Source: Alphaproteobacteria bacterium (lineage in GTDB: Bacteria; Pseudomonadota; Alphaproteobacteria; SP197). From it: a DNA stretch of 64,000 nucleotides. The stretch spans positions 2,839,964 through 2,903,963 of the forward strand of contig OZ245842.1 of NCBI GenBank assembly GCA_965228895.1. The letters are read 5' to 3'. Positions within the stretch are counted from its first letter, which is position 1, and every line of letters starts with the position of its first letter. A model generated the notes under the pieces. The model had not been told where the DNA came from. It did no database searches and was given only the letters and a program-made list of their open reading frames with translations. The translations under genes were made by a program, and so were the position numbers. Positions 1 through 64,000 of this stretch are shown here, one piece after another.

Positions 1-242
1 GTCCGGTGCAAAGTCTCTGACCGCGCGGCCATAAGCCAAACGCGACGCCAGGTCGAACGGTCCGCCGAAACGCAGGCCGACGGTTTCGACACCGGCGAGG
101 TTGAGGGCTTCCTGCCGCACATCGTGGCGGCGGATGATCGCCCGCTGCTCGACGCCGGCGTCCGCCAGGGCAGGCACCAACCGCATGAAGAAGGCTTCGG
201 CGCCGCCGACCTCCGCGCCCGCCATGGCTTGGACGAGACGCA
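1..242 (-). CDS. Glycosyltransferase (GT4-like), N-terminal part only; the gene runs off the window start
   Basis: My own translation of the minus strand from the ATG at 242-240 gives MRLVQAMAGAEVGGAEAFFMRLVPALADAGVEQRAIIRRHD..., a typical GT4 N-terminus. This ATG overlaps the TGA of the upstream GT2 gene (ATGA-type coupling). It is missing from the ORF track because there is no stop in the window. Confidence 0.55.
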
Positions 243-998
243 TCAGTCGCGCTCCAGCCGCGCCTTCAAATGCGAGATCAGCGGATAGAGACCGGCAAAC
301 AAGGCGTTCAGGAACCCGTATCCGCCTTCCCGGTAACCCCGGCGCATGACGTAGCACTTGAAGAAGCGGGAGTAGAAACGGCGGATGTTGCCGGCGAGCG
401 TGCCGATATCGCCGCTTTCTCTGAGGTCCCGTGCGCGCGCCTCCGTGTAACGGTCCAGGCGCTGGATCATGTCGGAGATGTTACGGTCGACATAGTGATC
501 AATGCGCTCTTTGAGCCAGCGCTTCTCGCCCTCTAGAGCAAGCGAGGGATGGACACGGTCATCGCCCCAGCGTTTGGCGCCCGGCGAAAACAGACGCACC
601 GCCGCGCTGACGCCCCATGATCCGCCCCAACCGTAACGCACACGGTGTTCGCCGATGTAGTTGTCGAACGGCACGAGGTAGTGGGCAGGCGCGGTGGCGG
701 TTTGGATGACCGACGTGATCTCCTGGGCGAGCGCCGGCGTCACGCGCTCATCGGCGTCGACTTCCACGATCCAATCGCCGGTCGCGGCATCCAGGCCGGT
801 ATTGCGGCGCGGGCCTTCGATCTCCCACGCGCCTTCGATCACCTGGTCGGTATGGCGCCGCGCAATCTCTGCCGAACCGTCGGTGCTGCGGTCGAGCACG
901 ACGACGATCTCGTCGCAGAAGCCGAGACAGGCAAGGCACGCGTCGAGCTGGGCCTCCTCGTTGCGTGCCACGACAACGGCGCTCAGGCGAACGCTCAC
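243..998 (-). CDS. Family 2 glycosyltransferase (LPS/core-type)
   Basis: The ORF 243..1064 carries the GT2 signature: LSAVVVARNEEAQLDACL, VVVLDRSTDGS and a DxD-like EVDADE. The start is uncertain. GTG at 998 avoids the 35-nt overlap with the upstream gene, and the longest ORF starts at 1064. Confidence 0.8.
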   Translation of the reverse strand: MSVRLSAVVVARNEEAQLDACLACLGFCDEIVVVLDRSTDGSAEIARRHTDQVIEGAWEIEGPRRNTGLDAATGDWIVEVDADERVTPALAQEITSVIQTATAPAHYLVPFDNYIGEHRVRYGWGGSWGVSAAVRLFSPGAKRWGDDRVHPSLALEGEKRWLKERIDHYVDRNISDMIQRLDRYTEARARDLRESGDIGTLAGNIRRFYSRFFKCYVMRRGYREGGYGFLNALFAGLYPLISHLKARLERD

Positions 999-1029
999 CG
1001 GCTGTCCGCTGGTGTCGCTGGCCGGCGCA

Positions 1030-2055
1030 TCACGCCGCCATCGCCTCGATCTCGGCGGCGGCATCGTCCCACGTGCGGCCGCGCTGCATCTGGAATGCGT
1101 CCTTGCTGCGCCCGCGGTAGACGATGTCTTCCTTCAGACACAGCACCGCGCAGTTGACGAAGGCCTCGTCGTCGGGTGTCAGGAAACCGCTGCGCCCGTC
1201 GGTGATACGTTCCTGGGCAGCACCCAACCGGCGTGCGACGGCCGGCAGGCCGGTCGCCTGGGATTCGGCAAGCGTCGAGGCATAGACCTCGCGTTCGGTG
1301 CCCGGGTAGAGATGCACGCGGGCGCGGCGGTAGACCTCGGCCATGTCGTGGTCGGCGAGCGGACGCTTCACCTTGACTCCCTGCCCTGCCGCCGCGAGCG
1401 CCTGATCCAGAAGCGGGCGCAGCTCCGCGTCCATCGTCCGCTCCTGGCTGCCGGCGTAAAGCGAGCCGGAATAGATGTGCAGCTCCGATCCCTTGATCAG
1501 CGGTTCGATCTTCTCGGTCCATCGATCGATCAGCCAGTCGAGGTCCATGCGTGGGTGGGTCGTGACAATCGCGCGCGACGGCCAATAGCCGGCCGGCGCT
1601 TCGGATTTGAGATAGGCCGGCGCGACGCCCGGCAGAACCACCTTGGCGCGCTCGTCCGGCCCATCCCAGGTGGCGCGATGGTTCGCTCCCATGAAGATCA
1701 GCGGCGTCGCCGGGTGACGCTCCATAGCAGCCGCCGCGTCGGCGCGTTTCAGGATGCTGGCGGGCGTCACCAGCCACAGCATGCGATGGCGCGCGGCGAC
1801 CGCGTCCAGGAGTTCGGCATGACGCAGCGCGATCAGCAGATCGGCGGTTTCGGGCAGACCGTCATCGATCGGCCGCCAGGCGACATCGGCGCAGGTCACC
1901 GCCTGCTCACACCGGTTATAGACGGTGACCGCGTGGCCGCGGCGCGCCAGCGCTTCGGCCAGATAGACCAGACCTTTTTCGGGTCCGCCCAACGGGTCGT
2001 TGCGCGGGGTATAGCCGTCAAAGGCGAAGGAATCGTCAACGAGAACCACATCCAT
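1030..2055 (-). CDS. Glycosyltransferase (GT1/GT4-like)
   Basis: From the internal ATG at 2055 the product starts MDVVLVDDSFAFDGYTPRNDPLGGPEKGLVYLAEALARRGHAV, a GT-B N-terminal domain. The C-terminal part has an E-x7-E-like region (YPGTEREVYASTLAESQATGLP). It is in line with two other GT genes. Confidence 0.7.
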   Translation of the reverse strand: MDVVLVDDSFAFDGYTPRNDPLGGPEKGLVYLAEALARRGHAVTVYNRCEQAVTCADVAWRPIDDGLPETADLLIALRHAELLDAVAARHRMLWLVTPASILKRADAAAAMERHPATPLIFMGANHRATWDGPDERAKVVLPGVAPAYLKSEAPAGYWPSRAIVTTHPRMDLDWLIDRWTEKIEPLIKGSELHIYSGSLYAGSQERTMDAELRPLLDQALAAAGQGVKVKRPLADHDMAEVYRRARVHLYPGTEREVYASTLAESQATGLPAVARRLGAAQERITDGRSGFLTPDDEAFVNCAVLCLKEDIVYRGRSKDAFQMQRGRTWDDAAAEIEAMAA

Positions 2056-2165
2056 GGCGCGGTTTATAGGGTTTGCGGGCGCGCAAGTCCAAGGCCGACA
2101 AATCCTGGACTTGCCACGGGCGCCCGCTCCGCCCACCTTAGGGGACAGTAAGGAAAAGGACGGCG

Positions 2166-3055
2166 ATGACCGCTATCAAGACAATCGCGCTGCCGGGACG
2201 CGGCGTCCTGGGCGTCACAGGCCCCGAAGCCACGGCCTTTCTGCAGGGTCTGATCACCAACGATATCGAGCTGGTCAACCCGGCGCGCGCCATCTATGCG
2301 GCGCTGTTGACGCCCCAGGGCAAGTTCCTGTTCGACTTCCTGATCGCCGATGACGGCGACGGCGGCTACCTGCTGGAGACCGACCGCGAACGCCTCGCCG
2401 ATCTTGCCAAGCGGCTGACGTTTTACAAGCTGCGCAGCCAGGTCGACATTACCGACAGGTGCGACGACCTCACCGTCTCAGCCCTGATTGGCGACGGCGC
2501 GGCCGCCCGCGCCAAGCTGAACGCCGCCGCCGGCAATGCCTGGCGCTGCGGCACCACGATGATCTATGTCGACCCGCGCCTGGCGATGCTGGGCGTGCGC
2601 ATGATTCACCCGGCGAACGAGGAGCCCGCCATTGCCGGCGACGCCGCCGGCACCGTCGAGGACTACGAGGCGCTCCGCTTGGAGCTTGGTGTGCCGGAAG
2701 CCGGGCGCGATGTGCTGGTCGACAAGTCGTTCATTCTGGAAAGCAACTTCGAGGAATTGAACGCGGTCGATTTCGACAAAGGTTGTTACGTCGGCCAGGA
2801 GTTGACCGCGCGCACGAAACACCGGGGCAAGATCCGCAAGCGACTGTTCCGCATCGACGTCGATGGCGACCTGCCGCCCGCCGGCACGCCGATCATGGCC
2901 GGCGAAGCGGAGATCGGCGAGGTACGGTCGGGCAATGGCCGCACCGGCATCGCGCTCATCCGCACCGACCGTCTGGACGAAGCACGCGACAAGGGCAACG
3001 CCCTGGTCGCCGCCGGCGTCCCGCTCAAACCGGTCAAACCAGATTGGGTAAGTTT

Positions 3056-3059
<4 letters not shown>
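2166..3059 (+). CDS. ygfZ: YgfZ/CAF17-family folate-binding protein (Fe-S cluster related)
   Basis: The product is 297 aa and contains the family signature KGCYVGQELTARTKHRG plus a GcvT-like fold region. Confidence 0.8.
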
Positions 3060-5707
<2,648 letters not shown>

Positions 5708-5711
5708 GCCG

Positions 5712-7808
5712 TTAACCTTCGATCCTGGAGAAGTCGGCCACACGGTCGAGCGCATGGCGAATACCTGATAGCAGACGCAGGCGGTTTTGACGCAAGCCAG
5801 CGTCGTCGCAATTGACAGTCACCTCATCAAAAAACGCATCGACCGGTGCGCGAAGACCGGAAAGCGCCGCCATGGCATCGGCGAAACGTTCTTCGTTCAG
5901 GGCCTCATCAGCCTGACTTGCGGCCTCCGCGAGCCCGGCGACAACGGCCTTTTCTTCGTCCTCTTCAAGCGCGCTCGTGTCGACGTTGCCATCATAGACG
6001 ACGCCGTCCTTCTTTTCCTCGATCTTCACGATGTTGCCGGCACGCCGATAGGCGGTCAGCAGGTTGGCGCCGTCCTCGCTCGCCAGGAACGCGCCCAACG
6101 CTTCGACCTTGGCGAGCAGGCGCACCAGATCGTCTTCACCGCTTTGTGCAAACACCGCATCAATGAGGTCGTGACGCACGCCCTCGCCGCGCAGATGCAC
6201 CTTCAACCGGTCGGCGATGAAGGCGAGTAGCTCGACGTTCTGCGTTATGACACCTTTGTCACGTCCCGGCCAACTGACCATCCCGCGCCCGTCGGGTTTG
6301 TACAGTTCGACCGCCAATTCAAAAGCGTCCATCAATCCAACTCGTAGTCCGTTTTCCACGACAAGTCGGATTAGACCAAGCGCAGCGCGCCGCAGGGCGA
6401 AGGGATCTTTCGAACCAGTTGGTTTCTCTTGGATCAAGAAAAACCCTACCAGCGTATCGATCTTATCCGCCAATGCGACGGCCACGCTTTCCGGTGCGCT
6501 GGGGCAAACATCGCCCGGCCCTTGAGGCGCATAGTGTTCGGCGATGGCCAAGGCGACGGCGTCATCCTCGCCGTCATGGCGGGCGTAGTAGGACCCCATC
6601 AGGCCTTGAAGATCGGGGAACTCGCCGACCATCTCGGTGGTCAGGTCGGCTTTGGCGAGGTTTGCGGCGCGGGCGGCCTTCTCGGCATCGCAATCCGGAA
6701 TCGCCTCGGCCAGCCGTCGCGCGAGCTTGATGAGGCGCGTTGTCTTGTTCGCGACCGTACCAAGCTTGGCGTGAAACACCACGGCACCCAGATCGTCGAC
6801 GCGATCTGCAAGCTCCCGCTTGCGGTCCTGATCCCAGAAATGACGGGCGTCTGCGAGGCGCGCGTTCAGCACCCGCTCGTTGCCGCCGGTGACCGTCTTG
6901 CCGTCGTCGAGGCCCGGCGCGTTGGCGGCAAAGATGAAACGCGGCGCGAGCTTTCCCTGCCTGTCGCGCACCGGCAGATAGCGTTGGTGGGAGGTCATGG
7001 AGCTGACCAGGACTTCCGGCGGCACTTCCATGAAGGCATCGTCGAAGGAGCCCATCAGCACGACCGGCCACTCGACCAGGCCGGCGATCTCGTCGAATAG
7101 GCCCTTCGGCGCGTCGACGGCAAGGCCGGCCTCTGTCGCCAGACGCGCCGCGCCCTCTTCGACCAACGCGCGCCGCTCGCCGCCTTCGAGCACGACCTTG
7201 GCCTCGCGCAGTTTCGTCTCATAGTCGGCGAACCCCGATACCGAAAACGCGCCGGGCGCCAGGAACCGATGCCCCTCGGTCTCGTCGCCCGATGTCACGG
7301 GACCGAAGGCGAACGGCACGACGGCGCCGTCGAACAGGGCGGTGATGCGGTGCATGGGCCGGACCCAGCGTTCGTCATGATCGCCCCAGCGCATGGATTT
7401 CGGCCACGGCAGCGCGGCCATGGTGGCGGGCAGGATCTCGGCCAGCACCTCGCCGGTCGCCCGGCCCTGACGTTCGACCACGGCGAACCAGCAGGGACCC
7501 TTGTCAGTATCGCGTTCGACGAGGTCGCCGGCGGCAATCCCGGCGGAGCGCGCAAACCCTTCGACCGCCTTGTCCGGTGCGCCGACCTTCGGGCCCTTAC
7601 GCTCTTCCTTCAGGTCTGGCTGGCTCGCTGCCAGACCGTCGATCACGAGGGTCAGCCGGCGTGGCGTGGCGAAATGGCGCGCGGGCTCGTGCTCAAGCCG
7701 CGCCTCGCCAAGCGCCTTGGTAACAAGGTCCGCAAGATCGCCCGCGGCGCGTTCCTGCATGCGCGCGGGGATCTCCTCGGAGAAGATTTCAAACAGAAGC
7801 TCAGCCAT
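5712..7808 (-). CDS. glyS: Glycine--tRNA ligase beta subunit
   Basis: The product is 698 aa. The N-terminus [18 protein letters not shown] is classic GlyS. The start overlaps the glyQ stop. Confidence 0.95.
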
Positions 7809-8694
7809 CGGCGGCCTCGTCGAGATGGCCGCGGCTGGTCAACCACTCGGTGGCGCAGGCGCGGCTCAGCGCCCGCACCCGGCCGATATAGGCAGCGCGC
7901 TCGGTGACCGAGATGACGCCGCGCGCATCCAACAGATTGAAGGTGTGGCTGGCCTTGATGCACTGGTCATAAGCAGGCAGCGGCAGATGCGCTTCGACCA
8001 GCGCGTGACACGCCTTTTCCGCGTCCTCGAAATGGCGCGTCAGCGTCTCGGTATCCGCGTATTCAAAGTTGAAGGCGGAGTATTCCTTTTCAGCCTGCAG
8101 GTAGACGTCGCCATAGCTGACGCCGGCGCCGTTCCAGTCGAGATCGTAGACGTTGTCGACGCCCTGCAGATACATGGCGAGCCGCTCGAGGCCATAGGTC
8201 GCTTCACCCGGCACCGGTCGGCAGTCATAGCCGCCGACCTGCTGGAAATAGGTGAACTGGGTGACCTCCATGCCGTCGCACCAGACTTCCCAGCCGAGCC
8301 CCCACGCGCCCAGCGTCGGACTTTCCCAGTCGTCCTCGACAAAGCGGATATCGTGCGCCAGGGGATCGATGCCGATGGCCTTCAGGCTCTCCAGGTAGAT
8401 GTCCTGGAAGTTGTCGGGCGACGGCTTCATCAGCACCTGGAACTGGTAATAGTGCTGGAGGCGGTTGGGGTTCTCGCCATAGCGACCGTCGGTCGGCCGT
8501 CTGGACGGCTGGACATAGGCGACGTTCCAGGGCTCCGGCCCCAGGCTGCGCAAGGTCGTCGCCCAGTGGAAGGTGCCGGCGCCAACCTCCATGTCATAGG
8601 GCTGCAGGATGACGCAGCCCTGCCCGGCCCAGAACTCCTGAAGCCTTAGAATGAGCTGTTGAAACGGGAGGGCGGACCCGTTGGGCGCGGTCAT
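7801..8694 (-). CDS. glyQ: Glycine--tRNA ligase alpha subunit
   Basis: The product is 297 aa and contains [33 protein letters not shown], which is highly characteristic of GlyQ. Confidence 0.95.
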
Positions 8695-8791
8695 CTCGAA
8701 CCGTCTCCGTGAATGTCGTGGGGCATGGCCGCGTGCGGTTCGCCCAACCGGCTGAAATCGCGGCGCAACTTAGGAGTCAGGCCGGGCCGGG

Positions 8792-9079
8792 TCAAGCGGC
8801 GGGCGGCTTCTGACACGTGTGTTTGGTGTCGCCGACCGGCACGTAGGCGCCGCAATGCGGGCACGCCGCCAACTCAACCTCGCTGGCCGCCGAACGGCTG
8901 GCCCCCGGCGCGTCGACCCTGTCACGACGGCCAAATCGGCTGAACCAGGACGAGCGCACCCGTCCGGCCTGCCGCTCCTCAGCCTTGCGTTTCTTGTCCA
9001 TGTTGCTGACCAGCCGGAAACCGAGCCAAAGCGCGGCGATGATGATCGCGAAGACAATCAGCTTCTGGATTGAGAACAT
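8792..9079 (-). CDS. Small membrane protein with a C-terminal Cys/His zinc-ribbon-like motif
   Basis: MFSIQKLIVFAIIIAALWLGFRLV forms one TM helix. A basic linker follows, then CPHCGAYVPVGDTKHTC. I do not recognise the family. Confidence 0.4.
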   Translation of the reverse strand: MFSIQKLIVFAIIIAALWLGFRLVSNMDKKRKAEERQAGRVRSSWFSRFGRRDRVDAPGASRSAASEVELAACPHCGAYVPVGDTKHTCQKPPAA

Positions 9080-9210
9080 GGCAGGCACTTAAGGCGCAGA
9101 CCCGCGGCGGTCAAGGAATTGCTCGGGCTGCAGAGCGATGGCACCGGCAACCCTGACGTGCCGATCGAAGCACCCTGTGTTACGCCAACGCCTGCTCTCG
9201 GGAGGCAATC

Positions 9211-9678
9211 ATGGCACCAGCGCACAATATTGTTGAGGTGACGGACGACCGCGAAGCCGTCTGCCGGCGCATCCTCGCCGACCTGCCCGATTGGTTTGGC
9301 ATTCCCGAGGCGACAGAAAACTACATCAAGGCCGCCGGCCGCATGCCCATGCTGGGCTGGCGCGATGGCGACGAAATCGCCGGTTTTGTCTCGCTGGATA
9401 GAACCAGCGATGCGACGGTCGACATGCATGTCATCGGCGTCCTTGCCAGCCATCACCGCAAGGGTGTGGGCTGCGCCCTGGTCGATGCCGCAGCCAACTG
9501 GGCGCGTGCCCAAGGCGCGTCGCTGCTCGCCGTCAAGACGCTCGGCGCGAGCTATCCCGACCCGTTCTATGAGCGCACCCGGCTGTTCTATGAGGCCATG
9601 GGTTTTCTGCCGGTCGAGGAGTTCAAGAACCTCTGGGGTCCCGACAACCCCTGCCTGCTGATGATCAAACCACTCTGA
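9211..9678 (+). CDS. GNAT family N-acetyltransferase
   Basis: The product is 155 aa. The acetyl-CoA motif HHRKGVGCALVDAAANWA matches the R/Q-x-x-G-x-G/A pattern. Confidence 0.75.
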   Translation: MAPAHNIVEVTDDREAVCRRILADLPDWFGIPEATENYIKAAGRMPMLGWRDGDEIAGFVSLDRTSDATVDMHVIGVLASHHRKGVGCALVDAAANWARAQGASLLAVKTLGASYPDPFYERTRLFYEAMGFLPVEEFKNLWGPDNPCLLMIKPL

Positions 9679-9694
9679 GGCCGCCGAACCGAGG

Positions 9695-10459
9695 CTAGGT
9701 CCGGGTGATCGAGACGCCACCATCGACCGGGATCGACGCGCCGGTGATGAAGCTCGACGCGTCGGAGGCCAGATGCAGCACGGTCTGCGCGATCTCCTCC
9801 GGCGCCGCCGTGCGTTTGAGCGCGTGCAAGTTTTCGACGAAGGCCAGGCTCTCCGGCGTGTTGGCGACCGAGCGGCCCATCGGCGTATCGGTGCCGCCGG
9901 GCAGGACCGCGTTGACCCGGATACCGTCGCCGCCGTGCTCGACGGCCAGCACCTTGGTGAGGCCGTTGAGGCCCGCCTTGCTGGCCGCATAGGCCGCCAT
10001 CCCCGGCATGCCGACCGTGTATCCGACGAAGGTCGAATTGAAGATCAGCGAGCCGCCGCCGCGCTTGATCATCGCGGGGATCTGATACTTCGCGCCAAGA
10101 AAGGCGCTGGTCAGGTTGGTATCCATGGTGTCGTGCCAACCGGCCAGCGATAGGTCGGCCACATCGCCCATCTCGCCCAAAATGCCCGCGTTGTTGAAGG
10201 CGATATCCAGGCCGCCGAACCGATCCACCGCCGTCGCGACCAGCGTCTCGGCAAGGGCCTCGTCCTTGATGTCGCCGGCGATCGCCACCGCATCTCCGCC
10301 ATCGGCCTCGATCTCGCCGACCAGATCGTCCAGCGCACCCTGCCGCCGACCGGTTACCACGACCTCCGCGCCCTCGTCCGCGAAAAGCCGGGCGGTCGCC
10401 CAACCGATGCCCGAACTGGCGCCCGTTACGATCGCCACCTTGCCTTTCAACATACCCAT
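9695..10459 (-). CDS. SDR family oxidoreductase
   Basis: TGASSGIG is the cofactor motif and YAASKAG is the YxxxK catalytic motif. I chose the ATG at 10459 (MGMLKGKVAIVTG) because an AGGAGG lies 5 nt upstream. The longest ORF runs to 10564. Confidence 0.85.
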   Translation of the reverse strand: MGMLKGKVAIVTGASSGIGWATARLFADEGAEVVVTGRRQGALDDLVGEIEADGGDAVAIAGDIKDEALAETLVATAVDRFGGLDIAFNNAGILGEMGDVADLSLAGWHDTMDTNLTSAFLGAKYQIPAMIKRGGGSLIFNSTFVGYTVGMPGMAAYAASKAGLNGLTKVLAVEHGGDGIRVNAVLPGGTDTPMGRSVANTPESLAFVENLHALKRTAAPEEIAQTVLHLASDASSFITGASIPVDGGVSITRT

Positions 10460-10560
10460 GCCTGCCTCCTGCTCTGTCATGCGTTGTCTCTCTGCCGACA
10501 ACAGATGCAGAGGCGGCAGGCGATCCTCCACCCGGATCTTGCTACGCCCTGGAAGAAACA

Positions 10561-10650
10561 ACATAAAGATAAGATATAAAATTGTTATATAATAATGGTT
10601 TATAGTTATATTTTAAACTAATTTCTAACCACCTATTCCATCCAGTTTCC
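10561..10650. promoter_or_regulatory. Strongly AT-rich tract upstream of the SDR gene
   Basis: The sequence acataaagataagatataaaattgttatataataatggtttatagttatattttaaactaatttc is very AT-rich in a genome of otherwise about 65% GC. It lies about 100-190 bp upstream of the SDR start and just after the stop of the hydrolase gene. Confidence 0.4.
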
Positions 10651-10670
10651 AACGGCTCGGACGCAACGGC

Positions 10671-11756
10671 CTAGAGCCATCGCTCCAGAAAACGCCGGAC
10701 ATCGGGACCCCAGACGTGGGGGCCGTTGCGCTCGAAGACGTGGCCCTCGTCCTCGGTCAGGCCCCAGGCGGGAAAGACCTTCTGCTCGGTCGTGATGCCG
10801 GCAGCCCGGGCGGCAGCGGCCAGCTCAACCGTCGGCCGGGTCGAATAGTCGGTCTGGGCCTGGATGAAAAAGATTGGACACGAGAGCTTGCCGGTGGCCT
10901 CCAGCATGGTGCGACGCAGACCGGGCGTGTGCTCCCAGTTGATCGCCGCACCGGCGAACTCGACAGCGCAACGAAAACGGTTGGTCTTGGCGGCCGCGAG
11001 CAGCGTCGTCGTGCCGCCGAAACTGCTCCCCATCACGCCAATATGATCGCTTCGTGCGGTGTCGAGGCTGCAGACATGATCCAGCGCAGCCAGCACATCG
11101 TCGCTCTCGCGATCGAGCCGTGGCGCCAGTTGTTCGTCATAGGCGGGGGTTCCAAATTCGGCCGTGACCTCATCCAGCCAGCCCGCGCCCGGCGAATTGC
11201 CGTAACCCGCGCGGTGCGGCAGGAACGACGCGATGCCCCATTGCATCAGCAGCGCCGCGGTACCCGGCCGACAGATGTCGTCGGTTCCCTGATGGATCTG
11301 GCTGCCGTGGTTGGTGATCATGCAGGGGAAAGGGCCCGGGCCCGGCGGGCGATAGAAGTAACCCTTCAGCAGTTCACCTCGACTGGGAAAGCTGTGTTCT
11401 TCCGGCACGATAGGCCAGTCACCCAACACCGTCGCGTGCATCGCCGACGGTGTCACCGGCTCGTCATCATGGCGCTCGAAGAGGCGTTCGAACCGGTCGA
11501 CCAGTGCCGCCATGCGTTGGCGCGCGGCCGTGAACTCAGGGCTGGCGTCACGCCGGTCGAGGTCATCCTGGTGCGCGGTCTCGTCGGCGAAGGCGCAACA
11601 CCAGGCGACGTCCGGGCCGTCGCCGCCATCGTTGATGTGGATGTCACCCGGCGCCAAGCCCATCGCGACCCGCGCCCGGCTGGCCTCGCGGCGAACCGCC
11701 AAGACGTCGCCCGCCTTGCCCGGTTTGGCGTAGTAGTGCGTTCTCTCGACAATCAT
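10671..11756 (-). CDS. Alpha/beta hydrolase (dienelactone hydrolase-like) with an N-terminal ~100-aa extra domain
   Basis: GVMGSSFGG is a GxSxG nucleophile elbow. A DLH-like C-terminal region ends with a histidine (TEDEGHVF). The N-terminal 100 aa looks like a small alpha+beta (ABM/NIPSNAP-like) domain, which is inference. Confidence 0.6.
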   Translation of the reverse strand: MIVERTHYYAKPGKAGDVLAVRREASRARVAMGLAPGDIHINDGGDGPDVAWCCAFADETAHQDDLDRRDASPEFTAARQRMAALVDRFERLFERHDDEPVTPSAMHATVLGDWPIVPEEHSFPSRGELLKGYFYRPPGPGPFPCMITNHGSQIHQGTDDICRPGTAALLMQWGIASFLPHRAGYGNSPGAGWLDEVTAEFGTPAYDEQLAPRLDRESDDVLAALDHVCSLDTARSDHIGVMGSSFGGTTTLLAAAKTNRFRCAVEFAGAAINWEHTPGLRRTMLEATGKLSCPIFFIQAQTDYSTRPTVELAAAARAAGITTEQKVFPAWGLTEDEGHVFERNGPHVWGPDVRRFLERWL

Positions 11757-11854
11757 AAGGTGAGTCGACCTCTACATCGTACAGGGCTACCATCCCGTCC
11801 TGCGACCGGAGTTACAACAACGACCCCCAATAGTCAGCAAAGGAGAGCCATCCG

Positions 11855-13012
11855 ATGGGTCACGTCAACGACATGCTCGAAAAGCGCCGCGAGTTTCTCG
11901 CGGGCAAGATAAACCGGCGCCAATTCAACCAGGCGCTGGCGGCGGTCGGACTGACGACCACCGCATTCCCGATGCACGCGGCGATGGCGCAAAGCGGCGA
12001 ACACCCGACGGTCTTCACATGGTCGGGATACGAGGAAGAAGCCTTCATCGCGAGCTATGTGAACCTGCACGGCACCGCGCCCGACTTCTCGTTCTTCGCC
12101 GACGAGGAAGAAGCCTATGCCAAGTTGCGGTCGGGCTTCCCGGCGGATGTCTTGATGCCGTGCACCTATAAGGTTCCGCCGTGGTACCGGGCCGGCCTCT
12201 TGGCGCCGATCGATACGTCGAGACTCACCCACTGGAACGATATCGTACCGAGCCTGAAGGAAATTCCGGGTACGGTGTTCGACGGTGAGCACTATTTCGT
12301 GCCGCAGGATTTCGGTTTTACCGCCATCACGTTCCGTCACGACCTGGCACCTGAGTATCTGGAGCCTGAGAACGCAAGCTGGGGTTTCCTTTGGGACACC
12401 AACTATGCCGGTCGCTTGGCAATGATCGACAGTCTGATCGACGGTGTCGCCGTCGCGTCAATCTATGGCGGCTACAACCCGTTCGACATGAACGAGCTTG
12501 AGATCGAAGGGACGAAGAAACTCCTGCAGGAACAGCTGCCTCTGCTGCGCTACTACGCAGGCGGTATGTCAGACGTCGAGCAGTCCTTGGCCGCGGGTGA
12601 ACTGGTCGCCTCGGCAACGTGGAACGGCTCGCGCATCCGTCTGACCGAACAGGGCGTTCCCGTCACCTTCATGAAACCGGACCAACCGGCCCTGAACGGT
12701 GAGCCCCAGGGTCCGATGACCTGGGTCTGCGGCATCTGCCTGTCGGCGACCATGGATCCGTCACTCGAACAACAGGCTTATGACGTGATGGACGCCTATA
12801 TGTCGCCGGAAGCCGGTGTCTATGAAGTCACCGAGTGGGCCGCCGGCCACGCCAACAACAGGGTCTATGAAATGATCGATGAGCAGCAGCTGCTCGATTA
12901 TGGCTTGGCGAAAAACCCCGACGAGGTCCTGGCGAAGGGCATCTTCCAGGAAGAAATGAAACAGGAAGCCCGGCTGCAGGAAATGTTCGAAGAAGTCAAA
13001 GCCGGCATGTAA
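11855..13012 (+). CDS. PotD/PotF-like periplasmic solute-binding protein with a Tat-type signal (paralog 1)
   Basis: AAGGAG lies upstream of the ATG. The N-terminus has KRREFLAGKINRRQF...AAMAQ (twin-arginine signal). The body is homologous to the ORFs at 13198 and 37005 (FTWSGYEEE..., LLAPIDTSRL...). Confidence 0.75.
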   Translation: MGHVNDMLEKRREFLAGKINRRQFNQALAAVGLTTTAFPMHAAMAQSGEHPTVFTWSGYEEEAFIASYVNLHGTAPDFSFFADEEEAYAKLRSGFPADVLMPCTYKVPPWYRAGLLAPIDTSRLTHWNDIVPSLKEIPGTVFDGEHYFVPQDFGFTAITFRHDLAPEYLEPENASWGFLWDTNYAGRLAMIDSLIDGVAVASIYGGYNPFDMNELEIEGTKKLLQEQLPLLRYYAGGMSDVEQSLAAGELVASATWNGSRIRLTEQGVPVTFMKPDQPALNGEPQGPMTWVCGICLSATMDPSLEQQAYDVMDAYMSPEAGVYEVTEWAAGHANNRVYEMIDEQQLLDYGLAKNPDEVLAKGIFQEEMKQEARLQEMFEEVKAGM

Positions 13013-13036
13013 CCGACTTTCTTATCGACGATTTGC

Positions 13037-13071
13037 GGCGCCGGGGCCTTGTGCCCCGGCGCCATTTTTTT
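13037..13071 (+). terminator. Rho-independent terminator after SBP paralog 1
   Basis: The stem ggcgccggggc / gccccggcgcc has a 5-nt loop and is followed by a T7 run. Confidence 0.8.
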
Positions 13072-13197
13072 GCCACCGTGAGAAGTCTTCTTTATGGCTA
13101 CTTGTTGACCTTGATCCTGCCAGGCGCAATGATCCGGGCTGAGGGGATCGGTTTGCACTAACACATAAGCGTACAAAACGCTTAGGGAGACGATTGA

Positions 13198-14367
13198 ATG
13201 AAAAATCTTGATGTTAACCGCATCTGTGACGGTATCCGCGAAGGCAAGATGTCGCGTCGCGAAATCCACACAGTGCTTGGTGCCGTTGGTTTCGGCCTGG
13301 CTGTCGTGCCGCTGACCAAAGGTGCACAAGCCCAAGAGATTGCCGCCGCAAGTTGTGGTGATGGTCATCCGATGACATTTACTTGGTCGGGCTACGACGA
13401 AGTTAACTTCCACAAACAGTACATCGCCGAGTACGGCTGCGCTTCGAACTTCACCTTCTGGGGTGACGAAGAAGAGGCCTTCGCCAAGATGCGGGCGGGC
13501 TTTGAGCCCGACGTCATGGCGCCGTGCACCTACGAGCTGAACCGCTGGTTCAATGCCGGCCTTTTGGCACCGATCGACACGTCGATGCTGTCGAACTGGG
13601 ATCAGATCATCCCGGCACTGAAGGAAGTGGATGGTTCGATTCAGGGCGGCAACCGCGTGTTCGTGCCAATGGATTGGGGCCAAACCTCCGTCACGTTCCG
13701 CACCGATCTGGCGCCGGAGTATGTCGACGTCGAGAACCACACCTGGGGCATCCTGTGGGATCCCAAGTATGCCGGTCGCCTGTCGATGATCGACAGCTTG
13801 ATCGACGGTGTCGCCGTTGCATCGATCTATGCCGGCCTTGAGGACCCTTACGACCTTTCCGACCCCGCCGATATGGAAACGACGGCCAATTTGCTGCGCG
13901 AACAGCTTCCGTTGCTGCGTTACTATTCCAACACCATGTCGGACGTCGAGCAGTCGCTGGCCTCCGGTGAGCTGGTTGCCGCGGCAACGTGGAACAGCTC
14001 GATCGTCGCGCTGCGCGGCCAGGGCCTACCGGTCATGTTCATGCAGCCAAAGGAAGGCGCGATGACATGGGTGTGCGGTCTGGTCCGTCATCCCTCCAAC
14101 GACGGCAGGGGCGAAGAGCAGATCGAGAAGGCGCATCAGATCCTCGACTCCTATCTCAGTGCCGAAGCCGGTGCGTGGGAGATCATCAACTACGGTTACG
14201 GTCACGCCAACCTCGGCGCCTACGAAATGGTGAGCGAAGAAGAGCTCGCCGAGCGTGGTCTGTCGAAGAACCCGGACGACCTGCTGGAAACCGGTATCTT
14301 CCAGGTGGAGATGACACCGCAGCAAGATATCCAAACCATGTTCGAGGAAGTCAAAGCCGGCATGTAA
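13198..14367 (+). CDS. PotD/PotF-like periplasmic solute-binding protein with a Tat-type signal (paralog 2)
   Basis: AGGGAGA lies upstream of the ATG. The signal is SRREIHTVLGAVGFGLAVVPLTKGAQA. The body is clearly paralogous to the ORF at 11855. Confidence 0.75.
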   Translation: MKNLDVNRICDGIREGKMSRREIHTVLGAVGFGLAVVPLTKGAQAQEIAAASCGDGHPMTFTWSGYDEVNFHKQYIAEYGCASNFTFWGDEEEAFAKMRAGFEPDVMAPCTYELNRWFNAGLLAPIDTSMLSNWDQIIPALKEVDGSIQGGNRVFVPMDWGQTSVTFRTDLAPEYVDVENHTWGILWDPKYAGRLSMIDSLIDGVAVASIYAGLEDPYDLSDPADMETTANLLREQLPLLRYYSNTMSDVEQSLASGELVAAATWNSSIVALRGQGLPVMFMQPKEGAMTWVCGLVRHPSNDGRGEEQIEKAHQILDSYLSAEAGAWEIINYGYGHANLGAYEMVSEEELAERGLSKNPDDLLETGIFQVEMTPQQDIQTMFEEVKAGM

Positions 14368-14395
14368 GCCGACCTAACTTCTTGATGGTGATCAA

Positions 14396-14429
14396 GGGCC
14401 GGGGTGGCGACGCCCCGGCCCTTTTCTTT
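14396..14429 (+). terminator. Rho-independent terminator after SBP paralog 2
   Basis: The stem gggccgggg / ccccggccc has an 8-nt loop and is followed by ttttcttt. Confidence 0.75.
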
Positions 14430-14517
14430 GCACCACATCGTCACAACAACGCTTGCCCTGCATGCTATAAGGCCGCGCATCAACCTTGCCTTCGTGCCGT
14501 GGTGAAAGGGGACCGCG

Positions 14518-15726
14518 ATGGCCGATGCCGAAACCCTGCACGTCGACGACTTCGTCGCGTTGACCATCGGGATCGTCGTCTACTTTGTCGGCGTACTGCT
14601 GACTCGCCGCTTTGAGTTGCTGCGCAGCTTCAACATTCCCGAACCGGTAACCGGCGGCCTGATCGCTGCGGGCGCGACCTATGCGGTGTTCGTCATCTTT
14701 GATTTGTCCATCACGTTCGACCTTTCGACGCGGGATGAACTGCTGGTCTACTTCTTTACCGCCATCGGCTTGAACGCGCGGTTTTCCGACCTGTTGCGCG
14801 GCGGGCGAGCGCTCGCCATCCTTCTGGTTCTGACGCTGGGCTACATCGTCATCCAGAATCTTGTCGGCCTGGCCGGCGTATCGATCTTCGACCTGCCTGA
14901 ACCGGTCGCCGTGCTGGCGGGTTCGGCGTCCCTGATTGGCGGACACGGCACGGCGATTGCCTGGGCGCCGGATATTGCCGAGCGTTTCGGCATCGAGAAT
15001 GCCATGGAGATCGGCATCGCCTGCGCCACGTTCGGGTTGATCCTGGCCAGCCTGATCGGCGGACCTCTCGCCAAAATCCTGATCGACCGCAACAACCTGA
15101 AGGCAGACCCTGACGCCGCCAACATTGTCGGCATCGCCTATGACACCGATGGCGGGCGCACGGTCAACCACATCAGCATCATGGCGGCGCTGCTGGCGCT
15201 GAACGTCGCCATCATCATCGGCTACCTGATCAACGTCGAACTGGAAGAGCGCGGTTTTAAACTGCCGCTTTTCGTGACCTGTCTGTTGGTCGCGATTTTG
15301 ATGTCGAACGCCGTGACGTATCTGCTGCCCCGGGTTCCCTGGCCGGCGCGGACCCGCGCGCTGGCCCTGATCTCGGACTATGCCCTCAACATCTTTCTGG
15401 CGATGTCGCTGATGAGCATGCAGCTATGGACGCTTGCCGGTTTGGCCGGCCCGTTGTTCGGCATCCTGATCCTGCAAACGATCGCGGTCATGCTCTTCGT
15501 GCTGTTCCTGTTGTTCCGATTCATGGGCAGTAACTATGAAGCAGCCGTGTTGGGCGCGGGCTTCGGCGGCTTTGCGCTGGGCGCGACGCCGACCGCGGTG
15601 GCCAACATGACGGCAGTGACCAAGGAACACGGTCCCGCCCCTAACGCCTTCATCATCCTGCCGCTGGTCGCAGCCTTCTTCGTCGACCTGGCCAACGCCA
15701 TCGTTATTCGGACATTTGTCGGCTAG
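14518..15726 (+). CDS. gltS: Sodium/glutamate symporter
   Basis: The product is a 402-aa polytopic membrane protein. The N-terminal region (VALTIGIVVYFVGVLLTRRF..LRSFNIPEPVTGGL) matches my memory of the GltS family. Confidence 0.7.
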   Translation: MADAETLHVDDFVALTIGIVVYFVGVLLTRRFELLRSFNIPEPVTGGLIAAGATYAVFVIFDLSITFDLSTRDELLVYFFTAIGLNARFSDLLRGGRALAILLVLTLGYIVIQNLVGLAGVSIFDLPEPVAVLAGSASLIGGHGTAIAWAPDIAERFGIENAMEIGIACATFGLILASLIGGPLAKILIDRNNLKADPDAANIVGIAYDTDGGRTVNHISIMAALLALNVAIIIGYLINVELEERGFKLPLFVTCLLVAILMSNAVTYLLPRVPWPARTRALALISDYALNIFLAMSLMSMQLWTLAGLAGPLFGILILQTIAVMLFVLFLLFRFMGSNYEAAVLGAGFGGFALGATPTAVANMTAVTKEHGPAPNAFIILPLVAAFFVDLANAIVIRTFVG

Positions 15727-16847
15727 GCGAATTCGCTCGCCTGATAGCTGGCCTTGTCCAGCCAGTCGGGGTTGATCGTCACACCCCACCCGGGACCGTC
15801 CGGGATCCGCACCTTGCCGTCCTCGGGCATCAGGGCCGGTTGGTAGAGATCGGTTTGCCAGGGATAGTAGTCGTCATCCGGCTCGATGGAGAACTCGACA
15901 TAAGGCCCGGCGTTGGCGATGGCACCCATCATATGCAGCGAGAAAACCGTGATCATGGAGAGGTTGGCGGAATGGGGCGTGCAGGGCAGCCCGGCTACCT
16001 CCGCCATACGCGCCACCTGTAGCGCGCGGGTCAGGCCGCCGATGTAGCAGATATCGGGTTGGACCACGTCGACCGCGCCGCTGCCGATGATGGTGCGCCA
16101 GACCGGCAGGTAGATGTCCTGTTCGCCGCCGGTGACATCGAGGTCGAGCGCCTGTTTCACCTCCCGCGTCCAGTCGATCTCCCAATACGGACACGGCTCC
16201 TCGAAGTGGACGACGCCGTTGTCCTGCAACATGTGACCGACCTCGATCGCCTTTCTGGGCGAATAGCAGCTGTTGCCATCGACCAGCAGGCGCATGTCAT
16301 CGCCCAGCGCCTTGCGCACCGCCGGCACTACCGCCTCGGTGCGGCCCGGCCATTCGTCGAGGTCATGGCCGCACTCGCGACCGACGCGGAACTTCACCGC
16401 CGTGTAGCCATGGGTTTCGCACAAGCGTTTGAGTCGATCCGCTTCATCATCAGGCGTGATGTCGCGCCGCATGCTGGAACCGTAAACGCGAAACGGCCTT
16501 GGCGTGCCACCCAGCAATTCGCATACGCTCTTGCCCTGGCGCTTGCCGCGCAAGTCCCACAGCGCCGTGTCCAAGCCGCCTAACGCACGGCAGATGTAGG
16601 CGCCCGGAAACTTGTGCTCACGTTCGAGAACCAGTTCGCTCAGACCATCCAGATCCTCGGCATCATGACCCAGCGCATGCGGCGCGACCTGCCGATGCAT
16701 GACAAGGGACGCAATGTCCGAGTGATAGGTGGAGATCTGGCCCCAGCCTTCAGCGCCGTCATCGGCGGTGACGCGCACGAATGCGACGAACTCGTTCGAG
16801 AACGTCTCGACCTTGGCGATGGTTGGTGCGTCAGAAGATGATGACAT
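15723..16847 (-). CDS. Enolase-superfamily enzyme (mandelate racemase/muconate lactonising family; probable acid-sugar dehydratase)
   Basis: The metal-ligand pattern is LLVDGNSCY / FEEPCP / GGEQD. I chose the ATG at 16847 (MSSSSDAPTIAKVE), which overlaps the end of the upstream ADH gene by 17 nt. Confidence 0.75.
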   Translation of the reverse strand: MSSSSDAPTIAKVETFSNEFVAFVRVTADDGAEGWGQISTYHSDIASLVMHRQVAPHALGHDAEDLDGLSELVLEREHKFPGAYICRALGGLDTALWDLRGKRQGKSVCELLGGTPRPFRVYGSSMRRDITPDDEADRLKRLCETHGYTAVKFRVGRECGHDLDEWPGRTEAVVPAVRKALGDDMRLLVDGNSCYSPRKAIEVGHMLQDNGVVHFEEPCPYWEIDWTREVKQALDLDVTGGEQDIYLPVWRTIIGSGAVDVVQPDICYIGGLTRALQVARMAEVAGLPCTPHSANLSMITVFSLHMMGAIANAGPYVEFSIEPDDDYYPWQTDLYQPALMPEDGKVRIPDGPGWGVTINPDWLDKASYQASEFA

Positions 16848-17910
16848 TGCGCAACGCCTCACCGCGCCTGACTGAGGCAATGGCCTCATTGATCTGGTCG
16901 AGGGGATAGCGCCCCGAAATCAACTCATCGAGCTTGAGCTGGCCATCTTGGTAGAGCGCCACGAGCTTGGGAATGTCGACGGCCAGACGGGTCGAGCCCA
17001 TCTTGCTGCCCAGGATGGTCTGGGCGTTGTTGGCGACATCGCCGATTTCGATTTCCGCCATCTCGCCATTGGCCGGCATGCCGACCATCACCATGGTACC
17101 GCCCTTGCGCATCAGACCGACAGCCTGCTCGGCCGCCTTGGTCGAACCGACGGTGACAAAGACGTAGTCGGCGCCGCGGCCGTCCGTCAGTTGCTTGACG
17201 TCAGCGACGACGTCGTTGCTTTTGGGATTGATGCCATGTGTCGCGCCGAACGTCTTCGCAGCCTCGATCTTGGCATCATCGAGATCCATGGCGATCACGG
17301 GATAGGCGCCGGAAATAGCAGCGCCCTGCACACTGTTCAGGCCGACGCCGCCGGTCCCGATGACCACGACACTGGCACCCTGCGGAACCTTGGCCGTGTT
17401 GACGACGGCGCCGAGCCCGGTGATAACGCCGCACGACAAAAGCGAGGCGCTATCAAGCGGGACGTCGTCGGGGATCGCAGCGACCTGCGATCGGTCGACA
17501 ACGACTTCTTCGGCGAAAGCGCCGGTGCGCAGCCCCTGCACCAACGGCTTGCTGTCGCTGTCCTGCAAAGGGCCGTGGCGGTCGAGGGGAAACTCGGCAT
17601 CGCAGATATGCCGGTCGCCTTGTGCACAATGGTAGCAATGCCCGCATGAGCGGATCAACGTGACGAGCACACGGTCACCAGGCTTAATGTCGTCGACACC
17701 AGGCCCGACTTTCTCGACAAGCCCTGACGCCTCATGGCCATAGACAGCAGGCAGCGTCCCGCCCCAGCCGCCATCCATATAGATGATGTCGCTGTGGCAG
17801 ATCGCGCAGGCGGCGAGCTTGACATGCACCTCGCCTGGACCAGGCGGTTCAAGCGTCACCTCCTCGATGACAAGGGGTGCACCAAACTCACGACAGACTG
17901 CGGCCTTCAT
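16831..17910 (-). CDS. Zinc-dependent alcohol dehydrogenase family protein
   Basis: CHSD and GHEASGLVEKVG are catalytic-zinc motifs. CGHCYHCAQGDRHIC is the structural-zinc motif. GTGGVGLN is the Rossmann motif. The start is the ATG at 17910 (MKAAVCREFG). Confidence 0.85.
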   Translation of the reverse strand: MKAAVCREFGAPLVIEEVTLEPPGPGEVHVKLAACAICHSDIIYMDGGWGGTLPAVYGHEASGLVEKVGPGVDDIKPGDRVLVTLIRSCGHCYHCAQGDRHICDAEFPLDRHGPLQDSDSKPLVQGLRTGAFAEEVVVDRSQVAAIPDDVPLDSASLLSCGVITGLGAVVNTAKVPQGASVVVIGTGGVGLNSVQGAAISGAYPVIAMDLDDAKIEAAKTFGATHGINPKSNDVVADVKQLTDGRGADYVFVTVGSTKAAEQAVGLMRKGGTMVMVGMPANGEMAEIEIGDVANNAQTILGSKMGSTRLAVDIPKLVALYQDGQLKLDELISGRYPLDQINEAIASVRRGEALRNVIIF

Positions 17911-18001
17911 GGCAAAACTCCGGGCAGAAAACGGCGGCACAATCTAGCGGTTTCGCCGTTCAGCGCATCAGCAAAGTGCAGGCCCGACAGCAAAAAAACG
18001 A

Positions 18002-19867
18002 TCACGTCTCCAGGCGGTAGACCTCAATCGACGCCGACCGGCCCTTCACCTCGTGGTGGCCGACCGCATGGACCACCGTCGAACCGTCGAGGGCCCGCCA
18101 TGTGGTATCGCTGATCAGCACGATGACATCACCGCTGGCCTGATCATCGAATGACTTGCCGAGCTGCTCCAGCCGCTGGCAGGTGTTCACGGTGTCGCCG
18201 ACGATGGTGTAGTTGACCCGGTCGGGCGCACCAATGTTGCCGACGATCACCGGGCCTGTGTGCAATCCGATGCGCACGCGCACGGCCTCTTCGCCACGTG
18301 CCCGCCGCTCGGCGTTGAGCGTCGCCATAGCCTCGGCAATGGCCTTGGCCGCACGGCAAGCGCGCATGGCGTGGTCGGGTTGATGTTCTGGCGCGCCCCA
18401 GAAGGCCATGACGGCATCGCCAATGTACTTGTCGACCGTGCCGCCCTCGGCCTCGACGCAGCTCGTGATAAGGGCGAAGTGTTCGTTCAGAAAGCGCGCC
18501 GTCTCAGCAGCCGGCAGGCGTTCGGCAAACGGCGTGAAACCGATGATATCGGTGAACATCACGGTGACCTCGCGCTCTTCGGACACGAAGTCGCGGTCCT
18601 CGATCATCAGGCGATGCACCAGCTTGCGCGGCACATAGTTCTCGAACCAGCGCAAGCCCGTCAGCATCAGATTGAAGGCGCCGTTGGCTTCGTCCAACTC
18701 GCGCATACGGCTTCGCGCGAGCGGGTCAACCTTGTCGAACTCGAGCGCGCCGATGCGCTGCGCCGAAATTGCGAGGTTGTGCACGGGTCCCGCGATGCGA
18801 TGGCCGATGAAGAACGCCGCCGCGACGCCCAACGCCAGCACAATCAGGCCCGCGATGATTGCCATGTTCAACCGCTCGAACTCGTCTTCGAAATCACTGC
18901 CGCGGTAGTAGCTGCCTAACAACCACGATACGTTCCCGAACGTGTCGATACGGTGATAGACGTAAAACCACTCCTCGCCGTCTATCTCAGTCATATGCGA
19001 TAAGACGCCGGAGCCCGAGATGTCCTCCGCCGGAAAAGTAGGCTCTTCCCATATTGCCGCAAGGATAGGGTCATCGACTTCGTCGATCAGCGGCACCGGT
19101 TTTTCCGGTGACAGGCCGCGTTCAATCGCGCCGACATCATCGGCCAGCGATGGATGGGCGAGGATCATGTCTTCACCCTGAAGAATGAAGACGCGGCTTC
19201 CGAAATCCTCTTCCAGTTCCGCAGCAAGACGGGAGAGCTTCTGGATTGAAACGCCGGCGCCTAAAACGCCGATGACGTCGCCATTGACGGACACAGGCCG
19301 ACGGATGGTCTGAACCGCGATCTCCAGGCCCGGCGACCAGACGACATCCCCCCAGCCGCCGCCCCGCATGTTGTCCATATCGTCGGTCAATGCATCGATG
19401 TCAGGTCCGCCAGCGTAGTCGTCGCTGATCCAATAGGCACCGCCGCCAACACGGCCGACGCCGCGAAGGCGTCCGTTCGTGTCGACGAAGATGATACCGT
19501 CAACCTGCGGCGTCGCCGCCAGCGCACCGGTCAGGACATCCTCCATCTGTTGATCATCATTGGGATCAAGCCGGCCGGCCGTGATCAGGTCATTGATAAA
19601 GTCGAGCTGGTCCTCCGCCGGTACCAGATGTTCTTCCAGCCGTGCCTCGACCGTGTCGATCGCGAAGACAGCTTGGTCCTGCAGCAGATCAATGGTCGAT
19701 TGGATGCCGCTCCAGATACTGATGACCAACACGCTCGCGGCCGCCAACAACACCAGCGCGCCCAGGCTCAGGCCCAGCAACATCGCAATGGGAATGCGCC
19801 AGGGCTTGCGCGCGTGCTGTGCCGCTGGCCCAGCATCAAGCCGTTCTGAAGATGTCCTTACCGCCAT
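18002..19867 (-). CDS. Membrane adenylate/guanylate cyclase with a periplasmic Cache-like sensor and HAMP domain
   Basis: An N-terminal TM helix is followed by a ~280-aa extracytoplasmic domain, a second TM helix, a HAMP-like segment and a class III cyclase core (VTVMFTDIIGFTPFAE, KYIGDAVMAFWGAP). Confidence 0.8.
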   Translation of the reverse strand: MAVRTSSERLDAGPAAQHARKPWRIPIAMLLGLSLGALVLLAAASVLVISIWSGIQSTIDLLQDQAVFAIDTVEARLEEHLVPAEDQLDFINDLITAGRLDPNDDQQMEDVLTGALAATPQVDGIIFVDTNGRLRGVGRVGGGAYWISDDYAGGPDIDALTDDMDNMRGGGWGDVVWSPGLEIAVQTIRRPVSVNGDVIGVLGAGVSIQKLSRLAAELEEDFGSRVFILQGEDMILAHPSLADDVGAIERGLSPEKPVPLIDEVDDPILAAIWEEPTFPAEDISGSGVLSHMTEIDGEEWFYVYHRIDTFGNVSWLLGSYYRGSDFEDEFERLNMAIIAGLIVLALGVAAAFFIGHRIAGPVHNLAISAQRIGALEFDKVDPLARSRMRELDEANGAFNLMLTGLRWFENYVPRKLVHRLMIEDRDFVSEEREVTVMFTDIIGFTPFAERLPAAETARFLNEHFALITSCVEAEGGTVDKYIGDAVMAFWGAPEHQPDHAMRACRAAKAIAEAMATLNAERRARGEEAVRVRIGLHTGPVIVGNIGAPDRVNYTIVGDTVNTCQRLEQLGKSFDDQASGDVIVLISDTTWRALDGSTVVHAVGHHEVKGRSASIEVYRLET

Positions 19868-19958
19868 GGGTCCTTCGTTTGCGCTGCTCTGGCGTGAACG
19901 TCAAGTCTGGGACGGCGTGAACGGCCGACCCACCGCGCCTACGCGGCCGATCACCCAA

Positions 19959-20549
19959 TCAACGTTCTTCGACCCCTTTGATCGCGATATCGATGAGTTC
20001 AAGCCTCCGTGCTGGCGGGAATCGGCGCGGCCGAGCGATGACGCACGAATAGATTCCGTCGGCCGCCGCGATCAGGCTGTCCGTGGCGTCCCGCAAACTC
20101 AGGCTCAGCGCCAATGAGCCGTCCGCCACCGCGCTTTCGATCCGGGATTGCACGATCTGGTCAAAGTGCTTGTACATGCGCCGAGAACGCTCGCCCATGG
20201 CGCCACTTTTCGGTGCAGCAGCCAGCCGGAGGAAGAAGACGCTGCCCGACACCGCGTCGGCGAAAAGACACAGGCGCTGAAGCGTGCGGCGAAGGGCGTC
20301 GCGTCCGTCGACAGCGCCCTTGGCGACCGCCGACAGATCGTCGAACAACCGGCGATCTTGAAGATCGAGCGCATGAGCGATCAATGCCTCTCGGTCGCCG
20401 AAGTAATGGGTCAGCAGTCCGGTCGTCGAACCCAGCTCCGCCGCGATCTTACGCATCGTGACCTGCTCCAGCCCATCACGCGCCATAACCGTCAGAACGG
20501 CCTCGGCAATCTGCGCCCTCTGGGCTCCGTGATCGACGTGTCTGGGCAT
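19959..20549 (-). CDS. TetR family transcriptional regulator
   Basis: The HTH is VTMRKIAAELGSTTGLLTHYF. The ATG at 20549 is preferred over the TTG at 20564. Confidence 0.85.
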   Translation of the reverse strand: MPRHVDHGAQRAQIAEAVLTVMARDGLEQVTMRKIAAELGSTTGLLTHYFGDREALIAHALDLQDRRLFDDLSAVAKGAVDGRDALRRTLQRLCLFADAVSGSVFFLRLAAAPKSGAMGERSRRMYKHFDQIVQSRIESAVADGSLALSLSLRDATDSLIAAADGIYSCVIARPRRFPPARRLELIDIAIKGVEER

Positions 20550-20558
20550 GTTATTTCG

Positions 20559-20594
20559 TAACAAAACAATTGTTGCGCAACAACTGTTTTGTTA
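20559..20594. promoter_or_regulatory. 36-bp near-perfect palindrome; candidate TetR operator
   Basis: The sequence taacaaaacaattgttgcg/cgcaacaactgttttgtta has one mismatch between its two overlapping 19-nt arms. It sits 10 bp from the TetR start, in the divergent intergenic region with the ureohydrolase gene. Confidence 0.6.
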
Positions 20595-20670
20595 TGAGTC
20601 ACTGCCATCATGGCCAGAGCACCGGCGGCATCATTCACGCCGACGCGCGTCATCGAAGAGGAACCGAAGC

Positions 20671-21672
20671 ATGACCGAGTTCGATATCGAGAAAGCCAAG
20701 AAAGAGATGGAGGCCTGGTATTGGTGGGGCATTCAGACGTTCTTCAAGTGCCCGTGGAACGAGGACCCCAACGACTGCGATATCGCGCTGATCGGCGTGC
20801 CCCACAGTTCCGGCAACGGTTCAACCGAGCGCGACCAACATCTGGGCCCACGCGCCGTGCGTAACGTCTCCGGCTGGCACCGGCGCGGCCATCAGGCGTT
20901 CGGCATGGTGCCGTGGGACGTCTGCCGCATCCACGACCTCGGTGACGTGCCGCTGCCCCAGGCCATGGTCAACGACATCAGCGTCGAGCATATCGAAGCC
21001 TATTACAAAACGGTCGACGAAGCCGGCGCGCGCCCGGTCTCAATCGGTGGCGACCATGCGATCACCGGACCTATTTTGAAGGCGATCGCCGGCGCCAACG
21101 CCAAGACCACGGGGGGCGAGAAAGCCGCCCTGCTCCACTTCGACGCGCACCGCGACGACTACATGCACATCCCCCACTGGCTCGGCAACATACGTTCGGC
21201 GGCCCACTGGGCGGCCTATACGGTGGTCGAGGAACATGTCGACCCGTCGAAAAGCATTCAGGTCGGCATGCGGGGCAACCCGATCAAGCCGCGACCGGAC
21301 ATCTACGAGAGCAAGCTGGGCTATCAACTGTTGCCGGCTGAGGATTTTCACAAGATCGGCGTCGAGGAAACCATCAAGATCATTCGCGAACGGGTCGGCG
21401 ACGCGCCGCTTTACATCACCTTCGATCTCGACGTGCTGGATGCCACCGAAGCGCCGGGCGTCGCGAACCTGGAGCCGGTCCATCGCGGCATGCGCGGTTG
21501 GCAGATCGTCGAGATCTTCCATGGCCTGCGCGGCATGAACATCATCGGCGCCGACATCGTCTGCCTGATCCCGTCAAAGGACACCGCCGCCAAGATCACC
21601 TCGATGACGGCGATGGTCCTGATGTTCGAGATGGTCGCCCTGATCGCCGACAGCATCCAGACGACACGGTAG
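20671..21672 (+). CDS. Agmatinase/arginase-family ureohydrolase (guanidino-compound hydrolase)
   Basis: The Mn-ligand motifs are GGDHAITGPILKA, LHFDAHRD and ITFDLDVLD. The start is the ATG at 20671 (MTEFDIEKAKKE). Confidence 0.85.
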   Translation: MTEFDIEKAKKEMEAWYWWGIQTFFKCPWNEDPNDCDIALIGVPHSSGNGSTERDQHLGPRAVRNVSGWHRRGHQAFGMVPWDVCRIHDLGDVPLPQAMVNDISVEHIEAYYKTVDEAGARPVSIGGDHAITGPILKAIAGANAKTTGGEKAALLHFDAHRDDYMHIPHWLGNIRSAAHWAAYTVVEEHVDPSKSIQVGMRGNPIKPRPDIYESKLGYQLLPAEDFHKIGVEETIKIIRERVGDAPLYITFDLDVLDATEAPGVANLEPVHRGMRGWQIVEIFHGLRGMNIIGADIVCLIPSKDTAAKITSMTAMVLMFEMVALIADSIQTTR

Positions 21673-21694
21673 GCGAAGCAGTATAGCGACCAGG

Positions 21695-22588
21695 TCAGGC
21701 CGCCTTTTCCGCCAGCACCTTCGCCATGGTTGAGCCAAGCTCGGCCGGGCTTGGCGCCACGGCAATGCCGGCTTCCTTCAGGATCTCGACCTTTTCAGCG
21801 GCGCTTTCGCCGAATGCCGAGATGATCGCGCCAGCATGGCCCATCTTGCGGCCCTTCGGCGCGGTCAGGCCGGCGACATAAGCCACCACCGGCTTCGACA
21901 TGTTCTCCTTGGCGAACTGGGCGGCCTCGGCTTCCTGGGGACCGCCGATCTCGCCGATCATCATGACCGCGTGGGTTTCCGGATCCTGCTCGAACAGCTC
22001 CAGGATGTCGCGGAACGAGCTGCCGTTGATCGGATCGCCGCCGATGCCGACGCTGGTCGAAATACCGATGCCGAGATCCTGCATCTGCGACGCCGCTTCA
22101 TAACCCAGCGTGCCCGAGCGGCCGACAATACCGATATTGCCCTGGGCATAGATGTGGCCGGGCATGATGCCCATCATCGCCTTGCCCGGGCTAATGACGC
22201 CGGCGCAGTTGGGTCCGATCAGACGCATGCGCTTCTCGTAGCGGTAGCGACGCATATAGCGCTTCACATGCATCATGTCCTGGGCCGGGATGCCGTCGGT
22301 GATGGAGACGCAGAAGCTGATGCCGGCGTCCGCGGCCTCCATGATCGAGTCCGCGGCAAACGGCGGCGGCACCAGCACCAGACTGGCTTGCGCGCCGGTC
22401 TCACGCACCGCGTCCTTGACCGTGTTGAAGACCGGCTTGCCCAGATGGGTGGTGCCGCCTTTGCCCGGCGTCACCCCGCCGACCACGTTGGTGCCGTAGT
22501 CGATGGCTTCCTGGGCATGGAAGGTGCCGGTCTTGCCGGTGAAACCCTGCACGATGACCGGTGTCGTTTCGTTGAGAAGAATGCTCAT
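21695..22588 (-). CDS. mtkB: Malate--CoA ligase (malate thiokinase) beta/small subunit; SucD paralog
   Basis: The SucD fold is present (GFTGKTGTFH, SRSGTLGYEA-type, GHAGAII). It also carries SITDGIPAQDMMHVKRYMRRYRYEKR, which I recall as MtkB-like rather than SucD-like. It is adjacent to mtkA-like and sga-like genes. Confidence 0.6.
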   Translation of the reverse strand: MSILLNETTPVIVQGFTGKTGTFHAQEAIDYGTNVVGGVTPGKGGTTHLGKPVFNTVKDAVRETGAQASLVLVPPPFAADSIMEAADAGISFCVSITDGIPAQDMMHVKRYMRRYRYEKRMRLIGPNCAGVISPGKAMMGIMPGHIYAQGNIGIVGRSGTLGYEAASQMQDLGIGISTSVGIGGDPINGSSFRDILELFEQDPETHAVMMIGEIGGPQEAEAAQFAKENMSKPVVAYVAGLTAPKGRKMGHAGAIISAFGESAAEKVEILKEAGIAVAPSPAELGSTMAKVLAEKAA

Positions 22589-22592
22589 CGCC

Positions 22593-23771
22593 TCACCCCT
22601 TCCCCGTCGCTTGTTTCCACGCGGCGACCGCCTTGTCGGCGGCATCGGCCAGCGTGTCGGCGGTGATGATATCCAGGCCGCTGTCGTCGAGAATCTTGCG
22701 GCCCTGCTCCACGTTGGTGCCGGCCAGACGCACGACCAGCGGCACGTCGATCTTGGTCGTCGTCACCGCCTGCACAACACCCTCGGCGACCCAGTCGCAC
22801 CGGTTGATGCCGGCGAAGATATTCACAAGGATCGCCTCGACGCCGTCGTCAGACAGCACAAGGTTGAACGCCTTGGTGACGCGCTCGGGCGAGGCGCCGC
22901 CGCCGATATCCAGGAAGTTCGCGGGCTCGCCCCCGGCATGCTTGATCATGTCCATGGTCGCCATGGCAAGACCGGCGCCGTTGATGATGCAGCCGATATT
23001 GCCGTCCAAGCCGACATAGCTGAGACCGCGGTCGGCGGCATCGCGCTCGCGGATATCCTCCTGCGACTTGTCGCGCAGCTCCGAGACGTTGGGACGGCGG
23101 AACAGCGCGTTGTCGTCGAAGGTCATCTTGGCGTCGAGTGCCAAGAGGTGTCCGTCGACAGTCACGACCAACGGATTGATCTCGACCATCGTCGCGTCGA
23201 GATCGGTGAAGGCGCGGTAGCAACCCTGCAGGATCTGCGTCATCTGCGCCACCTGCGCGGTGTCGAGCCCAAGCCCAAAGGCCATCTCGCGCGCCTGGAA
23301 CGCCTCCATACCGATGGCCGGATCGACGCTTGCGCGGATAATCGAGTCGGGTTTCTCTTCCGCGATTTCTTCGATCTCCATGCCGCCGGCGGCCGAGGCC
23401 ACGACCATGATGCGTTCGGATTTGCGGTCGAGCACGAGACCCAGATAGATCTCGCGGTCGAACGGCGTCGCTTCCTCGACATAGAGCCGGTGGATCAATT
23501 TGCCGCGCGGTCCCGTCTGGATCGTCTCCAGGCGTTTGCCGAGCAACGCGTCGGCGGCGTCCCAGACTTCGTGCTGGTCGCCGCACATCAAGACGCCACC
23601 GGCTTTGCCGCGCGCGCCGCTGTGGATCTGTGCCTTGACGACCCAGCGTTCGCCGCCCAGTTCCTGCGAACGATAGGCAGCCTGTTCAGGGCTGTAGGCA
23701 AGCCCGCCTCGCGGCACGGGCACACCGAAGTCGGCCAAGAGTTCCTTGGCCTGATACTCGTGAATGTCCAT
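22593..23771 (-). CDS. mtkA: Malate--CoA ligase (malate thiokinase) alpha/large subunit; SucC paralog
   Basis: [17 protein letters not shown] marks the ATP-grasp N-terminus. [17 protein letters not shown] replaces the SucC-type GGIVRCD motif, which from memory matches Methylobacterium MtkA. No mdh or sucAB gene is nearby. Confidence 0.6.
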
Positions 23772-23823
23772 CTGTCCCCTCCCCGGACCCGCCATAAAGG
23801 CGGGCGATGTTTAACCGGGCTTT

Positions 23824-25014
23824 TTACTCGGCAGCTTGCGCTAGCACCTCGCTGCCTTCCCGGTACCACGATTGGGCGGCGGCGACACCCGATCCCAATT
23901 CTACGGCAATGCCCGCATCGCGCATCGCCATTTCAGCACCGGCGATAGCACTGATCAGCATCAACTCGGTGACACTGCCCAAGTGGCCGATGCGAAATAC
24001 CTTACCTGAAAGCTGCGCCAGGCCGGTGCCCAGCGACAGACCGTAACGGTGGTAGGCGCCGGTGATGACCGCGGTCGCATCCCCGCCTTCGGGGACACGG
24101 ATGGCGCTGACCGTGTCAGACCGCCACTGCGGTCCGGCCGAAACCAGCTCCATATCCCAGGCCTGGACGGCACGACGCACGCCTTCGGCCATGCGGTAGT
24201 GGCGGGCGAAGACGTTGTCGAGCCCTTCTTCCAGCAACAGGTCGAGCGAGGCGCGCAGACCGCGCATCAGGCCGACGGCGGGCGTATAGGGGAAGAAGCC
24301 GCTGCGATTGAGCGTCAGCATGGCGTCGAAATCGAAATAGCACCGCGGCAGTTGCGCCGACTTTGCGGCTTCCAGACCACGCTGGCTGACGGCGATCAGC
24401 GCCAGGCCTGGCGGCAGCATGAAACCTTTCTGCGAACCGCTGACCGCGCAATCGACACCCCACTCGTCCATGCGGAAATCGATACTGGCGATCGAGCTGA
24501 CGCCGTCGACGAACAGCAGGGCCGGATGACCGGCGTCGTCGAGTACGCGGCGCACGCCGGGAATGTCGCTGGTGACACCGGTCGCCGTCTCGTTGTGACA
24601 GGCGAGCACCGCCTTGATCTCGTGGCCTTTGTCGGCGCCAAGGATGTCGGCGAACTGATCGAGCGGCACGCCTTCGCCCCACGGCACGTCAGCGGTGACG
24701 ACCTCAAGCCCCAGGCGCTCACACATCTCCGCCCATAGCATGGAGAACTGGCCGAAGCGGCTGGTCAGCACCTTGTCGCCCGGCGACAGCATGTTGGTCA
24801 GCGCGGCTTCCCAGCCGCCGGTGCCGGATGCCGGAAAGATCAGGGCTTCGCCGGTCTCGGTCTTGAAGACGCGTTTCAGGTCTGCAAACAGCGGCAGCGT
24901 GAAATCGGGGAAGTCGGGCGCCCGCTGGTCCTCCATGGGAACATCCAGCGCGCGGCGCACCGCTTCGGGAAGGTTGGTCGGGCCCGGAATAAAAATCGGG
25001 TTCTGGGTCGGCAT
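23824..25014 (-). CDS. sga: Class-V aminotransferase, serine--glyoxylate aminotransferase-like
   Basis: IFIPGPTNLPEAV, NETATGVTSDI, LLFVDGVSSIASIDFRMDEWGVDCAVSGSQKGFMLPPGL (PLP lysine in SGSQK) and KVFRIGHLG are all present. It strongly resembles the Sga/AGXT family as I remember it. Confidence 0.75.
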   Translation of the reverse strand: MPTQNPIFIPGPTNLPEAVRRALDVPMEDQRAPDFPDFTLPLFADLKRVFKTETGEALIFPASGTGGWEAALTNMLSPGDKVLTSRFGQFSMLWAEMCERLGLEVVTADVPWGEGVPLDQFADILGADKGHEIKAVLACHNETATGVTSDIPGVRRVLDDAGHPALLFVDGVSSIASIDFRMDEWGVDCAVSGSQKGFMLPPGLALIAVSQRGLEAAKSAQLPRCYFDFDAMLTLNRSGFFPYTPAVGLMRGLRASLDLLLEEGLDNVFARHYRMAEGVRRAVQAWDMELVSAGPQWRSDTVSAIRVPEGGDATAVITGAYHRYGLSLGTGLAQLSGKVFRIGHLGSVTELMLISAIAGAEMAMRDAGIAVELGSGVAAAQSWYREGSEVLAQAAE

Positions 25015-25288
25015 GGCCAGCACTCCCATCGCGAGTCGTCAAGGGAATCGCCCTATAACGACTCGCGTGACTTCCTACTAGGCAAACCAATTTACAAGTA
25101 GGAAACAGGCAGATTCGGGCGCGTTTTGGATTGAAACAGACCAATTTCGTGGTGATCTGGGCCGAAAACCGCACTTCTCGGATCGCGCCAGACACCAACT
25201 AGACCAAACATGCGAATCGGATTCGTTTGCCGACCAATTTAGACCGAGCCCTAAGGTGGCCATTGGCTGGCAGGCCGGTTGGCGGGTT

Positions 25289-25428
25289 CTAGAGCAGATC
25301 CCGTTTTGATGGAATCGCTTCGCGATGCCGTCAAGACGGGTGAATCCGCTCTATTCATCGATAGAGAGCGGATTCACGCCGTTAGGGGGAACCGTCAAAC
25401 GGTTCCCCCTAACGACGATCCGCTCTAG
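25289..25428. repeat. 140-bp TA-flanked mosaic palindromic element (MITE/RIME-like), copy 1
   Basis: The terminal inverted repeats are ctagagcagatc / gatccgctctag. Three internal hairpins lie between them. A near-identical copy is at 38598-38737 in the same orientation. Confidence 0.8.
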
Positions 25429-25646
25429 CCCTTGGAATCGCTGGAGAACATGCGTTCGATCCGAACGGCAACGGCATCCAAGACGGAGAGCACCAGGAAG
25501 AAGACAAGAATGATGGGCAGGTATTTGAAATCGCTGACAAAGGTGCCCTTGATCTCGTCCTCCATCAACGGCCAGGCCTCGTACCCGCCATAGGCGAGAC
25601 CCGCGGTAACAATCGCGGCGAGGACGACGCGCAGCATCCAGGTCAT
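25425..25646 (-). CDS. Small membrane protein (73 aa), last gene of the Rieske/FRD operon
   Basis: From the ATG at 25646 the product is MTWMLRVVLAAIVTAGLAYGG...YLPIILVFFLVLSVLDAV, which gives two predicted TM helices. A 2-nt gap separates it from the upstream gene stop. Its stop codon lies inside the terminal repeat of the mosaic element. Confidence 0.5.
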   Translation of the reverse strand: MTWMLRVVLAAIVTAGLAYGGYEAWPLMEDEIKGTFVSDFKYLPIILVFFLVLSVLDAVAVRIERMFSSDSKG

Positions 25647-25648
25647 CG

Positions 25649-26434
25649 TCAAAAGACCTCGGCCGACGACAGGTCGACCTTGAAGACGAGAATATCGTCG
25701 CGGCGCTCGACCTCGCCTTCCAAGCTCACGCGAAGCGCAACGAGGTCGTAGTAGGCGTCCGGCAACGGTCCGCCGTCGGCATTGGCGAGCCACATGAAGT
25801 TCATGCCCTCGATCTCGCCGGTCGTGACGAACACGGGCGGCACGCCTCCCAAGAGACAGAGATCCGCGCAGGCCAGATGCGCCAGACCGTTGCCTGGGCG
25901 CATCGCGCCGGCGTAGCACTTGCCGTCGCAGATCTCGCCTTCCAGGCGCCAGTAGCCGAGCGATTCAGCGGCGGCCGGCGTGAAGTTCTGCTGGTCGGCG
26001 GTGAGCGTCGCCGCCGTCGGCGTCAGCTTCATGTTGTTGACGCCGCCGCGCACCACCAGCATGTCGAGTTCGCCGCGCCTGAGGAAGAAACCTTCGATAT
26101 CGACGATCTGGCCATCGAGCGGTTCGGCCGCGTTCATGACGCCCCACTTGCCCTGTCCGGTCAGCGGAATGGCGCGGGCTTCCTGATCACCGTCCGGCAT
26201 GACACGCAGGATCGGATAGGGCTGCAGTTCCACAATGCCGGTCAATGTCTTCAAGTTCGCCGCGCCGCCGATGAAACGGCCGTTGCCCGGGTCTGCGGTA
26301 CCGGCGCCAAGCGCAAATGCGACCACGGCGGCGATAACCAGAAGCGAGCCGGCGACAGCCGCCAGAAAAGCCATCAGGCGCGGCGGCACCTTGCGGGAAT
26401 ATCCGATGAAAAAGTCGTCATGCGAACTGGCCAT
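25649..26434 (-). CDS. Membrane-anchored protein of unknown function with two CxxxC motifs
   Basis: An N-terminal TM helix (LMAFLAAVAGSLLVIAAVVAFALGAG) is followed by a ~220-aa domain containing CDGKC and CADLC. The GGAGAGG Shine-Dalgarno sequence lies inside the end of the upstream gene, with a 2-nt gap. Confidence 0.55.
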   Translation of the reverse strand: MASSHDDFFIGYSRKVPPRLMAFLAAVAGSLLVIAAVVAFALGAGTADPGNGRFIGGAANLKTLTGIVELQPYPILRVMPDGDQEARAIPLTGQGKWGVMNAAEPLDGQIVDIEGFFLRRGELDMLVVRGGVNNMKLTPTAATLTADQQNFTPAAAESLGYWRLEGEICDGKCYAGAMRPGNGLAHLACADLCLLGGVPPVFVTTGEIEGMNFMWLANADGGPLPDAYYDLVALRVSLEGEVERRDDILVFKVDLSSAEVF

Positions 26435-26436
26435 GG

Positions 26437-27495
26437 TTAGGCCTCTCCAATCGTCACCGGCTCGATAAAGGTGCCGGGCGCCAATGGGTTGGGATCAAGC
26501 AGGATGCGCGACCCGTCCAGTTTCAAACGATAGGTCGGGATCTTCTCGGTGAACGGTGCGGGCGCGCAGCCATCGGCCGGGTTGTATTGGAAACCGTGCC
26601 AGGGACACGTGACGCAGCCGCCGATGATGCGGCCCTCGCCCAGCGGCCCGTTCTGATGCGCGCAAACATTGCCGACCGCCGAGAGTTTGCCGTCATAGCG
26701 GAACACGGCGACACGCTCGCCGTCTGTCAACGGCACGACGATCGCCTGGTTGTTGGGGATGTCGTCGACCTGGCCGGCTACCAGCCATGAACCGTCGCCC
26801 GCGCTTGTCGCAGCCCGGCGGTCGCGCCGTCTCTCCGCCAACGCGGCAGCCAGATGAAGTCCGACGACAGCGGTCACGCCGACGGCGACGATCAGCGGCA
26901 GCACCGGCCCGGTCTCCGCCTGCAACGCGCCGAACGCGATGTGCAGCACGATCGCGAGATAGGCCGCATAGACCAGCATGTGGATCGCCTTCCACACCGG
27001 CGGCGTCAGGAAACTCAGCCAGAAGTCATGACTGGTCACCGCCATGATGACGAGGATCAACAGAGCGAAGATGCCGAACGCCTCGAACGGGAATCCGAGA
27101 AGCTGATCATAGTTGGTGTTGGTGCCCAGCACCGCGACGTACTTGTCGAAGAACGGGCTGAACGAAAAGTAAATGCCGATGACGAAGCTGGCATGGATCA
27201 GCGCGACGATGCAGGTGATGACGCCGAAGTGGCGTCGATTGTAGACGAGCGGCAGGAAACGCCGATCGAGGCGCGCCAATGGACCGAGACACAAGATCAG
27301 ACTGAGCATCAGGAAGGCGCACGACCCGAACGCGCGCGCCTTGTAGATATTCCCGCTGACCGGCCGCGTCGTCGATTGATAGGCCGGCGCGATTTCCAGG
27401 AACATCCAGATGTAAACGAAGACACCAACCAACAAGACGGCGTCATAGATGATCTTGTTGCTGTTCCAGAGAACCGGCTGATAGCGCGCGCTCAT
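26437..27495 (-). CDS. Ferric-reductase-like transmembrane domain fused to a C-terminal Rieske [2Fe-2S] domain
   Basis: The protein has six predicted TM helices with paired histidines (HFGVITCIVALIH; HMLVYAAYLAIVLH), typical of dihaem FRD/YedZ-type domains. The C-terminal Rieske motif is CAHQNGPL...CPWHGFQY. The start is the ATG at 27495 (MSARYQPVLW). Confidence 0.75.
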   Translation of the reverse strand: MSARYQPVLWNSNKIIYDAVLLVGVFVYIWMFLEIAPAYQSTTRPVSGNIYKARAFGSCAFLMLSLILCLGPLARLDRRFLPLVYNRRHFGVITCIVALIHASFVIGIYFSFSPFFDKYVAVLGTNTNYDQLLGFPFEAFGIFALLILVIMAVTSHDFWLSFLTPPVWKAIHMLVYAAYLAIVLHIAFGALQAETGPVLPLIVAVGVTAVVGLHLAAALAERRRDRRAATSAGDGSWLVAGQVDDIPNNQAIVVPLTDGERVAVFRYDGKLSAVGNVCAHQNGPLGEGRIIGGCVTCPWHGFQYNPADGCAPAPFTEKIPTYRLKLDGSRILLDPNPLAPGTFIEPVTIGEA

Positions 27496-27653
27496 GGTGT
27501 GGATGCCTCCGCAGACGGCGCTTCGATTCGTTCGGCGCGGGTCTCCAGCGGCCCTTGCTGGCGGACCACCATGGCAACAAAAATGACAAGCGGCAGCAGA
27601 ACCGCAAGCGTCATCCAGATACGGGCATGGGTTCTTCGATGACCACGCTTCAT
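27492..27653 (-). CDS. Small membrane protein (53 aa), not in the supplied ORF track
   Basis: My translation is MKRGHRRTHARIWMTLAVLLPLVIFVAMVVRQQGPLETRAERIEAPSAEASTP. It has ATGA overlaps with both the upstream (27650) and downstream (27495) genes. It falls below the track's 60-aa cut-off. Confidence 0.45.
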   Translation of the reverse strand: MKRGHRRTHARIWMTLAVLLPLVIFVAMVVRQQGPLETRAERIEAPSAEASTP

Positions 27654-27865
27654 GACGGCCTCGCGCGTTCAAGCGCCATCCAGCGCAACAAAACGAGCGG
27701 CCACAAGACGATGCAGCCGGGTATCAACAGCGCGCGAAACACATACGAGCCGCGCGCACCCGGTTCGACACGATCAACGCCAATAATCAGAAATAGGGCC
27801 GCAACCCCAAGACCGACCCAGAAATAGATCTGGACGATCTGGATGATAAGGCTCGCCGTTTCCAC
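27650..27865 (-). CDS. Small membrane protein (71 aa), first gene of the Rieske/FRD operon
   Basis: It has a GTG start preceded by AAGGGGG. Two TM helices are predicted (IYFWVGLGVAALFLIIG; ALLIPGCIVLWPLVLL). Confidence 0.5.
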   Translation of the reverse strand: METASLIIQIVQIYFWVGLGVAALFLIIGVDRVEPGARGSYVFRALLIPGCIVLWPLVLLRWMALERARPS

Positions 27866-27961
27866 GACTACCCCCTTCGCTGCGATCCCAGGCCCTTATA
27901 TCGCGAGAGCGCGCGAGAACCAACCGGCTGGGCGATCAACCTTTGTTACGCGTGGCGTTCG

Positions 27962-28807
27962 CTAGAGGCCGTAGCGGTTCCAGGTCAGGCGGTGTTCGGT
28001 CTCGTCGGCGAGCGCTTCGGCGAAACCTTCGCCCACTTTGCTCGATCCCAGCCCCAGACGGGCGAGCAGCGGTTTGGAAACGTGCACCGCCTTGAACTTC
28101 ACTTTGTCGCCGAACTTCTCACGCATGATGGTGCGCACATCGCCCATGCCGTCGACGAGACCAAGATCCAGGCTGCGTTGGCCGCTCCAGAATGCGCCGC
28201 TGAAGCGTTCCTCCTCGTCGCCCTTCAAGCGGCCGCCACGCCGGTTGCGCACGTGCTGCTTAAAGACCTCGTGCAATTCATCCTGCAGTTCTTTCAGGCG
28301 CACGACGTCGTCGGGGTCTTCCGGGCGAAACGGATCGAGCATGCTCTTGCGCGTGCCCGCCGTGTGCATTCGGCGCTCGACACCGAGCTTGGCCATGGCA
28401 TCGACAAAACCGAAACCGGCCGAGATGACGCCGATCGAGCCGATGATCGAACTGGGTTGCGCGTAGATCTCATCACCCGCGCAGGCGAGCCAATAGCCGC
28501 CGGACGCCGCGACGTCCTCGCAGAAGACATAGACCGGCAGTTTCTTTTCGTCCGCCAACGCGCGGATACGGTCGTGCACCAGCGCCGATTGCGTCGGCGA
28601 GCCGCCTGGCGAATTGATCACCACCGCGACAGCCTTGGCCCGCGACACGCCGAACGCCTGCTCGATCGCGCTGGCATGGCTTTCGATGGAAATGCCCTTG
28701 CCCATACGCCCGCGCGGCGCGATGACGCCGTCCAATCGCAGCACGGCGATCTGAGGACGCCGGCGCAGGAACTTGGGCAGCGGGATAAGGGAAAAGAGTT
28801 TTTTCAT
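27962..28807 (-). CDS. sppA: Signal peptide peptidase SppA, 36K type (S49 peptidase)
   Basis: INSPGGSPTQS and DVAASGGYWLACAGD (serine nucleophile) are typical S49 motifs. The product is 281 aa. Confidence 0.85.
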   Translation of the reverse strand: MKKLFSLIPLPKFLRRRPQIAVLRLDGVIAPRGRMGKGISIESHASAIEQAFGVSRAKAVAVVINSPGGSPTQSALVHDRIRALADEKKLPVYVFCEDVAASGGYWLACAGDEIYAQPSSIIGSIGVISAGFGFVDAMAKLGVERRMHTAGTRKSMLDPFRPEDPDDVVRLKELQDELHEVFKQHVRNRRGGRLKGDEEERFSGAFWSGQRSLDLGLVDGMGDVRTIMREKFGDKVKFKAVHVSKPLLARLGLGSSKVGEGFAEALADETEHRLTWNRYGL

Positions 28808-28879
28808 GCGAAAACCAGTCTGTGAATTTCGATCCTAAGACATGGGCTCGCCCGCTCCTGACTCAAGGTCATCAGCACC

Positions 28880-29623
28880 TCAAGACCACAACAAAGGTTT
28901 GCCGTCGCGCAGAATGGCCTCGGCCGCCTCAGAAAAACCACCACCTGGGCCATGCATCACGAGACCCGGCAGCAGGCGAAGCGGCGCCTTGACGCCCTTG
29001 CGCGCGCGCACCAGGACCCGGCGCGCCGGTTTGTCGCGGTCATCGTTCGACCACAGCGGATAGATCGCGATGTCCCCGGCCGGCCCCGACAGCACGTCCA
29101 GCAGATCATCCAGTCGATCGGCGCGATGCACGACGGTGAGCGACCCACGCGGCCGCAGCTTTTCGAGCGCGAAGCCGAGCCAGGTCGCGAGATCGACGCT
29201 TTCGACGGTCGCCCTATCACGCGCCGTATCGTCGCTGCGCCGTGTGCGCCCGACCGGCAGATAGGGCGGGTTGGTCATGACGTGATCGAACGGCCCGTCG
29301 AGCGCCGTCGATGTCGTCTCCGGCAGCGTATCCGTCACGATATCGACACGCACCTCGACCTCGTTCAGCGCGGCGTTGGTGGCGGCCAGCGCGGCCAGGG
29401 ACTTATCGTGCTCCAGACCGGTTACCCGGCAGCCGCCGACGCGCGCGGTCAAACAGAACGTCGCCGCACCTGTACCGCAGCCCATGTCGAGCACGTGATC
29501 GACCGGCCCGGCGCGAACGGCGGCGGCCAGCAGCACAGCATCGGTGGTCGCACGCAGGCCCGAAGCGGGCTGGCGCAGCACCACCCGGCCATCCAGGAGG
29601 CTATCGCGCGTCGGCTCAGCCAC
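28880..29623 (-). CDS. SAM-dependent N6-adenine methyltransferase (TrmN6/YfiC-like)
   Basis: VLDMGCGTGAAT is SAM motif I and MTNPPY is the catalytic motif. I chose the GTG at 29623, which overlaps the stop of the upstream small gene. The longest ORF extends to 29764. Confidence 0.7.
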   Translation of the reverse strand: MAEPTRDSLLDGRVVLRQPASGLRATTDAVLLAAAVRAGPVDHVLDMGCGTGAATFCLTARVGGCRVTGLEHDKSLAALAATNAALNEVEVRVDIVTDTLPETTSTALDGPFDHVMTNPPYLPVGRTRRSDDTARDRATVESVDLATWLGFALEKLRPRGSLTVVHRADRLDDLLDVLSGPAGDIAIYPLWSNDDRDKPARRVLVRARKGVKAPLRLLPGLVMHGPGGGFSEAAEAILRDGKPLLWS

Positions 29624-29843
29624 CGGGCTTGTCGGGAACGTCGAGGCCGGCGTCGCGCAGGATCGCGCGCGCCTCGTCGAGATCCTCGTCAAGCACGACC
29701 ACACGCCGCTGAATGGCCAATACGCTGCCTTCCAGGCTGCTGGTATGGCCATCAAACACATCAAATGCGATAGCCGCCTCCTTCAAGAGCGCGCTGGCAA
29801 AGGAGATCTGAACGGGGTCGTTGGTGCGTAACAGTTCTTTCAA
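29616..29843 (-). CDS. DUF2007-like small protein
   Basis: From the TTG at 29843 the product is (M)KELLRTNDPVQISFASALLKEAAIAFDVFDGHTSSLEG...VLDEDLDEARAILRDAGL. The pattern matches my memory of the DUF2007 family, which is commonly paired with this methyltransferase and lies divergent from ispB. Confidence 0.5.
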   Translation of the reverse strand: MKELLRTNDPVQISFASALLKEAAIAFDVFDGHTSSLEGSVLAIQRRVVVLDEDLDEARAILRDAGLDVPDKPGG

Positions 29844-30001
29844 GGGTGTTGTTCTCTCAAACCAGTAAAACGGTTCTGCTTTTGCCGGACTTCGTGGGAG
29901 TGCTAAAGTGGTAGACGAGACAGCGGCCTCGCGATGCTGTCGATTGGGGGCCGTCGGGTCAAGCCGGCGGTCCAACGCGTGATTCAACGGGAGACCACGG
30001 T

Positions 30002-31024
30002 TTGAGCCTTGCCCTCAACGTCGCCGGGCAGAATGCCAGCGCCGCTCGCCAGTCCTATGAGCTGCTGCGTGATCTTGTCGCCGACGACTTGAACCAGGTC
30101 AATCAGGTGATTGTCGAGCACATGCAAAGCTCGGTCACCTTGATCCCGCAGCTTGCCGGTCACCTCGTCGCGTCGGGCGGCAAGCGGCTGCGCCCGATCC
30201 TGACGCTGACCACAGCGCGCATGTGCGGTTATGCCGGGCGCCGTCATGTCGACTTGGCGGCCTGTGTCGAATTCATCCATACGGCGACCTTGTTGCACGA
30301 CGATGTCGTTGATGACAGCGACTTGCGGCGCGGCAGCGCGACGGCCAACGCGGTCTGGGGCAACAAGCCAAGCGTGCTGGTCGGCGATTTTCTGTTCAGC
30401 CGCGCCTTCCAATTGATGGTCGCCGACGGCTCGCTGCAGGTTTTGAAGATCCTCTCCGATGCGTCCGCCGTGATCGCCGAGGGCGAGGTCGATCAGTTGA
30501 TGATCTCCAACGACATCGCGACCGATGAAGCCGCCTATATGCAGGTGATCGGCGCCAAGACCGCCGCCCTGTTTGCCGCGGCGAGCGAGATCGGCGCCGT
30601 CGTCGCCGACGAGACCGATGCCAACCAGGCGGCACTCAGGACCTACGGCATGTCACTCGGCATCGCCTTCCAGCTTGTCGACGACGTGCTCGACTATTCC
30701 GCGCGCGAGGCCGACCTCGGCAAATCGGTCGGCGACGATTTCCGCGACGGCAAGATCACGCTGCCGGTGGTCTACGCCATCGCGCGCGGCAACGACGCCG
30801 AACGCTCGTTCTGGAAACGCACCCTGGAAGACGAGGATCAGCAGGACGGCGACCTCGACCAGGCGATGATGCTGATGCAGCGCCACAACGCGCTGGCCGA
30901 CGCCATGGCGCGCGCCAGGGAACACGGCGCCCGCGCTAGCGAGGCGCTCGCCGGCTTCCCCCCGAACCCCTACCGCGACGCGCTGCTGGAGCTGGTCGCC
31001 TTCTGCGTCGACCGCGAGTTCTAG
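30002..31024 (+). CDS. ispB: Polyprenyl (octaprenyl) diphosphate synthase
   Basis: The two aspartate-rich motifs are LLHDDVVDDSDLRRG and FQLVDDVLDY. The start is a TTG per the ORF track, so it is uncertain. Confidence 0.9.
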   Translation: MSLALNVAGQNASAARQSYELLRDLVADDLNQVNQVIVEHMQSSVTLIPQLAGHLVASGGKRLRPILTLTTARMCGYAGRRHVDLAACVEFIHTATLLHDDVVDDSDLRRGSATANAVWGNKPSVLVGDFLFSRAFQLMVADGSLQVLKILSDASAVIAEGEVDQLMISNDIATDEAAYMQVIGAKTAALFAAASEIGAVVADETDANQAALRTYGMSLGIAFQLVDDVLDYSAREADLGKSVGDDFRDGKITLPVVYAIARGNDAERSFWKRTLEDEDQQDGDLDQAMMLMQRHNALADAMARAREHGARASEALAGFPPNPYRDALLELVAFCVDREF

Positions 31025-31116
31025 ACCGCTTTAGCCCGACCAACACGCCGCCTAAACCGACCCCGTCACACCTGTTGCGGGCCAAGGACCTTGGCGCTAT
31101 AAGCCCGGCTCTGGTT

Positions 31117-31193
31117 CGGAGTGTAGCTCAGCCTGGTAGAGCACCGTCTTCGGGAGGCGGGGGCCGGAGGTTCGAATCCTCCCACTCCGACCA
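31117..31193 (+). tRNA. tRNA-Pro (anticodon CGG)
   Basis: I parsed the cloverleaf by hand. The acceptor stem is CGGAGTG/CACTCCG. The D arm is GCTC-AGCCTGGTA-GAGC. The anticodon stem is CCGTC/GGCGG with loop TTCGGGA. The T arm is GGAGG-TTCGAAT-CCTCC. The 3' ACCA is encoded. Confidence 0.9.
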
Positions 31194-31374
31194 TGATCTC
31201 AGCACACAACAAGCGTTTGTGGGCCTTGGACAGCCGACGGGTTTGCCGTCCGGCTCGACGATCGGTTGCTGTGCAGCGCATCCCGGACAGGAACACCAGA
31301 CTTGCCACGCACCTTGCGGTAGTGGTTAGGTCGTCGGCACGTCTCGGGTAGGTTGCCATCCAAGGCACCATTTT

Positions 31375-32274
31375 ATGCGTCAGTTTGGGTTCCTGGTTCT
31401 GATTGTGATCATGGGGGTTGCTTGGGGCGCCGAGTTCTCGATGCTGAAGCTCGCGCTACAGGGCGGCTATGACGAGATCACCGTCCTCACGGTTTCCCTG
31501 GGCCTGATCGCGATCGCCTACTTCGTCGTGCTGGTCGTGCGCGGCAAGGTGTTCTGGGTGACCTGGGACACCGTGGTGTTCCTGATCATCACGGCGCTCA
31601 TGGGTTATCTGATACCGCTGTTGGCGGTGCTCTATGCGGCACCCCATTTACCGGTCGGCATCATGACGTTGATCGCGTCGCTCTCGCCGGTGGTCACGGT
31701 CAGTACCGCGTTGCTGCTGCGCACCGAACTGGTCTCAGCACGCCGCGTCGCCGCCATCGCGTTGGGCACACTGGCGGCACTCCTGGTCCTGGCGCCCGAA
31801 GCCAGCCTGCCCGGCTTCGGCACCCTGCCCTGGATGTTGCTGGTCTGCCTGGTGCCGCTCAGCTACGGCGTCGAATCCATCTATGTCGCCGCGCGTTGGC
31901 CGCGCCGTCTCGACGCGTGGCAGGTCAGCTTCGGCGAAGCGCTCATGGCCTTTCTCCTGATCCTGCCGGTTTGCGTGATCTTTGGCGACACGGCGTATGA
32001 CGGCTTCACGTGGTCGATCGCGGAGACCGGCATCGTCTTGTTCGTCGTCGCCGGGTTGATCAACATCGTGCTCTATTTCTACATTATCCAGCACACCGGC
32101 GGCGTGCTCGTCTCGTTCGGCAGCTTCGTTTCGCTCTTCGCCGGCATTGCGTGGGGCATGGTGCTGTTCTCCGAAAGCCACGGGATCATGGTTTGGATCG
32201 CGGTCGCGGTTTTGATTCTGGCGTTGGTGGTCGTGGCGATGGACAGCGCCGACAAACAACGCAAAAAAGATTGA
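31375..32274 (+). CDS. DMT-superfamily (EamA-like) transporter
   Basis: The product is 299 aa with about 10 hydrophobic helices and internal duplication typical of EamA domains. Confidence 0.6.
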   Translation: MRQFGFLVLIVIMGVAWGAEFSMLKLALQGGYDEITVLTVSLGLIAIAYFVVLVVRGKVFWVTWDTVVFLIITALMGYLIPLLAVLYAAPHLPVGIMTLIASLSPVVTVSTALLLRTELVSARRVAAIALGTLAALLVLAPEASLPGFGTLPWMLLVCLVPLSYGVESIYVAARWPRRLDAWQVSFGEALMAFLLILPVCVIFGDTAYDGFTWSIAETGIVLFVVAGLINIVLYFYIIQHTGGVLVSFGSFVSLFAGIAWGMVLFSESHGIMVWIAVAVLILALVVVAMDSADKQRKKD

Positions 32275-32322
32275 GAGCCTAGACCGGACTGGCAAGAGGA
32301 CGCGGCTCGGCGCGGCGAGATC

Positions 32323-33630
32323 CTAACGCGGCGCCGCAGCCTCACCTGTTATCGGCGCGCGATAGGCCAGCGCCGGCACCAGGCGACCAATCCAGCGGAA
32401 GAGGCCATGACGTTCGATCCACTCGGCATAGGCGACATAGGTCAGGTCCTCGGAGAGGTGGCGTTCCTCGGTGCGCGCGCGCGCGACATAGATCGCGTTG
32501 ACGACGAGCAACAGGAGACAGTTGCGCAGCGCGTCCTCCCAGCTTGTCAGCGAGATGAAGGGCACGCTTAAGAGCCACCAGTAGATGTTCTTGGCGATGT
32601 AGGACGGGTGTTTGGTCCAGCGGTAGGGCCCGTTGGTCAATATGCCGCGGTGTGTCAGGTTGGAGAAGCGCAGGCCGAACGTCATGTTGGCCCAGACCCA
32701 CAGAATGTTGGCGAGCACCATGAGGCCGGCCCATGCATAGAGCAGGACGCTGTCGTCCTTCAGCCAATCCCACCAGCCGAAACCGTCGTTGTAGCTGAGG
32801 TACTGATTGGCGATGACCGACCAAAACGGTTGATAGCAAATCAGGGCGACCAGCCAGCCGATAACCAGCGGATTGACCGAGCGGATGTGGTTATCGAGCA
32901 GGCGCAGGGTCACCACATAGCCGATCGAGACAAACGCAAGATCGGCGAAGACTGCGACCTTGAAGAACCAGGCGACGGTCCCGAACGCGTTGTCGAACCC
33001 GCCGCCGACAGGATTGGTCATGACCCAGCCGATGACGTCATAGAACCCCGAGACCATCAGCGGCAGAAAGAAGGCACGAATGACCCAGCCGAGCAGAAAG
33101 GTCTTGAGCGTCTGGCCGTCACGGCCGCGCCAACGACCGAGACAAAGCCGGCCCCAGTGCCAGGCGCCGTCCTTTGGCGCCGTCATGCGCCGGTCGATCC
33201 ACACGACGTAAGGCACGGTGAGGACGACGACAAGCGGCAGGCTCCAGGTGGCGAGCGTGATGAAGGGCGCATAGAAGTCGCGGCCATAGATCGGCATCGC
33301 CCAATAGAACAGCGCGAGAAGCGCGATCATCACGCCGAGCCCAAGCAGCTTCGTCGCGACACGTGCGGTGTCTATCGGGTCTAGCGGATCGCCTGGGCTT
33401 TTGAGCCCGGCCGTTGGACGCCGGTGGACCTTGAGCACGATGAGATCGCCAAGCGCCATGGGCAGCGCGACAAGCACGAGCGCGATGGCCGTCGCCCACA
33501 GCGTCGCGACCTCCAGCCACGCCATCATCACCAGACCGGCGCTGACGGCGCCGAGCCCCGCAAGGCAGATCCAACCGTTGGTGACCGAGGCCGGCGGCGC
33601 CGCCCTACCCGTGCTGTGCTCACTGGCCAT
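32323..33630 (-). CDS. Polytopic membrane protein with a C-terminal ICMT/PEMT-like methyltransferase domain
   Basis: The C-terminus has GILTNGPYRWTKHPSYIAKNIYWW...ARARTEERHL, the isoprenylcysteine carboxyl / phospholipid methyltransferase signature. It is preceded by about 250 aa of additional TM helices. Confidence 0.55.
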   Translation of the reverse strand: MASEHSTGRAAPPASVTNGWICLAGLGAVSAGLVMMAWLEVATLWATAIALVLVALPMALGDLIVLKVHRRPTAGLKSPGDPLDPIDTARVATKLLGLGVMIALLALFYWAMPIYGRDFYAPFITLATWSLPLVVVLTVPYVVWIDRRMTAPKDGAWHWGRLCLGRWRGRDGQTLKTFLLGWVIRAFFLPLMVSGFYDVIGWVMTNPVGGGFDNAFGTVAWFFKVAVFADLAFVSIGYVVTLRLLDNHIRSVNPLVIGWLVALICYQPFWSVIANQYLSYNDGFGWWDWLKDDSVLLYAWAGLMVLANILWVWANMTFGLRFSNLTHRGILTNGPYRWTKHPSYIAKNIYWWLLSVPFISLTSWEDALRNCLLLLVVNAIYVARARTEERHLSEDLTYVAYAEWIERHGLFRWIGRLVPALAYRAPITGEAAAPR

Positions 33631-34457
33631 GGGAGGCGCACTATCGGCAAATCGCGCAAGGCCGGAAACGCAGCGCGACGCGTGATTGGGGCGTGCAGCA
33701 CCAAGACTGGTTGTTTACTTCCGCTTTTGGCGATCATTCGGTGCAGCGCCGGAAGGTCACTCGCGCGGCGGCTTGATGTTGCTTCCGCGCCGAATCTACC
33801 CGGTCAAACGCGACAGACGCAGCCGTCGGCTTGCCGCGTCATCCCTAGCGCTCTCATCTCAACGCAAGAACGTCTTGGTGGCCTATACTTTCGAGATAAT
33901 AAACGGTGTTTACCCTCAATAGTGGTAGATTGCTTCAAAGGGTGGGCCCCATGGCCGATCGCTCCATGTCGAGGGCTGTCAGCGTTGTATGTCAACGCCT
34001 TGGAGCCATCGGCCAGTGCTCAATTGAGCGCCGAGGCTGCGCTCACGGTGAGAGCGATGGCATCGCAAATCGATAGCCTGCGAGCACGGCAGAAACGATT
34101 TGGTGGCAGAACGACCGCCGAATGCGGCCAGACTCGCGCACGACGACGTCATGACGGCATGTGATGCAATCGTGAACGTGGTTCACGACATAACGTGACG
34201 GCAATCACCATCAAAAGTGGTAGTCAATAAGTGCATAATATGTAATGAATTCGGAGAGGAAGTTACCAAAACGTCGAGCGCATGACGGTAGAAGGTAGTA
34301 CCTCATTCGTGGAAGCAATTTACAAAGTTCTTAACGCATCATTCCCTAAACGATTGCCGCTGTTTGCCAAGCCCGGCGCCTGTCGACGGGCAGGCGGAAC
34401 ACCGCTGATGGGTCTACACGAGTCGGCGGCCGCCATGTCGAAGGCGGAGGTGGCGTC

Positions 34458-35378
34458 ATGTTGACCGACGATGCCGCCACGCGGCCTCAGATGCGCGCAG
34501 CACTCGACATCACCATCCTGCGCACGCTGGTCATGATCGTCGACAGCGGCGGATTCACGCGCGCGGCCGAACGCCTGGGCATTACCCAGTCGGCGGTCAG
34601 CCTGCAGATCAAACGGCTGGAAGAAGCCACCGGCCAAAGCATGTTCGTACGCGAGGGACGCCAGGTTCACCTGACGTCGGACGGCGAGATGCTGCTGGAT
34701 TACGCGCGCGAGATCGTCCGGCTGGAGGAAGAAGCGCGGCTGCGTCTGGTTGAACCGGGCGAGCGCCGCAGCGTCAGCCTGTGGGCGACCGAGGACATCG
34801 CGACCGCGTATCTCAACAACCTGCAGGCCGCGAGCCAGCGGATCGCGCTCAACGTGCGCTCCGACAACCCGGCCAGCGTCGTCAACCAGATGGCCCAAGG
34901 CGCTTTTGACCTGGCGCTCATCAGGCGCGAGCCCGGCGCGACCCGTGGCGGCGCGTGGCGCCATGACCTCGCCTGGATCGAGCCGCTGGCCTGGATCGGT
35001 CCGGTCGGCACCAAAACCGAGGAGTTCTCCGGCCGGGTGCCGCTGATCCTGCCGTCGCCGCCCAGCATCGCGCGCCAGCGCATGCTGGACCTTGTCGAAC
35101 GCGAGCGTCCGGCCTGGCGCATCGTGTTGTCGACAACCAGCCTGTCGATGCGCCTGGAAGCGGTTCGCCGCGGCCTCGGTGTCAGCATCGCGCCGCGCCA
35201 CACGGTGCCCGCCGACCTTTCCGTGCTGGAGGATATGCCGCCGATCACGGTGCCGGCGCTGCTCGCCATGGCACGTTCGCGCAATTCGATCAGCAACGAA
35301 GCGCGGCGCATCGAGGAGATGATCGTTGCCCTGCTCGATCAGCGGCTGATGCGCGACCGCCGGCTAAAAGAAAGCTGA
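34458..35378 (+). CDS. LysR family transcriptional regulator
   Basis: The wHTH is LRTLVMIVDSGGFTRAAERLGITQSAVSLQIKRLEE. GGAGG lies upstream of the ATG. Confidence 0.9.
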   Translation: MLTDDAATRPQMRAALDITILRTLVMIVDSGGFTRAAERLGITQSAVSLQIKRLEEATGQSMFVREGRQVHLTSDGEMLLDYAREIVRLEEEARLRLVEPGERRSVSLWATEDIATAYLNNLQAASQRIALNVRSDNPASVVNQMAQGAFDLALIRREPGATRGGAWRHDLAWIEPLAWIGPVGTKTEEFSGRVPLILPSPPSIARQRMLDLVERERPAWRIVLSTTSLSMRLEAVRRGLGVSIAPRHTVPADLSVLEDMPPITVPALLAMARSRNSISNEARRIEEMIVALLDQRLMRDRRLKES

Positions 35379-35391
35379 GCGCACCAATCCA

Positions 35392-36840
35392 CTAGTCGCC
35401 CATGGGGATGGCCGGCGGTGCGATATCCAACGCGCCGCCGCCGCTCCAATGGCGCTCACCGACGCCGGCATCGCTACGGATCTGCGCGGCTTCAAGGCCG
35501 GTGAGCGCGCCTTCGTAGTCCAGACCCAGCACCCTTCCCTCCTCGACCACCTTTTGGCCGTCGACATAGACCGCCGAGATCGGGCGTTCGAGCGCATGGA
35601 ACAACAGGCAGCGCAGCGGATCGCGCGCCGGTCGCATCGACGGATGGTCGAGGTTCACCGTCACCAAGTCAGCGCGGGCGCCGGGTGCCAGCCGGCCAAT
35701 ATCATCGCGGCCAAGCGCACGGGCGCCACCGATCGTCGCGGCCTCGAACACATCCGCGGTCACGGTGGCGTCCAGATTGGCGTCGGCTGCCTTGGCCAGA
35801 ACACAGGCCCAGCGCATCTCATCCAGCATGTTGTGGGGCGTCGTATCGGTACCGATTACCATGTTTACCCCGGCGCGCCGGTAGGCCCCGAAGCTTTCCA
35901 GGATGGCGCCGTAGCGCGCGAACGGCGTCGGACAATGGGCGACGGTGACGCCGGCATCTGCCATCAGGTCCAGGTCCTCGCGGGTGTGCCAGCGCACCCA
36001 GCTATGGGTGTCGATGTAGATCGCGTGCGCCAGGATGGTGCGCGGACCCAACAGCTCGAGATCGGCCAGGAATCGCACCGGCGACACGCCATGGCGGCGC
36101 CGGATCTCCTGCACTTCCTGAACGCTCTCCGAGATATGCATATGAAAGCGCCAGTCGCGCGCCTGACATAGGTCCATGGTTTCGCGCAGCAAGTCGGGCG
36201 AACAGGTGTCGCTGGTCGCCGGTGACGGCATGCCGCCCAACCGGCCGCACGGATGCGCCTCGGCCGCTTCGATCACCGCGATCGCGGCCGCCATATCGGC
36301 GGCGCCATCGTCGGTCCTCCAGTCATAGATGACCTCGCGGCCATTCTCCGAATGCCAACCGGCCGAGCCATACATCGGCGCGGCATAGGCACGCGCGCCG
36401 CTTGCGGCCATCAAATCGACCCAGCCGTCAAACGGGTGGCTCAGGTCGACAAAGGTGGTAACGCCCGACAGCAGCATCTCGGTATAGGCGACGGCGGCGG
36501 AATGCGGTTCGCCTTCCGCGTCCGTGGTGAACACGGCCTTGGCGTCATAGAGACCGCTCCACCAGAGCTCGGGGTTGCCGAGCTCCTCGACGATGCCTTT
36601 GTAGAGCGGCTGGGACGTCGGGTGACTATGCAGGTCGACCAGTCCGGGCATGACAAAAAGGTTACGGCCATCGACCTGGTGCGCGACATCGCCCTCGTAG
36701 CGGCCGCCGACCTGGATGAGTTCGCCACCGCGGAACGCGACATCGCCGCCGCGCAGATAGGTGTGCCGCCGATGATCGACGTCCCACGCGGCGATCCAGG
36801 CCGCATTCTTGATGACCGTGACCTCGTCGAGCTCATTCAT
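35392..36840 (-). CDS. Amidohydrolase-superfamily deaminase/chlorohydrolase-like enzyme
   Basis: VDLHSHP is the HxH motif. HMHISES, ILAHAIY and VIGTDT are further metal and catalytic motifs of the ATZ/TRZ-guanine deaminase-like group. The start is the ATG at 36840 (MNELDEVTVIKNAAW). Confidence 0.75.
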   Translation of the reverse strand: MNELDEVTVIKNAAWIAAWDVDHRRHTYLRGGDVAFRGGELIQVGGRYEGDVAHQVDGRNLFVMPGLVDLHSHPTSQPLYKGIVEELGNPELWWSGLYDAKAVFTTDAEGEPHSAAVAYTEMLLSGVTTFVDLSHPFDGWVDLMAASGARAYAAPMYGSAGWHSENGREVIYDWRTDDGAADMAAAIAVIEAAEAHPCGRLGGMPSPATSDTCSPDLLRETMDLCQARDWRFHMHISESVQEVQEIRRRHGVSPVRFLADLELLGPRTILAHAIYIDTHSWVRWHTREDLDLMADAGVTVAHCPTPFARYGAILESFGAYRRAGVNMVIGTDTTPHNMLDEMRWACVLAKAADANLDATVTADVFEAATIGGARALGRDDIGRLAPGARADLVTVNLDHPSMRPARDPLRCLLFHALERPISAVYVDGQKVVEEGRVLGLDYEGALTGLEAAQIRSDAGVGERHWSGGGALDIAPPAIPMGD

Positions 36841-37004
36841 GACGGCGGCACTCCCGCAGTTCGGCGTTTTCAACAGGCTAGGATCTTTTTGACAGTCTTG
36901 GAAACGCCAGCGCCGCTGCCCACAGGGAAATGCGTTGGTGCGGCGCACTTGGCGGCCTAGGATCAAGTGACTGAAGACCGATAGACCGCCAGGATCCGGC
37001 AGGC

Positions 37005-38141
37005 ATGGCAACAGTGAGACACTTCTCCCGCATCATCGACCGCATGGCAGGCGGTCGCGCCGTCGACCGCCGCGACCTCATGCAGGCGATGACCGCACTC
37101 GGGCTTGGCGTTGCCGCCATGCCGCTGGTTCCAAGACGCGCCGATGCCCAGAACGTCGTGGCTTACTTCACCTGGTCCGGTTACGAGGTACGCGAGCTTC
37201 ACCCAGGCTTCATCGAGACCTATGGCGAGGGCAGTGTCGCCGCGACGTTTTTCGGCAGCGAGGAAGAAGCACTCTCCAAACTGCGGCGCGACTACCGGGC
37301 CGACATCGCTCACCCGTGCAGTTACTCCATGCCGCATTGGATCGACGCCGGTGTTGCCGGCCCGGTCGACGTGACCCGTCTCAGCAATTGGCCGGACTTG
37401 TTCGCGCACCTGCGCGAGTTACCCGATACCATGCGCGACGGCGAACATTACCTGGTGCCGTTCGACTGGGGCACCTCGTCGGTGCTCTACCGGTCCGACC
37501 TGGTCGACCCGAAATATGTCGACGATCCGACCTGGGGCATTCTGTTCGACGAGACCTATGCCGGGCGCCTGGCGATGTACGACACGTCGGTCATGGTTGA
37601 TGTCGCGATGCTGGTGAACGGCCACCATGACATCGCCTCGTTCACCGATGCGCAACTGGAAGAGGCCCGGCCCTTACTCGAAAAAGGCGACAGCCTGTTT
37701 CGCTTCTATTGGACCGACCCGACGGAGGTCACGCGCGATCTGGCCTCAGGCGACCTGGTCGCCGCCTATGCCTGGAACGGCATGACCAAACCGCTCGTCG
37801 AACAAGGCGTGCCGGTCACCTACATGAACCCGAAAGAAGGTCAGTTCACGTGGGTCTGCGGTTTGACCATCGACCCACGCAGCCAGGCCGACCCGGCGAT
37901 GGTCTATGCGTTCATCGACGCCATGATCTCGCCGGAAGCCGGGGTCTACGAAATCGAGGTCTATGATTACGGCCACGCCAACATGAAGGCGTTCGAGCTG
38001 GCCTCGCCTGACGCCTTGACGCGCCTCGGCTTCACCGATCCCAAGGCGGTCATCGACCAGGGCAACTTCATCCCTGCCCTGCCCGCCGATCTCGAAGCGA
38101 AGATCAACACGCTGGCCGACGAGATCAAAGCCGGCCTTTAA
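37005..38141 (+). CDS. PotD/PotF-like periplasmic solute-binding protein with a Tat-type signal (paralog 3)
   Basis: The signal is VDRRDLMQAMTALGLGVAAMPLVPRRADA. The body is homologous to the ORFs at 11855 and 13198 (FTWSGYE..., DTSVMVD...). Confidence 0.7.
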   Translation: MATVRHFSRIIDRMAGGRAVDRRDLMQAMTALGLGVAAMPLVPRRADAQNVVAYFTWSGYEVRELHPGFIETYGEGSVAATFFGSEEEALSKLRRDYRADIAHPCSYSMPHWIDAGVAGPVDVTRLSNWPDLFAHLRELPDTMRDGEHYLVPFDWGTSSVLYRSDLVDPKYVDDPTWGILFDETYAGRLAMYDTSVMVDVAMLVNGHHDIASFTDAQLEEARPLLEKGDSLFRFYWTDPTEVTRDLASGDLVAAYAWNGMTKPLVEQGVPVTYMNPKEGQFTWVCGLTIDPRSQADPAMVYAFIDAMISPEAGVYEIEVYDYGHANMKAFELASPDALTRLGFTDPKAVIDQGNFIPALPADLEAKINTLADEIKAGL

Positions 38142-38158
38142 CGTTCTGAGAGGGTTTC

Positions 38159-38554
38159 ATGATGTTGAAGGGGACTTGCCTTTGCGGCGCGGTGCGCCTT
38201 GAGGTCAGCGGACAGCTGGAACGCCTGCCCGAAGCGTGCCACTGCTCCCAATGCCGCAAGCAGTCAGGTCACTTTCTTGCAGCCGTCAACGTGCGGCGCA
38301 CGGAACTGTCGATTCTCGGCGGCGACAAGGTCACCTGGTATCGGTCGTCCGACAAGGTGCAACGTGGATTCTGCTCCGTCTGCGGATCGTCCCTGTTCTG
38401 GAACCCCACGATTGAGGGCTACGAATACACGGCTGTGGCAATGGGATTGTTCGATTCGCCAACCGGCAGCCGTATCGCCAAGCACACTTTTGTCGCTGAC
38501 AAAGGCGACTACTACGACCTCGATGACGACATCCCCCAAAGCGAGAGCTACTGA
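38159..38554 (+). CDS. GFA (glutathione-dependent formaldehyde-activating / CENP-V) family protein
   Basis: The cysteine pattern CLCGAV...CHCSQCRKQSG...CSVCGSSLF is typical of the GFA zinc sites. Confidence 0.8.
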   Translation: MMLKGTCLCGAVRLEVSGQLERLPEACHCSQCRKQSGHFLAAVNVRRTELSILGGDKVTWYRSSDKVQRGFCSVCGSSLFWNPTIEGYEYTAVAMGLFDSPTGSRIAKHTFVADKGDYYDLDDDIPQSESY

Positions 38555-38597
38555 GTCGATCATCATTGGACATTCGCCCCGAGCCCGGCTATCCGGG

Positions 38598-38737
38598 TTA
38601 GAGCAGATCCTGTTTTGATGAAATCGCTTCGCGATGCCAGCAAAGCAGGTGAATCTGCTCTACTCATAGATAGAGAGCGGATTCACATGGTTAGGTGGAA
38701 CCGCCAAACGGTTCCACCTAACCATGATCCGCTCTAG
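38598..38737. repeat. 140-bp TA-flanked mosaic palindromic element, copy 2
   Basis: It is collinear with copy 1 (25289-25428) in the same orientation. The differences within stems are compensatory or create T:G pairs. Confidence 0.8.
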
Positions 38738-38764
38738 GCCGCATTCTTGCAGGAGCACAAACCC

Positions 38765-40078
38765 ATGGCTGCGTTAGCGATCGACCTGTTGCCCAAGGTT
38801 GCCTGGGGCAAGGGCATGTACATCTACGACACCGACGGCAAGCGTTACCTCGACGGATCCGGCGGGCCGGCGACTTTCTGTCTGGGCCATGGCAACGAAG
38901 AGGTCAACGCAGCGATCAAGGAACAGCTTGACCGCATCGCGTTTGGCTACCGCCATCACTTCCGCAGCGATGCCGCCGAGGAACTGCAAGACATCATTAC
39001 CGAACGCGGCGGCGGCAACCTGAAGCACTGCATCTTCACCACCGGCGGCTCGGAATCGACGGAGTCGTGTCTGAAACTGGCGCTGCAGTATCACGCGGCG
39101 CGCGGCGACATGTCACGCCGCCGCTTCATTTCGCGGCAGCGAAGCTGGCACGGCAACACGCTGGGCGCGCTCTCGGTCTCCGGCTTCCTTGCGCGTCAGG
39201 AACCTTACTTCGGCTCGTTGCTGGAAGTGAGCCACCTGTCGCCGGTCAACACCTATCGCCCGCCCGAGGGTGTCGCGCCGGAAGACGTAGCCGAATACTG
39301 TGCCAATGAGTTGGAAGATGAGATCCTGCGGCTCGGCGCCGACAAGGTTGCGGCCTTCATCTTCGAGCCGGTGGTCGGTGCCGCCGGCGGTGCTGTGCCG
39401 GCGCCTGACGGTTATGCCAAGCGTATCCGCGAGATCTGCGATCGCCATGGCGTCTTAATGATCTCCGATGAAGTGATGTGCGGCGTCGGACGCTGCGGCA
39501 CGTGGCGCGCCTTGGAGCATGACGGGGTCGAGCCGGACATCATGGCGATTGCCAAGGGCCTGGGCGGCGGTTATCTGCCCCTGGGTGCAGCGGTCTATAC
39601 CGACAAGGTCGCCGAGCCGATCAACCGGGTGCACGGCATGCCGATCACCGGCCATACCTTCACCGCCCACACGACGGCGTGCGCGGCCGGCGTCGCGGTG
39701 CAGAAGATCATGATTCGCGACGGTCTGGTCGACCGTGTCGCCGAAGAAGGTCAATACCTGCGAGACCAACTGGAGTCGGCGCTCGGGCAGAACCCCCATG
39801 TCGGCAACATTCGCGGCCGTGGATTTTTCCAGGGCGTTGAATTGGTCGAAGACCGCGAAACCAAAGAGCCGTTCGCGCCGGAGCATAAGATGTTCTTCCG
39901 CGTCATGCAGGAATCGGTCGAAGGCGGTTTGATCTGTTATCCGACCGGTGGCAACGTGGACGGTGTCAAAGGCGACCAGATCATCATCGCGCCGGCTTAT
40001 AACGCCACCCGTGACGAACTGGACGAGATCGTGAGCCTGCTGGTTCCGGCCATCGACCGGGCCGTCGCCTCGATTTAG
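38765..40078 (+). CDS. Class-III (omega) aminotransferase
   Basis: GSGGPATFCLGHGNEEV, ISDEVMCGVGRCGT and IAKGLGGGYLPLG (PLP lysine) are present. I chose the ATG at 38765 with AGGAG 9 nt upstream. The track ORF starts at TTG 38747. Confidence 0.85.
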   Translation: MAALAIDLLPKVAWGKGMYIYDTDGKRYLDGSGGPATFCLGHGNEEVNAAIKEQLDRIAFGYRHHFRSDAAEELQDIITERGGGNLKHCIFTTGGSESTESCLKLALQYHAARGDMSRRRFISRQRSWHGNTLGALSVSGFLARQEPYFGSLLEVSHLSPVNTYRPPEGVAPEDVAEYCANELEDEILRLGADKVAAFIFEPVVGAAGGAVPAPDGYAKRIREICDRHGVLMISDEVMCGVGRCGTWRALEHDGVEPDIMAIAKGLGGGYLPLGAAVYTDKVAEPINRVHGMPITGHTFTAHTTACAAGVAVQKIMIRDGLVDRVAEEGQYLRDQLESALGQNPHVGNIRGRGFFQGVELVEDRETKEPFAPEHKMFFRVMQESVEGGLICYPTGGNVDGVKGDQIIIAPAYNATRDELDEIVSLLVPAIDRAVASI

Positions 40079-40186
40079 GCGGTATGGCGTATCGTCGACA
40101 TCACCGGTAACGCGTAAACAAATCAAACACACGCTCTCACGAAGCCTTGACTGGACGGTGTTCGGCTAAGTTTTCACCCTATTGCC

Positions 40187-41179
40187 ATGCGGGATTGGTG
40201 GCCACGTCGACGACTTGAACTAGCCGCGCTGTGTTTGGCCGGCCTGCTTCTGACCGGCACGGTCCAGGCGCAGCCGTCCGACTGGCTGTGGGAGTGGACG
40301 GAGACGGACTTCGACACCACGTCGATCTCGTTCGACGAGATCCTCTCCGGTGGCCCGCCCAAGGACGGCATTCCATCGATCGACGACCCGGTGTTTGAAC
40401 CGGTCGCCGACGCTGACCTGCCCGACAACGAACCCATGCTGACGGTCGAGGTCGACGGTCAAGCACGCGCCTATCCGCTGCGCATCTTGATGTGGCATGA
40501 AATCGTCAACGACGAGATCGCTGGCACGCCGCTGACCATCACGTTCTGTCCGCTGTGCAACACCGGCATCGTGTTTCACCGCGATGTCGATGGTCAGATG
40601 CTGGACTTCGGCACCACGGGCAAGCTGCGCAATTCCGACCTCGTCATGTACGACCGCCAGACCGAGAGCTGGTGGCAACAGTTCACCGGCGAGGCAATCG
40701 TGGGGGCCATGACGGGAACGCGCCTGGTGCCCTACCCGTCGCGCCTGGAATCACTCGCGCTGTTCAAAGAACGTTTTCCGTCCGGCGAGATTCTGGTGCC
40801 GTCGAACGACGGGTCACGCCGCTATGGCCAGAACCCCTATGTCGGTTATGACAGTCGATCGGAACCTTACGGTTTCTTTGACGGCGATTTGCCGGAAGGC
40901 ATCGCGCCACTGGCGCGCGTGATCCGGGTTGGCGACAAGGCATGGTCACTCGATTTGCTACGCCAGGAAAAGCGCCTGGAGGATGGCGACATCGTGATCA
41001 CCTGGGAACCCGGCCAGGCGTCCGCGCTCGATAGCGCAACAATCGCGTCGGGTTTCGATGTCGGCAACGTGGTGGTGCAGCGCCAGACGGAGAATGGCTG
41101 GGTCGACGAGGTCTACACGGTCGACTTCGCCTTTGCCTTTCACGCCTTCTATCCGGACTCCGTCATCACGACGCAGTAG
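40187..41179 (+). CDS. DUF3179 domain-containing exported protein
   Basis: A signal-like N-terminus is followed by DGIPSIDDPVFEP, YPLRILMWHEIVND, TFCPLCNTG and FGTTGKLRNSDLVMYDRQTESWWQQ, which match my memory of DUF3179. Confidence 0.65.
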   Translation: MRDWWPRRRLELAALCLAGLLLTGTVQAQPSDWLWEWTETDFDTTSISFDEILSGGPPKDGIPSIDDPVFEPVADADLPDNEPMLTVEVDGQARAYPLRILMWHEIVNDEIAGTPLTITFCPLCNTGIVFHRDVDGQMLDFGTTGKLRNSDLVMYDRQTESWWQQFTGEAIVGAMTGTRLVPYPSRLESLALFKERFPSGEILVPSNDGSRRYGQNPYVGYDSRSEPYGFFDGDLPEGIAPLARVIRVGDKAWSLDLLRQEKRLEDGDIVITWEPGQASALDSATIASGFDVGNVVVQRQTENGWVDEVYTVDFAFAFHAFYPDSVITTQ

Positions 41180-41271
41180 TCGGCGTGCCTCCCTGTCAAA
41201 CAACACTCGATTGCCGGTGGCTGGCGATCTAGTCTTTGGTGGTTCGACTGCCGCCAAGAACCGAGACTGCC

Positions 41272-42141
41272 ATGTCCGTCAACCGAGAACACCAGACCAT
41301 CGCGCATCGTCTGATTGAGCTGCCGGCCTTTGAGCTGGAAGACGGCTTGCCTGGCGAGGCTGCTATTCAGGCCTACGAACGCGATGGTGTCGTATGTCTG
41401 CGCAAGGCCTTCGACGCCGATTGGATCGCCACGCTGGCGGAGGGTATGGAGATTGCCATCGCGGAAGGCCACCGCGAGAGCAAGTTCCACATCGCCGAGC
41501 CCGGCGAACCCGGTTTCTTTTTCTATGACACCTTCATGTGGAAACGCATCGAACAGTTCCAGCGTTTCGCGATGGAGTCACCGGCCGCCGATCTGGCGCG
41601 CCAAATCATGCGCTCTCAGTCGCTCATCTATTACTTCGACTTCATGCTGGTGAAAGAGCCGGGGACCAGCCGCAAGACGCCGTGGCACTACGACGAGGCT
41701 TATTGGCCAATCAGCGGCAGCCAGATCTGCAATCTCTGGACCGCGCTTGACCGCATTCCGGTCGAGACCAGCCTGCGCTTCGTCAGGGGCTCGCACCGCT
41801 GGACCAAGAACTATCGCGCCGTCCACTTCGACCCGAACGACGCGTATGCGGACCTGCCTGACGATCCGGAGCCGCCGGACTGGGACCTCGAGCCGGGCGA
41901 TTACGAGATCGTCTTTGCCGCGCTTGAACCGGGCGACTGTCTGATCTTTCACAACCGCTGCCATCACAGCGCGCCCGGCAACTCGTTGGAGTCAACGCGG
42001 CGCCGAGCGCTCGCGACCCACTGGATCGGTGATGACATCACCTATTACGACAAACCACAGGAAACCGACCCGCCCTATCGCGGCGAAGGTCTGGTCCATG
42101 GCGGCTCCATGGAATGCGAGAGCTTCCCAAGGGTACGTTAG
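41272..42141 (+). CDS. Phytanoyl-CoA dioxygenase (PhyH) family Fe(II)/2-oxoglutarate oxygenase
   Basis: WHYDEAYW is the HxD facial-triad motif. A distal histidine lies in HNRCHHSAP. Size and pattern fit the PhyH family. Confidence 0.7.
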   Translation: MSVNREHQTIAHRLIELPAFELEDGLPGEAAIQAYERDGVVCLRKAFDADWIATLAEGMEIAIAEGHRESKFHIAEPGEPGFFFYDTFMWKRIEQFQRFAMESPAADLARQIMRSQSLIYYFDFMLVKEPGTSRKTPWHYDEAYWPISGSQICNLWTALDRIPVETSLRFVRGSHRWTKNYRAVHFDPNDAYADLPDDPEPPDWDLEPGDYEIVFAALEPGDCLIFHNRCHHSAPGNSLESTRRRALATHWIGDDITYYDKPQETDPPYRGEGLVHGGSMECESFPRVR

Positions 42142-42148
42142 AGCCGAT

Positions 42149-42913
42149 TCAGATCCCGAGCAGGCTCGGCAGATCGGCAATCGATGTAACGCGGTAAGAC
42201 GGTTGCACCGGGGCCTTGGAATCGTCCTTGGTGAACTTGCCGGTCATGACCTGGACGGTCATCAGGCCGGCCTCGGCGCCGCCGCCGATGTCGCTGTCGA
42301 TATCGTCGCCGACCATCATCGTCGTCTCCGGCTGCGCGCCCATGTCACGCAGGGCCATGTCGAAGAATGCCGGTGACGGTTTGCCGACGACGATGGCTTT
42401 TGTTCGTGTCGCATACTCCAGCGCGGCGACGAAAGGGCCGAGATCTAGACCCAGGTCGTCGCCCCGGCGACAGTAACGGTTCTTGTGGAGTGCAATCAGC
42501 AGGGCGCCGGCGCGCATCATGGCGAAGAGATCGTTCAGCCGCTGCCAGGTGAAGTCCTGCTCGAGATCGCCGAGCACGATCGCTTCGACATCGCGTTCAC
42601 ACAGGGTGAAGCCGTCGAGGTCGTCGGCCAGCGTCGAATCGGCGGCCAGATGCACCCGGGTCAAGCCGTGATCATGCAGCACGCCGCGCGCAGCCATGAC
42701 GGGTGTAAAGAGCTGGGTGTCGTCCACGACGAACCCCATGTCGCGCATCCGCGCGGCGATAGCGTGGGCCGGGCGGGTCGTCGTGTTGGTCAGGAAGCGA
42801 AGGGACAGGCCGGCGGCGACCATCTGTTGCACCACCTCGCGCGCGGCGGGATACGGCGCGCCGGCTTCATAGAGAACGCCCTGCAGGTCGAGAAGCACCG
42901 CCCGGACATTCAT
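42149..42913 (-). CDS. HAD-IIA family hydrolase
   Basis: VLLDLQGVL is motif I, LTNTTT is motif II and MVGDDIDSDIGGG is motif IV. Confidence 0.75.
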   Translation of the reverse strand: MNVRAVLLDLQGVLYEAGAPYPAAREVVQQMVAAGLSLRFLTNTTTRPAHAIAARMRDMGFVVDDTQLFTPVMAARGVLHDHGLTRVHLAADSTLADDLDGFTLCERDVEAIVLGDLEQDFTWQRLNDLFAMMRAGALLIALHKNRYCRRGDDLGLDLGPFVAALEYATRTKAIVVGKPSPAFFDMALRDMGAQPETTMMVGDDIDSDIGGGAEAGLMTVQVMTGKFTKDDSKAPVQPSYRVTSIADLPSLLGI

Positions 42914-42922
42914 CGCGAAACG

Positions 42923-44062
42923 CTACCCGTCGGTTGTCTCGAACAGGGTGAGCACGCCGGTATAGGCATAGAGGCGGTCGAACGAGATCTCGCCGTTGCC
43001 GAAGAAACCAACCATCGGCACGTCGCCCAACACCTCGCGCACGATCGCCATCTCGCTCTGGGCGCCATCAAACATGTTGGGGCCGCGCGCCAGGCAGCTG
43101 AAGTAGAGACCTCCGGCCACGTTACCGGCGCGCTTGCGAACGTCGCCGACCATTCGCTTCAGATCGGCTTCCGCGGCCGCGCGGTCGCGGCGGCAGAACA
43201 TCAGGGCATCGCCCATGCCGACACGCTCGCCGATCACCACCGCGCCACTGTTGGGTTCGATGCCGACCAGATTGCGCACCAGATAATCACCGGTATCGGA
43301 TCCGGACACCGGCAGACCAACGTGAAGGGATCCCGACAATTGGCGCGGGTCCGAAATACCCTCAGTCGCCAGTTCCTCGACGAACACATCCATCGCCGGG
43401 CGGTCATTCAAACAATGAACGACGTTCTCATCGACCTTGGTCACCTGATGAATACCGCCCAGCGGCACGCAGCCCTGCGTTAAACCGGTGCTGACGCGCA
43501 CAGAGCTGTCGAAAAGAACACCAGAGATCTCTCGCTCGACCGGGCGCCCCGCCATCTGCATGGTTGCGCCGCGCGACGAACTTAAGCCACCGACCAGATA
43601 GCCGTCGGTATCGCGCGCCAGACCGGCGATCGCCTCGACCAGATTGGGCATACGCGGATCACCATGGACGACGGCGAAACTACCCTGCCCCATCGCGCCG
43701 CCGCGCCGGTCGTCGTAACTGCGGACCGCCTCCTCCGCGCTGGTGAAAAGGCTCAAGGCGTCTTCGGGAAACCTGCCGGTCATCGCCGCAACCGCCGGCC
43801 GGTCAAAGTACTCGCTGCCGGCTGCGCAGATTCCGATGCCGACCGTGCCGCACCAGCTCGTCACACCGGTCGCGGCGGCCAGGAACCCCGCGATTTCACC
43901 GAGGGCGTCGGCGAAATGATCGGTGACATAGACAAAGCCCAGCGTGTCGTCGTCGCGGTCGCCCAAAACCTCGGCAACCGATCGGGCGGCCTGCTGCCAT
44001 GTTTCCGCGCTGGCATGGGCAACGTGAAACTGGCCGGTCACAACGTCAGATGTTTCGTTCAT
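42923..44062 (-). CDS. FIST-domain sensory protein
   Basis: The product is 379 aa. The overall FIST_N/FIST_C pattern is present (…LGFVYVTDHFADALGEI…, …GFFGNGEI… near the C-terminus). This recognition is from memory. Confidence 0.55.
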   Translation of the reverse strand: MNETSDVVTGQFHVAHASAETWQQAARSVAEVLGDRDDDTLGFVYVTDHFADALGEIAGFLAAATGVTSWCGTVGIGICAAGSEYFDRPAVAAMTGRFPEDALSLFTSAEEAVRSYDDRRGGAMGQGSFAVVHGDPRMPNLVEAIAGLARDTDGYLVGGLSSSRGATMQMAGRPVEREISGVLFDSSVRVSTGLTQGCVPLGGIHQVTKVDENVVHCLNDRPAMDVFVEELATEGISDPRQLSGSLHVGLPVSGSDTGDYLVRNLVGIEPNSGAVVIGERVGMGDALMFCRRDRAAAEADLKRMVGDVRKRAGNVAGGLYFSCLARGPNMFDGAQSEMAIVREVLGDVPMVGFFGNGEISFDRLYAYTGVLTLFETTDG

Positions 44063-44182
44063 ATAACCAGAATAGGCTCGCCAACTGACGGGTCAACAGG
44101 ATCACGTCCTTCGCCTATAATGTGACCATGAGAGACCACATCACTTGCCGGCCGTGACCGCGCGATCAACGGCGGCATCACC

Positions 44183-44800
44183 GTGACAGCGAGATGCGGT
44201 TGGTTTCTGGGGTTCGCGTTGTCATGCCTGGTCATCGCACCGGCCACCGCCGAATCGATCACGGTCAAAGGACTGACCTTCACCGATGAGCTCGGCGGGT
44301 TTCGCCTGTTGGCGGCATGGGGCAGCGGTTCGCTCGAAGACCCGATCACGGTGGTCGAAGAAATCACCAGCACCAGGGGCGCCGTCTTGATGATCCGAGG
44401 CGTTGGCCCGCATACCGGCAACGCCATTCCGACCAACCATCCCGCCGGCTTCGCACTGCGCAAGATCGTCACCAACGCGACCAACCAGACCTGGACGTTC
44501 TTTGATATCGAGTTGCAGAAGTTGCTGGGTACACCAAGCGACATCTACGACGGGCTGTCGTTCGGCCAGGATGCGCAGGCCGGGCGGCCGTTTACCTCCA
44601 ATCGATTCGGCCAAAGCGTGTCGCAGGACGAGCCGCGCGATCACGTCACGTTTTTTGATGGCGTGGTCGAACCGGGCGAAACCGTCAGCATGGACTTCGT
44701 CATCACCGCAACCGGTTACGTCACAGAACTGATGCTGCTGCAAAAACCGAACCGCCCGGTCGCATCGATCGACGGCGGCGCCACGGACCACGGCGGATGA
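44183..44800 (+). CDS. Exported protein of unknown function, translationally coupled to the cyclase
   Basis: It has a GTG start and the signal peptide WFLGFALSCLVIAPATAES. The stop TGA overlaps the ATG of the next gene (ATGA at 44797-44800). Confidence 0.5.
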   Translation: MTARCGWFLGFALSCLVIAPATAESITVKGLTFTDELGGFRLLAAWGSGSLEDPITVVEEITSTRGAVLMIRGVGPHTGNAIPTNHPAGFALRKIVTNATNQTWTFFDIELQKLLGTPSDIYDGLSFGQDAQAGRPFTSNRFGQSVSQDEPRDHVTFFDGVVEPGETVSMDFVITATGYVTELMLLQKPNRPVASIDGGATDHGG

Positions 44801-46464
44801 TCGCGCGCATCAGACTGGGCTCCGGGCTGGTGCTTATGGTCTTTCTTGCCAGCCACCTGATCAACCACGCGCTGGGCATCCATTCTCTGGCCTGGATGGA
44901 GGCTGGCCGGCGTGTCTTCGATGGGGTTTGGCGCAGTACGCCGGGCACGGTCGTGCTGTGCGCGGCACTGGTCCTCCATCTGGGCCTGGTCTTCTGGGCG
45001 CTCTACCGGCGCAACAGCCTGGCCATGCCGCCACGCGAGTGGGCCCAGCTCTTGCTGGGGCTCACCATACCGCTGCTGGTCGCAGAACACGTGGCCGGCA
45101 CAAGGGGCGCCAACGAACTGTTCGGCGTCAACGACACTTATCCCTACGTTATCTATGCGCTATGGGTGGACGCGCCGTGGAAAGGCGTTCTGCAGTCGGT
45201 CCTGATCATCACCGCCTGGCTGCACGGCTGCTTGGGGATACACTTCTGGCTGCGCCTGAAACCCTGGTATCGGCGCTGGCAATGGTGCGCCTTCAGCTTG
45301 GCAATCCTGGTCCCCATCCTTGCCCTTGGCGGTTTTGTCGGCGCCGGCATTGACGTCGCGCGCTTGGCCAGTGACCCCGACTGGCTGCCCGAGTTTCTCG
45401 CCTCGACCGGCGTCGGGCGCGTCTTCGAACAGCTCTCAGCCTTCATGGCCCAAGCGCAACTCTGGACGATCGCCGTGGTCGTGGCCTTGGTCGCCACCGT
45501 TCTGCTTCTCAGATGGCTTCGCATGGCATTTGCCGCCCGGCGAAAAGCCCCTCGCCTGACCTACCCCAACGGTCAGGTGGTCGAGATCGCGCCGGGCTCG
45601 ACCGTGCTGGAGACCAGCCGCGCCGCCGACATTCCCCACGCCTCGGTTTGCGGCGGGCGCGGCCGTTGCTCGACCTGCCGCGTCCGGCTGGGCCACGGTC
45701 GAGATGATCTGGAACCGCCCGACGCCGATGAGCGCAAGGTCTTGGAGCGCATCGGCGATCCACCCCATGTCCGCTTGGCGTGTCAGCTTCGCCCGACCGC
45801 GGACCTTGCAGTCACCCCCTTGCTGCCCGCGCACGCCGGCCCCGCCGACGCGGTCATGCGCCAACGACCCGCCGGCGCCGGACGGGAACAGGAGATCGCC
45901 GTATTGTTTGCCGACCTCCGGGGCTTCACCACGCTGTCGGAAGCCAACCTTCCCTATGACACCGTCTTTGTCCTGAACCGCTATTTCGAAGCCATGGGCC
46001 ATGCCATCGAGGGCGCCGGCGGGCAGATCGACAAGTTTATCGGTGACGGCGTCATGGCGCTGTTTGGCGTCGACGGCACGATCGATAATGGATGCCGCCA
46101 GGCACTCGACGCGACGGAGGCCATGAGCCACGCGCTTGCCGCGCTCAACCGTTCGCTCGCCAAGGAGATTGAACAGCCGCTTCGACTCGGCATCGGCCTG
46201 CATGTCGGGCCGGCGGTGATCGGCGAAATGGGGTACGGCGAAACCATGCACATGACGGCAATCGGCGACGTCGTGAACACGGCGAGCCGGCTGGAGGGTG
46301 CGACGAAAGATCTGCGCTGCGATCTCGTTGTCTCAGAGCGTGTCGTGGAGCTGGCCGGCGTGCCCGAGATGCCCGGGTTGCCTCACGATCTGACGGTTCG
46401 CGGCAAGCGGGAAACCCTTCGGGTACGCGCCATCAGCAACCTCGCCGGCACACCAAAGTTATAA
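44797..46464 (+). CDS. Membrane [2Fe-2S]-ferredoxin-domain adenylate/guanylate cyclase
   Basis: About 240 aa of TM helices with conserved histidines (SHLINHALGIH, AEHVAG, WLHGCLGIHFW) come first. A plant-type ferredoxin domain follows (CGGRGRCSTCRV...LACQ). The protein ends in a class III cyclase core (IAVLFADLRGFT, KFIGDGVMALFG). Confidence 0.8.
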   Translation: MIARIRLGSGLVLMVFLASHLINHALGIHSLAWMEAGRRVFDGVWRSTPGTVVLCAALVLHLGLVFWALYRRNSLAMPPREWAQLLLGLTIPLLVAEHVAGTRGANELFGVNDTYPYVIYALWVDAPWKGVLQSVLIITAWLHGCLGIHFWLRLKPWYRRWQWCAFSLAILVPILALGGFVGAGIDVARLASDPDWLPEFLASTGVGRVFEQLSAFMAQAQLWTIAVVVALVATVLLLRWLRMAFAARRKAPRLTYPNGQVVEIAPGSTVLETSRAADIPHASVCGGRGRCSTCRVRLGHGRDDLEPPDADERKVLERIGDPPHVRLACQLRPTADLAVTPLLPAHAGPADAVMRQRPAGAGREQEIAVLFADLRGFTTLSEANLPYDTVFVLNRYFEAMGHAIEGAGGQIDKFIGDGVMALFGVDGTIDNGCRQALDATEAMSHALAALNRSLAKEIEQPLRLGIGLHVGPAVIGEMGYGETMHMTAIGDVVNTASRLEGATKDLRCDLVVSERVVELAGVPEMPGLPHDLTVRGKRETLRVRAISNLAGTPKL

Positions 46465-46533
46465 ACACCCTACCGAAGTCTCGTTGGCCAAGGACCATCC
46501 CTGGGGTAGTTTAAAGCCTGGGGTGACACACAG

Positions 46534-47733
46534 GTGGGTTTAAGATCGGTGCAGAAACGATCCGGTATTTTGGTGTCCGTGGTCTTGGCCAGTGCGCTTG
46601 TGCTGTCGCCGGCCTATGCCGACTTCGAAGCCGGCATGCAGGCCTATGACGCCGGTGACTACGCGGCCGCCATCTCGGAATGGCAGCCGCTGGCCGAACA
46701 AGGCAATCTGGAAGCCCAATTCGGCATGGGCATCATCTATGAGAACGGCCGCGGCATTGGCCGTGATTATACCGAAGCAGCCAAGTGGTATGCCGCCGCA
46801 GCCGAGGGCGGCCATCCCGGCGCCCAGTTCAATCTTGGAAACATCTACCAACAGGGCCTGGGTGTACCCAAGGACCCCTCGCGGGCGGTCTACTGGTGGA
46901 CGTTGTCGGCGGCTCAGGGCTTGTCGGATGCCCAACTGAACCTGGGAATCGCCTATCACCGCGGCGACGGCGTCGCGCGTGACCAGGACTTGGCGTTCTC
47001 GTGGTTCGAGCGGGCGGCCGAAGCGGGCAACCCTATGGGCCAGTTCTCCGCCGGTTACGCCTATGAAACCGGCCTGGGGACCGAGGTCAATTTGAATGAA
47101 GCACGCCGCCTCTACGCGGCGGCTGCCGAAGCCGGTATCCAGCAGGCTGCAAATCGGCTGGCCGTTCTGGGTCCGCCCGATGACGTGGCCGCCACCGAAC
47201 TCGTCCCCGAACCGGTCATGGAGACCGAGCCCGTCGAGTCGATTGAGTCGGCCGAGGTGATTCTGGAAGACGCGCCAAGCGAGGACATCACGGAGACCGA
47301 GCCCGTCGAGACAGACGAGGTCGCGGAAACCGTGCCGGAGCCGACCGTTGGCGACAGCGGTACGGAGCCGACAACCGATAGTTCGGCGATCGACTACAGC
47401 GCGGTCGAAGCGACCGAGACGGTCGAAACTGTCGAAACAGCCGCTGTCGAGACCGAGACGACCGTTGCCCCCGCGCAAGGCGGCGGCCCCTATATCCAGA
47501 TCGCCGCATACCTGAGCGAAGACCGTGCCGAGGCCGCGTGGCAGGACATTACCGGGCGGTTTCCCGATCTGCTGGGCGGCCTGCCCCACCGTGTCTTGAT
47601 GGTCGATCTTGGTGGTGAATTGGGCACGGTCTATCGCCTGCAGGCCGGACCGATGCCGGCCCAGGCTGAAGCGCAGGCTATCTGTAACGAGCTAAAGGCC
47701 AAGAACGCCGATTGTTTCCTGGTTGGACCTTAG
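46534..47733 (+). CDS. Sel1-repeat protein with an acidic linker and a C-terminal SPOR (peptidoglycan-binding) domain
   Basis: A signal-like N-terminus is followed by repeated Sel1 units (AQFGMGIIYENGRGIGRDYTEAAKWY...), a Glu/Thr/Pro-rich linker and a SPOR-like end (YIQIAAYLSEDRAEAAW...YRLQAGPM). Confidence 0.7.
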   Translation: MGLRSVQKRSGILVSVVLASALVLSPAYADFEAGMQAYDAGDYAAAISEWQPLAEQGNLEAQFGMGIIYENGRGIGRDYTEAAKWYAAAAEGGHPGAQFNLGNIYQQGLGVPKDPSRAVYWWTLSAAQGLSDAQLNLGIAYHRGDGVARDQDLAFSWFERAAEAGNPMGQFSAGYAYETGLGTEVNLNEARRLYAAAAEAGIQQAANRLAVLGPPDDVAATELVPEPVMETEPVESIESAEVILEDAPSEDITETEPVETDEVAETVPEPTVGDSGTEPTTDSSAIDYSAVEATETVETVETAAVETETTVAPAQGGGPYIQIAAYLSEDRAEAAWQDITGRFPDLLGGLPHRVLMVDLGGELGTVYRLQAGPMPAQAEAQAICNELKAKNADCFLVGP

Positions 47734-47736
47734 ATC

Positions 47737-48129
47737 CTACTGAGCGTCCGGGCTGTTGGCTTTCAGATAGGCAATGACGTTGGCGATGTCGTCCTCCTTG
47801 GTCAGGCGGAACGTCATTTTGACGCCAGAGATGTATTTGGTCGGCCCGGCCAACCATTCGGTCAGTGTTGCTTCGTCCCAAACGATGCCGGATTCGGGCA
47901 GCTTGCCGGAATCGAGCGATCCCGCTTCGTTTGAACCCGCCGCGCTGCCGTAGACCCCAAACAAATTTGGACCTTGCTTCGGTGCGCCGCCTTGTTCGAT
48001 CGTGTGGCAGACCTTGCAGCGGTTGAACACCTTCTCACCTTGGGCAACATCGCCTTCGGCCCAAGCCGATTGCGCGGTGAGCCCAAGAGCGAGCGTGAGC
48101 AAAGATCCGAAAGCGGCAACACGTTTCAT
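47737..48129 (-). CDS. Periplasmic class I cytochrome c (c2-like)
   Basis: There is a signal peptide. CKVCHTIE is the haem-binding motif. The distal methionine lies in GVKMTFRLTKEDDIANVIAYL. Confidence 0.85.
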   Translation of the reverse strand: MKRVAAFGSLLTLALGLTAQSAWAEGDVAQGEKVFNRCKVCHTIEQGGAPKQGPNLFGVYGSAAGSNEAGSLDSGKLPESGIVWDEATLTEWLAGPTKYISGVKMTFRLTKEDDIANVIAYLKANSPDAQ

Positions 48130-48227
48130 CGAAACACTCCGTTAAGAAAGAACTGAAAAACCGTGCAGGTCAATACGATCGTCAGGCGGGATGTTACAAA
48201 TCAAATAACACTGTTCTTACGATCCTC

Positions 48228-48716
48228 TTACGATCCCGTGCACTCACCGCAGTTTTCGACCGGCAGATCCCTGGCCAACCATCCCGGACCGTCGCCGCTG
48301 CCGACCATGCCCTCGCCAATATCGTAGATCTGTTCAAACCCCTCGCCCTCCAGAAGGACATGCGCGATCGCGGAACGAACGCCGGCGGCGCAAATCAACG
48401 CGATCGGGCGTGACCTGTCGCCACCGGCAAGAGCCGTGACCTCTTCGACAAAATCCAGGTTCGGCAGACCATAGGCCAGAAACAGACTTGCCCTGCCAGC
48501 GCCCTCAGGAATACCGGTTTCGCGCCACTCCGATTCCGTCCGGATGTCGACAATCAGAAGCTCGCCCTGGCCAGACTGCTGCCATGCGTCCGGTGCCGAG
48601 AGCAGACCGTCGCCCTCCGCATAAGCCGGCGCAATAACAAAGAACACGAGCGCAAAAGCAAGGGATGGGCCGCGAACGGCCCATCCCCAGATCATCAAGC
48701 AGACGTTGGTTGTCAT
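48228..48716 (-). CDS. Exported single-domain rhodanese (sulfurtransferase)
   Basis: The start is the ATG at 48716. The signal peptide is ...LAFALVFFVIAPAYAEG. The active-site loop is CAAGVRS. LIVDIRTESEW is typical of the rhodanese fold. Confidence 0.75.
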   Translation of the reverse strand: MTTNVCLMIWGWAVRGPSLAFALVFFVIAPAYAEGDGLLSAPDAWQQSGQGELLIVDIRTESEWRETGIPEGAGRASLFLAYGLPNLDFVEEVTALAGGDRSRPIALICAAGVRSAIAHVLLEGEGFEQIYDIGEGMVGSGDGPGWLARDLPVENCGECTGS

Positions 48717-48729
48717 CGGTTGATGATGA

Positions 48730-51282
48730 TCAGTTTCGATACTCCTCGGGGATGAAGAGCAGCGAATCCACCTCGGCGCCAATATGACAGTCGATGCAGA
48801 ACGCCACCTTTTCTGTACCCTCCCCGTTTGTGGTGCCGACAGTCTTGCCGTTGGGCATGATCAGGGTGTAGCGCCAGTCATCGGAGTCGGCGTTAAATCC
48901 CGAAGCCATCTTCTCCATGACAAACAACGGTCCGGGCACCACCGTGCCCTTTGCCGTCACCGCGAAGCTGTCCTTGGCCAGCACGGCACCAGCAGGCATG
49001 GTGCCGCCGTTTTCGTACTCGCCATATGACTGCGCCGCTGCGGCGTCAGCGTAATTGTTCACGAAGCGTCCGCCGTGGGTGTACGACTTGTAGGGCACGG
49101 AGTTGTACTTTTCCCATCCGCTGTAGGCGGACGAGATGTCAAGACCGGTGCTGGACATCAAATTGGCCTTGGCATAGCCGACTTCCATCTGCGCCTTGAT
49201 GCAGTCGTAAGCCGCCACAGCCTCGTCATTGGTCAGTTCGATGTCGACGCCGGCACCGCAGCCGCCGCACGCACCACAGCCGCCACACGCACCGCAACCG
49301 CCGCACGCACCACAGGCTCCACAAGCACCACAAGCACCACAGCCGCCACACGCACCGCAGCCACCGCAAGCGCCACAGGCTCCGCAAGCGCCGCAGGCCG
49401 AGCAGGCATCGCAGGCACTGCAGCCCGCCGCCATGCCGGCCGCAGGAACCGCCTCCGGATTCTCCTGCAAGCTCGCGCCGCAACCGCCGCACGCGCCACA
49501 GGCACCGCACGCGCCGCAGCCGCCACAGGCTCCGCAATCGGCCCAAGCGATGCTCGGCACCACGCAACCGGTGTCGGCTTCTGCCGCACAACCGCCGCAT
49601 GCACCACAACCACCGCACGCGCCACACGCTCCGCAAGCACCACACGCGCCGCAGCCACCACAGGCTCCGCATGCACCGCATGCACCGCATGCACCGCATG
49701 CACCGCATGCGTCACAAGCAGAACATGCGCCGCAAGCAGAACATGCGCCGCAGCCTGCCGCCATGCCGCTTGGCAACGCTTCCGGGTTCTCATGGCTGGC
49801 GCCATCTTCGTCGTCGGACCCGTCGGATTTCTCACCGCGCGGTTCCCACCAGTCCTCGCCGTCGCGTTTGGCACGCACTGCAAACTTCATGGCGCCATTC
49901 GAGTCTTCCAGGCTGGCGCCGCAACATCCACCACACGCACCGCAGGCATCACAGGCCGCGCAACACGCCGAGCACGCATCACACGCGCCGCAAGCCGAGC
50001 ACGCATCGCAGGCACCGCAGCCCGCCGCCATGCCAGTCGGCAGGGCGTCCGGATTGTCGAGGCTGGCGCCGCAGCATCCACCACACGCACCGCAGGCATC
50101 ACAAGCCGCACAACATGCCGAACACGCATCACACGCGCCGCAAGCCGAGCACGCATCGCACGCACCGCAGCCCGCCGCCATGCCGGTCGGCAGGGCGTCC
50201 GGATTGTCGAGGCTGGCGCCGCAGCATCCACCGCACGCACCGCAGGCATCACAGGCCGCACAACATGCCGAACACGCATCGCACGCGCCGCAAGCCGAGC
50301 ACGCATCGCACGCACCGCAGCCCGCCGCCATGCCGGTCGGCAGGGCGTCCGGATTGTCGAGGCTTGCGCCGCAACATCCACCGCACGCTCCGCAGGCATC
50401 ACAAGCCGCGCAACACGCCGAGCACGCATCACACGCGCCGCAAGCCGAGCACGCATCGCAGGCACCGCAGCCCGCCGCCATGCCAGTCGGCAGGGCGTCC
50501 GGATTGTCGAGGCTGGCGCCGCAACATCCACCGCAAGCTCCGCAGGCATCACAGGCCGCGCAACACGCCGAGCACGCATCACACGCGCCGCAAGCCGAGC
50601 ACGCATCGCACGCACCGCAGCCAGCCGCCATGCCGGTCGGCAGGGCGTCCGGATTGTCGAGGCTGGCGCCGCAACATCCACCGCAAGCTCCGCAGGCATC
50701 ACAAGCCGCGCAACATGCCGAACACGCATCACACGCGCCGCAAGCCGAGCACGCATCGCACGCACCGCAGCCCGCCGCCATGCCAGTCGGCAGGGCGTCC
50801 GGATTGTCGAGGCTTGCGCCGCAACATCCACCACACGCACCGCAGGCATCACAAGCCGCGCAACATGCCGAACACGCATCACACGCGCCGCAAGCCGAGC
50901 ACGCATCGCACGCACCGCAGCCCGCCGCCATGCCAGTCGGCAGGGCGTCCGGATTGTCGAGGCTTGCGCCGCAACATCCACCACACGCACCGCAGGCATC
51001 ACAGGCCGCGCAACACGCCGAACACGCATCGCACGCGCCGCAAGCCGAGCACGCATCGCACGCACCGCAGCCCGCCGCCATGCCGGTCAAAGCACGATCG
51101 GCGATGGACAAGGAGGCGGGCATGGGAACGGCGGCCGGATTTTCGACCGCGCGTGGATTGACAAGGCGACAGCTGGCGCGACCACAAGGCGCTGCCGCAA
51201 CGCTGACGGCAAGCGCAACGCCGGCGCCCATAAAGGCCGGCAGCATCGTGCTCGACAGCAGATTACGTTTGAGTTCACTCAT
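48730..51282 (-). CDS. Sec-signal hyper-cysteine (Cys-x-x)n tandem-repeat protein with a C-terminal cytochrome P460-family haem-c domain
   Basis: GGGAGG lies upstream of the ATG at 51282. The N-terminal signal is LPAFMGAGVALAVSVAAA. Eight 50-aa units (MAAGCGACDACSACGACDACSACCAACDACGACGGCCGASLDNPDALPTG) are followed by two degenerate Cys modules. The C-terminal ~190 aa has DDWRYTLI and FCIDCHIGAEVDSLLFIPEEY, resembling P460 (NWAFYIF...CAACHKENAKTDMVFTQFYP, from memory). Confidence 0.75.
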   Translation of the reverse strand: MSELKRNLLSSTMLPAFMGAGVALAVSVAAAPCGRASCRLVNPRAVENPAAVPMPASLSIADRALTGMAAGCGACDACSACGACDACSACCAACDACGACGGCCGASLDNPDALPTGMAAGCGACDACSACGACDACSACCAACDACGACGGCCGASLDNPDALPTGMAAGCGACDACSACGACDACSACCAACDACGACGGCCGASLDNPDALPTGMAAGCGACDACSACGACDACSACCAACDACGACGGCCGASLDNPDALPTGMAAGCGACDACSACGACDACSACCAACDACGACGGCCGASLDNPDALPTGMAAGCGACDACSACGACDACSACCAACDACGACGGCCGASLDNPDALPTGMAAGCGACDACSACGACDACSACCAACDACGACGGCCGASLDNPDALPTGMAAGCGACDACSACGACDACSACCAACDACGACGGCCGASLEDSNGAMKFAVRAKRDGEDWWEPRGEKSDGSDDEDGASHENPEALPSGMAAGCGACSACGACSACDACGACGACGACGACGACGGCGACGACGACGACGGCGACGGCAAEADTGCVVPSIAWADCGACGGCGACGACGACGGCGASLQENPEAVPAAGMAAGCSACDACSACGACGACGACGGCGACGGCGACGACGACGACGGCGACGGCGACGGCGAGVDIELTNDEAVAAYDCIKAQMEVGYAKANLMSSTGLDISSAYSGWEKYNSVPYKSYTHGGRFVNNYADAAAAQSYGEYENGGTMPAGAVLAKDSFAVTAKGTVVPGPLFVMEKMASGFNADSDDWRYTLIMPNGKTVGTTNGEGTEKVAFCIDCHIGAEVDSLLFIPEEYRN
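49911..51081. repeat. Tandem direct repeat, 150-bp unit x ~7.8, inside the Cys-rich gene
   Basis: The anchor gcccgccgccatgcc recurs at about 50020, 50170, 50320, 50470, 50620, 50770, 50920 and 51070. In the one adjacent pair I compared, the units are about 95% identical at the DNA level. Confidence 0.95.
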
Positions 51283-51457
51283 AACCGAAGAAACCTCCCA
51301 AATATCCCAGTTGCCCTGCCCTCACGACAACGTGTCGACCGCTGCCTTTGAAAGTCGGCGAAACTATCGCCCCATAGCTCGAGGGTGCAGGGCGATGATA
51401 TCGACTGACTTCGACATGGAACCAGTGATTTCCCTTTCACGTTAGCGTGAGAATGTA

Positions 51458-52336
51458 GTGGTGAAAAAGCCAGGGCTAGTGCGGCTTTCCGGCCTAACAC
51501 TTGTAATCTTTGCAGGCATAGTGATGACGCCGGCATGGGCCCAGGACCCACCCCTGCCCGGCATGGACGTCATCGAGATTCCGGCCGGATCGTTTCTTGC
51601 CGGATCAACATCGGAAGAACGCGAGCGCGCCTATCAGCTCGACGAAGCTGCTTACGGCCACAGCCGCACCCGCGAACGCGGCTGGTACGAAGACGATGAC
51701 GACCTGCACGAGGTCTATCTCGACACCTATTGGATCACCAAGAATCTGATCACCAACGCCCAGTATCAGGTCTTTGTCGAGGCTACGGGCCATCGAGTCC
51801 CGGACATCGACAAGGAGACCTGGGACGGCTTCGGCCTGATCCACCCTTACGAAAGAACGCGTCAATTCGCCTGGACAGATGGTGTGCCGCCGACCGGCCG
51901 CGAGGATCATCCGGTGGTCATGGTCAACCATGCCGATGCAACAGCGTTCGCCGTATGGCTATCTGAGGAAACCGGTCAGACCTGGCGGTTGCCGAGCGAA
52001 ATGGAGTGGCAAAAGGCGGCGCGCGGCACGGACGGGCGGATGTTCCCGTGGGGCGACGAATGGGATCCCAACCTGGCGAACACGCACGATGCCGGCCCGT
52101 TTCGAACCGTGCCGGTGGGCTCTTTTCCCGAAGCCGCAAGTCCTTATGGCATGTTGGATGCCGCGGGCCAGGTGTTTGAATGGACGACGACCTTGAAACG
52201 CCCCGGCCGTTACTGGGTCAAGGGCGGGTCCTGGGATGACCGCGGGTGCGGCGTGTGCCGGCCAGCCGACCGGCACAGCCGCCCCGAGGACATTCAGCAC
52301 ATACTTGTCGGATTCAGGCTCGTGCTGGAACCCTGA
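51458..52336 (+). CDS. Exported formylglycine-generating-enzyme (FGE/SUMF1) family protein
   Basis: The signal peptide is LTLVIFAGIVMTPAWAQ. The FGE-sulfatase domain pattern is HPVVMVNHADATAFAVWLSE..WRLPSEMEWQKAARG...VKGGSWDD. The start is a GTG. Confidence 0.75.
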   Translation: MVKKPGLVRLSGLTLVIFAGIVMTPAWAQDPPLPGMDVIEIPAGSFLAGSTSEERERAYQLDEAAYGHSRTRERGWYEDDDDLHEVYLDTYWITKNLITNAQYQVFVEATGHRVPDIDKETWDGFGLIHPYERTRQFAWTDGVPPTGREDHPVVMVNHADATAFAVWLSEETGQTWRLPSEMEWQKAARGTDGRMFPWGDEWDPNLANTHDAGPFRTVPVGSFPEAASPYGMLDAAGQVFEWTTTLKRPGRYWVKGGSWDDRGCGVCRPADRHSRPEDIQHILVGFRLVLEP

Positions 52337-52647
52337 GCCAGGCGCATGGGACCGGCCGGCGGCGCCTCAAGCGCCAGAAGGTTCCGCTCCTCGGCCGCCT
52401 CATAGGACGTTGTCCCTCGATCGGCGTGACCCGGCAGACCGGCCAGATGCGCTTCCGGCTGCCAACCACCGCGCGGCACTTCAACGCCGTGCAAGGCGAT
52501 GTCCGCTTTGTGTGAGTTCTGATCAACACAGGCTATGGCCTGACTGGCCACCGACGTCGAGTCGCGCCATCCCCAAACAGCGATGATGGCGAAGGCCAGC
52601 GCGGCTACGACGAGCCAAGCGCCTAAGACTTCACGTATCGACTGCAT
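52294..52647 (-). CDS. Possible small membrane-anchored protein
   Basis: From the ATG at 52647 the product starts MQSIREVLGAWLVVAALAFAIIAVWGW..., which gives one TM helix. The 3' end overlaps the FGE gene by about 43 nt (convergent). There are no recognisable motifs, so it may be spurious. Confidence 0.25.
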   Translation of the reverse strand: MQSIREVLGAWLVVAALAFAIIAVWGWRDSTSVASQAIACVDQNSHKADIALHGVEVPRGGWQPEAHLAGLPGHADRGTTSYEAAEERNLLALEAPPAGPMRLAQGSSTSLNPTSMC

Positions 52648-52836
52648 ACCCTTGATCTCCAATGTAAAAGCGGCCTTACCTGGCCGCGTGGGCCTCACCT
52701 GGCCTCGTGCGTTGCCACCATATGGTCATGAGGAATACGCAAGAAAAGGCACAAACGATCATCGCCCAGTCACATATGCTTCACGTAATCGATCACAATC
52801 TTGAAAGGTGGTGGCGCTGACGCCATCCTCACGCCC

Positions 52837-53592
52837 ATGGCAATGACAGAAACCGCGACACCGGGCCTGGACGTCGATCTACCGCGACGGGTCCAGCTCG
52901 ATGATTTGGACCGCAGCGACCTCGAAGAGATGCTCGAGGCCGGGCGTGATGTGCTCGAATGCTACCGGGTGCTGCGCAAAAACAACGACAACGTGGTCGG
53001 CGAACTGCTGCGCGACGTCGAAACCTTCTACCAGTGGCAGCACTATCCAAAGGGTGACATCTTCGACCGGGAGACCGGCAGCCAGTTCTATTATCACGCC
53101 CACCCTAAGGCCAGCCGGCCGGGTGAGCATGGCCATTTCCACACCTTCATGCGCGCCAAAGGGATGCCCAAGGGCACCGAACCCGTCCCTTACGACGGCG
53201 ACAAGGTGTGGCCCTTGGGTCCCGATGCGCTGAGCCATCTGATCGCGATATCGATGGATCCAAAGGGGTATCCCATCGGCTTGTTCACGGTGAACCGGTG
53301 GGTCACCGGGGACACGTGGTATGCCGCCGAGGATGTGGTGAAGATGGTCGACCTGTTCGACATCGATCACGCCCGCCCCTCCTGGCCGGTCAACCGCTGG
53401 GTCACGGCGATGATGCGCCTGTTCCGTCCGCTGGTGCATGACCTCGTAAGGGAACGCGATCTGGTCATGGCGGCATGGCGCGACAGTCATCCGGGAACCG
53501 ATGTCTATGCCGACCACGGTCTTGAGATCACGTCGGCCAGCACGATTTCCGTCGAGAAGCAGATCACGCGCATCCGCAGTCTTCTCGCCTAG
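52837..53592 (+). CDS. Hypothetical protein with a His-rich HAHP...GEHGHFH motif
   Basis: The coding look is good, with no signal peptide. The motif YYHAHPKASRPGEHGHFHTF suggests a metal site (cupin-like?). I do not recognise the family. The start is the ATG at 52837. Confidence 0.5.
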   Translation: MAMTETATPGLDVDLPRRVQLDDLDRSDLEEMLEAGRDVLECYRVLRKNNDNVVGELLRDVETFYQWQHYPKGDIFDRETGSQFYYHAHPKASRPGEHGHFHTFMRAKGMPKGTEPVPYDGDKVWPLGPDALSHLIAISMDPKGYPIGLFTVNRWVTGDTWYAAEDVVKMVDLFDIDHARPSWPVNRWVTAMMRLFRPLVHDLVRERDLVMAAWRDSHPGTDVYADHGLEITSASTISVEKQITRIRSLLA

Positions 53593-53643
53593 AACAGATC
53601 CCGTATTGCCGATCTGCCCGCTCCTGCGGTGCCTCAAACAAGT

Positions 53644-53680
53644 GGCGCCGTCTCCGGGAGGGGGGATCGGAGACGGCGCC
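53644..53680. terminator. 13-bp perfect hairpin downstream of the 52837-53592 gene
   Basis: The stem ggcgccgtctccg / cggagacggcgcc has an 11-nt G-rich loop. The T-tract is weak (tattac), so its function as an intrinsic terminator is uncertain. Confidence 0.45.
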
Positions 53681-54053
53681 TATTACAAAGACCGAAATGA
53701 ACTGGCGAAAACCCTATTGGGGGACGGGGTGGGTTTCACCAAACCGGAGAGAATCCAGGGGAGTACATTCCCCCCGGCCTACGACGCTGCGAGTCGTCTT
53801 CCGGCCTTCCTTGCCCCAGATATGTCGATCCGAAGCCCCTTGTACAAGACCATGAATGACGCCTCGCACCGATGTGATGGAACATTGAGCGAGTTTTTGC
53901 ACAGATCACAAATTTGCCCGCTAAATCATCAGCTTCGGGCGTCTGTTCGCGTTGTTAACTGCCACGTTTTTGCCGGATTTAATGGGGCTAGAAAACCGCC
54001 GGGACTACAACCGCTTGCACAGCGCGCCATTGCGCCGGGGGAATCGGAAACGA

Positions 54054-54572
54054 TCATTCGGCAAAGCCTATCCATGGCGAATCGGGCTTACGGCTGAATG
54101 CCGCCGAGCCATCCGCGACCTGCGCCTGAACGGTCTTCCAGTTATCGGCGCCGCGCGTGATGCGCGAACGCATGTCGGAGGTCCATTGGCCTTTAACCTG
54201 TTCATCCCAATTCAGATAGAGCTTGTCGTCGACAACGCTCCACGCCGTCGCGGGATCGACTTCGGCGGCATACGCGCCAACCGACAGCGCATAGGCACAC
54301 CAACCGCCGAACTGCGGCGCGTAGGCTTCGGGATCGCCGGCAAAGAGGTCACGGTTTTCGGCGCTGGCGAAATGCCACGTCGCGCCGTTCCAAGCATGGC
54401 TCAGTGTGGGATCGCCTTGCACGGCTTCACCTTGGGTGAAGTAAGCGACCGTGTCATAGCCACCAATCGCGACGCCATCGGGCGTCACATTCACTGAGCT
54501 GTCGGCATGCGCCCAATGGGTGAAGAGCGCCGACGCCAGCATCACACACAGCACGAAAGCGATTCGTCGCAT
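54054..54572 (-). CDS. YHS domain-containing exported protein (Cys form of the YHS (seleno)protein family)
   Basis: From the ATG at 54572 the signal peptide is MRRIAFVLCVMLASALFTHWAHA. GYDTVAYF, WHFASAENRDLF and FGGWCAYAL follow. Confidence 0.6.
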   Translation of the reverse strand: MRRIAFVLCVMLASALFTHWAHADSSVNVTPDGVAIGGYDTVAYFTQGEAVQGDPTLSHAWNGATWHFASAENRDLFAGDPEAYAPQFGGWCAYALSVGAYAAEVDPATAWSVVDDKLYLNWDEQVKGQWTSDMRSRITRGADNWKTVQAQVADGSAAFSRKPDSPWIGFAE

Positions 54573-54719
54573 AGCCCGATCCTCTCCGGTCGTTTCGCGC
54601 AACATCATCGGCCAAAGTGACCTCGACGCGCCAATCGCCGTTGGCCACCATGTCGATAGCCTGGTGCTATGGTCCGACCATCGCATCACCGGCGCCAACC
54701 CGCTGCAGGAATCCTGCCG

Positions 54720-55403
54720 ATGACGAATACTCTCTTAGGGGTTCTCGCCTTCACGCTGATCCCCTGTATCGGCATTCTTGCCGGCAGCGCAGCCGCCCTG
54801 GCACGTGCGCCAGGGCCGAGACTGATCAGCGCGTTTCAGCACTTTGCCGCCGGTGTGGTGTTTGCCGCGGTGGCGGTGGAACTACTGCCGCAACTCCACA
54901 CTCTGGATTCACCAGTCGCCATGATCGTCGGCTTTGTGCTGGGGATCGGGGCGATGCTGATGTTCAAGGCCCTGTTCGAAGATGCCGGTATCGTTGTTCC
55001 CATGACCGTGGACCTTTTCGTCGACGGCTTACTGATCGCCGTCGGTTTTGCTGCCGGCGTGATGGGCGGGACGGTTCTGTTGATTGGCCTGACGCTGGAA
55101 ACGCTGTCGCTGGGACTGTCGACGGCCCCCGCGCTGGTAAAGCGCGGCATGACACGGTCGCGGGCTGTTGTGATGTTGGTCGCGATCAGCCTGGCCATCC
55201 TTGTCGGCGCGGCGGCCGGTCATCTCATTGCCGGCATGTCGGGCGCCTTTCTGGCCGGTATTCTTGGTTTCGGTGTCGCGGCGCTGCTCTATCTGGTGAC
55301 CGAAGAATTGTTGAGCGAAGCGCACGAGGTGCCGGATACGCCGATCGTCACCGCGACCTTCTTCGCCGGTTTCCTGGTGCCTATCGTGATAGCGGCCGCC
55401 TGA
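54720..55403 (+). CDS. ZIP-family-like divalent metal transporter
   Basis: The product is 227 aa with about 8 TM helices. Conserved acidic and histidine positions lie in the helices (FQHFAAGVVF, DLFVDGLLIAVGF, LVTEELLSEAHE). The family assignment is from memory only. Confidence 0.45.
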   Translation: MTNTLLGVLAFTLIPCIGILAGSAAALARAPGPRLISAFQHFAAGVVFAAVAVELLPQLHTLDSPVAMIVGFVLGIGAMLMFKALFEDAGIVVPMTVDLFVDGLLIAVGFAAGVMGGTVLLIGLTLETLSLGLSTAPALVKRGMTRSRAVVMLVAISLAILVGAAAGHLIAGMSGAFLAGILGFGVAALLYLVTEELLSEAHEVPDTPIVTATFFAGFLVPIVIAAA

Positions 55404-55532
55404 GACACTCTCCGATCAATCTTCACCACCGGCCCACTCCCCCGCCCGGCCACGCCGAGGATGCTGCAATGGCTGGCCGGGCGCGGGAGTGGGCCGGCTA
55501 CGATGCGAAGGCAAATGCTCAAACACCGCTCG

Positions 55533-56786
55533 CTAGCGATCGACCACCACCTGACCCTGACGCACGGCTCGGTAGAGTGGGTTACGTCCGACCCAATAGG
55601 CGAGATCGCCCGGGCGCTCGATGTTCCAGATCGCCAGATCGGCCGCCTTGCCCACCTCCAGTGTGCCATGCGTCGCGCCCATGCCGAGCGCAAGGGCGGC
55701 ATTGCGCGTCACGCCAGCCAGTGCCTCCTGGGGCGTCAACCGGAACAAGGTGGCCGCCATGCTGAGCATCAACAACAGCGACAACACCGGTGAGCTGCCC
55801 GGGTTGGCATCGGTCGCGACGGCAATCGGCACGCCCCGTTCGCGCAACAGGTCGACGGGCGGGAGCTTGGTTTCGCGCAGGACATAGAACGCACCGGGCA
55901 GCAGCACCGCCACCGTACCGGCCTTTGCCATCGCCTCGACACCGTCGGCTGAGAGATACTCCAGATGATCGGCCGAGAGCGCACCGTAGTCCGCGGCAAG
56001 CGCGGCGCCTCCCATGTCGGAAAGCTGTTCGGCGTGGATCTTGGTCGGCAGTCCAAGGTCGCGCGCCTTCATAAGGACACGTTCGGTGTTGGCCAGGTCA
56101 AAGCCGATGGTTTCACAGAAGACGTCGACGGCATCGGCCAATCCCGCGCGTGCCGCCGCCGGCATCATCTCGTCGACGACAAGGTCGATATAGGCATCTT
56201 CGCGGTCCTTAAAGTCTTCCGGCAAAGCATGCGCACCAAGGAAAGTTGTCTTGATCGTCACCGGCCGCATCTCCGCAAGCCGACGTGCCACCGATAACAT
56301 CTTCAGTTCGCTCTCGGTCTCCAGACCGTAACCAGATTTGATCTCAATCGTCGTCACGCCTTCCGCGCGCAACACATCGAGACGCGGTAACGCCAGGTCG
56401 ACAAGTTGATCGTCACTGGCGCTGCGTGTCGCACGCACGGTCGAGAGGATGCCGCCGCCTGCTTGTTGCAGCTCGGCATAGCTGGCGCCGTTGAGCCGCA
56501 TCTCGAACTCCTGCGAACGGTCACCGCCGAATACGAGATGGGTATGACAGTCGATCAACCCGGGCGTCACCCAGCGTCCGTCGCCATACCATACGTCGTG
56601 CGCCAACGACGACGGCTGGCCAGGCAAGTCCGAAGCCGGACCGGCAAAGACGATCTCGCCGTCGGCAATAGCCAAGGCGCCGTGGTCGATGGCGCCATAC
56701 CCGTCCTCCCCTGGCAGCATGGTCGCCAGGCGCACGTCCAGCCACAGCGTATCCCACATGGTTGCCACGCTTTCCTTTTCGATCAT
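55533..56786 (-). CDS. hutI: Imidazolonepropionase
   Basis: [12 protein letters not shown] is present, along with the downstream HutI pattern ([34 protein letters not shown]). The start is either 56786 or the ATG at 56759. Confidence 0.9.
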
Positions 56787-56892
56787 GAAGTGGCACGCTT
56801 ATGCGGCTTTGCGCCGCTGTGCAAGGTGTCGACTGACAAGATGGTGGTGGTTCTGCGCTGCGTGGCGAGTGTCGGCGCGAGATTGGGGAGCC

Positions 56893-58266
56893 ATGGATTT
56901 TTTTGCCAAGTCCGCCCTTTTATCCAGGGGTTGGGCGCAGGACGTGTTGTTGCGAACCGACGACGACGGTCTGCTGAGCGAGGTTCGCAGCAACGCTCGA
57001 CCGACACGCTCGTCCCTGCGTTTGGCCGGCCCGGTTATGCCCGGCATGCCAAACCTCCACAGTCACGCGTTTCAGCGCGCCATGGCCGGCCTTGCCGAAA
57101 GCGCCGGTAAGGAGCCCGACAGTTTCTGGACATGGCGTGAGGTCATGTACCGGTTCGTGAGTCGGCTTGACCCCGAGCAACTGGGTGCCATCGCCGCGCA
57201 GCTCTATCTGGAAATGCTGAAGGCCGGCTATACGTCGGTCGCTGAGTTTCATTACTTGCACCACCAGCCGGGTGGTCGCCCGTATGACGACTTGGCGGAG
57301 ATGGCGAACCGCATTGTGCGTGCCGCCCAGCAGACCGGCATCGGTCTGACCTTGCTGCCGGTGCTCTACGCCTATGGCGGGTTCGGCGGCAAACAGCCGG
57401 CGCGCGGCCAGGCGCGGTTTATCAACGGCGCCGACCGGTTCTTGAGACTGGTGCAGGAGTTGAAGGCGCGTCACGACAACAAACTCAACATGCGGATCGG
57501 CATCGCGCCGCATTCGCTGCGCGCCGTCACCAAGGGACTTCTTTCGGAAACACTGACCGGCCTGAACCGGATGGACGACACCGCGCCGGTGCACATTCAT
57601 ATCGCCGAACAAACGCGCGAAGTCGAAGACTGCCAAGAGTGGTCGGGCATGCGACCTGTGACGTGGCTCTATAACCACTTCAACGTCGGGCCGCGCTGGT
57701 GCCTGGTGCATGCCACCCATATCAACCGGATGGAAGCCTGGATGGTCGCAAACAGCCAGGCGGTCGTCGGTTTGTGCCCGACAACGGAAGCCAACCTGGG
57801 CGACGGCATCTTTCCGCTTGGCCTATATCTGCGCGGCGAAGGTTCGTTCGGCATCGGGTCGGACAGTCACATCTCCGTCAGTCCGATCGAGGAACTGCGC
57901 TGGCTTGAATACGTGCAGCGGCTGCGTCGCGAGATTCGCAATGTCGCGGTCACCGACCGCCAGCGCCATGTCGGCATGCGGCTGTGGCACGATACCGTCG
58001 CCGGCGGCGCCCAAGCGCTTGGCCAGCCGGTTGGCGGGCTGAAGATCGGCAACCGCGCAGATTTTATTGTCGTCGATCCCAACCATCCGCTGCTGATTGG
58101 TCGCGAAGGTGCGACGTTGGTCGACTCGCTGGTTTTCTCCGGCAACCAGAATCCGATAACCGATGTTTTCGTCGGCGGCGAACAGGTGATCACCGACGGT
58201 TTCCACGAACGCGAAGAGTCGATCAACCGGCGGTTCCGCCGCGCCATCAACCAACTTCACGCCTAG
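56893..58266 (+). CDS. hutF: Formimidoylglutamate deiminase
   Basis: The product starts MDFFAKSALLSRGWAQDV. PGMPNLHSHAFQRAMAG and VHIHIAEQTREVEDC are present. It is divergent from hutI. Confidence 0.85.
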   Translation: MDFFAKSALLSRGWAQDVLLRTDDDGLLSEVRSNARPTRSSLRLAGPVMPGMPNLHSHAFQRAMAGLAESAGKEPDSFWTWREVMYRFVSRLDPEQLGAIAAQLYLEMLKAGYTSVAEFHYLHHQPGGRPYDDLAEMANRIVRAAQQTGIGLTLLPVLYAYGGFGGKQPARGQARFINGADRFLRLVQELKARHDNKLNMRIGIAPHSLRAVTKGLLSETLTGLNRMDDTAPVHIHIAEQTREVEDCQEWSGMRPVTWLYNHFNVGPRWCLVHATHINRMEAWMVANSQAVVGLCPTTEANLGDGIFPLGLYLRGEGSFGIGSDSHISVSPIEELRWLEYVQRLRREIRNVAVTDRQRHVGMRLWHDTVAGGAQALGQPVGGLKIGNRADFIVVDPNHPLLIGREGATLVDSLVFSGNQNPITDVFVGGEQVITDGFHEREESINRRFRRAINQLHA

Positions 58267-58512
58267 AACGGACCAAACATTGTAGTCGGTCAGCGTTTGC
58301 CGGCACTTCGGGCAAAACCCAGCAACATTCAACATGTAAGCAATATTCGCAAACTATGACAGCCGTCACACCGTTCTTTCTCGCGTAGGTTGCGACTCAT
58401 TAGTATTGTCAATCCCGCCAACTGCTCTATCGCGGGTTGTGGTCGGCTGTTTCCCCGGCATACGCCCCGGCTGAGCGACTTGATTAAGACAAAATCTGGA
58501 GGGACTTGGATT

Positions 58513-58992
58513 ATGTCTTTTGGACGCCGAGACGTTTACGACCGACGGAGCGAGCCACGCACCGATATCCTGCAACGGGTCAGCCTAGTCTTCGGAGAAA
58601 AAGATGCGACGGCGACTGGGTTAATCCGCAACATCTCGATGAGCGGCCTAAGGTTTGTCGCCGACACGCCGCTCAACCTGCCGCGCCACGTAACCTTGGT
58701 CTTCGGCAACGGCGAGCGCTTCGACTGCGATGTCGTGCGCGAGGAAAACGGTACGGAGTTCGGTTTGAAGTTCGCCGACCTCGGCGCCTTCGGCCGCTCC
58801 GAGGCTAAGGAGAGCATCGACGCAGTCTATCAAATCACCAAAAGCCGCTCGCCCATGGACATCTACAACATGATGGAGCGGGTCGAATTTTTTGGTGACG
58901 AGGAACTCGAGTCGGCAACGCGCGACTATGCCGCCGCCTATGATCACATGATCGGCCTTTACCGAAAGCGGGTCTTTGCGCAGCAAACGTAG
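58513..58992 (+). CDS. PilZ domain protein (putative c-di-GMP receptor)
   Basis: TGGAGGG lies upstream of the ATG. RRSEPRTDIL is an RxxxR-like motif and IRNISMSGLRF is an N/DxSxxG motif. Confidence 0.65.
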   Translation: MSFGRRDVYDRRSEPRTDILQRVSLVFGEKDATATGLIRNISMSGLRFVADTPLNLPRHVTLVFGNGERFDCDVVREENGTEFGLKFADLGAFGRSEAKESIDAVYQITKSRSPMDIYNMMERVEFFGDEELESATRDYAAAYDHMIGLYRKRVFAQQT

Positions 58993-59081
58993 TGCACACC
59001 GGGCTCATTGCCCGCCGGACCGCAACCAACCCGGGCACGAGCGCCACAGCGGCGAAAGCGGGTTCTCTCGATGTCATGCGG

Positions 59082-60644
59082 TCAGACGTTCATCGCAAAC
59101 AGATCCGCGGGCATAAATCGACGGAACCCGCCATCGCGCACCAACGTGGCGATGGTTTCGATGTCGGGCGCGAAAAATCGGTCTTCGTCATAAAAGGGCA
59201 CGCGTTCGCGTACCAGGTTCATCGCGCCGGCAAGCTTTGCCGAGGTGTGAAGCGGCTTTCTGAAATCGATACCTTGGGCGGCGGCCAACAGCTCGATCGC
59301 GGTAATCGCGGCTGCGCTATCGGCCATGGCGAGCAGCCGGAATGCGCCGTGGGTCGCCATCGAGACGTGGTCTTCCTGGTTGGCTGATGTCGGCAGGCTG
59401 TCGATGCTGGCCGGTGCTGCCTTCTGTTTGTTCTCGGCGGCAAGCGCGGCAGCCGTCACCTGGGCGATCATGAAACCGGAGTTGACGCCGCTGTCGTCGA
59501 CCAGGAACGGCGGCAGGTTACTCATCCGGGCATCGGTCAGAAGCGCGATGCGGCGCTCACTGAGCGAACCGATCTCGGCCAGCGCGAGCGCCAGGTTGTC
59601 GGCGGCAAGCGCAATCGGCTCGGCGTGAAAGTTTCCGCCAGAGAGCACATCACCGTCGGCGGCAAACACAAGTGGATTGTCGGTAACACCGTTCGCTTCG
59701 CGCGTGATGATATCACCGGCAAAGCGCAGATGGTCGAGGCACGCGCCCATCACCTGGGGCTGGCAGCGCAGCGAATACGGATCCTGCACACGATCGCAAT
59801 CGACATGGGACTTGCGGATCTCGCTGCCGTCGAGCAGATCGCGGTAGAGTGCCGCGATGTCCTGCTGACCTCGTTGCCGGCGTACGGCGTTGATGCGCTC
59901 GTCAAACGGGGCGTCGCTACCGAGCGAGGCGTCGATACTCATGGTGCCGGCGATGACGGCGGCGGCGAAGACGTCGTGGATGGCCAGCAGGCCACCCGCC
60001 GCAAGCGCGGTCGACACCTGGGTGCCGTTCAGCAGCGCCAGACCTTCTTTGGCATCGAGTTGAAGCGGCGCCATGCCGAGCGCTTCAAGGCCCTCCTCCG
60101 CCGGCATCGATTTGCCGGCGACCTTGATCGACCCGACGCCGATCAACGCGGCCGAGAGATGGGCCAGCGGCGCCAGATCACCGGACGCGCCGACCGACCC
60201 TTGCTGCGGCATCCGCGGCAGGGCGTCCGCATTGTAAAATGCCAGAAGCGCTTCGATGACCTCGCGCCGACACCCGGAGAAACCCTGGCTGAGCGCGTTG
60301 ATTTTGAGAGCCAGCGTCCGGCGCACGACGGCATCGGGCAGCTCGGCACCGACACCCGCCGCGTGGCTCAAGACGATACGGCGCTGCAGGTCGCGCAGAC
60401 GGTCATGCGGGATCGAGGTGTTGGCCAGGCTGCCGAAACCCGTGTTGATGCCATAAACCCGCTCGGTCCCGTTGGCGACCGCCTGGACCAGATCGGATGC
60501 CCGTTCGATCGCAGGCCACGCGTCGTCGTCTATCGTCAGGCGGTTTCCCGCGTCACCAAGCACGGCAATATTGCTGAGCGTGAGCTGGCCGGGCACCAGC
60601 CGAAAGTCATTGGTCATCGTTTCGATCTGCACCACCAGGGGCAT
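59082..60644 (-). CDS. hutH: Histidine ammonia-lyase
   Basis: GSVGASGDLAPLAHL is the MIO-forming ASG triad. The product is full length at about 510-520 aa. The start is either 60644 or the ATG at 60617. Confidence 0.95.
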   Translation of the reverse strand: MPLVVQIETMTNDFRLVPGQLTLSNIAVLGDAGNRLTIDDDAWPAIERASDLVQAVANGTERVYGINTGFGSLANTSIPHDRLRDLQRRIVLSHAAGVGAELPDAVVRRTLALKINALSQGFSGCRREVIEALLAFYNADALPRMPQQGSVGASGDLAPLAHLSAALIGVGSIKVAGKSMPAEEGLEALGMAPLQLDAKEGLALLNGTQVSTALAAGGLLAIHDVFAAAVIAGTMSIDASLGSDAPFDERINAVRRQRGQQDIAALYRDLLDGSEIRKSHVDCDRVQDPYSLRCQPQVMGACLDHLRFAGDIITREANGVTDNPLVFAADGDVLSGGNFHAEPIALAADNLALALAEIGSLSERRIALLTDARMSNLPPFLVDDSGVNSGFMIAQVTAAALAAENKQKAAPASIDSLPTSANQEDHVSMATHGAFRLLAMADSAAAITAIELLAAAQGIDFRKPLHTSAKLAGAMNLVRERVPFYDEDRFFAPDIETIATLVRDGGFRRFMPADLFAMNV

Positions 60645-60770
60645 CGCACGATCTGCGACGCCGGAACTCCTCGATTAAACCCGTGATTGCGCCAGCGCAA
60701 GCTTGTTTACATGGCTCGATTGCGGCCTTAGCGTCATCGTCTAAAGGGTTCTGCTCAAAGGATAACATCC

Positions 60771-62297
60771 ATGACAAGGGAGCGGGCGCGCCGGCGCGAG
60801 AGGCGCAGCAAGGGGCAACGCTTTCATCAACTGCCGTGGCGGCGGGTGACCAACCCGTTCCCGCCGCTTGAGGCCGTTTCCGCCGACGAACTGCAGATGA
60901 TCCAGGATCGTTCGCTGGAGGTCCTGGAAGATATCGGCATCGAGTTCCTGGACGACCGCGCGCTCGACATTCTTCAAAAGGCCGGCGCCGATGTCGATCG
61001 CGGCAACCGGCGCGTTCGCTTTGACCGCAATCTCGTCGCCGAGGCCGTCGCCAAGGCGCCGGCCCGTTTCACACTTCATGCCCGTAACCCCGAACGCAAT
61101 CTGGAGATTGGCGGCAACGCGATCGCATTTTCGCCAGTCGCCAGTCCGCCGTTTGCTTCCGACCTGGACAACGGCCGGCGCGAGGGCAACTTCGCCGATT
61201 ACCAGAATTTCTTGAGGCTCGCGCAAAGCCTCAACATCCTGCATCTGGTGTGCGGTTATCCGGTCGAACCGACGGACCTACCGGCACCGACCCGACATCT
61301 CGATTGTTACGCGGCCTTCGCACGGCTGACCGATCGCGCTTGGCACGCCTATTCGCTGGGCCGCGACCGTGTCGAAGACGCGCTCGACATTATCTGTATG
61401 GTGCGCGGCATCGATCGCGAGCAATTGATGCACGAGCCAAGCGTCGTTACGGTCGTCAATGCCAACTCGCCGCTTCGCTATGACGGCCCGATGCTGGATG
61501 GGCTTCTGCGTATGGCCGATCATCACCAGCCGGTCATCGTGACGCCGTTCACGTTGTGCGGTGCCATGGCGCCGGCGACGGTGGTCGGCGCGTTGACGCA
61601 GCAGAACGCGGAAGCGCTGGCCGGCATGACGTTGATCCAACTCGCCAATCCCGGCGCGCCGGTGATGTATGGCGGCTTTACCAGCAATGTCGACATGAAG
61701 TCCGGCGCGCCGGCCTTCGGCACGCCGGAATACACCCGCGCCGCCTTGATCGGCGGTCAGCTTGCCCGGTTGAACGGCGTGCCCTATCGCTCCAGCAACA
61801 CCAACGCGTCGAACGCGCCCGATGCCCAAGCGGCGTACGAATCCCAGATGTCGATCTGGGGCGCCGTAATGGGCCACGTGAACCTGATGATGCACGGCGC
61901 CGGTTGGCTGGAGGGCGGCCTGGTGGCGAGTTTTGAAAAGATGATCATCGACGTCGAGATGCTGCAGATGATTGCCGAAGTCCTGGAGCCGATCACGGTC
62001 ACGGACGCGGAGATCGGCATCGAAGCCATGGCCGATGTCGGCCCTGGCGGTCACTTCTTCGGGACCCAGCACACACTGGATCGCTACGAGCACGCCTTCT
62101 ACGAACCCGTCGTCTCGGACTGGCGCAACTTCGAAAGCTGGGTCGAGGCCGGCAGTCCCGATGCCGCCCAGCGCGCCAACGTCATCTGGAAACAATTGCT
62201 GGATGACTACACGCCACCACCAATGGACCCGGCGATCGAAGAAGAACTTGAGGCGTTCGTGAGCCGGCGCAAGGCTGAGACCAAAGACGCCGCCTGA
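60771..62297 (+). CDS. MttB-superfamily (non-pyrrolysine) methyltransferase, paralog 1
   Basis: The product is 508 aa. The N-terminus carries ...HQLPWRRVTNPFPPLEAVSADELQMIQDRSLEVLEDIGIEF. The C-terminal motifs GPGGHFFGTQHTL and SDWRNFESW are typical of the trimethylamine methyltransferase family. There is no in-frame TAG. Confidence 0.85.
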   Translation: MTRERARRRERRSKGQRFHQLPWRRVTNPFPPLEAVSADELQMIQDRSLEVLEDIGIEFLDDRALDILQKAGADVDRGNRRVRFDRNLVAEAVAKAPARFTLHARNPERNLEIGGNAIAFSPVASPPFASDLDNGRREGNFADYQNFLRLAQSLNILHLVCGYPVEPTDLPAPTRHLDCYAAFARLTDRAWHAYSLGRDRVEDALDIICMVRGIDREQLMHEPSVVTVVNANSPLRYDGPMLDGLLRMADHHQPVIVTPFTLCGAMAPATVVGALTQQNAEALAGMTLIQLANPGAPVMYGGFTSNVDMKSGAPAFGTPEYTRAALIGGQLARLNGVPYRSSNTNASNAPDAQAAYESQMSIWGAVMGHVNLMMHGAGWLEGGLVASFEKMIIDVEMLQMIAEVLEPITVTDAEIGIEAMADVGPGGHFFGTQHTLDRYEHAFYEPVVSDWRNFESWVEAGSPDAAQRANVIWKQLLDDYTPPPMDPAIEEELEAFVSRRKAETKDAA

Positions 62298-62423
62298 TCG
62301 TCACCGCAGTCTCGGCTTTGGCGTTTTCGTGACCAAAGGTGACGCCCTGGTGCTTTCCAGCGGCATGAGGCGCTCCCTAGCCTTTCGCCGACCCTCATAG
62401 AGAACAGTTCAGGCGGATTCCTC

Positions 62424-63953
62424 ATGGCCCGACGCACATCTAGACGCCAAGCCGGCGGCCGGGCCAAAGGCGCCCTTCATCAGTTGCCCTGGCGGCAGGT
62501 CAGAAACCGGTTCCCGCCGGTCGATATCCTGAGCGCCGATCAGATCGAGCACATCCACAACAGCTCGCTTCAGGTGCTCGAAGAATTGGGCATGGAAGTC
62601 ATGGGCGAGAGTGCGCGGCGTCTTCTGAAAGACGCCGGCGCCGATGTCGACGACGCGACCATGCGCGTGCGCTTCGACCGCACCATGGTGATGGAACAGA
62701 TTGAGAAGGCGCCGGCGGAGTTCACCATCCACAGCCGCAACCCCGACCGCGACGTTGTCTTTGGCGGCAACCACGTGGTCGTCACGCCGGTCAGCAGCAC
62801 ACCGAACTGTTCGGATCTCGACCGCGGCCGCCGCCCCGGCAGCTACGACGACTTCTGCGATCTCCTGCGTCTCTCCCAAAGCCTCAATGTCGTCCACTAC
62901 TACGGCGGCTATCCGGTCGAACCGCAGGACCTGCCGGTGCCGACCCGTCACCTGGATTGTTACATCGCGTTCATCACCTTGACCGACCGCGCGTGGCGCA
63001 CCTATTCGCTGGGCGGCGACCGGTGCCGTGACGGCATCGCGATGAACAAGATCGCGCGCCAGATCGGCGACGATGAGATGCGCGCCAAACCCGGCCTGAT
63101 GACCATGATCAACACCAACTCGCCGCTGCGCCTGGACGGGCCGATGAGCGAGGGTTTGATGGAGATGGCGCGCGCCGGTCAGGGCGTTGCCATCACGCCC
63201 TTCACCCTGTGCGGGGCGATGGCGCCGGCGACGCTTGCCGGCGCCCTGGTGCAGCAGAATGCCGAGGCGTTGGCAGCGCTCGCCCTGGTGCAGTTGGCCA
63301 ACCCCGGCAATCCCGTGATGTATGGCGGCTTTACCAGCAATGTCGACATGAAGTCGGGCGCGCCGGCCTTCGGCACGCCGGAATACGTCAAAGCGACGCT
63401 GGCCGGCGGTCAGTTGGCGCGCCATTACGGCATTCCCTTCCGCACCAGCAACGTCAACGCCTCGAACGCGCCGGACGCGCAAGGCGCGTACGAGTCCGGC
63501 ATGTCGTTATGGGCCGCGTTCCTGGCGCACGGCAACATGATCCACCATGGCGCAGGCTGGCTGGAAGGCGGCCTGGTCTCCAGCTTCGAAAAGATGATCA
63601 TCGATGCGGAGATGCTGCAGATGATGTTCGAGACGCTGGAGCCGCTCGAGGTCACCGATGACGCCATCGGCCTCGACGCCATGCGCGAGGTCGGGCCGGG
63701 CGGCCACTTCTTCGGTGCTCAGCACACGCTCGAACGTTATGAGACCGCATTCTATGCGCCCATGCTGAGCGACTGGCGCAACTTCGAGACCTGGGCCGAA
63801 GCCGGCAGCCCGGACGCGGCGCAACGCGCCAACCGGATCTGGAAGCAGCTTCTGGAGAGTTACGAGGAACCGGCGCTTGATCCGGCAATTCGCGAAGAAC
63901 TCGACGCCTATGTCGCGCGGCGCAAGGAAGAAGGCGGCGCCGAAGACAGCTAG
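62424..63953 (+). CDS. MttB-superfamily (non-pyrrolysine) methyltransferase, paralog 2
   Basis: The product is 509 aa. It is collinear with and about two-thirds identical (by eye) to the upstream paralog, with the same motifs (GPGGHFFGAQHTL, SDWRNFETW). Confidence 0.85.
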   Translation: MARRTSRRQAGGRAKGALHQLPWRQVRNRFPPVDILSADQIEHIHNSSLQVLEELGMEVMGESARRLLKDAGADVDDATMRVRFDRTMVMEQIEKAPAEFTIHSRNPDRDVVFGGNHVVVTPVSSTPNCSDLDRGRRPGSYDDFCDLLRLSQSLNVVHYYGGYPVEPQDLPVPTRHLDCYIAFITLTDRAWRTYSLGGDRCRDGIAMNKIARQIGDDEMRAKPGLMTMINTNSPLRLDGPMSEGLMEMARAGQGVAITPFTLCGAMAPATLAGALVQQNAEALAALALVQLANPGNPVMYGGFTSNVDMKSGAPAFGTPEYVKATLAGGQLARHYGIPFRTSNVNASNAPDAQGAYESGMSLWAAFLAHGNMIHHGAGWLEGGLVSSFEKMIIDAEMLQMMFETLEPLEVTDDAIGLDAMREVGPGGHFFGAQHTLERYETAFYAPMLSDWRNFETWAEAGSPDAAQRANRIWKQLLESYEEPALDPAIREELDAYVARRKEEGGAEDS

Positions 63954-64000
63954 GGCGCGCCGCCGCCTTTCGTGTCAAGGCCGCTTTCATCCGGTTTAAG

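Follow-up and report, generated by a model that had tools for sequence, protein, structure and literature searches.

Among bacterial proteins of the ferric reductase domain (FRD) superfamily, whose extensions are electron-transfer modules, YedZ (MsrQ) was the sole family with a characterised function; one of the four canonical haem histidines is missing from its members, which probably bind one haem, while the full four-histidine pattern has been described for the di-haem 'long forms' of FRD proteins (Zhang et al. 2013, PMC3591440). The legend of the domain-architecture figure in the same survey also lists a bacterial FRD architecture, 'model M4', with FMN and Rieske domains (Zhang et al. 2013, PMC3591440). 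Our literature searches returned nothing on the Rieske-fused FRD architecture since that 2013 survey, and neither a describing paper nor a curated family was found for the five-gene system reported here, in keeping with the view that it is not part of an already characterised complex.

The operon (25425–27865, minus strand) lies within the window, the whole 64-kb stretch of DNA that was analysed, and comprises five genes coding for proteins of 71, 53, 352, 261 and 73 amino acids (P1 to P5) with 2, 1, 6, 1 and 2 membrane segments, respectively, as judged from hydropathy. P1 (27650–27865), which starts with GTG after AAGGGGG, is followed on the same strand by P2 (27492–27653), P3 (26437–27495), P4 (25649–26434) and P5 (25425–25646). 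Four-nucleotide ATGA overlaps join P1 to P2 and P2 to P3, gaps of 2 nt separate P3 from P4 and P4 from P5, and a GGAG/GAGG-like motif precedes every one of the five starts, so that the coordinates and junctions given in the preliminary description were confirmed. Directly 3' of the operon lies a double palindrome (25340–25412, strandless) consisting of perfect hairpins at 25340–25377 and 25382–25412, both of which occur in a second copy at 38649–38721; it belongs to a repeated extragenic element and probably ends the operon transcript. The genes flanking the operon were unrelated to an MsrPQ-type system.

P1 to P5 were found in identical order in 69 of 80 related loci, an arrangement far above chance, and 4-nt overlaps recurred at P2/P3 (60 of 78 loci) and P3/P4 (40 of 80). 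When compared with the closest relative, dN/dS was 0.11 for P1, 0.08 for P2, 0.08 for P3, 0.045 for P4 and 0.35 for P5, values that indicate purifying selection on the small ORFs. Moreover, P1 and P2 are fused as one gene in 17–25 relatives (of 80 loci), and natural fusions of P3 with P4 were present in at least three (P0301, P0374 and P0380). The conserved order, the low dN/dS and the natural fusions together establish that all five ORFs are real genes. The system is present in thousands of genomes, mostly alphaproteobacterial; at least 8000 homologues share the P3-type architecture, and the P4 family comprises approximately 1,970 clusters at 50% identity. Culturable hosts carrying the system include Roseibium aggregatum, Pseudovibrio and Ruegeria.

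The central protein, P3, matched Pfam models PF01794 (Ferric_reduct; residues 57–182, E = 5.6e-14, 52.7 bits against a cut-off of 28) and PF00355 (Rieske; residues 236–322, E = 3.9e-17, 62.4 bits against 20.3), which, together with the six helices seen in hydropathy, bears out its earlier description as an FRD/Rieske fusion. Its membrane domain (residues 13–221; 26833–27459, minus strand) contains four putative haem-ligand histidines, H89 and H101 in TM3 and H172 and H185 in TM5, forming pairs 12–14 residues apart. All four were invariant in 30 homologues (about 60% identity), as were H156 and H214. In the AlphaFold2 (AF2) model (mean pLDDT 81) the fold of the six helices was closest to STEAP and NOX, its neighbours including NOX5, NOX2, DUOX1 and the bacterial SpNOX. 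On the evidence of the profile match, the two histidine pairs and the six-helix fold, the membrane part of P3 is a member of the FRD superfamily, and from its ligand pattern it is predicted to hold two b haems. The match to the NCBIfam model of MsrQ was weak (E = 1.4e-6, 28 bits against a cut-off of 130) and neither P4 nor P2 gave a Pfam molybdoenzyme match, which led us to reject an assignment as MsrQ. C-terminal to the FRD only Rieske-type models were matched, with no Pfam FAD_binding or NAD_binding domain in P3; an NAD(P)H-dependent reductase of the NOX/FRE type was rejected because these C-terminal dehydrogenase domains are absent.

The Rieske [2Fe-2S] domain of P3 (residues 236–340; 26476–26790, minus strand) displays the ligand sets C278-x-H280 and C297-x-x-H300, of which C278, H280 and C297 were invariant and H300 was kept in at least 90% of the same 30 homologues. 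The CxH...CxxH motif and the two His...His pairs noted in the preliminary description are conserved. The Rieske boxes, C-A-H-Q-N-G-P and C-P-W-H-G, are without the second (disulfide) cysteines of bc1/b6f-type proteins, and owing to this absence the domain is assigned, by sequence, to the low-potential ferredoxin class. The best PDB matches were the NDO, CarAc and BphA3 ferredoxins, TM-scores against oxygenase ferredoxins ranged from 0.85 to 0.89 (normalised to the target), and the best NCBIfam models were AndAb and HcaC. Gene order, selection, natural fusions, conserved ligands and the STEAP/NOX-like fold all support the initial proposal of a membrane electron-transfer unit built around the FRD/Rieske fusion.

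The distribution of charges places the two soluble modules on different sides of the membrane. Basic residues of P3 concentrate on the Rieske-bearing side (9.6 versus 3.6 per protein), from which the Rieske domain is predicted to be cytoplasmic, and P4 carries a charge of +2.0 before its helix and −0.9 after it and has no Tat motif. In the natural P3–P4 fusions the P4 helix comes after the Rieske domain, which forces the soluble domains to opposite membrane sides. In Rieske proteins inserted by both Sec and Tat, the Fe-S domain is exported because a cytoplasmic twin-arginine motif precedes the final membrane helix (Tooke et al. 2017, PMC5449189). P3 was rejected as a protein of this type, given that its ERRRDRR stretch follows TM6 and does not precede it; the TM5–TM6 loop (QAETGP) is short and without a basic residue.

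P4 consists of a conserved N-terminal FF-x-G-Y motif, predicted to be cytoplasmic, one membrane helix (residues 18–45) and two tandem OB-fold barrels (residues 52–139 and 157–260), predicted to be periplasmic. The family had no Pfam or NCBIfam match. Its signature (residues 166–199; 25838–25939, minus strand) reads G-E-I-C-D-G-K-C173-x2-G-x-M178-x-P-G-x4-H186-x2-C189-A-x2-C193-x2-G-G-x-P-P, and among 130 diverse representatives C173, M178, H186, C189, C193, D170, G176 and P180 were invariant. Both the CDGKC and the CADLC motif highlighted in the preliminary description are present, but the two CxxxC pairs do not constitute the conserved site, as position 169 holds a cysteine in 35% of the family representatives, the majority of the remainder having Val or Ile; the invariant spacing is instead Cys-x4-Met-x7-His-x2-Cys-x3-Cys. 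H186, C189 and C193 occupy positions i, i+3 and i+7 of a helix (residues 184–195), and C173 and M178 sit in the sole low-confidence loop of the domain in the predicted structure. The odd number of conserved cysteines and the placement of C189 and C193, with H186, on one face of the helix speak against disulfide chemistry alone, suggesting that the Cys3-His-Met set is a putative metal site. Two known types of metal-binding protein were compared with P4 and rejected. The TRASH/YHS motif, which we take to be C-x19-22-C-x3-C, was a candidate lead; P4 has C-x15-C-x3-C and no Pfam match, and the likeness is one of resemblance only. A CusF/SilF-type metallochaperone was rejected as well, there being no sequence or Pfam relationship: structural scores against the Cu(I)/Ag(I) chaperones CusF/SilF and against NlpE/CutF were no better than those against the unrelated OB folds of PriB, SSB and potempins, and whereas the CusF/SilF site is formed by His/Met/Met(Trp) inside a single OB barrel, the P4 ligands lie in a loop-plus-helix insertion of the second barrel.

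The three small proteins were also conserved in the relatives, with homologues of P1, P2 and P5 in 76, 78 and 73 of the 80 loci, respectively. P1 (E = 1e-24 to 1e-33) has two hydrophobic segments and the conserved motif G-x-D-R...Y-x-F-R-P-L-x-x-P-G...W-P-L-V-L-x-R-W, with no conserved Cys or His and no Pfam or NCBIfam family match. P2, the 53-residue protein with a single span, has an entry in the public protein collection as the product of a called gene, which, with its recurrence and low dN/dS, settles that this ORF is real; it is also encoded in the distant locus L082 (6712–6873), where it had not been called as a gene. Its basic N-terminus (MKRGHRR), predicted to be cytoplasmic, is followed by the helix, a conserved R-Q right after it and an acidic C-terminal tail. 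P5 has an acidic loop in addition to its two membrane segments and is the least conserved of the five: its homologues were recovered only after profile iteration, it is missing in Pseudovibrio, and in locus L084 a DUF1622 protein stands at its position.

The preliminary description had regarded the set as self-contained. This was not supported, since the five proteins include no obvious electron entry point and Rieske-fused flavoenzymes are encoded with the operon in many relatives: genes for Rieske-GltS-like and/or Rieske-POX-like proteins were located within 3.5 kb of it in 42 of 80 loci, upstream or downstream, mostly on the same strand and separated from their neighbours by −4 to about 50 nt. 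The commonest partner was the Rieske-GltS-like protein (39 of 80 loci). Similar neighbours were found in four of six more distant contexts, including Rieske-FMN_red (one), Rieske-POX, and Rieske-GltS together with Rieske-POX. Each of these flavoenzymes carries its own N-terminal Rieske domain, joined to an enzyme of the pyruvate-oxidase-like (ThDP/FAD), glutamate-synthase-like (FMN) or FMN-reductase type, and the ThDP neighbour was closest to pyruvate oxidase and the ubiquinone-dependent pyruvate dehydrogenase PoxB. The Rieske/glutamate-synthase-like enzyme of one related genome, used as a query, had at least 8,000 homologues, the closest 119 being 79–83% identical. We therefore consider the Rieske-fused flavoenzymes probable electron donors to P3. 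The link in cis is not universal, as 38 of the 80 relatives had no Rieske-fused donor gene in the flanks examined; none was present in the 64-kb window either, suggesting that in this genome the donors are encoded outside it. In one relative the operon stands directly behind genes for an ECF sigma factor and a Cupin_7 protein, presumably an RpoE/ChrR-like stress pair.

We infer that the five products assemble into a single complex of the inner membrane, which would carry electrons out of the cytoplasm to a metal centre of P4 on the periplasmic side; we give this model even odds. A soluble donor would give single electrons to the cytoplasmic Rieske [2Fe-2S] cluster of P3, from which they would pass first to the inner (His89/His172) and next to the outer (His101/His185) b haem, both within P3, and on to the periplasmic OB-fold centre of P4 (Cys173, His186, Cys189 and Cys193, with Met178 as a cap), where a periplasmic acceptor would be reduced; P1, P2 and P5 would be small structural membrane subunits without cofactor ligands. 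The outward direction is suggested by the oxidative nature of pyruvate oxidase and PoxB relatives and by the membrane potential, which favours outward electron movement, as in NOX, FRE and STEAP. By analogy with the related STEAP and FRE reductases, a metal ion, for instance Cu(II) or Fe(III), is our best guess for the acceptor. More tentatively, the operon may be the membrane core of an unrecognised electron-export pathway widespread in Alphaproteobacteria, in which cytoplasmic Rieske-fused flavoenzymes dock on P3 by means of their N-terminal Rieske domains and supply the new Cys3-His-Met centre with electrons drawn from their substrates; this would make it a new bacterial metalloreductase or a new class of terminal redox enzyme.

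PoxB-type enzymes normally reduce ubiquinone, and the true acceptor could therefore be a quinone and not a periplasmic substrate. The operon would then be a respiratory entry point, a Rieske-ferredoxin:quinone oxidoreductase passing electrons from Rieske-fused dehydrogenases to ubiquinone, with P4 and the small subunits shaping or stabilising the quinone site. In line with this are the similarity of the ThDP neighbour to pyruvate oxidase and PoxB and the presumably aerobic physiology of the alphaproteobacterial host lineages. MsrQ, a relative within the FRD superfamily, likewise exchanges electrons with the quinone pool (PMC5449189). We nevertheless judge this reading unlikely, as quinone reduction on the cytoplasmic side needs no two-haem transmembrane wire and it leaves the invariant Cys3-His-Met set and the two OB barrels of P4 without a role.

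The FMN domains of glutamate synthases act reductively with ferredoxin-type donors, and the Rieske-GltS-like protein is the commonest partner of the operon, both of which would fit electrons flowing inward: P4 would oxidise a periplasmic donor, e.g. Fe(II), Cu(I) or a sulfur compound, and the haems and the Rieske domain would supply the Rieske-GltS-like enzyme for a reductive reaction. Such flow opposes the membrane potential, a low-potential Rieske cluster is ill suited to take electrons from high-potential donors in the periplasm, and partners of the POX-like and FMN-reductase types produce electrons, which makes it improbable. We likewise doubt that O2 is reduced to superoxide, peroxide or water, either at the outer haem or at a copper site on P4, with the complex serving as a small alternative oxidase or generating reactive oxygen species: the proximity of the P3 fold to NOX5, NOX2, DUOX1 and SpNOX and the operon behind the ECF sigma factor and Cupin_7 genes point this way, but NOX enzymes work without a partner protein in the periplasm, the ECF neighbourhood was seen in one relative only and a copper-oxidase signature was undetected in P4. 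Thiol chemistry, with the P4 cysteines as a redox disulfide/thiol that would drive the reductive repair of disulfides or sulfoxides in the periplasm as in DsbD or MsrPQ, is very improbable, for although MsrPQ, the only characterised bacterial FRD system, repairs periplasmic proteins (PMC3591440, PMC5449189) and the C189-x3-C193 pair is invariant, haems give single electrons and disulfide reduction takes two, C189 and C193 lie four apart in a helix (poor disulfide geometry), three conserved cysteines, not two or four, with an invariant His and Met resemble metal ligands, and the P4 fold is not thioredoxin-like.

If the electron-export model is true, it would give a role to several large families annotated as 'hypothetical' and 'glutamate synthase-related', show how electrons from cytoplasmic metabolism reach the periplasm through Rieske-to-Rieske docking, and add a new periplasmic metal-centre fold; the four haem histidines, the four Rieske ligands, the five P4 site residues and the topology-fixing fusions offer handles for experiments. 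Among described architectures, model M4 shares the domain combination of P3, and Zhang et al. (2013) catalogued this architecture only, without partners, operon, topology or function. In NOX, FRE and STEAP proteins the cytoplasmic module is an FAD/NAD(P)H dehydrogenase domain, whereas in P3 it is a Rieske [2Fe-2S] domain, the flavin donors are separate proteins, P4 serves as a dedicated partner on the periplasmic side, and there are three small subunits besides. The ferredoxins of ring-hydroxylating oxygenases (NDO ferredoxin 2QPZ, CarAc, BphA3/BphF, TodB and T4moC) have the fold and ligands of the P3 Rieske domain and also lack the bc1-type disulfide; they accept electrons from a flavoprotein reductase and hand them on to a further Rieske centre, the same relay that is proposed here from Rieske-fused flavoenzymes to P3. 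Unlike these free, soluble ferredoxins, the Rieske domain of P3 is tethered to a haem membrane protein in an operon without an oxygenase. The MsrPQ (YedYZ) system of E. coli resembles the operon in that the gene of an FRD membrane protein adjoins that of a periplasmic partner and electrons exit toward the periplasm, as proposed here. The two differ in that MsrQ is without a fused Rieske domain, MsrP is a soluble, Tat-exported molybdoenzyme whereas P4 has a membrane anchor, two OB folds and a Cys3-His-Met set, and three extra small subunits are present here. The operon defines a second, much larger bacterial FRD system beside MsrPQ.

An ORF check of the window located the five minus-strand genes of the operon, named P1 to P5 in transcription order, exactly where the preliminary description had placed them: P1 (27865–27650, GTG start, 71 aa), P2 (27653–27492, 53 aa), P3 (27495–26437, 352 aa), P4 (26434–25649, 261 aa) and P5 (25646–25425, 73 aa). 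The tight packing it reported was likewise found, with 4-nt ATGA overlaps at the P1/P2 and P2/P3 junctions and 2-nt gaps at P3/P4 and P4/P5. Each start is preceded by a GGAG/GAGG-like motif, hydropathy assigned two, one, six, one and two membrane segments to P1 to P5, respectively, and the exact sequences of all five are called gene products in a public protein collection. To assess conservation, one genome per species was scanned for P4 relatives, which yielded at least 583 genomic stretches; iterated profile searches over all ORFs of the best 80 of these loci revealed homologues of P3 and P4 in 80, of P2 in 78, of P1 in 76 and of P5 in 73. The genes always lie on one strand in the order P1-P2-P3-P4-P5, and 69 of the 80 loci contain the full set. 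Nearly all of these loci belong to Alphaproteobacteria (Roseibium/Labrenzia, Pseudovibrio, Rhizobium, Ciceribacter, Ruegeria, Roseobacter, Sulfitobacter, Filomicrobium, Kiloniella, Geminicoccus and many MAGs), one being from a Myxococcota MAG. Coupling of the genes is conserved across the related loci, a 4-nt overlap being kept at P2/P3 in 60 of 78 loci and at P3/P4 in 40 of 80. Relative to the closest relative, L001 (95% identity in P4), dN/dS was 0.11 for P1, 0.08 for P2, 0.08 for P3, 0.045 for P4 and 0.35 for P5, indicating that P1 and P2 are constrained like the large proteins, P5 less so.

P1 and P2 are fused into a single three-helix ORF of ~124 aa in 17–25 loci, and among 1.84 billion representative proteins a profile search picked out three P3-P4 fusion proteins of 583–623 aa (P0301, P0374 and P0380), each comprising a ferric-reductase domain (FRD), a Rieske domain and the entire P4. 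Such natural fusions constitute strong genomic evidence for physical cooperation between the products. P5 is missing from Pseudovibrio, where a GST-like gene comes next, and on the basis of the presence counts, the coupling, the fusions and the losses of P5, P1–P4 are regarded as the conserved core and P5 as a common accessory. P5 is replaceable (L084 8843–9190; L009 5753–5975): besides its loss in Pseudovibrio, a DUF1622 membrane protein holds its place in one distant locus, L084. In another distant locus, L082, equivalents of P1 (6427–6690) and P2 (6712–6873, overlapping the start of P3) are clear in the DNA; as they were not called as genes in the source annotation, small subunits of the P1/P2 type are probably under-annotated in public genomes.

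The description of P3 as an FRD/Rieske fusion was confirmed by Pfam, with Ferric_reduct at residues 57–182 (E = 5.6e-14) and Rieske at residues 236–322 (E = 3.9e-17), and its AF2 model (pLDDT 81) places a beta-rich domain after six membrane helices. In an alignment of 30 homologues (~60% identity), the invariant histidines are H89 and H101 (TM3) and H172 and H185 (TM5), which match the classic pattern of four histidines for two haems, together with H156 and H214; the four Rieske ligands (C278, H280, C297 and H300) are also conserved. Because the ligand boxes (CAHQNGP and CPWHG) are devoid of the extra disulfide cysteines of bc1-type proteins, the Rieske domain was assigned to the low-potential ferredoxin class. 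Among P3 homologues, Lys+Arg average 9.6 over the N-terminus, loops 2 and 4 and the post-TM6 segment, compared with 3.6 over the other three loops, which predicts a cytoplasmic location for the Rieske domain, on the side occupied by the dehydrogenase domain of NOX enzymes. Sec/Tat dual-inserted proteins with an exported Rieske domain have been described (PMC5449189); P3 is not of this type, since its arginine cluster (ERRRDRR) comes after TM6 and not before it. Together with the cytoplasmic charge bias, this led us to reject Tat export of the Rieske domain to the periplasm.

When P1, P2, P4 and P5 were scanned with Pfam and NCBIfam, only sub-threshold noise came up, 12 natural P1-P2 fusions scanned against Pfam showed nothing consistent, and these four proteins are members of no described family. 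P1, P2 and P5 contain no conserved Cys, His or Met and are thus taken to be structural. The P4 family is large (1174 matches at 90% clustering; at 50% identity, 1967 clusters, of which 873 fall below 1e-30), its members are named 'hypothetical' in every source, and a P4 profile found no meaningful match among all PDB sequences. In the AF2 model (pLDDT 84.9), a short, conserved N-terminus (FF-x-G-Y), predicted to be cytoplasmic, leads into a membrane helix (18–45) and two tandem OB-fold barrels (52–139 and 157–260). As 128 representatives show a net charge of +2.0 ahead of the helix and −0.9 beyond it, and none of them has a Tat consensus, the barrels are predicted to be periplasmic and exported unfolded. 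The P3-P4 fusions agree with this placement, because a P4 helix that follows a cytoplasmic Rieske domain must take the barrels across the membrane.

Invariant among 130 diverse P4 representatives are K96, G166, D170, C173, G176, M178, P180, H186, C189 and C193. The CDGKC motif highlighted previously did not hold up as a conserved cysteine pair: its first cysteine, C169, is Cys in only 35% of these representatives and mostly Val or Ile otherwise. In the model, helix 184–195 carries H186, C189 and C193 at positions i, i+3 and i+7, and C173 and M178 lie in the domain's only low-confidence loop. Three cysteines, one histidine and one methionine so arranged on a Sec-exported domain look like a putative mononuclear soft-metal site. 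An Fe-S cluster at this site was dismissed, its insertion in the periplasm not being possible; two CxxxC disulfides or a rubredoxin-like Cys4 site were ruled out because C169 is not conserved, as was a CDGSH/mitoNEET-like reading of CDGKC, which is not conserved family-wide.

In the related loci, the P3-built profile also matched larger neighbouring ORFs through their Rieske domains. One type (~538 aa; Rieske-GltS-like) combines an N-terminal Rieske domain with a glutamate-synthase FMN domain (PF01645), as in L009 (1821–3437), L007 (6039–7670) and L038 (1937–3556). The other (~668 aa, also given as ~660 aa; Rieske-POX-like) combines it with a complete ThDP enzyme, as in L003 (1500–3506), L066 (5982–8015), L082 (8858–10840) and L086 (3931–5925), and its best NCBIfam matches are pyruvate oxidase and the ubiquinone-dependent pyruvate dehydrogenase PoxB (E = 1e-115, below the equivalog cut-offs). 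Either or both types are found no more than 3.5 kb from the five-gene set in 42 of the 80 loci, upstream or downstream, mostly on the same strand and with gaps of −4 to ~50 nt. Rieske-fused flavoenzymes also adjoin P3/P4 in four of six more distant contexts examined. In one, a P3-P4 fusion is followed immediately by a Rieske/FMN-reductase fusion; in another, P4 is followed immediately by a Rieske-POX-like gene; in the other two, P1 is preceded by an FMN reductase plus a Rieske-POX-like gene and by Rieske-GltS-like plus Rieske-POX-like genes, respectively. When the 64-kb window was searched by tblastn with both proteins, only P3's own Rieske domain was matched, and none of the 120 Rieske-GltS-like matches listed comes from the host genome's contig. 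With such neighbours present in relatives and none in the window, the earlier view of the operon as a self-contained transmembrane electron-transfer complex was not borne out; gene neighbourhoods suggest that the five-gene set is the membrane-bound half of a larger system.

The Rieske-GltS-like protein is highly conserved, its 119 closest homologues from many alphaproteobacterial genera being 79–83% identical to the query, compared with roughly 60–76% for P3 and 45–68% for P4 among the best-listed matches. The only names that its homologues bear are 'glutamate synthase-related protein' and 'alpha-hydroxy-acid oxidizing protein', and we found no literature on it and no description of an N-terminal Rieske domain joined to a ThDP enzyme. 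The latter architecture suggests a 2-oxoacid oxidase that passes electrons to an Fe-S relay, not to quinone or O2. In a figure legend of Zhang et al. 2013, FMN and Rieske domains are listed for the bacterial FRD architecture model M4 (PMC3591440).

The flanks of the operon in the window are unrelated and housekeeping in nature (S49 peptidase, methyltransferase, polyprenyl synthase, class-V aminotransferase and CoA-ligase subunits). A functional link with the upstream S49 peptidase was rejected, as synteny is limited to the two closest relatives; SDR, luciferase-like, P450, desaturase and STAS neighbours were rejected as conserved partners for being clade-specific, and so were two unknown proteins (202 and 277 aa) that separate P1 from the POX-like gene in a pair of distant loci, as they are not homologous to each other. 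Directly downstream, on the same strand, a class-V aminotransferase and an ATP-grasp/CoA-ligase beta-alpha pair (21695–25029) resemble, by Pfam, serine-glyoxylate aminotransferase and malate thiokinase (or succinyl-CoA synthetase). Long plus-strand ORFs of 187–481 aa opposite P3 (26854–27642), P4 (25877–26440) and the CoA-ligase gene (22503–23948), like the antisense 'families' that surfaced on clustering ORFs of the related loci, most likely represent shadow ORFs cast by GC-rich coding sequence, not genes. A double perfect palindrome directly follows the P5 stop (25340–25412; GTGAATCCGCTCT...AGAGCGGATTCAC then TTAGGGGGAACCGT...ACGGTTCCCCCTAA), with a second copy 13 kb away (38649–38721; 0–2 mismatches per arm); it resembles a repeated extragenic palindromic (REP/MITE-like) element and may double as a terminator. 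A sigma-70 promoter scan upstream of P1, which is uninformative for this kind of organism, gave nothing. In the distant relative L085, genes for an ECF sigma factor and a Cupin_7 protein (5185–6449) lie immediately upstream of the operon, a pair that we take to resemble the RpoE/ChrR singlet-oxygen stress pair; this single case hints at stress regulation.

In the electron path that we propose, a substrate would be oxidised by a cytoplasmic flavoenzyme, whose flavin would pass electrons singly to the enzyme's own Rieske domain and from there to the Rieske domain of P3; ferredoxins of this class routinely carry out such Rieske-to-Rieske transfer in oxygenase systems. Electrons would then move to the inner haem, the outer haem and the putative periplasmic Cys3-His-Met centre of P4. 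Quinone reduction, inward flow, oxygen reduction and thiol chemistry are rivals to this outward chain; the membrane potential favours outward electron flow, which is, to our knowledge, the pattern of every characterised FRD enzyme (NOX, FRE, STEAP and MsrQ). STEAP and FRE reduce Fe(III) and Cu(II), and by analogy our guess is that the outward chain ends on a metal ion that P4 handles. Conservation, fusions, domains, ligands, predicted topology and the association with neighbouring genes are what the analysis shows, whereas assembly into a complex, the direction of flow, the metal centre and the acceptor are inferred.

When compared with known systems, P3 shows all the FRD-superfamily and Rieske-ferredoxin-class hallmarks that could be tested. 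It differs from MsrQ, whose model it matches at 28 bits (cut-off 130) and whose partner MsrP is absent, from NOX/FRE, as it has neither FAD nor NAD(P)H domains, and from the Sec/Tat dual-inserted Rieske proteins. In the 2013 paper, the FRD+Rieske architecture is catalogued with neither partners nor function, and YedZ is given as the only characterised bacterial FRD family (PMC3591440). Literature searches on FRD/Rieske/YedZ, MsrQ and glutamate-synthase-related themes returned no description of the operon. P1–P5 form a large, conserved and wholly uncharacterised system that is now experimentally tractable. As P3 belongs to the FRD and Rieske classes and not to MsrQ or NOX, its partners fall in no described family and the literature searches found nothing on the operon, we judge the system to be a transmembrane electron conduit of the FRD kind in which the input (Rieske), the periplasmic partner and the small subunits are all new. 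Its overall logic would not surprise a specialist on FRD proteins.

Follow-up and report, generated by a model that had tools for sequence, protein, structure and literature searches.

A mobile, CTAG-targeting repeat family with a dimeric hairpin build in uncultured alphaproteobacteria

The locus and the distribution of the element

In the window, i.e. the whole 64-kb stretch of DNA that was analyzed, a short palindromic element is present twice. Copy A abuts the end of a gene for a predicted membrane protein of 73 aa, for which no Pfam family was found. It had been delimited before by a sequence-only reading, and the TA flanks, the terminal inverted repeat and the three hairpins marked there are all present. 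The second copy implied by that reading was located as well (copy B, 38599-38736); it lies 28 nt upstream of the start codon of an aminotransferase gene and shares 88% column identity with copy A, with stem pairs changed on both sides. Read from end to end, copy A has the form C-TA-GAGCAGATCC...GATCCGCTC-TA-G (25289-25428). The individual features are as follows.

25289-25428: copy A in its originally read span, CTAG...CTAG, i.e. C-TA-[134 bp]-TA-G
25290..25291 (no strand): left TA of the target duplication, preceded by the C (25289) that makes it part of CTAG
25292..25425 (+): core of copy A (very probably a MITE), 134 bp, consisting of left unit, linker and right unit; nhmmer E = 1e-45 against the family model
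25292-25300 and 25417-25425: terminal inverted repeat, gagcagatc and gatccgctc, with one A.C mismatch
25292..25351 (+): left hairpin unit; across the family, its outer repeat GAGCAGATCC is paired with the inner GAATC(T/C)GCTC, with hairpin 1 inside
25300-25340: hairpin 1, containing an inner atcgc/gcgat stem
25341-25376: hairpin 2
25352..25365 (+): inner junction or linker between the two units, TA-TTCATCGA-TA-GA, unpaired in the family-typical fold
25366..25425 (+): right hairpin unit; its inner repeat GAGCGGATTCAC pairs with the outer GATCCGCTC, with hairpin 3 inside
25381-25413: hairpin 3
25426..25427 (no strand): right TA of the target duplication, made part of CTAG by the G behind it (25428)
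25425..25646 (-): gene of the 73-aa predicted membrane protein, from the list of open reading frames
38599..38736 (+): copy B, with TA at 38599-38600, core at 38601-38734 and TA at 38735-38736
63950..63953 (no strand): CTAG without an insertion, located at a gene's stop codon; the orthologous site in a related MAG carries the right end of a family copy

Searches of the 64-kb window with the family profiles gave no full or half copies beyond A and B. Outside the window, an exact 18-mer scan covering one genome per species returned 31 loci. Fifteen of these fell into a single MAG, 'Alphaproteobacteria bacterium PL23b_bin.48' (JANQGO01, GCA_028277285.1; here the JANQGO MAG), and the remaining 16 are unrelated sequence at approximately the number expected by chance. 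In shared genes, the JANQGO MAG and the window are approximately 88% identical, and the profile search assigned 14 full and four truncated copies to it, the fourth truncated one having been found later. Metagenome contigs were scanned with two termini 100-130 nt apart as the only criterion, and at least 120 loci with the family were obtained. In the 0.97 Mb of DNA of the loci listed, 143 full-length and 13 partial matches were counted, and the flanking context differs each time. The 1.64-Mb contig_1 of the ENA assembly ERZ26167852 is 98% identical to the window. From TA to TA, the copies measure 136-142 bp, and the sequence GAGC(A/G)GATC is nearly invariant at both ends (130 copies).

With regards to the hosts, the family occurs in uncultured alphaproteobacteria, and among named organisms the flanking genes are closest to those of Rhodospirillales-like MAGs. 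A blastn search of 72,556 PLSDB plasmids, including Sinorhizobium and Rhizobium megaplasmids, with the element and the left-unit consensus gave no match at E <= 1e-3 and only chance matches of 19-25 nt at E <= 10. No family copy was found in viral contigs, and a full-text search of the literature for the terminal and inner motifs only returned unrelated primers.

Insertion into TA within CTAG

The site of copy A is empty in three orthologous loci, namely L033 from the JANQGO MAG, L034 from a Logan assembly and L035 from the ENA assembly ERZ25073760. In each of them, the 73-aa gene is followed by the matching spacer and the aminotransferase gene without the element. The filled site reads ...GGGC-TA-[134 nt]-TA-GAAC..., whereas the relatives carry a single TA in ...GGAG-TA-GGCG... 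or ...GGAC-TA-AGAC.... The insert amounts to 135 or 136 nt, as the placement of a 1-nt indel is ambiguous in the diverged spacer. The change from one TA to TA-element-TA supports the proposal that the TA flanks are a target-site duplication.

For copy B, orthologous loci were located via the aminotransferase gene, since the matches to the GFA gene are paralogues in other contexts. Copy B is complete in the window and in a 98%-identical strain (L001), while the JANQGO MAG (L158) holds a 5'-truncated version that lost its left unit by an internal deletion. Two further loci, L159 and L160, lack the copy altogether, with flanks that align right up to both TAs. At the exact position of copy B, they show TG and AT instead of TA; this is expected after divergence, but neither is a clean pre-insertion allele. 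A third case is the unoccupied CTAG at 63950..63953. The orthologous locus of the JANQGO MAG (L010), which is 88.4% identical to positions 60466-63957 of the window, shows the junction ...GATCCGCTC-TAG at the gene's stop codon.

The presence of copies A and B thus differs between the window and its relatives, which the sequence-only reading had proposed to check. Together with more than 140 copies in unrelated contexts, the empty orthologous sites at two loci confirm its view of a non-autonomous mobile element. Its check for copy number likewise gave a clear result, with the 14 full copies in one MAG, the metagenome loci and the TA pattern at other sites.

The family also prefers a particular target. 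Of 133 copies, 120 have a C directly before the left TA and 123 have a G directly after the right one, although neither base was imposed by the search patterns. Since C-TA...TA-G flanks occur in approximately 90% of the copies, the target is CTAG with its TA duplicated. In the other copies the outer bases vary (aTA...TAc, tTA...TAg), while the G and C on the element side stay constant, and the duplication therefore comprises the 2 bp TA. CTAG is strongly avoided in the host genome: the window contains 34 such sites, whereas its composition predicts 217 and a second-order model predicts 70.

This target affects where insertions are tolerated. On the minus strand, the 73-aa gene ends in a TAG (25425-25427) that is formed by the duplicated TA and the terminal base of the element. 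The sequence-only reading had noticed this stop at the right end, and that part stands. Its conclusion that the gene end was reshaped does not, as the gene has the same length in all four genomes, and the orthologues without the element end at this very TA with a TAG or TAA. The insertion of copy A hence left the 73-aa protein unchanged. Across the family, the TAG at the element's end was the exact end of a GC3-rich ORF of at least 80 codons on the left side in 39 of 140 copies and on the right side in 35 of 140, compared with two to four in control frames. Altogether, 66 of the 140 copies (47%) coincide with one or more stop codons, eight of them with two. Because CTAG holds TAG on both strands, an insertion into it preserves the stop, and because CTAG is also rare, tolerated insertions accumulate exactly on stop codons. 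Stop codons thereby become insertion sites at which a CTAG-specific element can settle without changing a protein.

Two hairpin units with conserved stems

The 161-nt region of copy A folds as RNA with -98.2 kcal/mol on one strand and -97.9 kcal/mol on the other, compared with approximately -51 kcal/mol for dinucleotide shuffles (z = -11.1 and -11.7; none of 200 shuffles was as good), and DNA parameters gave a similar z of -11.4. On either strand, a closing stem surrounds three hairpins. These had been described as nested but stand side by side, and the resulting cloverleaf is restricted to copy A. For copy B and for a typical copy from the metagenomes, DNA folding gives two hairpins with an 11-nt linker instead. 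Copy A alone prefers the three-hairpin fold because it carries a minority C in the second of four internal motifs.

These motifs explain the architecture. AGAGC(A/G)GAT occurs four times per element in the order forward, reverse, forward, reverse. In the RNAalifold structure of 16 copies, motif 2 is the partner of motif 1 and motif 4 that of motif 3, so that two long hairpins and a linker result. One diagnostic position reads (A, T, G, C) across the four motifs in 120 of 133 copies, and from this the pairing of 1 with 2 and of 3 with 4 follows. At this position, the pair of motifs 1 and 2 (A-T) is Watson-Crick in 123 of 133 copies and that of motifs 3 and 4 (G-C) in 132 of 133, while motifs 2 and 3 would face each other as T.G. 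The outer pair of motifs 1 and 4, on which the original reading of a single terminal repeat enclosing three hairpins depended, is A.C; it is Watson-Crick in only three copies, and outer-to-outer pairing is missing in 125 of 130.

Moreover, the units occur alone. A solo left unit (L058:3716-3780) and three solo right-type units (L124:4318-4382, L097:807-871, L102:1735-1795) were found, each TA-flanked in a CTAG context. The left and right units are related to one another in inverted orientation, and each half-unit has its own perfectly matched pair of inverted repeats. In each unit, the inner end differs from the outer one by 3 additional nt (GAGCAGAT-TCA-C... versus GAGCAGAT-C...), an insertion that creates a GANTC site. 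The linker sequence varies between copies in the family alignment. The element is hence a dimer of two hairpin mini-MITEs of approximately 60-65 bp with a linker of approximately 10 nt between them, and the solo units and diagnostic pairs replace the earlier view of one enclosing repeat. As this architecture illustrates, the prevailing form of a repeat can itself be composed of two smaller mobile units.

The stems are conserved by compensatory changes. For 130 distinct copies, aligned with MAFFT and not fitted to any structure, standard pairs fill 92.6% of the stem cells, compared with 86.0% after shuffling and at most 42% with the partners slid. Changes on both sides were seen in 29 of 48 stem pairs (428 cells), and none of 500 shuffles reached any of the five measures. 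Nearly the whole signal stems from the two inner hairpins, with compensatory changes in nine of 11 pairs of the left-unit stem (hairpin 1) and in 17 of 19 pairs of the right-unit stem (hairpin 3). A double-strand cut-and-paste mechanism would not require such compensatory evolution of hairpins. Candidate sources are selection on the hairpin at the DNA level, selection for transposability of master copies, or self-correction of palindromes during replication.

A strand-specific role of a transcript is not indicated by the same data. On the top strand, G.T and A.C mismatches number 67 and 64 in hairpin 1 and 64 and 76 in hairpin 3 (130 copies), and the orientation of the element relative to the flanking gene is balanced (39 versus 35). 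Both balances argue against a transcribed, strand-specific RNA function. An excess of G.T in hairpin 1, seen in the 16-copy set and considered as a sign of strand-specific RNA selection, was gone in the 130 copies. In the family consensus, every one of the six reading frames contains stops, and neither an intrinsic terminator nor a sigma-70 promoter consensus was found inside the element.

GANTC is the site of the alphaproteobacterial CcrM methyltransferase. The elements carry a median of three such sites at three fixed positions, located in the stems and beside the terminal repeats, whereas flanking DNA has 0.29 per 138 nt. With Rfam, the whole window yielded only a tRNA elsewhere in the window at the gathering threshold, and a permissive scan of 25200-25500 reached at best 22 bits against a cut-off of 37, hence no family. 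Restriction to two copies and a known RNA family were the two results that the sequence-only reading had named as counting against it, and neither was found.

Hairpin 3 (GTTAGGT...ACCTAAC) was also compared with integron attC sites, whose core order is 5'-RYYYAAC ... GTTRRRY-3'. This candidate was rejected, as the core order is reversed on both strands; attC cassette arrays are absent too, the copies being dispersed and intergenic.

The transposase and the relation to known repeats

With a non-coding core of 134 bp (bacterial MITEs being smaller than approximately 300 bp), terminal inverted repeats, a target duplication and many dispersed copies, the element has the defining features of a bacterial MITE other than a partner IS, which was not found in approximately 1 Mb of loci. 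Very probably, it is a non-autonomous mobile MITE that is moved by a transposase encoded elsewhere and joined to TA. Such a transposase would cut at the terminal repeats GAGC(A/G)GATC and join the cut ends to TA, preferably within CTAG, and repair would leave TA on each side. The two mini-MITE units would face each other and move together via their two outer ends. Copy A would have been inserted at the TA within the stop codon of the 73-aa gene, and any effect on neighboring genes, e.g. a stable hairpin at an mRNA 3' end, would be a by-product.

The transposase could be an IS630/Tc1-mariner-type DDE enzyme, an assignment that we make tentatively and at somewhat less than even confidence. IS630-family elements duplicate TA (PMC2170065), and a preference for CTAG is reported for IS630 in a work cited there (Tenzen & Ohtsubo 1991, cited in PMC2170065). 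The signature of TA and CTAG thus fits the IS630-type origin that had been proposed, but neither an IS630-type element nor a matching terminal repeat was found by terminal-repeat searches of approximately 1 Mb of family-bearing DNA. An autonomous element with GAGC(A/G)GATC ends and a gene inside was not found in the window, the loci of the related MAG or the metagenome loci of approximately 1 Mb. These searches for a parent element addressed orphan terminal motifs, TA-flanked inverted-repeat pairs 0.7-3 kb apart and inverted repeats starting at the MITE ends. They only yielded pairs of MITEs and IS5-family elements with unrelated ends; one candidate, L145:10662, turned out to be the argG stop plus a chance motif.

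Since enzymes of the IS5/IS427 group fit equally, the TA duplication alone does not point to IS630. It is possible, though rather doubtful, that the same kind of element is moved by an IS5-family transposase of the IS427/IS711 group instead. The only insertion sequences seen in the family-bearing loci, and the only ones adjoining copies, are five IS5-family copies (L085, L039, L130, L152 and L079). They are approximately 845-880 bp long, contain two ORFs, match NF033580 transpos_IS5_3, DUF4096 and DDE_Tnp_1_2, and are flanked by cTA...TAg, i.e. by TA within CTAG. All five, which belong to three IS species, occupy precisely the TA at one end of a MITE, which has P ~0.003 if CTAG sites are hit at random. 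IS711 of Brucella offers a precedent, as this element of 842 bp with two ORFs duplicates the TA of YTAR and favors the palindromic Bru-RS repeats (PMC2266754). However, the three IS species carry terminal repeats (GGTCGTGGTGACATTT, GGTCCAATCGACATTCAG and GGGTCTGTGGACATTTATG) that do not resemble the MITE ends GAGCAGATCCGGG, and a shared CTAG target explains the abutment without a relation of parent and offspring.

A spread of REP/BIME/REPIN-like repeats by a RAYT (Y1, IS200/IS605-like) acting on single-stranded hairpin DNA is very improbable. The family does resemble these extragenic repeats in its hairpin units and in a doublet or mosaic organization that recalls BIMEs; REPIN stems are reported to be kept by compensatory changes as well, and equal numbers of G.T and A.C mismatches are compatible with a hairpin at the DNA level. 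However, Y1 transposases are not known to leave a target duplication; REPs have none and carry a GTAG head. Here, filled and empty sites reveal TA on both sides of the element in a symmetric, palindromic CTAG target, and a conserved GTAG head is absent. A non-exhaustive look for RAYT genes gave none.

The least credible reading is that of a functional structured RNA or cis element (an sRNA, an mRNA 3'-end stabilizer or terminator, or CcrM regulatory sites) whose repetition reflects recruitment: the extremely stable fold with its strong covariation, the fixed GANTC sites, the many copies directly after a stop codon and the position of copy B ahead of a start codon would suit it, but it is contradicted by the missing Rfam match, the missing promoter and intrinsic-terminator consensus, the equal orientations, the lack of an excess of G.U over A.C, and close genomes that differ in the presence of the element at orthologous sites while the flanking genes are unchanged.

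As a MITE, the family is a new family of a known kind of selfish element and was matched to no described one. Its mechanism is closest to RUP and Correia elements, and its host and architecture are closest to CIR/Bru-RS, which were compared by description. RUP is a non-coding element of 107 bp with 9-bp terminal inverted repeats, a TA duplication and many copies; it is linked to IS630-Spn1 and often adjoins or lies within insertion sequences (PMC2229807). The present family shares the small size, the non-coding nature, the short terminal inverted repeats, the insertion at TA with duplication and the high copy number. However, a cognate IS with matching ends is known for RUP, whereas none was found here in approximately 1 Mb. 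RUP is also a single unit and not a two-hairpin dimer, shows no sequence similarity and belongs to another host phylum.

Correia/NEMIS elements of Neisseria (100-155 bp) have a TA duplication, terminal inverted repeats and long stem-loop transcripts, occur in size variants that differ by an internal module, and have no known transposase (PMC2229807). Size, TA duplication and terminal inverted repeats are thus common to both. In contrast to their inverted repeats of 24-26 bp with IHF and promoter motifs, our family has ends of approximately 10 bp, GANTC sites and two tandem units, and its strict CTAG context is not described for Correia.

The CcrM-associated intergenic repeats CIR1-4 of Caulobacter and the repeats Bru-RS1/2 of Brucella consist of two long inverted-repeat arms with a linker, a terminal TA and GANTC, and are found in intergenic regions only (PMC2229807). 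They measure approximately 103-110 bp and are listed without terminal inverted repeats, with an unknown target duplication and unresolved mobility (PMC2229807). The alphaproteobacterial hosts, the two arms and linker, the terminal TA, the conserved GANTC and the intergenic location recur here, and just as Bru-RS are hot spots for IS711 (PMC2266754), IS711-like elements are located exactly at the ends of our element. The differences from their descriptions are the terminal inverted repeats of our family, the length of 134-138 bp in our family compared with 103-110 bp, and GANTC in stems and beside the terminal repeats and not in the terminal loop as in CIR.

The label RIME-like, given in the sequence-only reading, is an analogy only. 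RIME1 and RIME2 (Rhizobium-specific intergenic mosaic elements) are alphaproteobacterial repeats on a scale of approximately 100 bp that are built from palindromes and occur on rhizobial megaplasmids and pSym plasmids. To our knowledge, neither a TA duplication nor a CTAG target has been established for them. The family has no blastn similarity to the PLSDB plasmids, a difference that assumes RIMEs to be on pSym plasmids.

An unlikely extension would be that the family explains CIR/Bru-RS. These would then be head-to-head dimers of TA-duplicating, CTAG-targeting mini-MITEs that act as landing pads for IS711-like elements and whose hairpins and GANTC sites are kept via CcrM-coupled transposition or via transposase binding at the ends. 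Transposition or transposase binding would in that case be coupled to replication and CcrM hemimethylation. If true, the family could serve as the mechanistic key to the CIR/Bru-RS class, including the reason why its members carry CcrM sites. In other respects, it is an ordinary selfish element. The conserved CcrM sites, the compensatory hairpins and the abutment of IS711-like elements make this link testable.

For annotation, the exact ends of the family allow the repeat to be masked, and spurious ORFs and mis-called gene ends to be avoided. One such ORF, of 49 aa, lies over copy A and is limited to one subfamily.

Insertion sequences and tandem units at MITE ends

IS5-family (IS711-like) insertion sequences were found at five of the comparison loci that bear copies of the MITE family:

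L085:1-883, IS5-family (IS711-like) insertion sequence
L039:1907-2756, IS5-family (IS711-like) insertion sequence
L079:233-about 1000, IS5-family (IS711-like) insertion sequence
L130:1156-end of contig, IS5-family (IS711-like) insertion sequence
L152:1-106, IS5-family (IS711-like) insertion sequence

These elements carry two ORFs and TA-within-CTAG flanks, and the TA bordering the MITE was the exact insertion point of each (5/5).

Two tandem MITEs in L039 have the IS711-like element between them. At L039:867-1140, two MITE copies form a direct tandem with the common junction ...GATCCGCTC-TA-GCAGATCC..., the second copy missing its first two bases. A 25-nt micro-unit (GACAGATCCGGATTCGATCCGCTC-TAG) follows a full MITE copy at L041:3320-3350 and L087:2185-2215.

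Truncation and a second palindrome in the related MAG

In the JANQGO MAG, the orthologue of copy B (window 38599-38736) has lost its left unit (L158:2385-2473). Approximately 65 nt were deleted, apparently between two short ATC repeats (GCTATC / GAATC) as endpoints, and this deletion exemplifies a route to truncated MITE copies such as L010 and L017:206-304.

The same locus contains a palindromic insertion of approximately 110 bp (L158:3830-3960, JANQGO010000461), which is distinct from the MITE family, separates the aminotransferase gene from the DUF3179 gene, and has the long inverted repeat GGCCCGCTCCCTCTCC...GGAGGAGGGGGAGCGGGCC. As the insertion is absent from the relative L159 (3800-3915), its sequence may represent a second MITE-like family.

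Spacer beside copy A and further features of the window

A spacer of approximately 260 nt (window 25030-25290) separates copy A from a serine-glyoxylate-type aminotransferase gene. Blocks such as GGTCTAAATTGGT, GGCCCAGATC, and CTTGTAAATTGGTTTGCCTAGTAGGAA are kept in its L033 and L035 equivalents, across genomes with only approximately 88% identity. These blocks may regulate the genes downstream, which encode the aminotransferase and malate thiokinase-like proteins.

Long tandem repeats occupy window 49203-51106, where overlapping 750-850-aa ORFs on the two strands enclose them:

49203-49786, runs of a 9-nt-period repeat
49757-51106, eight 150-nt repeat units following these runs (92-96% identity)

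The region is probably a gene for a highly repetitive protein. Elsewhere in the window, paralogous gene segments stand in tandem as two pairs (12069-14367 and 61252-63494), with 67-81% identity and spacings of approximately 1364 and 1653 nt. The sole Rfam match within the window is a single tRNA gene:

31117-31190, tRNA gene

Follow-up and report, generated by a model that had tools for sequence, protein, structure and literature searches.

A repeated palindromic element upstream of an aminotransferase gene, best explained as a member of a new family of TA-flanked mobile repeats

The element, its copies and the aminotransferase leader

The 64-kb window, by which we mean the whole stretch of DNA analyzed, contains two copies of a short (138 bp) non-coding element, both on the + strand (BLAST and covariance model). 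Copy 1 lies at the stop codon of a gene for a 73-aa membrane protein, and copy 2 separates a promoter-like motif from the ribosome-binding site of a class-III aminotransferase gene (Table 1).

Table 1. Coordinates of the element copies and of the neighboring features in the window
Feature	Position	Strand	Remarks
Element copy 1	25290-25427	+	unit 1 25290-25353, spacer 25354-25361, unit 2 25362-25427
TAG stop of the 73-aa membrane-protein gene	25425-25427	-	right-hand TA plus last core base (C25425, G on the minus strand)
Promoter-like motif TTGGAC-N17-CTATCC	38566-38594	+	adjacent to the insertion on its 5' side, with 4 nt between motif and element
Element copy 2	38599-38736	+	flanking TA 38599-38600 and 38735-38736; core 38601-38734; covariance-model score 164.7 bits
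Copy 2, unit 1	38599-38662	+	64-nt palindromic hairpin
Copy 2, spacer between the units	38663-38670	+	8 nt, CTCATAGA
Copy 2, unit 2	38671-38736	+	66-nt palindromic hairpin
AGGAG ribosome-binding site and ATG of the class-III aminotransferase gene	38751-38767	+	AGGAG 38751-38755; ATG 38765-38767
Unoccupied CTAG at a stop codon	63950-63953		syntenic MAG locus L009 filled

The full element has a 134-bp core, in which two diverged palindromic units of ~65 nt are arranged head-to-head, in inverted orientation, on either side of an 8-nt spacer. In copy 2, unit 1 has the foot TAGAGCAGAT/ATCTGCTCTA, T:G wobbles in the inner stem and the tip ATCGC-TTC-GCGAT. Unit 2 approximates the reverse complement of unit 1 (47/64 positions identical; alignment score 72 vs. 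10.7 ± 6.2 in shuffles); the two are homologous in this sense, and the element is therefore an inverted dimer. The motif TA-GAGC(A/G)GAT is common to all four unit ends, in the order -> <- -> <-, with the outer ends of the element being of the 'GATC' type and the inner ends of the 'GATTCAC' type. The element has terminal inverted repeats (TAGAGCAGATCC ... GGATCCGCTCTA), and its foot stems hardly vary. Copies 1 and 2 can be aligned over their 138 positions with no indels and 18 differences (87% identity). GANTC, the CcrM-type methylation motif, is depleted in the window (102 sites vs. 217 expected); nearly every element copy contains 2-4 such sites, two of which (element positions 53 and 82) are near-fixed and flank the spacer.

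When 185,579 species genomes were scanned for an exact 18-mer, 16 loci were matched in a single MAG (Alphaproteobacteria bacterium PL23b_bin.48), and the 15 other matches are about as many as expected by chance. This MAG holds at least 14 full and 3 truncated copies. A gapped pattern search matched only five JGI metagenome contigs. By BLAST and covariance model, the family comprises 20 full-length copies, several truncated ones and one solo unit 1 (L034 = L035, flanked by C-TA...TA-G), in a sample that is biased toward young, intact members because most copies were recovered via the exact 18-mer. No real match was obtained among 72,556 plasmids when the element and 6 kb around it were compared by BLAST up to E <= 10, and a full-text literature search with the end sequences retrieved unrelated primers only. 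The family is rare and restricted to this uncultured alphaproteobacterial lineage. On one metagenome contig (L033, 3176-4040), two diverged copies, ~77% identical to those of the window, bracket atpF in the ATP synthase operon, and one of them is antisense between two genes of the operon.

Other repeats were noted in the window. A long in-frame array at 49203-51106 starts with GCACCACAA-like repeats of 9-nt period (Ala-Pro-Gln), continues with ~7.9 copies of a 150-nt unit that are 96% identical, and probably encodes a highly repetitive protein. Tandem paralogous gene pairs are located at 12069-14367, 37005-38141 and 61053-63494; one pair codes for solute-binding proteins related to the gene upstream of the GFA gene, and segments of the pair at 61-63.5 kb are 70-81% identical.

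Every orthologous locus has the TTGGAC-N17-CTATCC motif ahead of its aminotransferase gene, whether or not it carries the element, and the sequence of the motif suggests a promoter. If it is one, the mRNA would start at about the first base of the element. The 5' leader of the aminotransferase mRNA would then probably open with copy 2, transcribed as two independently folding hairpins at the 5' end. The AGGAG site and the ATG are unpaired in the predicted leader fold, so that these hairpins would not mask the ribosome-binding site. The element is present at this locus in a near-identical strain (L039). In the orthologous MAG locus (L040; aminotransferase protein 95% identical), unit 1 is deleted between two ATC triplets and the gene is intact; the remnant has a flipped unit 2 loop and two uncompensated changes. 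A more decayed remnant is found at L037, where the promoter-like motif is also duplicated around an inserted gene pair (SBP, HTH_31), and the locus with 89% protein identity (L038) is without the element. The proposal that the element shapes the 5'-UTR of this gene is thus plausible from its position, but any such effect is dispensable, because the gene is retained in relatives where the element is halved or missing.

Paired changes and strand asymmetry

The original prediction had read compensatory stem changes from the two window copies, and both of its examples hold. The change from ggggg/ccccc to ggtgg/ccacc in its hairpin 3 corresponds to the pair 38696/38716 (G:C to T:A), and that from cccg/cggg to cctg/cagg in its hairpin 1 to the pair 38611/38647 (C:G to T:A). 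Two further double compensations were found, at 38687/38725 (G:C to A:T) and 38689/38723 (C:G to G:C). The 18 differences between the copies therefore comprise four double-compensated stem pairs, three single-sided T:G/T:A toggles, four other single-sided changes in pairs and three unpaired changes. With 18 differences, ~1 pair changed on both sides and well under 1 compensatory pair would be expected by chance, vs. the four observed.

Two readings of wobble pairs fared less well. A T opposite G was said to be kept in both copies; T:G pairs do occur in unit 1 of both, but at different positions (16-46 and 21-41 in copy 1, 15-47 in copy 2). The C-to-T change at 38656 creates a T:G pair only if the inner unit ends are paired with each other, as in the 'hairpin 2' initially drawn. 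In the tandem-hairpin fold, it converts an A:C mismatch of copy 1 to A:T.

Covariation was then measured over the 20 full copies (set A5), with an RNAalifold-type structure of two tandem hairpins and 54 stem pairs. Paired cells made up 96.0% of this alignment vs. 91.4 ± 0.4% in shuffled alignments, 20 of the 54 stem pairs were changed on both sides (8.6 ± 1.8 in shuffles), and the covariation score was 0.209 (0.114 in shuffles). None of 500 shuffles reached any of these measures, and in a control with the partners slid by 1-3 columns the number of double-changed pairs fell to 4-7. Covariation above background in further copies, on which the original prediction had been staked, is thus present, and the view that the element is not inert debris stands, because stem complementarity is maintained family-wide.

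Double-changed pairs are found in both inner stems (7/17 pairs in unit 1, 11/19 in unit 2), and the feet barely vary. Covariation consequently leaves a cloverleaf with paired outer ends and the tandem hairpins undistinguished, because the foot stems are nearly invariant. Conserved 3-nt bulges interrupt the hairpins in the family alignment. Copy 2 folds far more strongly than its shuffles on either strand (z = -13.0 for the + strand, -9.7 for the - strand). The unit 1 loop is flipped from TTC to GAA in L027 (3164-3301) and in L033a (L033, 3902-4040), and the unit 2 loop from CCAAA to TTTGG in the orthologous MAG copy (L040, 7814-7881). These flipped hairpin tips suggest intra-palindrome template switching.

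The proposal that wobble pairs are specific to the + strand is correct for one unit of the element. In the inner stem of unit 1, the 20 copies have 33 G:T cells over 7 sites and no A:C cell, whereas the counts are 12 vs. 15 in unit 2 and 16 vs. 19 everywhere outside the unit 1 inner stem. The difference between this stem and the rest is significant (Fisher p = 1.5e-7), with the reservation that the cells are not independent events, because the copies radiate in a star-like tree from an L023-like consensus in which three T:G pairs are already present. The + strand of unit 1 is stabler than its complement in 18 of 20 copies (p about 4e-4), with a mean difference of -6.1 kcal/mol for RNA and -2.2 kcal/mol for DNA folding parameters. 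The two exceptions, L027 and L033a, are the copies with the flipped unit 1 loop. Unit 2 shows no strand difference in stability. Deviations in unit 1 are more frequent in the 3' arm (54) than in the 5' arm (26), and the + strand advantage is equal in sense and antisense copies. The strand-asymmetric wobble signal is real and limited to one unit.

Insertion sites and the source of the covariation

At the copy 1 site, read on the minus strand, the window has the filled arrangement GGC-TA[core]TA-GAAC. The orthologous sites read GAG-TA-GGCG (L041, which is the MAG, and L042), GAC-TA-AGAC (L043) and AGA-TA-GGGC (L044). In all four, a single TA at this place belongs to the stop codon of the conserved 73-aa gene, and there is neither an element nor a covariance-model match. 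The MAG locus L009, which is syntenic and 88% identical in DNA to the window, contains a partial element that starts exactly at the CTAG equivalent to that at window position 63950. Presence or absence at orthologous sites, together with target duplication, was found at the copy 1 site, and two further sites are polymorphic.

The flanking TA is found at the left end in 16 of 21 copies and at the right end in 15 of 21. It is preceded by C at position -1 in 13/21 copies (p = 0.004) and followed by G at position +1 in 15/21 (p = 0.0002), so that the flanks approach a split CTAG; the empty site at 63950 is likewise a CTAG. This tetranucleotide is ~six-fold depleted in the window (34 observed vs. 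217 expected), and three of these sites (25289, 25425 and 38734) coincide with element ends. Whichever strand is read, the first core base is G, and an element that enters a stop codon at its TA therefore rebuilds a TAG. This regeneration accounts for the many copies that abut gene ends: at no fewer than nine loci, a credible flanking gene stops at the terminal TAG of the element.

A 4-bp CTAG duplication of the IS5 type was discarded, with flank pairs such as TTAG/CTAG and ATAG/CTAC giving 16 mismatches when read as direct repeats vs. 8 as inverted repeats. L023 was also considered as an ortholog of copy 2 on the basis of 13 matching flank bases, and rejected because its flanking genes are unrelated. 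Directly 5' of the full copy in L023 (4799-4806), the sequence ATCCGCTC resembles the right end of another element sharing the TA; it falls in the last codons of a 114-aa ORF and could be due to chance or be a remnant. Isolated end motifs preceded by TA were not found in ~330 kb of lineage sequence. Two unrelated copies (L029, 1717-1854; L001b, at L001 286-423) have CA...TG in place of TA...TA. This is a complementary double change that yields an inverted rather than a direct repeat, and it is odd for a pure target duplication.

We consider it quite probable that the feature is a copy of a MITE family (non-autonomous transposons) that inserts at TA/CTAG, is most likely mobilized in trans by an enzyme of the IS630/Tc1-mariner type, and owes its covariation to propagating copies. 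The element is short, non-coding and multi-copy, with terminal inverted repeats. It would insert at TA, preferably within CTAG, and duplicate the TA. IS630/Tc1-mariner elements are marked by a TA duplication combined with a preference for CTAG, and the mover is therefore most likely a DDE transposase of this type, an assignment that is drawn from the target signature. Hairpin complementarity would be preserved in the copy lineage that is still propagating, with intra-palindrome templated changes helping, as they could bring about a double 'compensatory' change in one step. In this process, copy 2 would have inserted downstream of the promoter-like motif and upstream of the ribosome-binding site. 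Because resident orthologous copies decay without compensation, the covariation probably does not reflect host selection at each locus, and we infer that the constraint on the hairpins acts on the propagating element rather than on a host RNA. Three points weigh against the MITE model. The CA...TG ends of L029 and L001b are not expected from it, cut-and-paste transposition of dsDNA does not obviously need complementary arms within each unit, and the asymmetry in unit 1 (33 G:T cells, no A:C cell) points to a possible single-stranded stage, which the model does not predict. Formally, moreover, an element that contains the TA and inserts at a site without one would leave the same pattern as a TA duplication.

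The same MITE might have acquired its paired changes by mutation alone, through replication template switching in quasi-palindromes and with no selection on folding. We regard this as possible, although the odds are against it. Short loops favor intra-palindrome template switching in quasi-palindrome mutagenesis, the loops here are 3-5 nt long, and the flipped tips of L027, L033a and the MAG copy are the expected products. The old resident copies (L037 and L040), however, accumulate uncompensated mismatches, and the 3-nt bulges and T:G sites persist uncorrected. G:T without A:C in unit 1 is likewise unexpected for a strand-neutral process; this wobble-only pattern argues that constraint on folding has some part.

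A REPIN-like or IS200/IS605-derived (PATE-like) repeat, moved as ssDNA by a HUH tyrosine transposase (RAYT/TnpA) that reads hairpins on one strand, is unlikely. The inverted dimer of palindromic units, the conserved feet with covarying upper stems and conserved 3-nt bulges, and a + strand wobble asymmetry in unit 1 that is independent of flanking transcription would all suit it, and compensatory change of the same kind is documented in REPINs, which are mobile palindromic repeats (PMC3116915). REPINs are inserted without duplication and occur as repeats that flank a RAYT gene, however, whereas the filled site is flanked by TA on both sides and a single TA is present in the empty ones. Two copies surround a short gene only on L033; a RAYT was considered there, but the gene is atpF, which codes for ATP synthase subunit b. 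Nor does the element resemble IS200/IS605 PATEs, which have a fixed tetra- or pentanucleotide, no duplication and strand-specific hairpins at both ends: the target preference C-TA...TA-G is symmetric, there is no further conserved 5' tetranucleotide and no GTAG, and unit 2 is without strand asymmetry. The ssDNA transposition intermediate that the original prediction offered as one of two options thus fits poorly, in its HUH form, with the TA duplication and the symmetric CTAG preference.

Speculatively, and against our own expectation, a Tc1/IS630-like MITE targeting TA/CTAG may need a folded single-stranded form of one strand to propagate, or the host may have recruited the + strand hairpins as 5'- or 3'-terminal mRNA stabilizers. 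The former idea derives from the wobble-only variation in unit 1 and from a complementarity that is kept in active copies and lost in resident ones. If it were true, the transposition mechanism would combine features that are ascribed to separate transposase classes.

The mobile-element part of the earlier alternative (structured RNA or transposition intermediate) stands, and a dedicated RNA is unlikely. With Rfam 15 at the gathering threshold, only a tRNA matched in the whole window, and around the element the best local hits up to E <= 10 had E >= 1.6 and scores far below threshold. A consensus scan found no promoter-like site inside either copy, and no intrinsic terminator (GC-rich hairpin plus T-tract) was detected at either. 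Relative to co-directional flanking genes, 4 copies are sense and 5 antisense, and further copies lie between convergent or divergent genes. Close relatives differ in whether they carry a given copy, and folding is strong on the minus strand as well. An RNA structure under host selection, be it a cis-regulatory leader or a small RNA that has to fold from the + strand, was the preference of the original prediction. It would be in keeping with the covariation and very low folding energies, the position of copy 2 and the tolerance of G:U but not A:C in unit 1, but is very improbable, because orientation is random, the wobble bias is equal in sense and antisense copies, internal promoters and terminators are missing, and resident copies decay, with unit 1 deleted beside an intact gene in the MAG.

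Comparison with known systems

These data are best explained by (i) paired stem changes of the kind typical of mobile palindromic repeats; and (ii) mobile elements of a known kind that form a new family, rather than a new RNA. The finding adds an undescribed MITE family to a little-known, uncultured alphaproteobacterial lineage, and provides a clean case of transposon ends that regenerate TAG stops, which renders insertions at gene ends harmless. It also cautions that a palindromic repeat may show covariation and wobble pairs without this being, by itself, evidence of a functional RNA; in annotation, the copies should be masked as mobile repeats and not called as RNA genes. The alleles of the aminotransferase leader, which carry the full element, half of it or none, amount to a natural experiment on hairpins at the 5' end of an mRNA.

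The intergenic regions of alphaproteobacteria contain RIMEs (Rhizobium-specific intergenic mosaic elements) and similar palindromic repeats. The present element resembles them, by description only, as an intergenic mosaic of large palindromes. Among the 72,556 plasmids searched, which include rhizobial ones, the element has no sequence match.

REPINs share with it the inverted doublets of palindromic units, long hairpins, conserved ends, a compensated variable interior and an intergenic location (PMC3116915). They differ in lacking a target duplication and in being tied to a REP-flanked RAYT gene, whereas the present element has its TA duplicated and, in the loci analyzed, showed no link to a RAYT.

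IS630 is reported to prefer TA within CTAG and to duplicate the TA (Tenzen and Ohtsubo, 1991; Feng and Colloms, 2007; PMC2170065). The TA duplication, the preference for TA in CTAG and the short terminal inverted repeats are common to IS630/Tc1-mariner elements, their MITEs and the present element. In contrast to IS630/Tc1-mariner elements, two copies of the present element have CA...TG ends, and neither a cognate transposase gene nor a full-length IS ending in these sequences was encountered in the lineage sequence analyzed.

The closest analogues are the Correia elements and other TA-duplicating MITEs. Like the present element, Correia elements (CREE/NEMIS) of Neisseria are ~70-155 bp long and non-coding, with terminal inverted repeats and TA flanks; both are intergenic, often co-transcribed and hairpin-forming, and are without a known transposase. 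The first 14 nt of the Correia repeat (tatagtggattaac; PMC5039591) match the inner-type end of the present element (TAGAGCGGATTCAC) at 11 of 14 positions, a comparison over so short a stretch that it serves as a lead only. Correia elements are hosted by betaproteobacteria and have one TIR pair around a core, whereas the element described here belongs to alphaproteobacteria and consists of two back-to-back palindromic units; set against Correia elements, it is further characterized by its CTAG preference and by the regeneration of stop codons.

Follow-up and report, generated by a model that had tools for sequence, protein, structure and literature searches.

Class III cyclases work as homodimers. 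Among them, Beltz et al. (2016, eLife 5:e13098, PMC4821796) described a cluster 1 of 30 listed sequences, ferredoxin-linked class IIIb cyclases from alpha- and betaproteobacteria, e.g. Rhodopseudomonas palustris Q132R4. The anchors of these proteins possess six transmembrane (TM) helices, resemble the cytochrome b of fumarate reductase/succinate dehydrogenase (FRD/SDH) and contain four precisely spaced intramembrane His residues, with two haems predicted, while a cytosolic ferredoxin module is located between anchor and catalytic domain (PMC4821796). According to the passages on S. meliloti CyaC (SMc01818; Wissig et al. 2019, Mol Microbiol 112:16) in Klein 2023 and a 2022 review (PMC10463352, PMC9552081), this enzyme binds a [2Fe-2S] cluster as well as two haem B, with ubiquinone acting as oxidant or reductant of the haem and oxidation as the step that activates the cyclase. 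The same passages state that CyaC was purified alone and ascribe the quinone response to its own haems.

The window, i.e. the whole 64,000-nucleotide stretch of DNA that was analysed, contains a locus whose 555-aa cyclase is fitted exactly by the published description of cluster 1. We consider it very probable that this protein belongs to the CyaC-type adenylate cyclases with redox regulation, that the exported protein encoded upstream is a lineage-specific accessory or co-expressed partner, and that the divergent FIST gene is a neighbour by local synteny (Table 1). The cyclase shares with S. meliloti CyaC the order of 6TM anchor, [2Fe-2S] domain and class IIIb domain, the length class, the conserved TM1-TM4 His residues and four conserved Cys. 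When compared by residue spacing, CyaC residues K410/T484/N491/R495 correspond to K413/T487/N494/R498 here with a constant offset of +3. Conceptually, the cyclase is nothing new. It is the gene context that differs: S. meliloti cyaC adjoins cycR, which is a TetR gene, as well as a LysR gene, whereas the window's cyclase has the exported-partner gene upstream and, as the next gene downstream, a Sel1/SPOR gene. No accessory exported protein is mentioned for cluster 1 (PMC4821796).

Table 1 Features of the FIST, partner and cyclase locus (positions are those of the window).
Feature	Position	Strand	Details
FIST gene	42923-44062	-	379 aa; stand-alone FIST_N + FIST_C; ORF list and Pfam
Divergent intergenic region, FIST to partner	44063-44182	.	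120 bp
Sigma-70-like site (putative)	44093-44121	+	TCAACA-17-TATAAT
Sigma-70-like site (putative)	44096-44069	-	TTGACC-16-TATTCT
Partner gene, exported protein (predicted)	44183-44800	+	205 aa, GTG start
Signal peptide of partner, residues 1-23	44183-44251	+	N-terminus MTARCGWFLGFALSCLVIAPATA, followed by ES
ATGA stop/start overlap, partner/cyclase	44797-44800	+	Read from sequence; translational-coupling geometry
Cyclase gene	44797-46464	+	555 aa
Six-TM di-haem cytochrome-b-like anchor (predicted)	44797-45540	+	Cyclase residues 1-248
Candidate haem ligands H20 / H24	44854-44856 / 44866-44868	+	TM1
Candidate haem ligand H61	44977-44979	+	TM2
Candidate haem ligand H98	45088-45090	+	TM3
Candidate haem ligand H143	45223-45225	+	TM4
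[2Fe-2S] ferredoxin domain	45550-45819	+	Residues ~252-341; C285, C291, C294, C329
Class IIIb cyclase catalytic domain	45877-46434	+	Residues ~361-546

The gene calls bear out the arrangement described in the earlier note, with a FIST gene divergent from a signal-peptide protein that ends in an ATGA overlap with the cyclase. Two overlapping sigma-70-like sites are present in the spacer between the divergent genes, compared to 0.6 expected from shuffles; both are consensus matches and hence putative. A terminator-like site was looked for at the partner/cyclase junction and none was found. In this lineage, the partner is probably co-transcribed with the cyclase and translationally coupled to it.

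The AlphaFold2 (AF2) model of the cyclase (pLDDT 85.6) displays six long TM helices (residues 2-28, 48-71, 79-109, 127-152, 158-191 and 206-248; pLDDT >90), and hydropathy analysis likewise yields six hydrophobic segments, with an N-in topology by the positive-inside rule. This places H20, H24 and H98 in the outer membrane half and H61 and H143 in the inner half, a depth distribution that fits one distal and one proximal pair. All sequence motifs pointed out previously (SHLINHALGIH, AEHVAG, WLHGCLGIHFW and CGGRGRCSTCRV...LACQ) are found in the protein, and the TM-domain His conservation that the earlier note had hinged its reading on holds, as H20, H24, H61, H98 and H143 do not vary among 40 full-length homologues and 20 that cover the TM domain only. 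With one invariant His more than the four expected, the TM1 haem ligand could be either H20 or H24.

Structure comparison reveals the anchor has the fold of the di-haem cytochrome b of fumarate reductase/succinate dehydrogenase. Compared to the di-haem subunit of type-B quinol:fumarate reductase/succinate:quinone reductase (Wolinella succinogenes FrdC, PDB 1e7p chain C; b558-family SdhC), the window's anchor has six TM helices instead of five, and is fused to signalling domains where FrdC docks FrdA/FrdB; the two share 16% sequence identity and no HMM-level match. The TM domain did not match any entry in Pfam (E <= 10) or NCBIfam (E <= 1), nor any PDB sequence by phmmer or with a 20-sequence profile, and its assignment hence rests on the predicted structure together with the published analysis.

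A [2Fe-2S] domain (Pfam Fer2, residues 258-334, E 6e-9) is located between the anchor and the catalytic domain, and its four Cys ligands (C285, C291, C294 and C329) are invariant among the homologues compared. The domain had been called plant-type, a label that requires CX4CX2CX29C spacing and chloroplast-type ferredoxins as the nearest relatives; the [2Fe-2S] assignment stands, but with a spacing of CX5CX2CX34C the plant-type label is dropped. In the catalytic domain (Guanylate_cyc, residues 363-517, E 1e-17), the metal-binding D373 and D417, the substrate-specifying K413 and the transition-state R498 are invariant among homologues, while the substrate-specifying T487 and transition-state N494 are near-invariant. 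The single chain thus carries the two Asp, the Lys and Thr (for Asp) and the Asn and Arg of class IIIb, implying a homodimer with two active sites. Given the Lys/Thr substrate-specifying pair (K413/T487), the product should be cAMP rather than the cGMP that had been left open as an alternative.

While the anatomy, residue conservation and fold matches of the cyclase are shown by the analysis, the binding of haem and Fe-S, the response to quinone and its direction are proposed by analogy with the characterised homologue CyaC. The cyclase would probably act as a homodimer, with an anchor that is predicted to be a di-haem cytochrome b like that of type-B fumarate reductase/succinate dehydrogenase. 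The distal haem, by the periplasmic face, would be bound by H20 or H24 (TM1) and H98 (TM3), and the proximal haem, by the cytoplasmic face, by H61 (TM2) and H143 (TM4). As in S. meliloti CyaC, the membrane ubiquinone/ubiquinol pool would oxidise or reduce the haems, and the redox change would be relayed by TM6 to the cytoplasmic [2Fe-2S] domain and from there to the catalytic domain of class IIIb; cAMP synthesis would be expected to start upon oxidation. Among quinone-pool redox sensors, ArcB works with redox-active cysteines and signals by a phosphorelay, whereas the window's cyclase has predicted haem b and [2Fe-2S] and a cAMP output. Of the earlier note's redox-to-cyclic-nucleotide reading, the conversion of membrane redox state to cAMP by a haem-b TM bundle and a [2Fe-2S] domain is supported, an idea that is already in the literature (Beltz 2016, PMC4821796; S. 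meliloti CyaC, in the passages of PMC10463352 and PMC9552081), while the periplasmic co-sensor is not.

The partner begins with a Sec-type signal peptide, also conserved in homologues, and the mature protein is predicted to be an exported, stand-alone all-beta sandwich; it contains neither Cys nor a recognisable cofactor motif. A lipoprotein assignment was rejected, the signal-peptide Cys lying outside any lipobox and not being conserved. A search for structural relatives returned none that was informative. The partner family comprises at least 2041 clusters, every one labelled 'hypothetical'. Its nearest family is DUF6423 (PF19987), with a weak local match to residues 87-177 (E 2e-4) that covers approximately half of the profile and scores 21.4 bits, below the gathering cut-off of 29.7. 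DUF6423 was also matched at E <= 0.01 by 9 of 23 partner-family members (best E 1.4e-5). On sequence grounds, the partner may at most be a distant DUF6423 relative; DUF6423 itself is without known function, and no mention of it was found in the literature searched.

Tight coupling of partner and cyclase genes is seen in one small lineage. At all 12 linked loci assessable for the junction (the window included), the two genes either overlap by -4 or -7 nt or are separated by gaps of +5 to +13 nt, despite the proteins having diverged to ~50-55% identity. Five loci (L008, L009, L010, L013 and L127) have kept the pair without the FIST and Sel1/SPOR flanks. Beyond this lineage, the two families are mostly apart. 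Across 80 partner-centred genome loci, a cyclase follows in 10, while 69 have none within the fetched flanks, with valS, ilvD or a giant coiled-coil protein as neighbours; the remaining locus (L080) was too short to be judged. Conversely, the partner precedes the cyclase in 2 of the 68 cyclase-centred metagenome loci with enough upstream sequence and is missing from the other 66. Co-occurrence across genomes, which the earlier note had put forward as a check on the pairing, is not that of a dedicated accessory subunit of CyaC-type cyclases.

It is hence unlikely that the partner is a dedicated periplasmic co-sensor, docking to the cyclase loops near the distal haem/quinone site and adding or gating a periplasmic signal. 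The ATGA overlap, the tight junctions in the linked loci and the persistence of the pair beyond its flanking genes are all consistent with such a role, and the AF2 model contains three periplasmic cyclase loops with short helices (residues 31-45, 115-125 and 196-204) that offer a possible docking surface. However, a crude co-adaptation test found no periplasmic-loop residues specific to partner-linked cyclases, and L002 retains FIST and partner with no cyclase. Pairing in one lineage, the separate distribution of the two families, the lack of Cys or a recognisable cofactor motif, and the reported purification of CyaC alone with a quinone response ascribed to its own haems together leave the co-sensor role unsupported.

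We similarly view as doubtful a model in which the cyclase of this lineage recruited a widely distributed, once independent exported beta-sandwich as a stoichiometric periplasmic subunit that binds the periplasmic loops above the distal haem, turning what would otherwise sense membrane redox state alone into a two-input cAMP switch. Such a subunit, made by translational coupling, may control how quinone or haem is reached, or may supply a second, periplasmic input in the form of a ligand or metal. A functional link between partner and cyclase is nonetheless possible given the tight, conserved coupling within the lineage, and the subclade with the conserved overlap could have an extra input absent from CyaC. 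In our preferred explanation, the partner is most likely periplasmic and lineage-specific, either as an accessory or as a co-expressed protein, and is not a general component of the sensor. Should the two proteins interact, this would provide a first functional handle on the hypothetical partner family, and would show that a membrane adenylate cyclase of bacteria can have a periplasmic accessory.

Both domains of the FIST protein score above the Pfam thresholds (FIST, E 1.8e-24, 87.1 bits vs a cut-off of 23.2; FIST_C, E 1.9e-24, 86.7 bits vs 28.5). We find it very unlikely that FIST, partner and cyclase constitute a single signalling module, in which FIST senses a small molecule and either feeds the cyclase or is controlled by cAMP. 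The divergent gene arrangement with its short spacer and overlapping promoter-like sites would suit such a module, and among 10 assessable loci, 5 have FIST upstream of the partner (L001, L002, L004, L006 and L007). These are the closest relatives only, and in L004 and L007 the distance is ~1.1 kb, leaving room for another gene between. FIST is absent at L003, L005, L008, L009 and L010, each with at least ~1.7 kb of upstream sequence, and was found beside the cyclase in 0 of 80 cyclase-centred metagenome loci. As the FIST-partner pair occurs without a cyclase in L002, the adjacency behaves as local synteny of close relatives, and the FIST gene is a neighbour with no demonstrated link to cyclase or partner.

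Haem is a common gas sensor, and in quinol:fumarate reductases it is di-haem cytochromes b with this fold that move electrons across the membrane. Genes for a cytochrome c, a rhodanese and a cytochrome-P460-domain protein are located 1-5 kb downstream of the cyclase. That the anchor is a sensor of diatomic gases (O2, NO, CO) or acts as a transmembrane electron carrier, rather than reporting on the quinone pool, is nevertheless highly improbable. With four or five invariant His, the haems should be bis-His ligated and six-coordinate and offer no free site, as is the case in FrdC. CyaC, the homologue that has been characterised, responds to ubiquinone in the passages cited above (PMC10463352, PMC9552081), the partner has no redox cofactor to take up electrons, and the redox genes downstream lie on the other strand and are not kept beside the cyclase in other loci.

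The CyaC-type family proves very large: where 30 sequences were listed in 2016, at least 7861 clusters (90% identity) are now counted, a figure that is a lower bound as the search scored the 8000 candidates with most words in common. Nearly all of the 120 clusters listed are 535-602 aa in length and contain PF00111 and PF00211, while the TM domain alone as query retrieved 2005 representatives. Neither Pfam nor NCBIfam has a model for the di-haem anchor, and the family is without a solved structure. Annotation is generic ('adenylate/guanylate cyclase domain-containing protein'). In a neighbour-joining (NJ) tree of 86 cyclases, the partner-linked proteins fall in three groups with deep nodes unresolved, a pattern compatible with a single as well as a repeated origin of the linkage. 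Homologues of the window's cyclase are present in Sinorhizobium sp. RAC02 (48% identity over 552 aa) and on an R. etli plasmid (46% identity). The neighbours of the rhizobial plasmid homologues are unrelated to those in the window, and no gene context is conserved across the family. The relatives of the source genome are alphaproteobacterial MAGs.

ORF calls place a FIST gene, an exported protein (the partner) and a 555-aa cyclase (see table) exactly where the earlier note had put them. The FIST gene and the partner ORF lie on opposite strands, 120 bp apart, and the TGA stop of the partner shares bases with the ATG start of the cyclase (ATGA). Both this overlap and the divergent FIST neighbour had been described from the sequence, and every His/Cys motif quoted for the 555-aa protein was found. 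The FIST-partner intergenic region holds one sigma-70-like candidate site per strand (2 found versus 0.6 expected), while a search for a terminator-like site at the partner/cyclase junction found none. The Sel1/SPOR gene directly 3' of the cyclase encodes an acidic Glu/Thr/Pro-rich linker between its Sel1 repeats and the (septal peptidoglycan-binding) SPOR domain.

Features of the window and of two related loci
Feature	Location	Strand	Description
FIST protein, 379 aa	42923-44062	-	FIST_N + FIST_C, well over Pfam thresholds
Partner, 205 aa	44183-44800	+	GTG start; Sec-type signal peptide (…LVIAPATA/ES)
Cyclase, 555 aa	44797-46464	+	Pfam Fer2 (residues 258-334), Guanylate_cyc (363-517)
Sel1/SPOR protein	46534-47733	+	Signal peptide, four Sel1 repeats, C-terminal SPOR
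Cytochrome c	47737-48129	-	
Rhodanese	48228-48782	-	
Exported ORF, 850 aa	48730-51282	-	Cytochrome_P460 (PF16694, E 1.3e-6, residues 735-839)
Second class III cyclase, 621 aa	18002-19867	-	dCache_1 + HAMP + Guanylate_cyc
TetR	19959-20564	-	
FIST-partner pair, locus L002 (OZ242015.1)	6001-7016		Divergent
Giant protein, locus L043	6596-12358		

The AlphaFold model of the cyclase (pLDDT 85.6, membrane part > 90) has six long TM helices, and its periplasmic loops carry three further, short ones. By hydropathy and the positive-inside rule the topology is N-in. H20/H24 (TM1) and H98 (TM3) then fall in the outer half of the bilayer, and H61 (TM2) together with H143 (TM4) in its inner half, a layout that fits one distal plus one proximal bis-His haem. 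All five of these histidines are invariant in an alignment of 40 homologues (48-86% identical), and H149 is nearly so. The predicted Fe-S ligands C285/C291/C294/C329 show no variation in the same alignment; catalytic D373, K413, D417 and R498 are likewise invariant, with T487 and N494 conserved at >= 90%. Given the full class III catalytic set and the Lys/Thr pair of class IIIb, the protein should be an adenylate cyclase acting as a homodimer. In structure comparisons the catalytic domain matches Spirulina CyaC (1wc1, score 22.1), and the Fe-S domain matches the adrenodoxin-type E. coli Fdx (1i7h, 14.0). Matches of the TM domain are the di-haem cytochrome b of Wolinella succinogenes fumarate reductase (1e7p_C, 13.3, 190 residues aligned), D. 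gigas QFR subunit C (12.5) and a b558-family SdhC (11.6). In the Wolinella structure of Lancaster et al. from 1999, the haem ligands reportedly sit on TM helices one to four of five, the distal haem being held by helices 1 and 3 and the proximal by 2 and 4. This is the pairing that we infer for the cyclase anchor.

Such proteins were grouped by Beltz et al. 2016 (PMC4821796) as 'cluster 1', 30 class IIIb cyclases from alpha- and beta-proteobacteria in which a ferredoxin lies between the catalytic domain and a 6TM anchor resembling FRD/SDH cytochrome b, with four precisely spaced His and two predicted haems. According to summaries in PMC10463352 and PMC9552081, Wissig et al. 2019 then characterised S. 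meliloti CyaC (SMc01818), finding two haem B in the 6TM domain plus a [2Fe-2S] cluster; ubiquinone can both oxidise and reduce the haem, and oxidation activates the cyclase. The CyaC residues mutated by Klein et al., K410/T484 and N491/R495, are each numbered three lower than their counterparts here, K413/T487 and N494/R498. Compared with SMc01818 by described features and residue positions, the 555-aa protein has all CyaC-type features that can be examined in silico (6TM anchor, [2Fe-2S], class IIIb catalytic domain), and belongs to a known, experimentally characterised kind. Homologues in Sinorhizobium sp. RAC02 and on an R. etli plasmid are 48% (over 552 residues) and 46% identical, respectively. 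A search with residues 1-347 (TM + Fer2) matched at least 7861 of the 90%-identity clusters, and among the 120 matches listed nearly all are 535-602 aa with PF00111 + PF00211. The TM domain alone gave 2005 representatives at 50% identity, most of full cyclase length. Where a name is given, members of this very large family are annotated only as 'adenylate/guanylate cyclase domain-containing protein', 'adenylate cyclase' or '2Fe-2S iron-sulfur cluster binding domain-containing protein'; the di-haem 6TM anchor has no model in Pfam or NCBIfam and no solved structure.

Only the exported partner is left unexplored by earlier work: a lineage-specific, probably translationally coupled protein from a large uncharacterised family. 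Its signal peptide is kept in homologues, the mature protein (~180 aa) is free of cysteine, and one of its histidines, H86, is nearly invariant; the model is a confident 12-strand beta-sandwich (pLDDT 83.5). In the HMM search proposed earlier, the nearest Pfam family, DUF6423, stays sub-threshold (21.4 versus 29.7 bits; a match in 9/23 homologues). A profile search gave at least 2041 clusters, all ~200-aa stand-alone 'hypothetical proteins' in which no domain fusions were found, from Azospirillum, Dongiaceae, Geminicoccaceae and related Alphaproteobacteria.

Co-occurrence of partner and cyclase across genomes, a further check proposed in the earlier note, proved scarce. Of 80 partner-centred loci from species-representative genomes, 10 (L001, L003-L010, L013) have a CyaC-type cyclase directly after the partner, all among the closest relatives of the window (partner identity >= 52%). 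L080 is too short to assess, and the fetched flanks of the other 69 contain no cyclase; their neighbours include valS on the upstream side (21 loci) and, on the downstream side, ilvD (17) or a giant coiled-coil membrane protein (14). Conversely, 80 cyclase-centred metagenome loci (cyclases 46-54% identical) include 68 with >= 700 nt upstream, and the partner is present in two of these (L090, L127). Coupling is strict within the linked group: the genes overlap by 4 nt in the window, L001, L005, L008, L009 and L127 and by 7 nt in L010 and L013, or lie 5 to 13 nt apart in L003, L004, L006 and L007. The pair is kept without FIST and Sel1/SPOR flanks in L008-L010, L013 and L127. Group-specific residues were sought in the periplasmic loops of linked cyclases and none were found, and a neighbour-joining tree neither supports nor excludes a single clade of linked cyclases. 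The partner, although apparently co-expressed with the cyclase in the window lineage, is no general part of the sensor. That it is a true accessory subunit, or the periplasmic co-sensor of the earlier note, is rather unlikely: besides the scarce co-occurrence, it lacks any cofactor motif, and published accounts describe CyaC as purified alone and ascribe its quinone response to its own haems.

A three-part module of FIST, partner and cyclase is less probable still. Ten close loci extend far enough upstream for this to be judged: FIST precedes the partner in L001, L002, L004, L006 and L007 (~1.1 kb away in L004 and L007) and is absent from L003, L005 and L008-L010; it was found near none of the 80 cyclase-centred metagenome loci. 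The adjacency thus behaves as local synteny, not as a conserved module.

Most probably, the cyclase is a CyaC-type sensor of the quinone-pool redox state; its anatomy, residue conservation and fold matches are direct observations, its cofactor binding and regulation being judged from the characterised homologue. Ubiquinone/ubiquinol would fix the redox state of the distal (H20 or H24, with H98) and proximal (H61 + H143) haems, and the signal would travel by way of TM6 and the [2Fe-2S] domain, reaching the homodimeric class IIIb catalytic domain, which makes cAMP; by analogy with CyaC, oxidation would turn the enzyme on. The redox-to-cyclase idea of the earlier note appears right, and re-derives published work (Beltz et al. 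2016; Wissig et al. 2019). Gas sensing or transmembrane electron transfer by the di-haem anchor is highly improbable.

The Sel1/SPOR gene keeps its place after the cyclase in L001, L003, L004 and L007 but not in the other linked loci. In L002, FIST and partner (61% identity each) are retained and a Sel1-repeat gene occupies the place of the cyclase, so the cyclase was either inserted between partner and Sel1/SPOR gene in the window lineage or deleted in that of L002. The giant protein (~1650-1980 aa), encoded ~40-70 nt 3' of partner homologues in L038, L042, L043, L049, L053-L055, L062 and L065, occurs in many Rhodospirillales-like genomes; an N-terminal TM region and ~1500 repetitive, coiled-coil-like residues precede a conserved C-terminal domain (…NVPEDAWQRYLDGD…DPEDL…SSDVGKLY). 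The second class III cyclase, adjoined by a TetR gene, indicates that the genome has several cyclases, like rhizobia. The 850-aa ORF, which adjoins the rhodanese and cytochrome c genes, has ~650 N-terminal residues of tandem ~49-aa repeats (~8 copies plus variants; …GCGACDACSACGACDACSACCAACDACGACGGCCGASLDNPDALPTGMAA…), almost only Cys, Ala, Gly and Asp, and carries a CIDCH haem motif in its C-terminal Cytochrome_P460 domain; it is unusual for a P460 haem domain to follow so extreme a Cys-rich stretch of low complexity.
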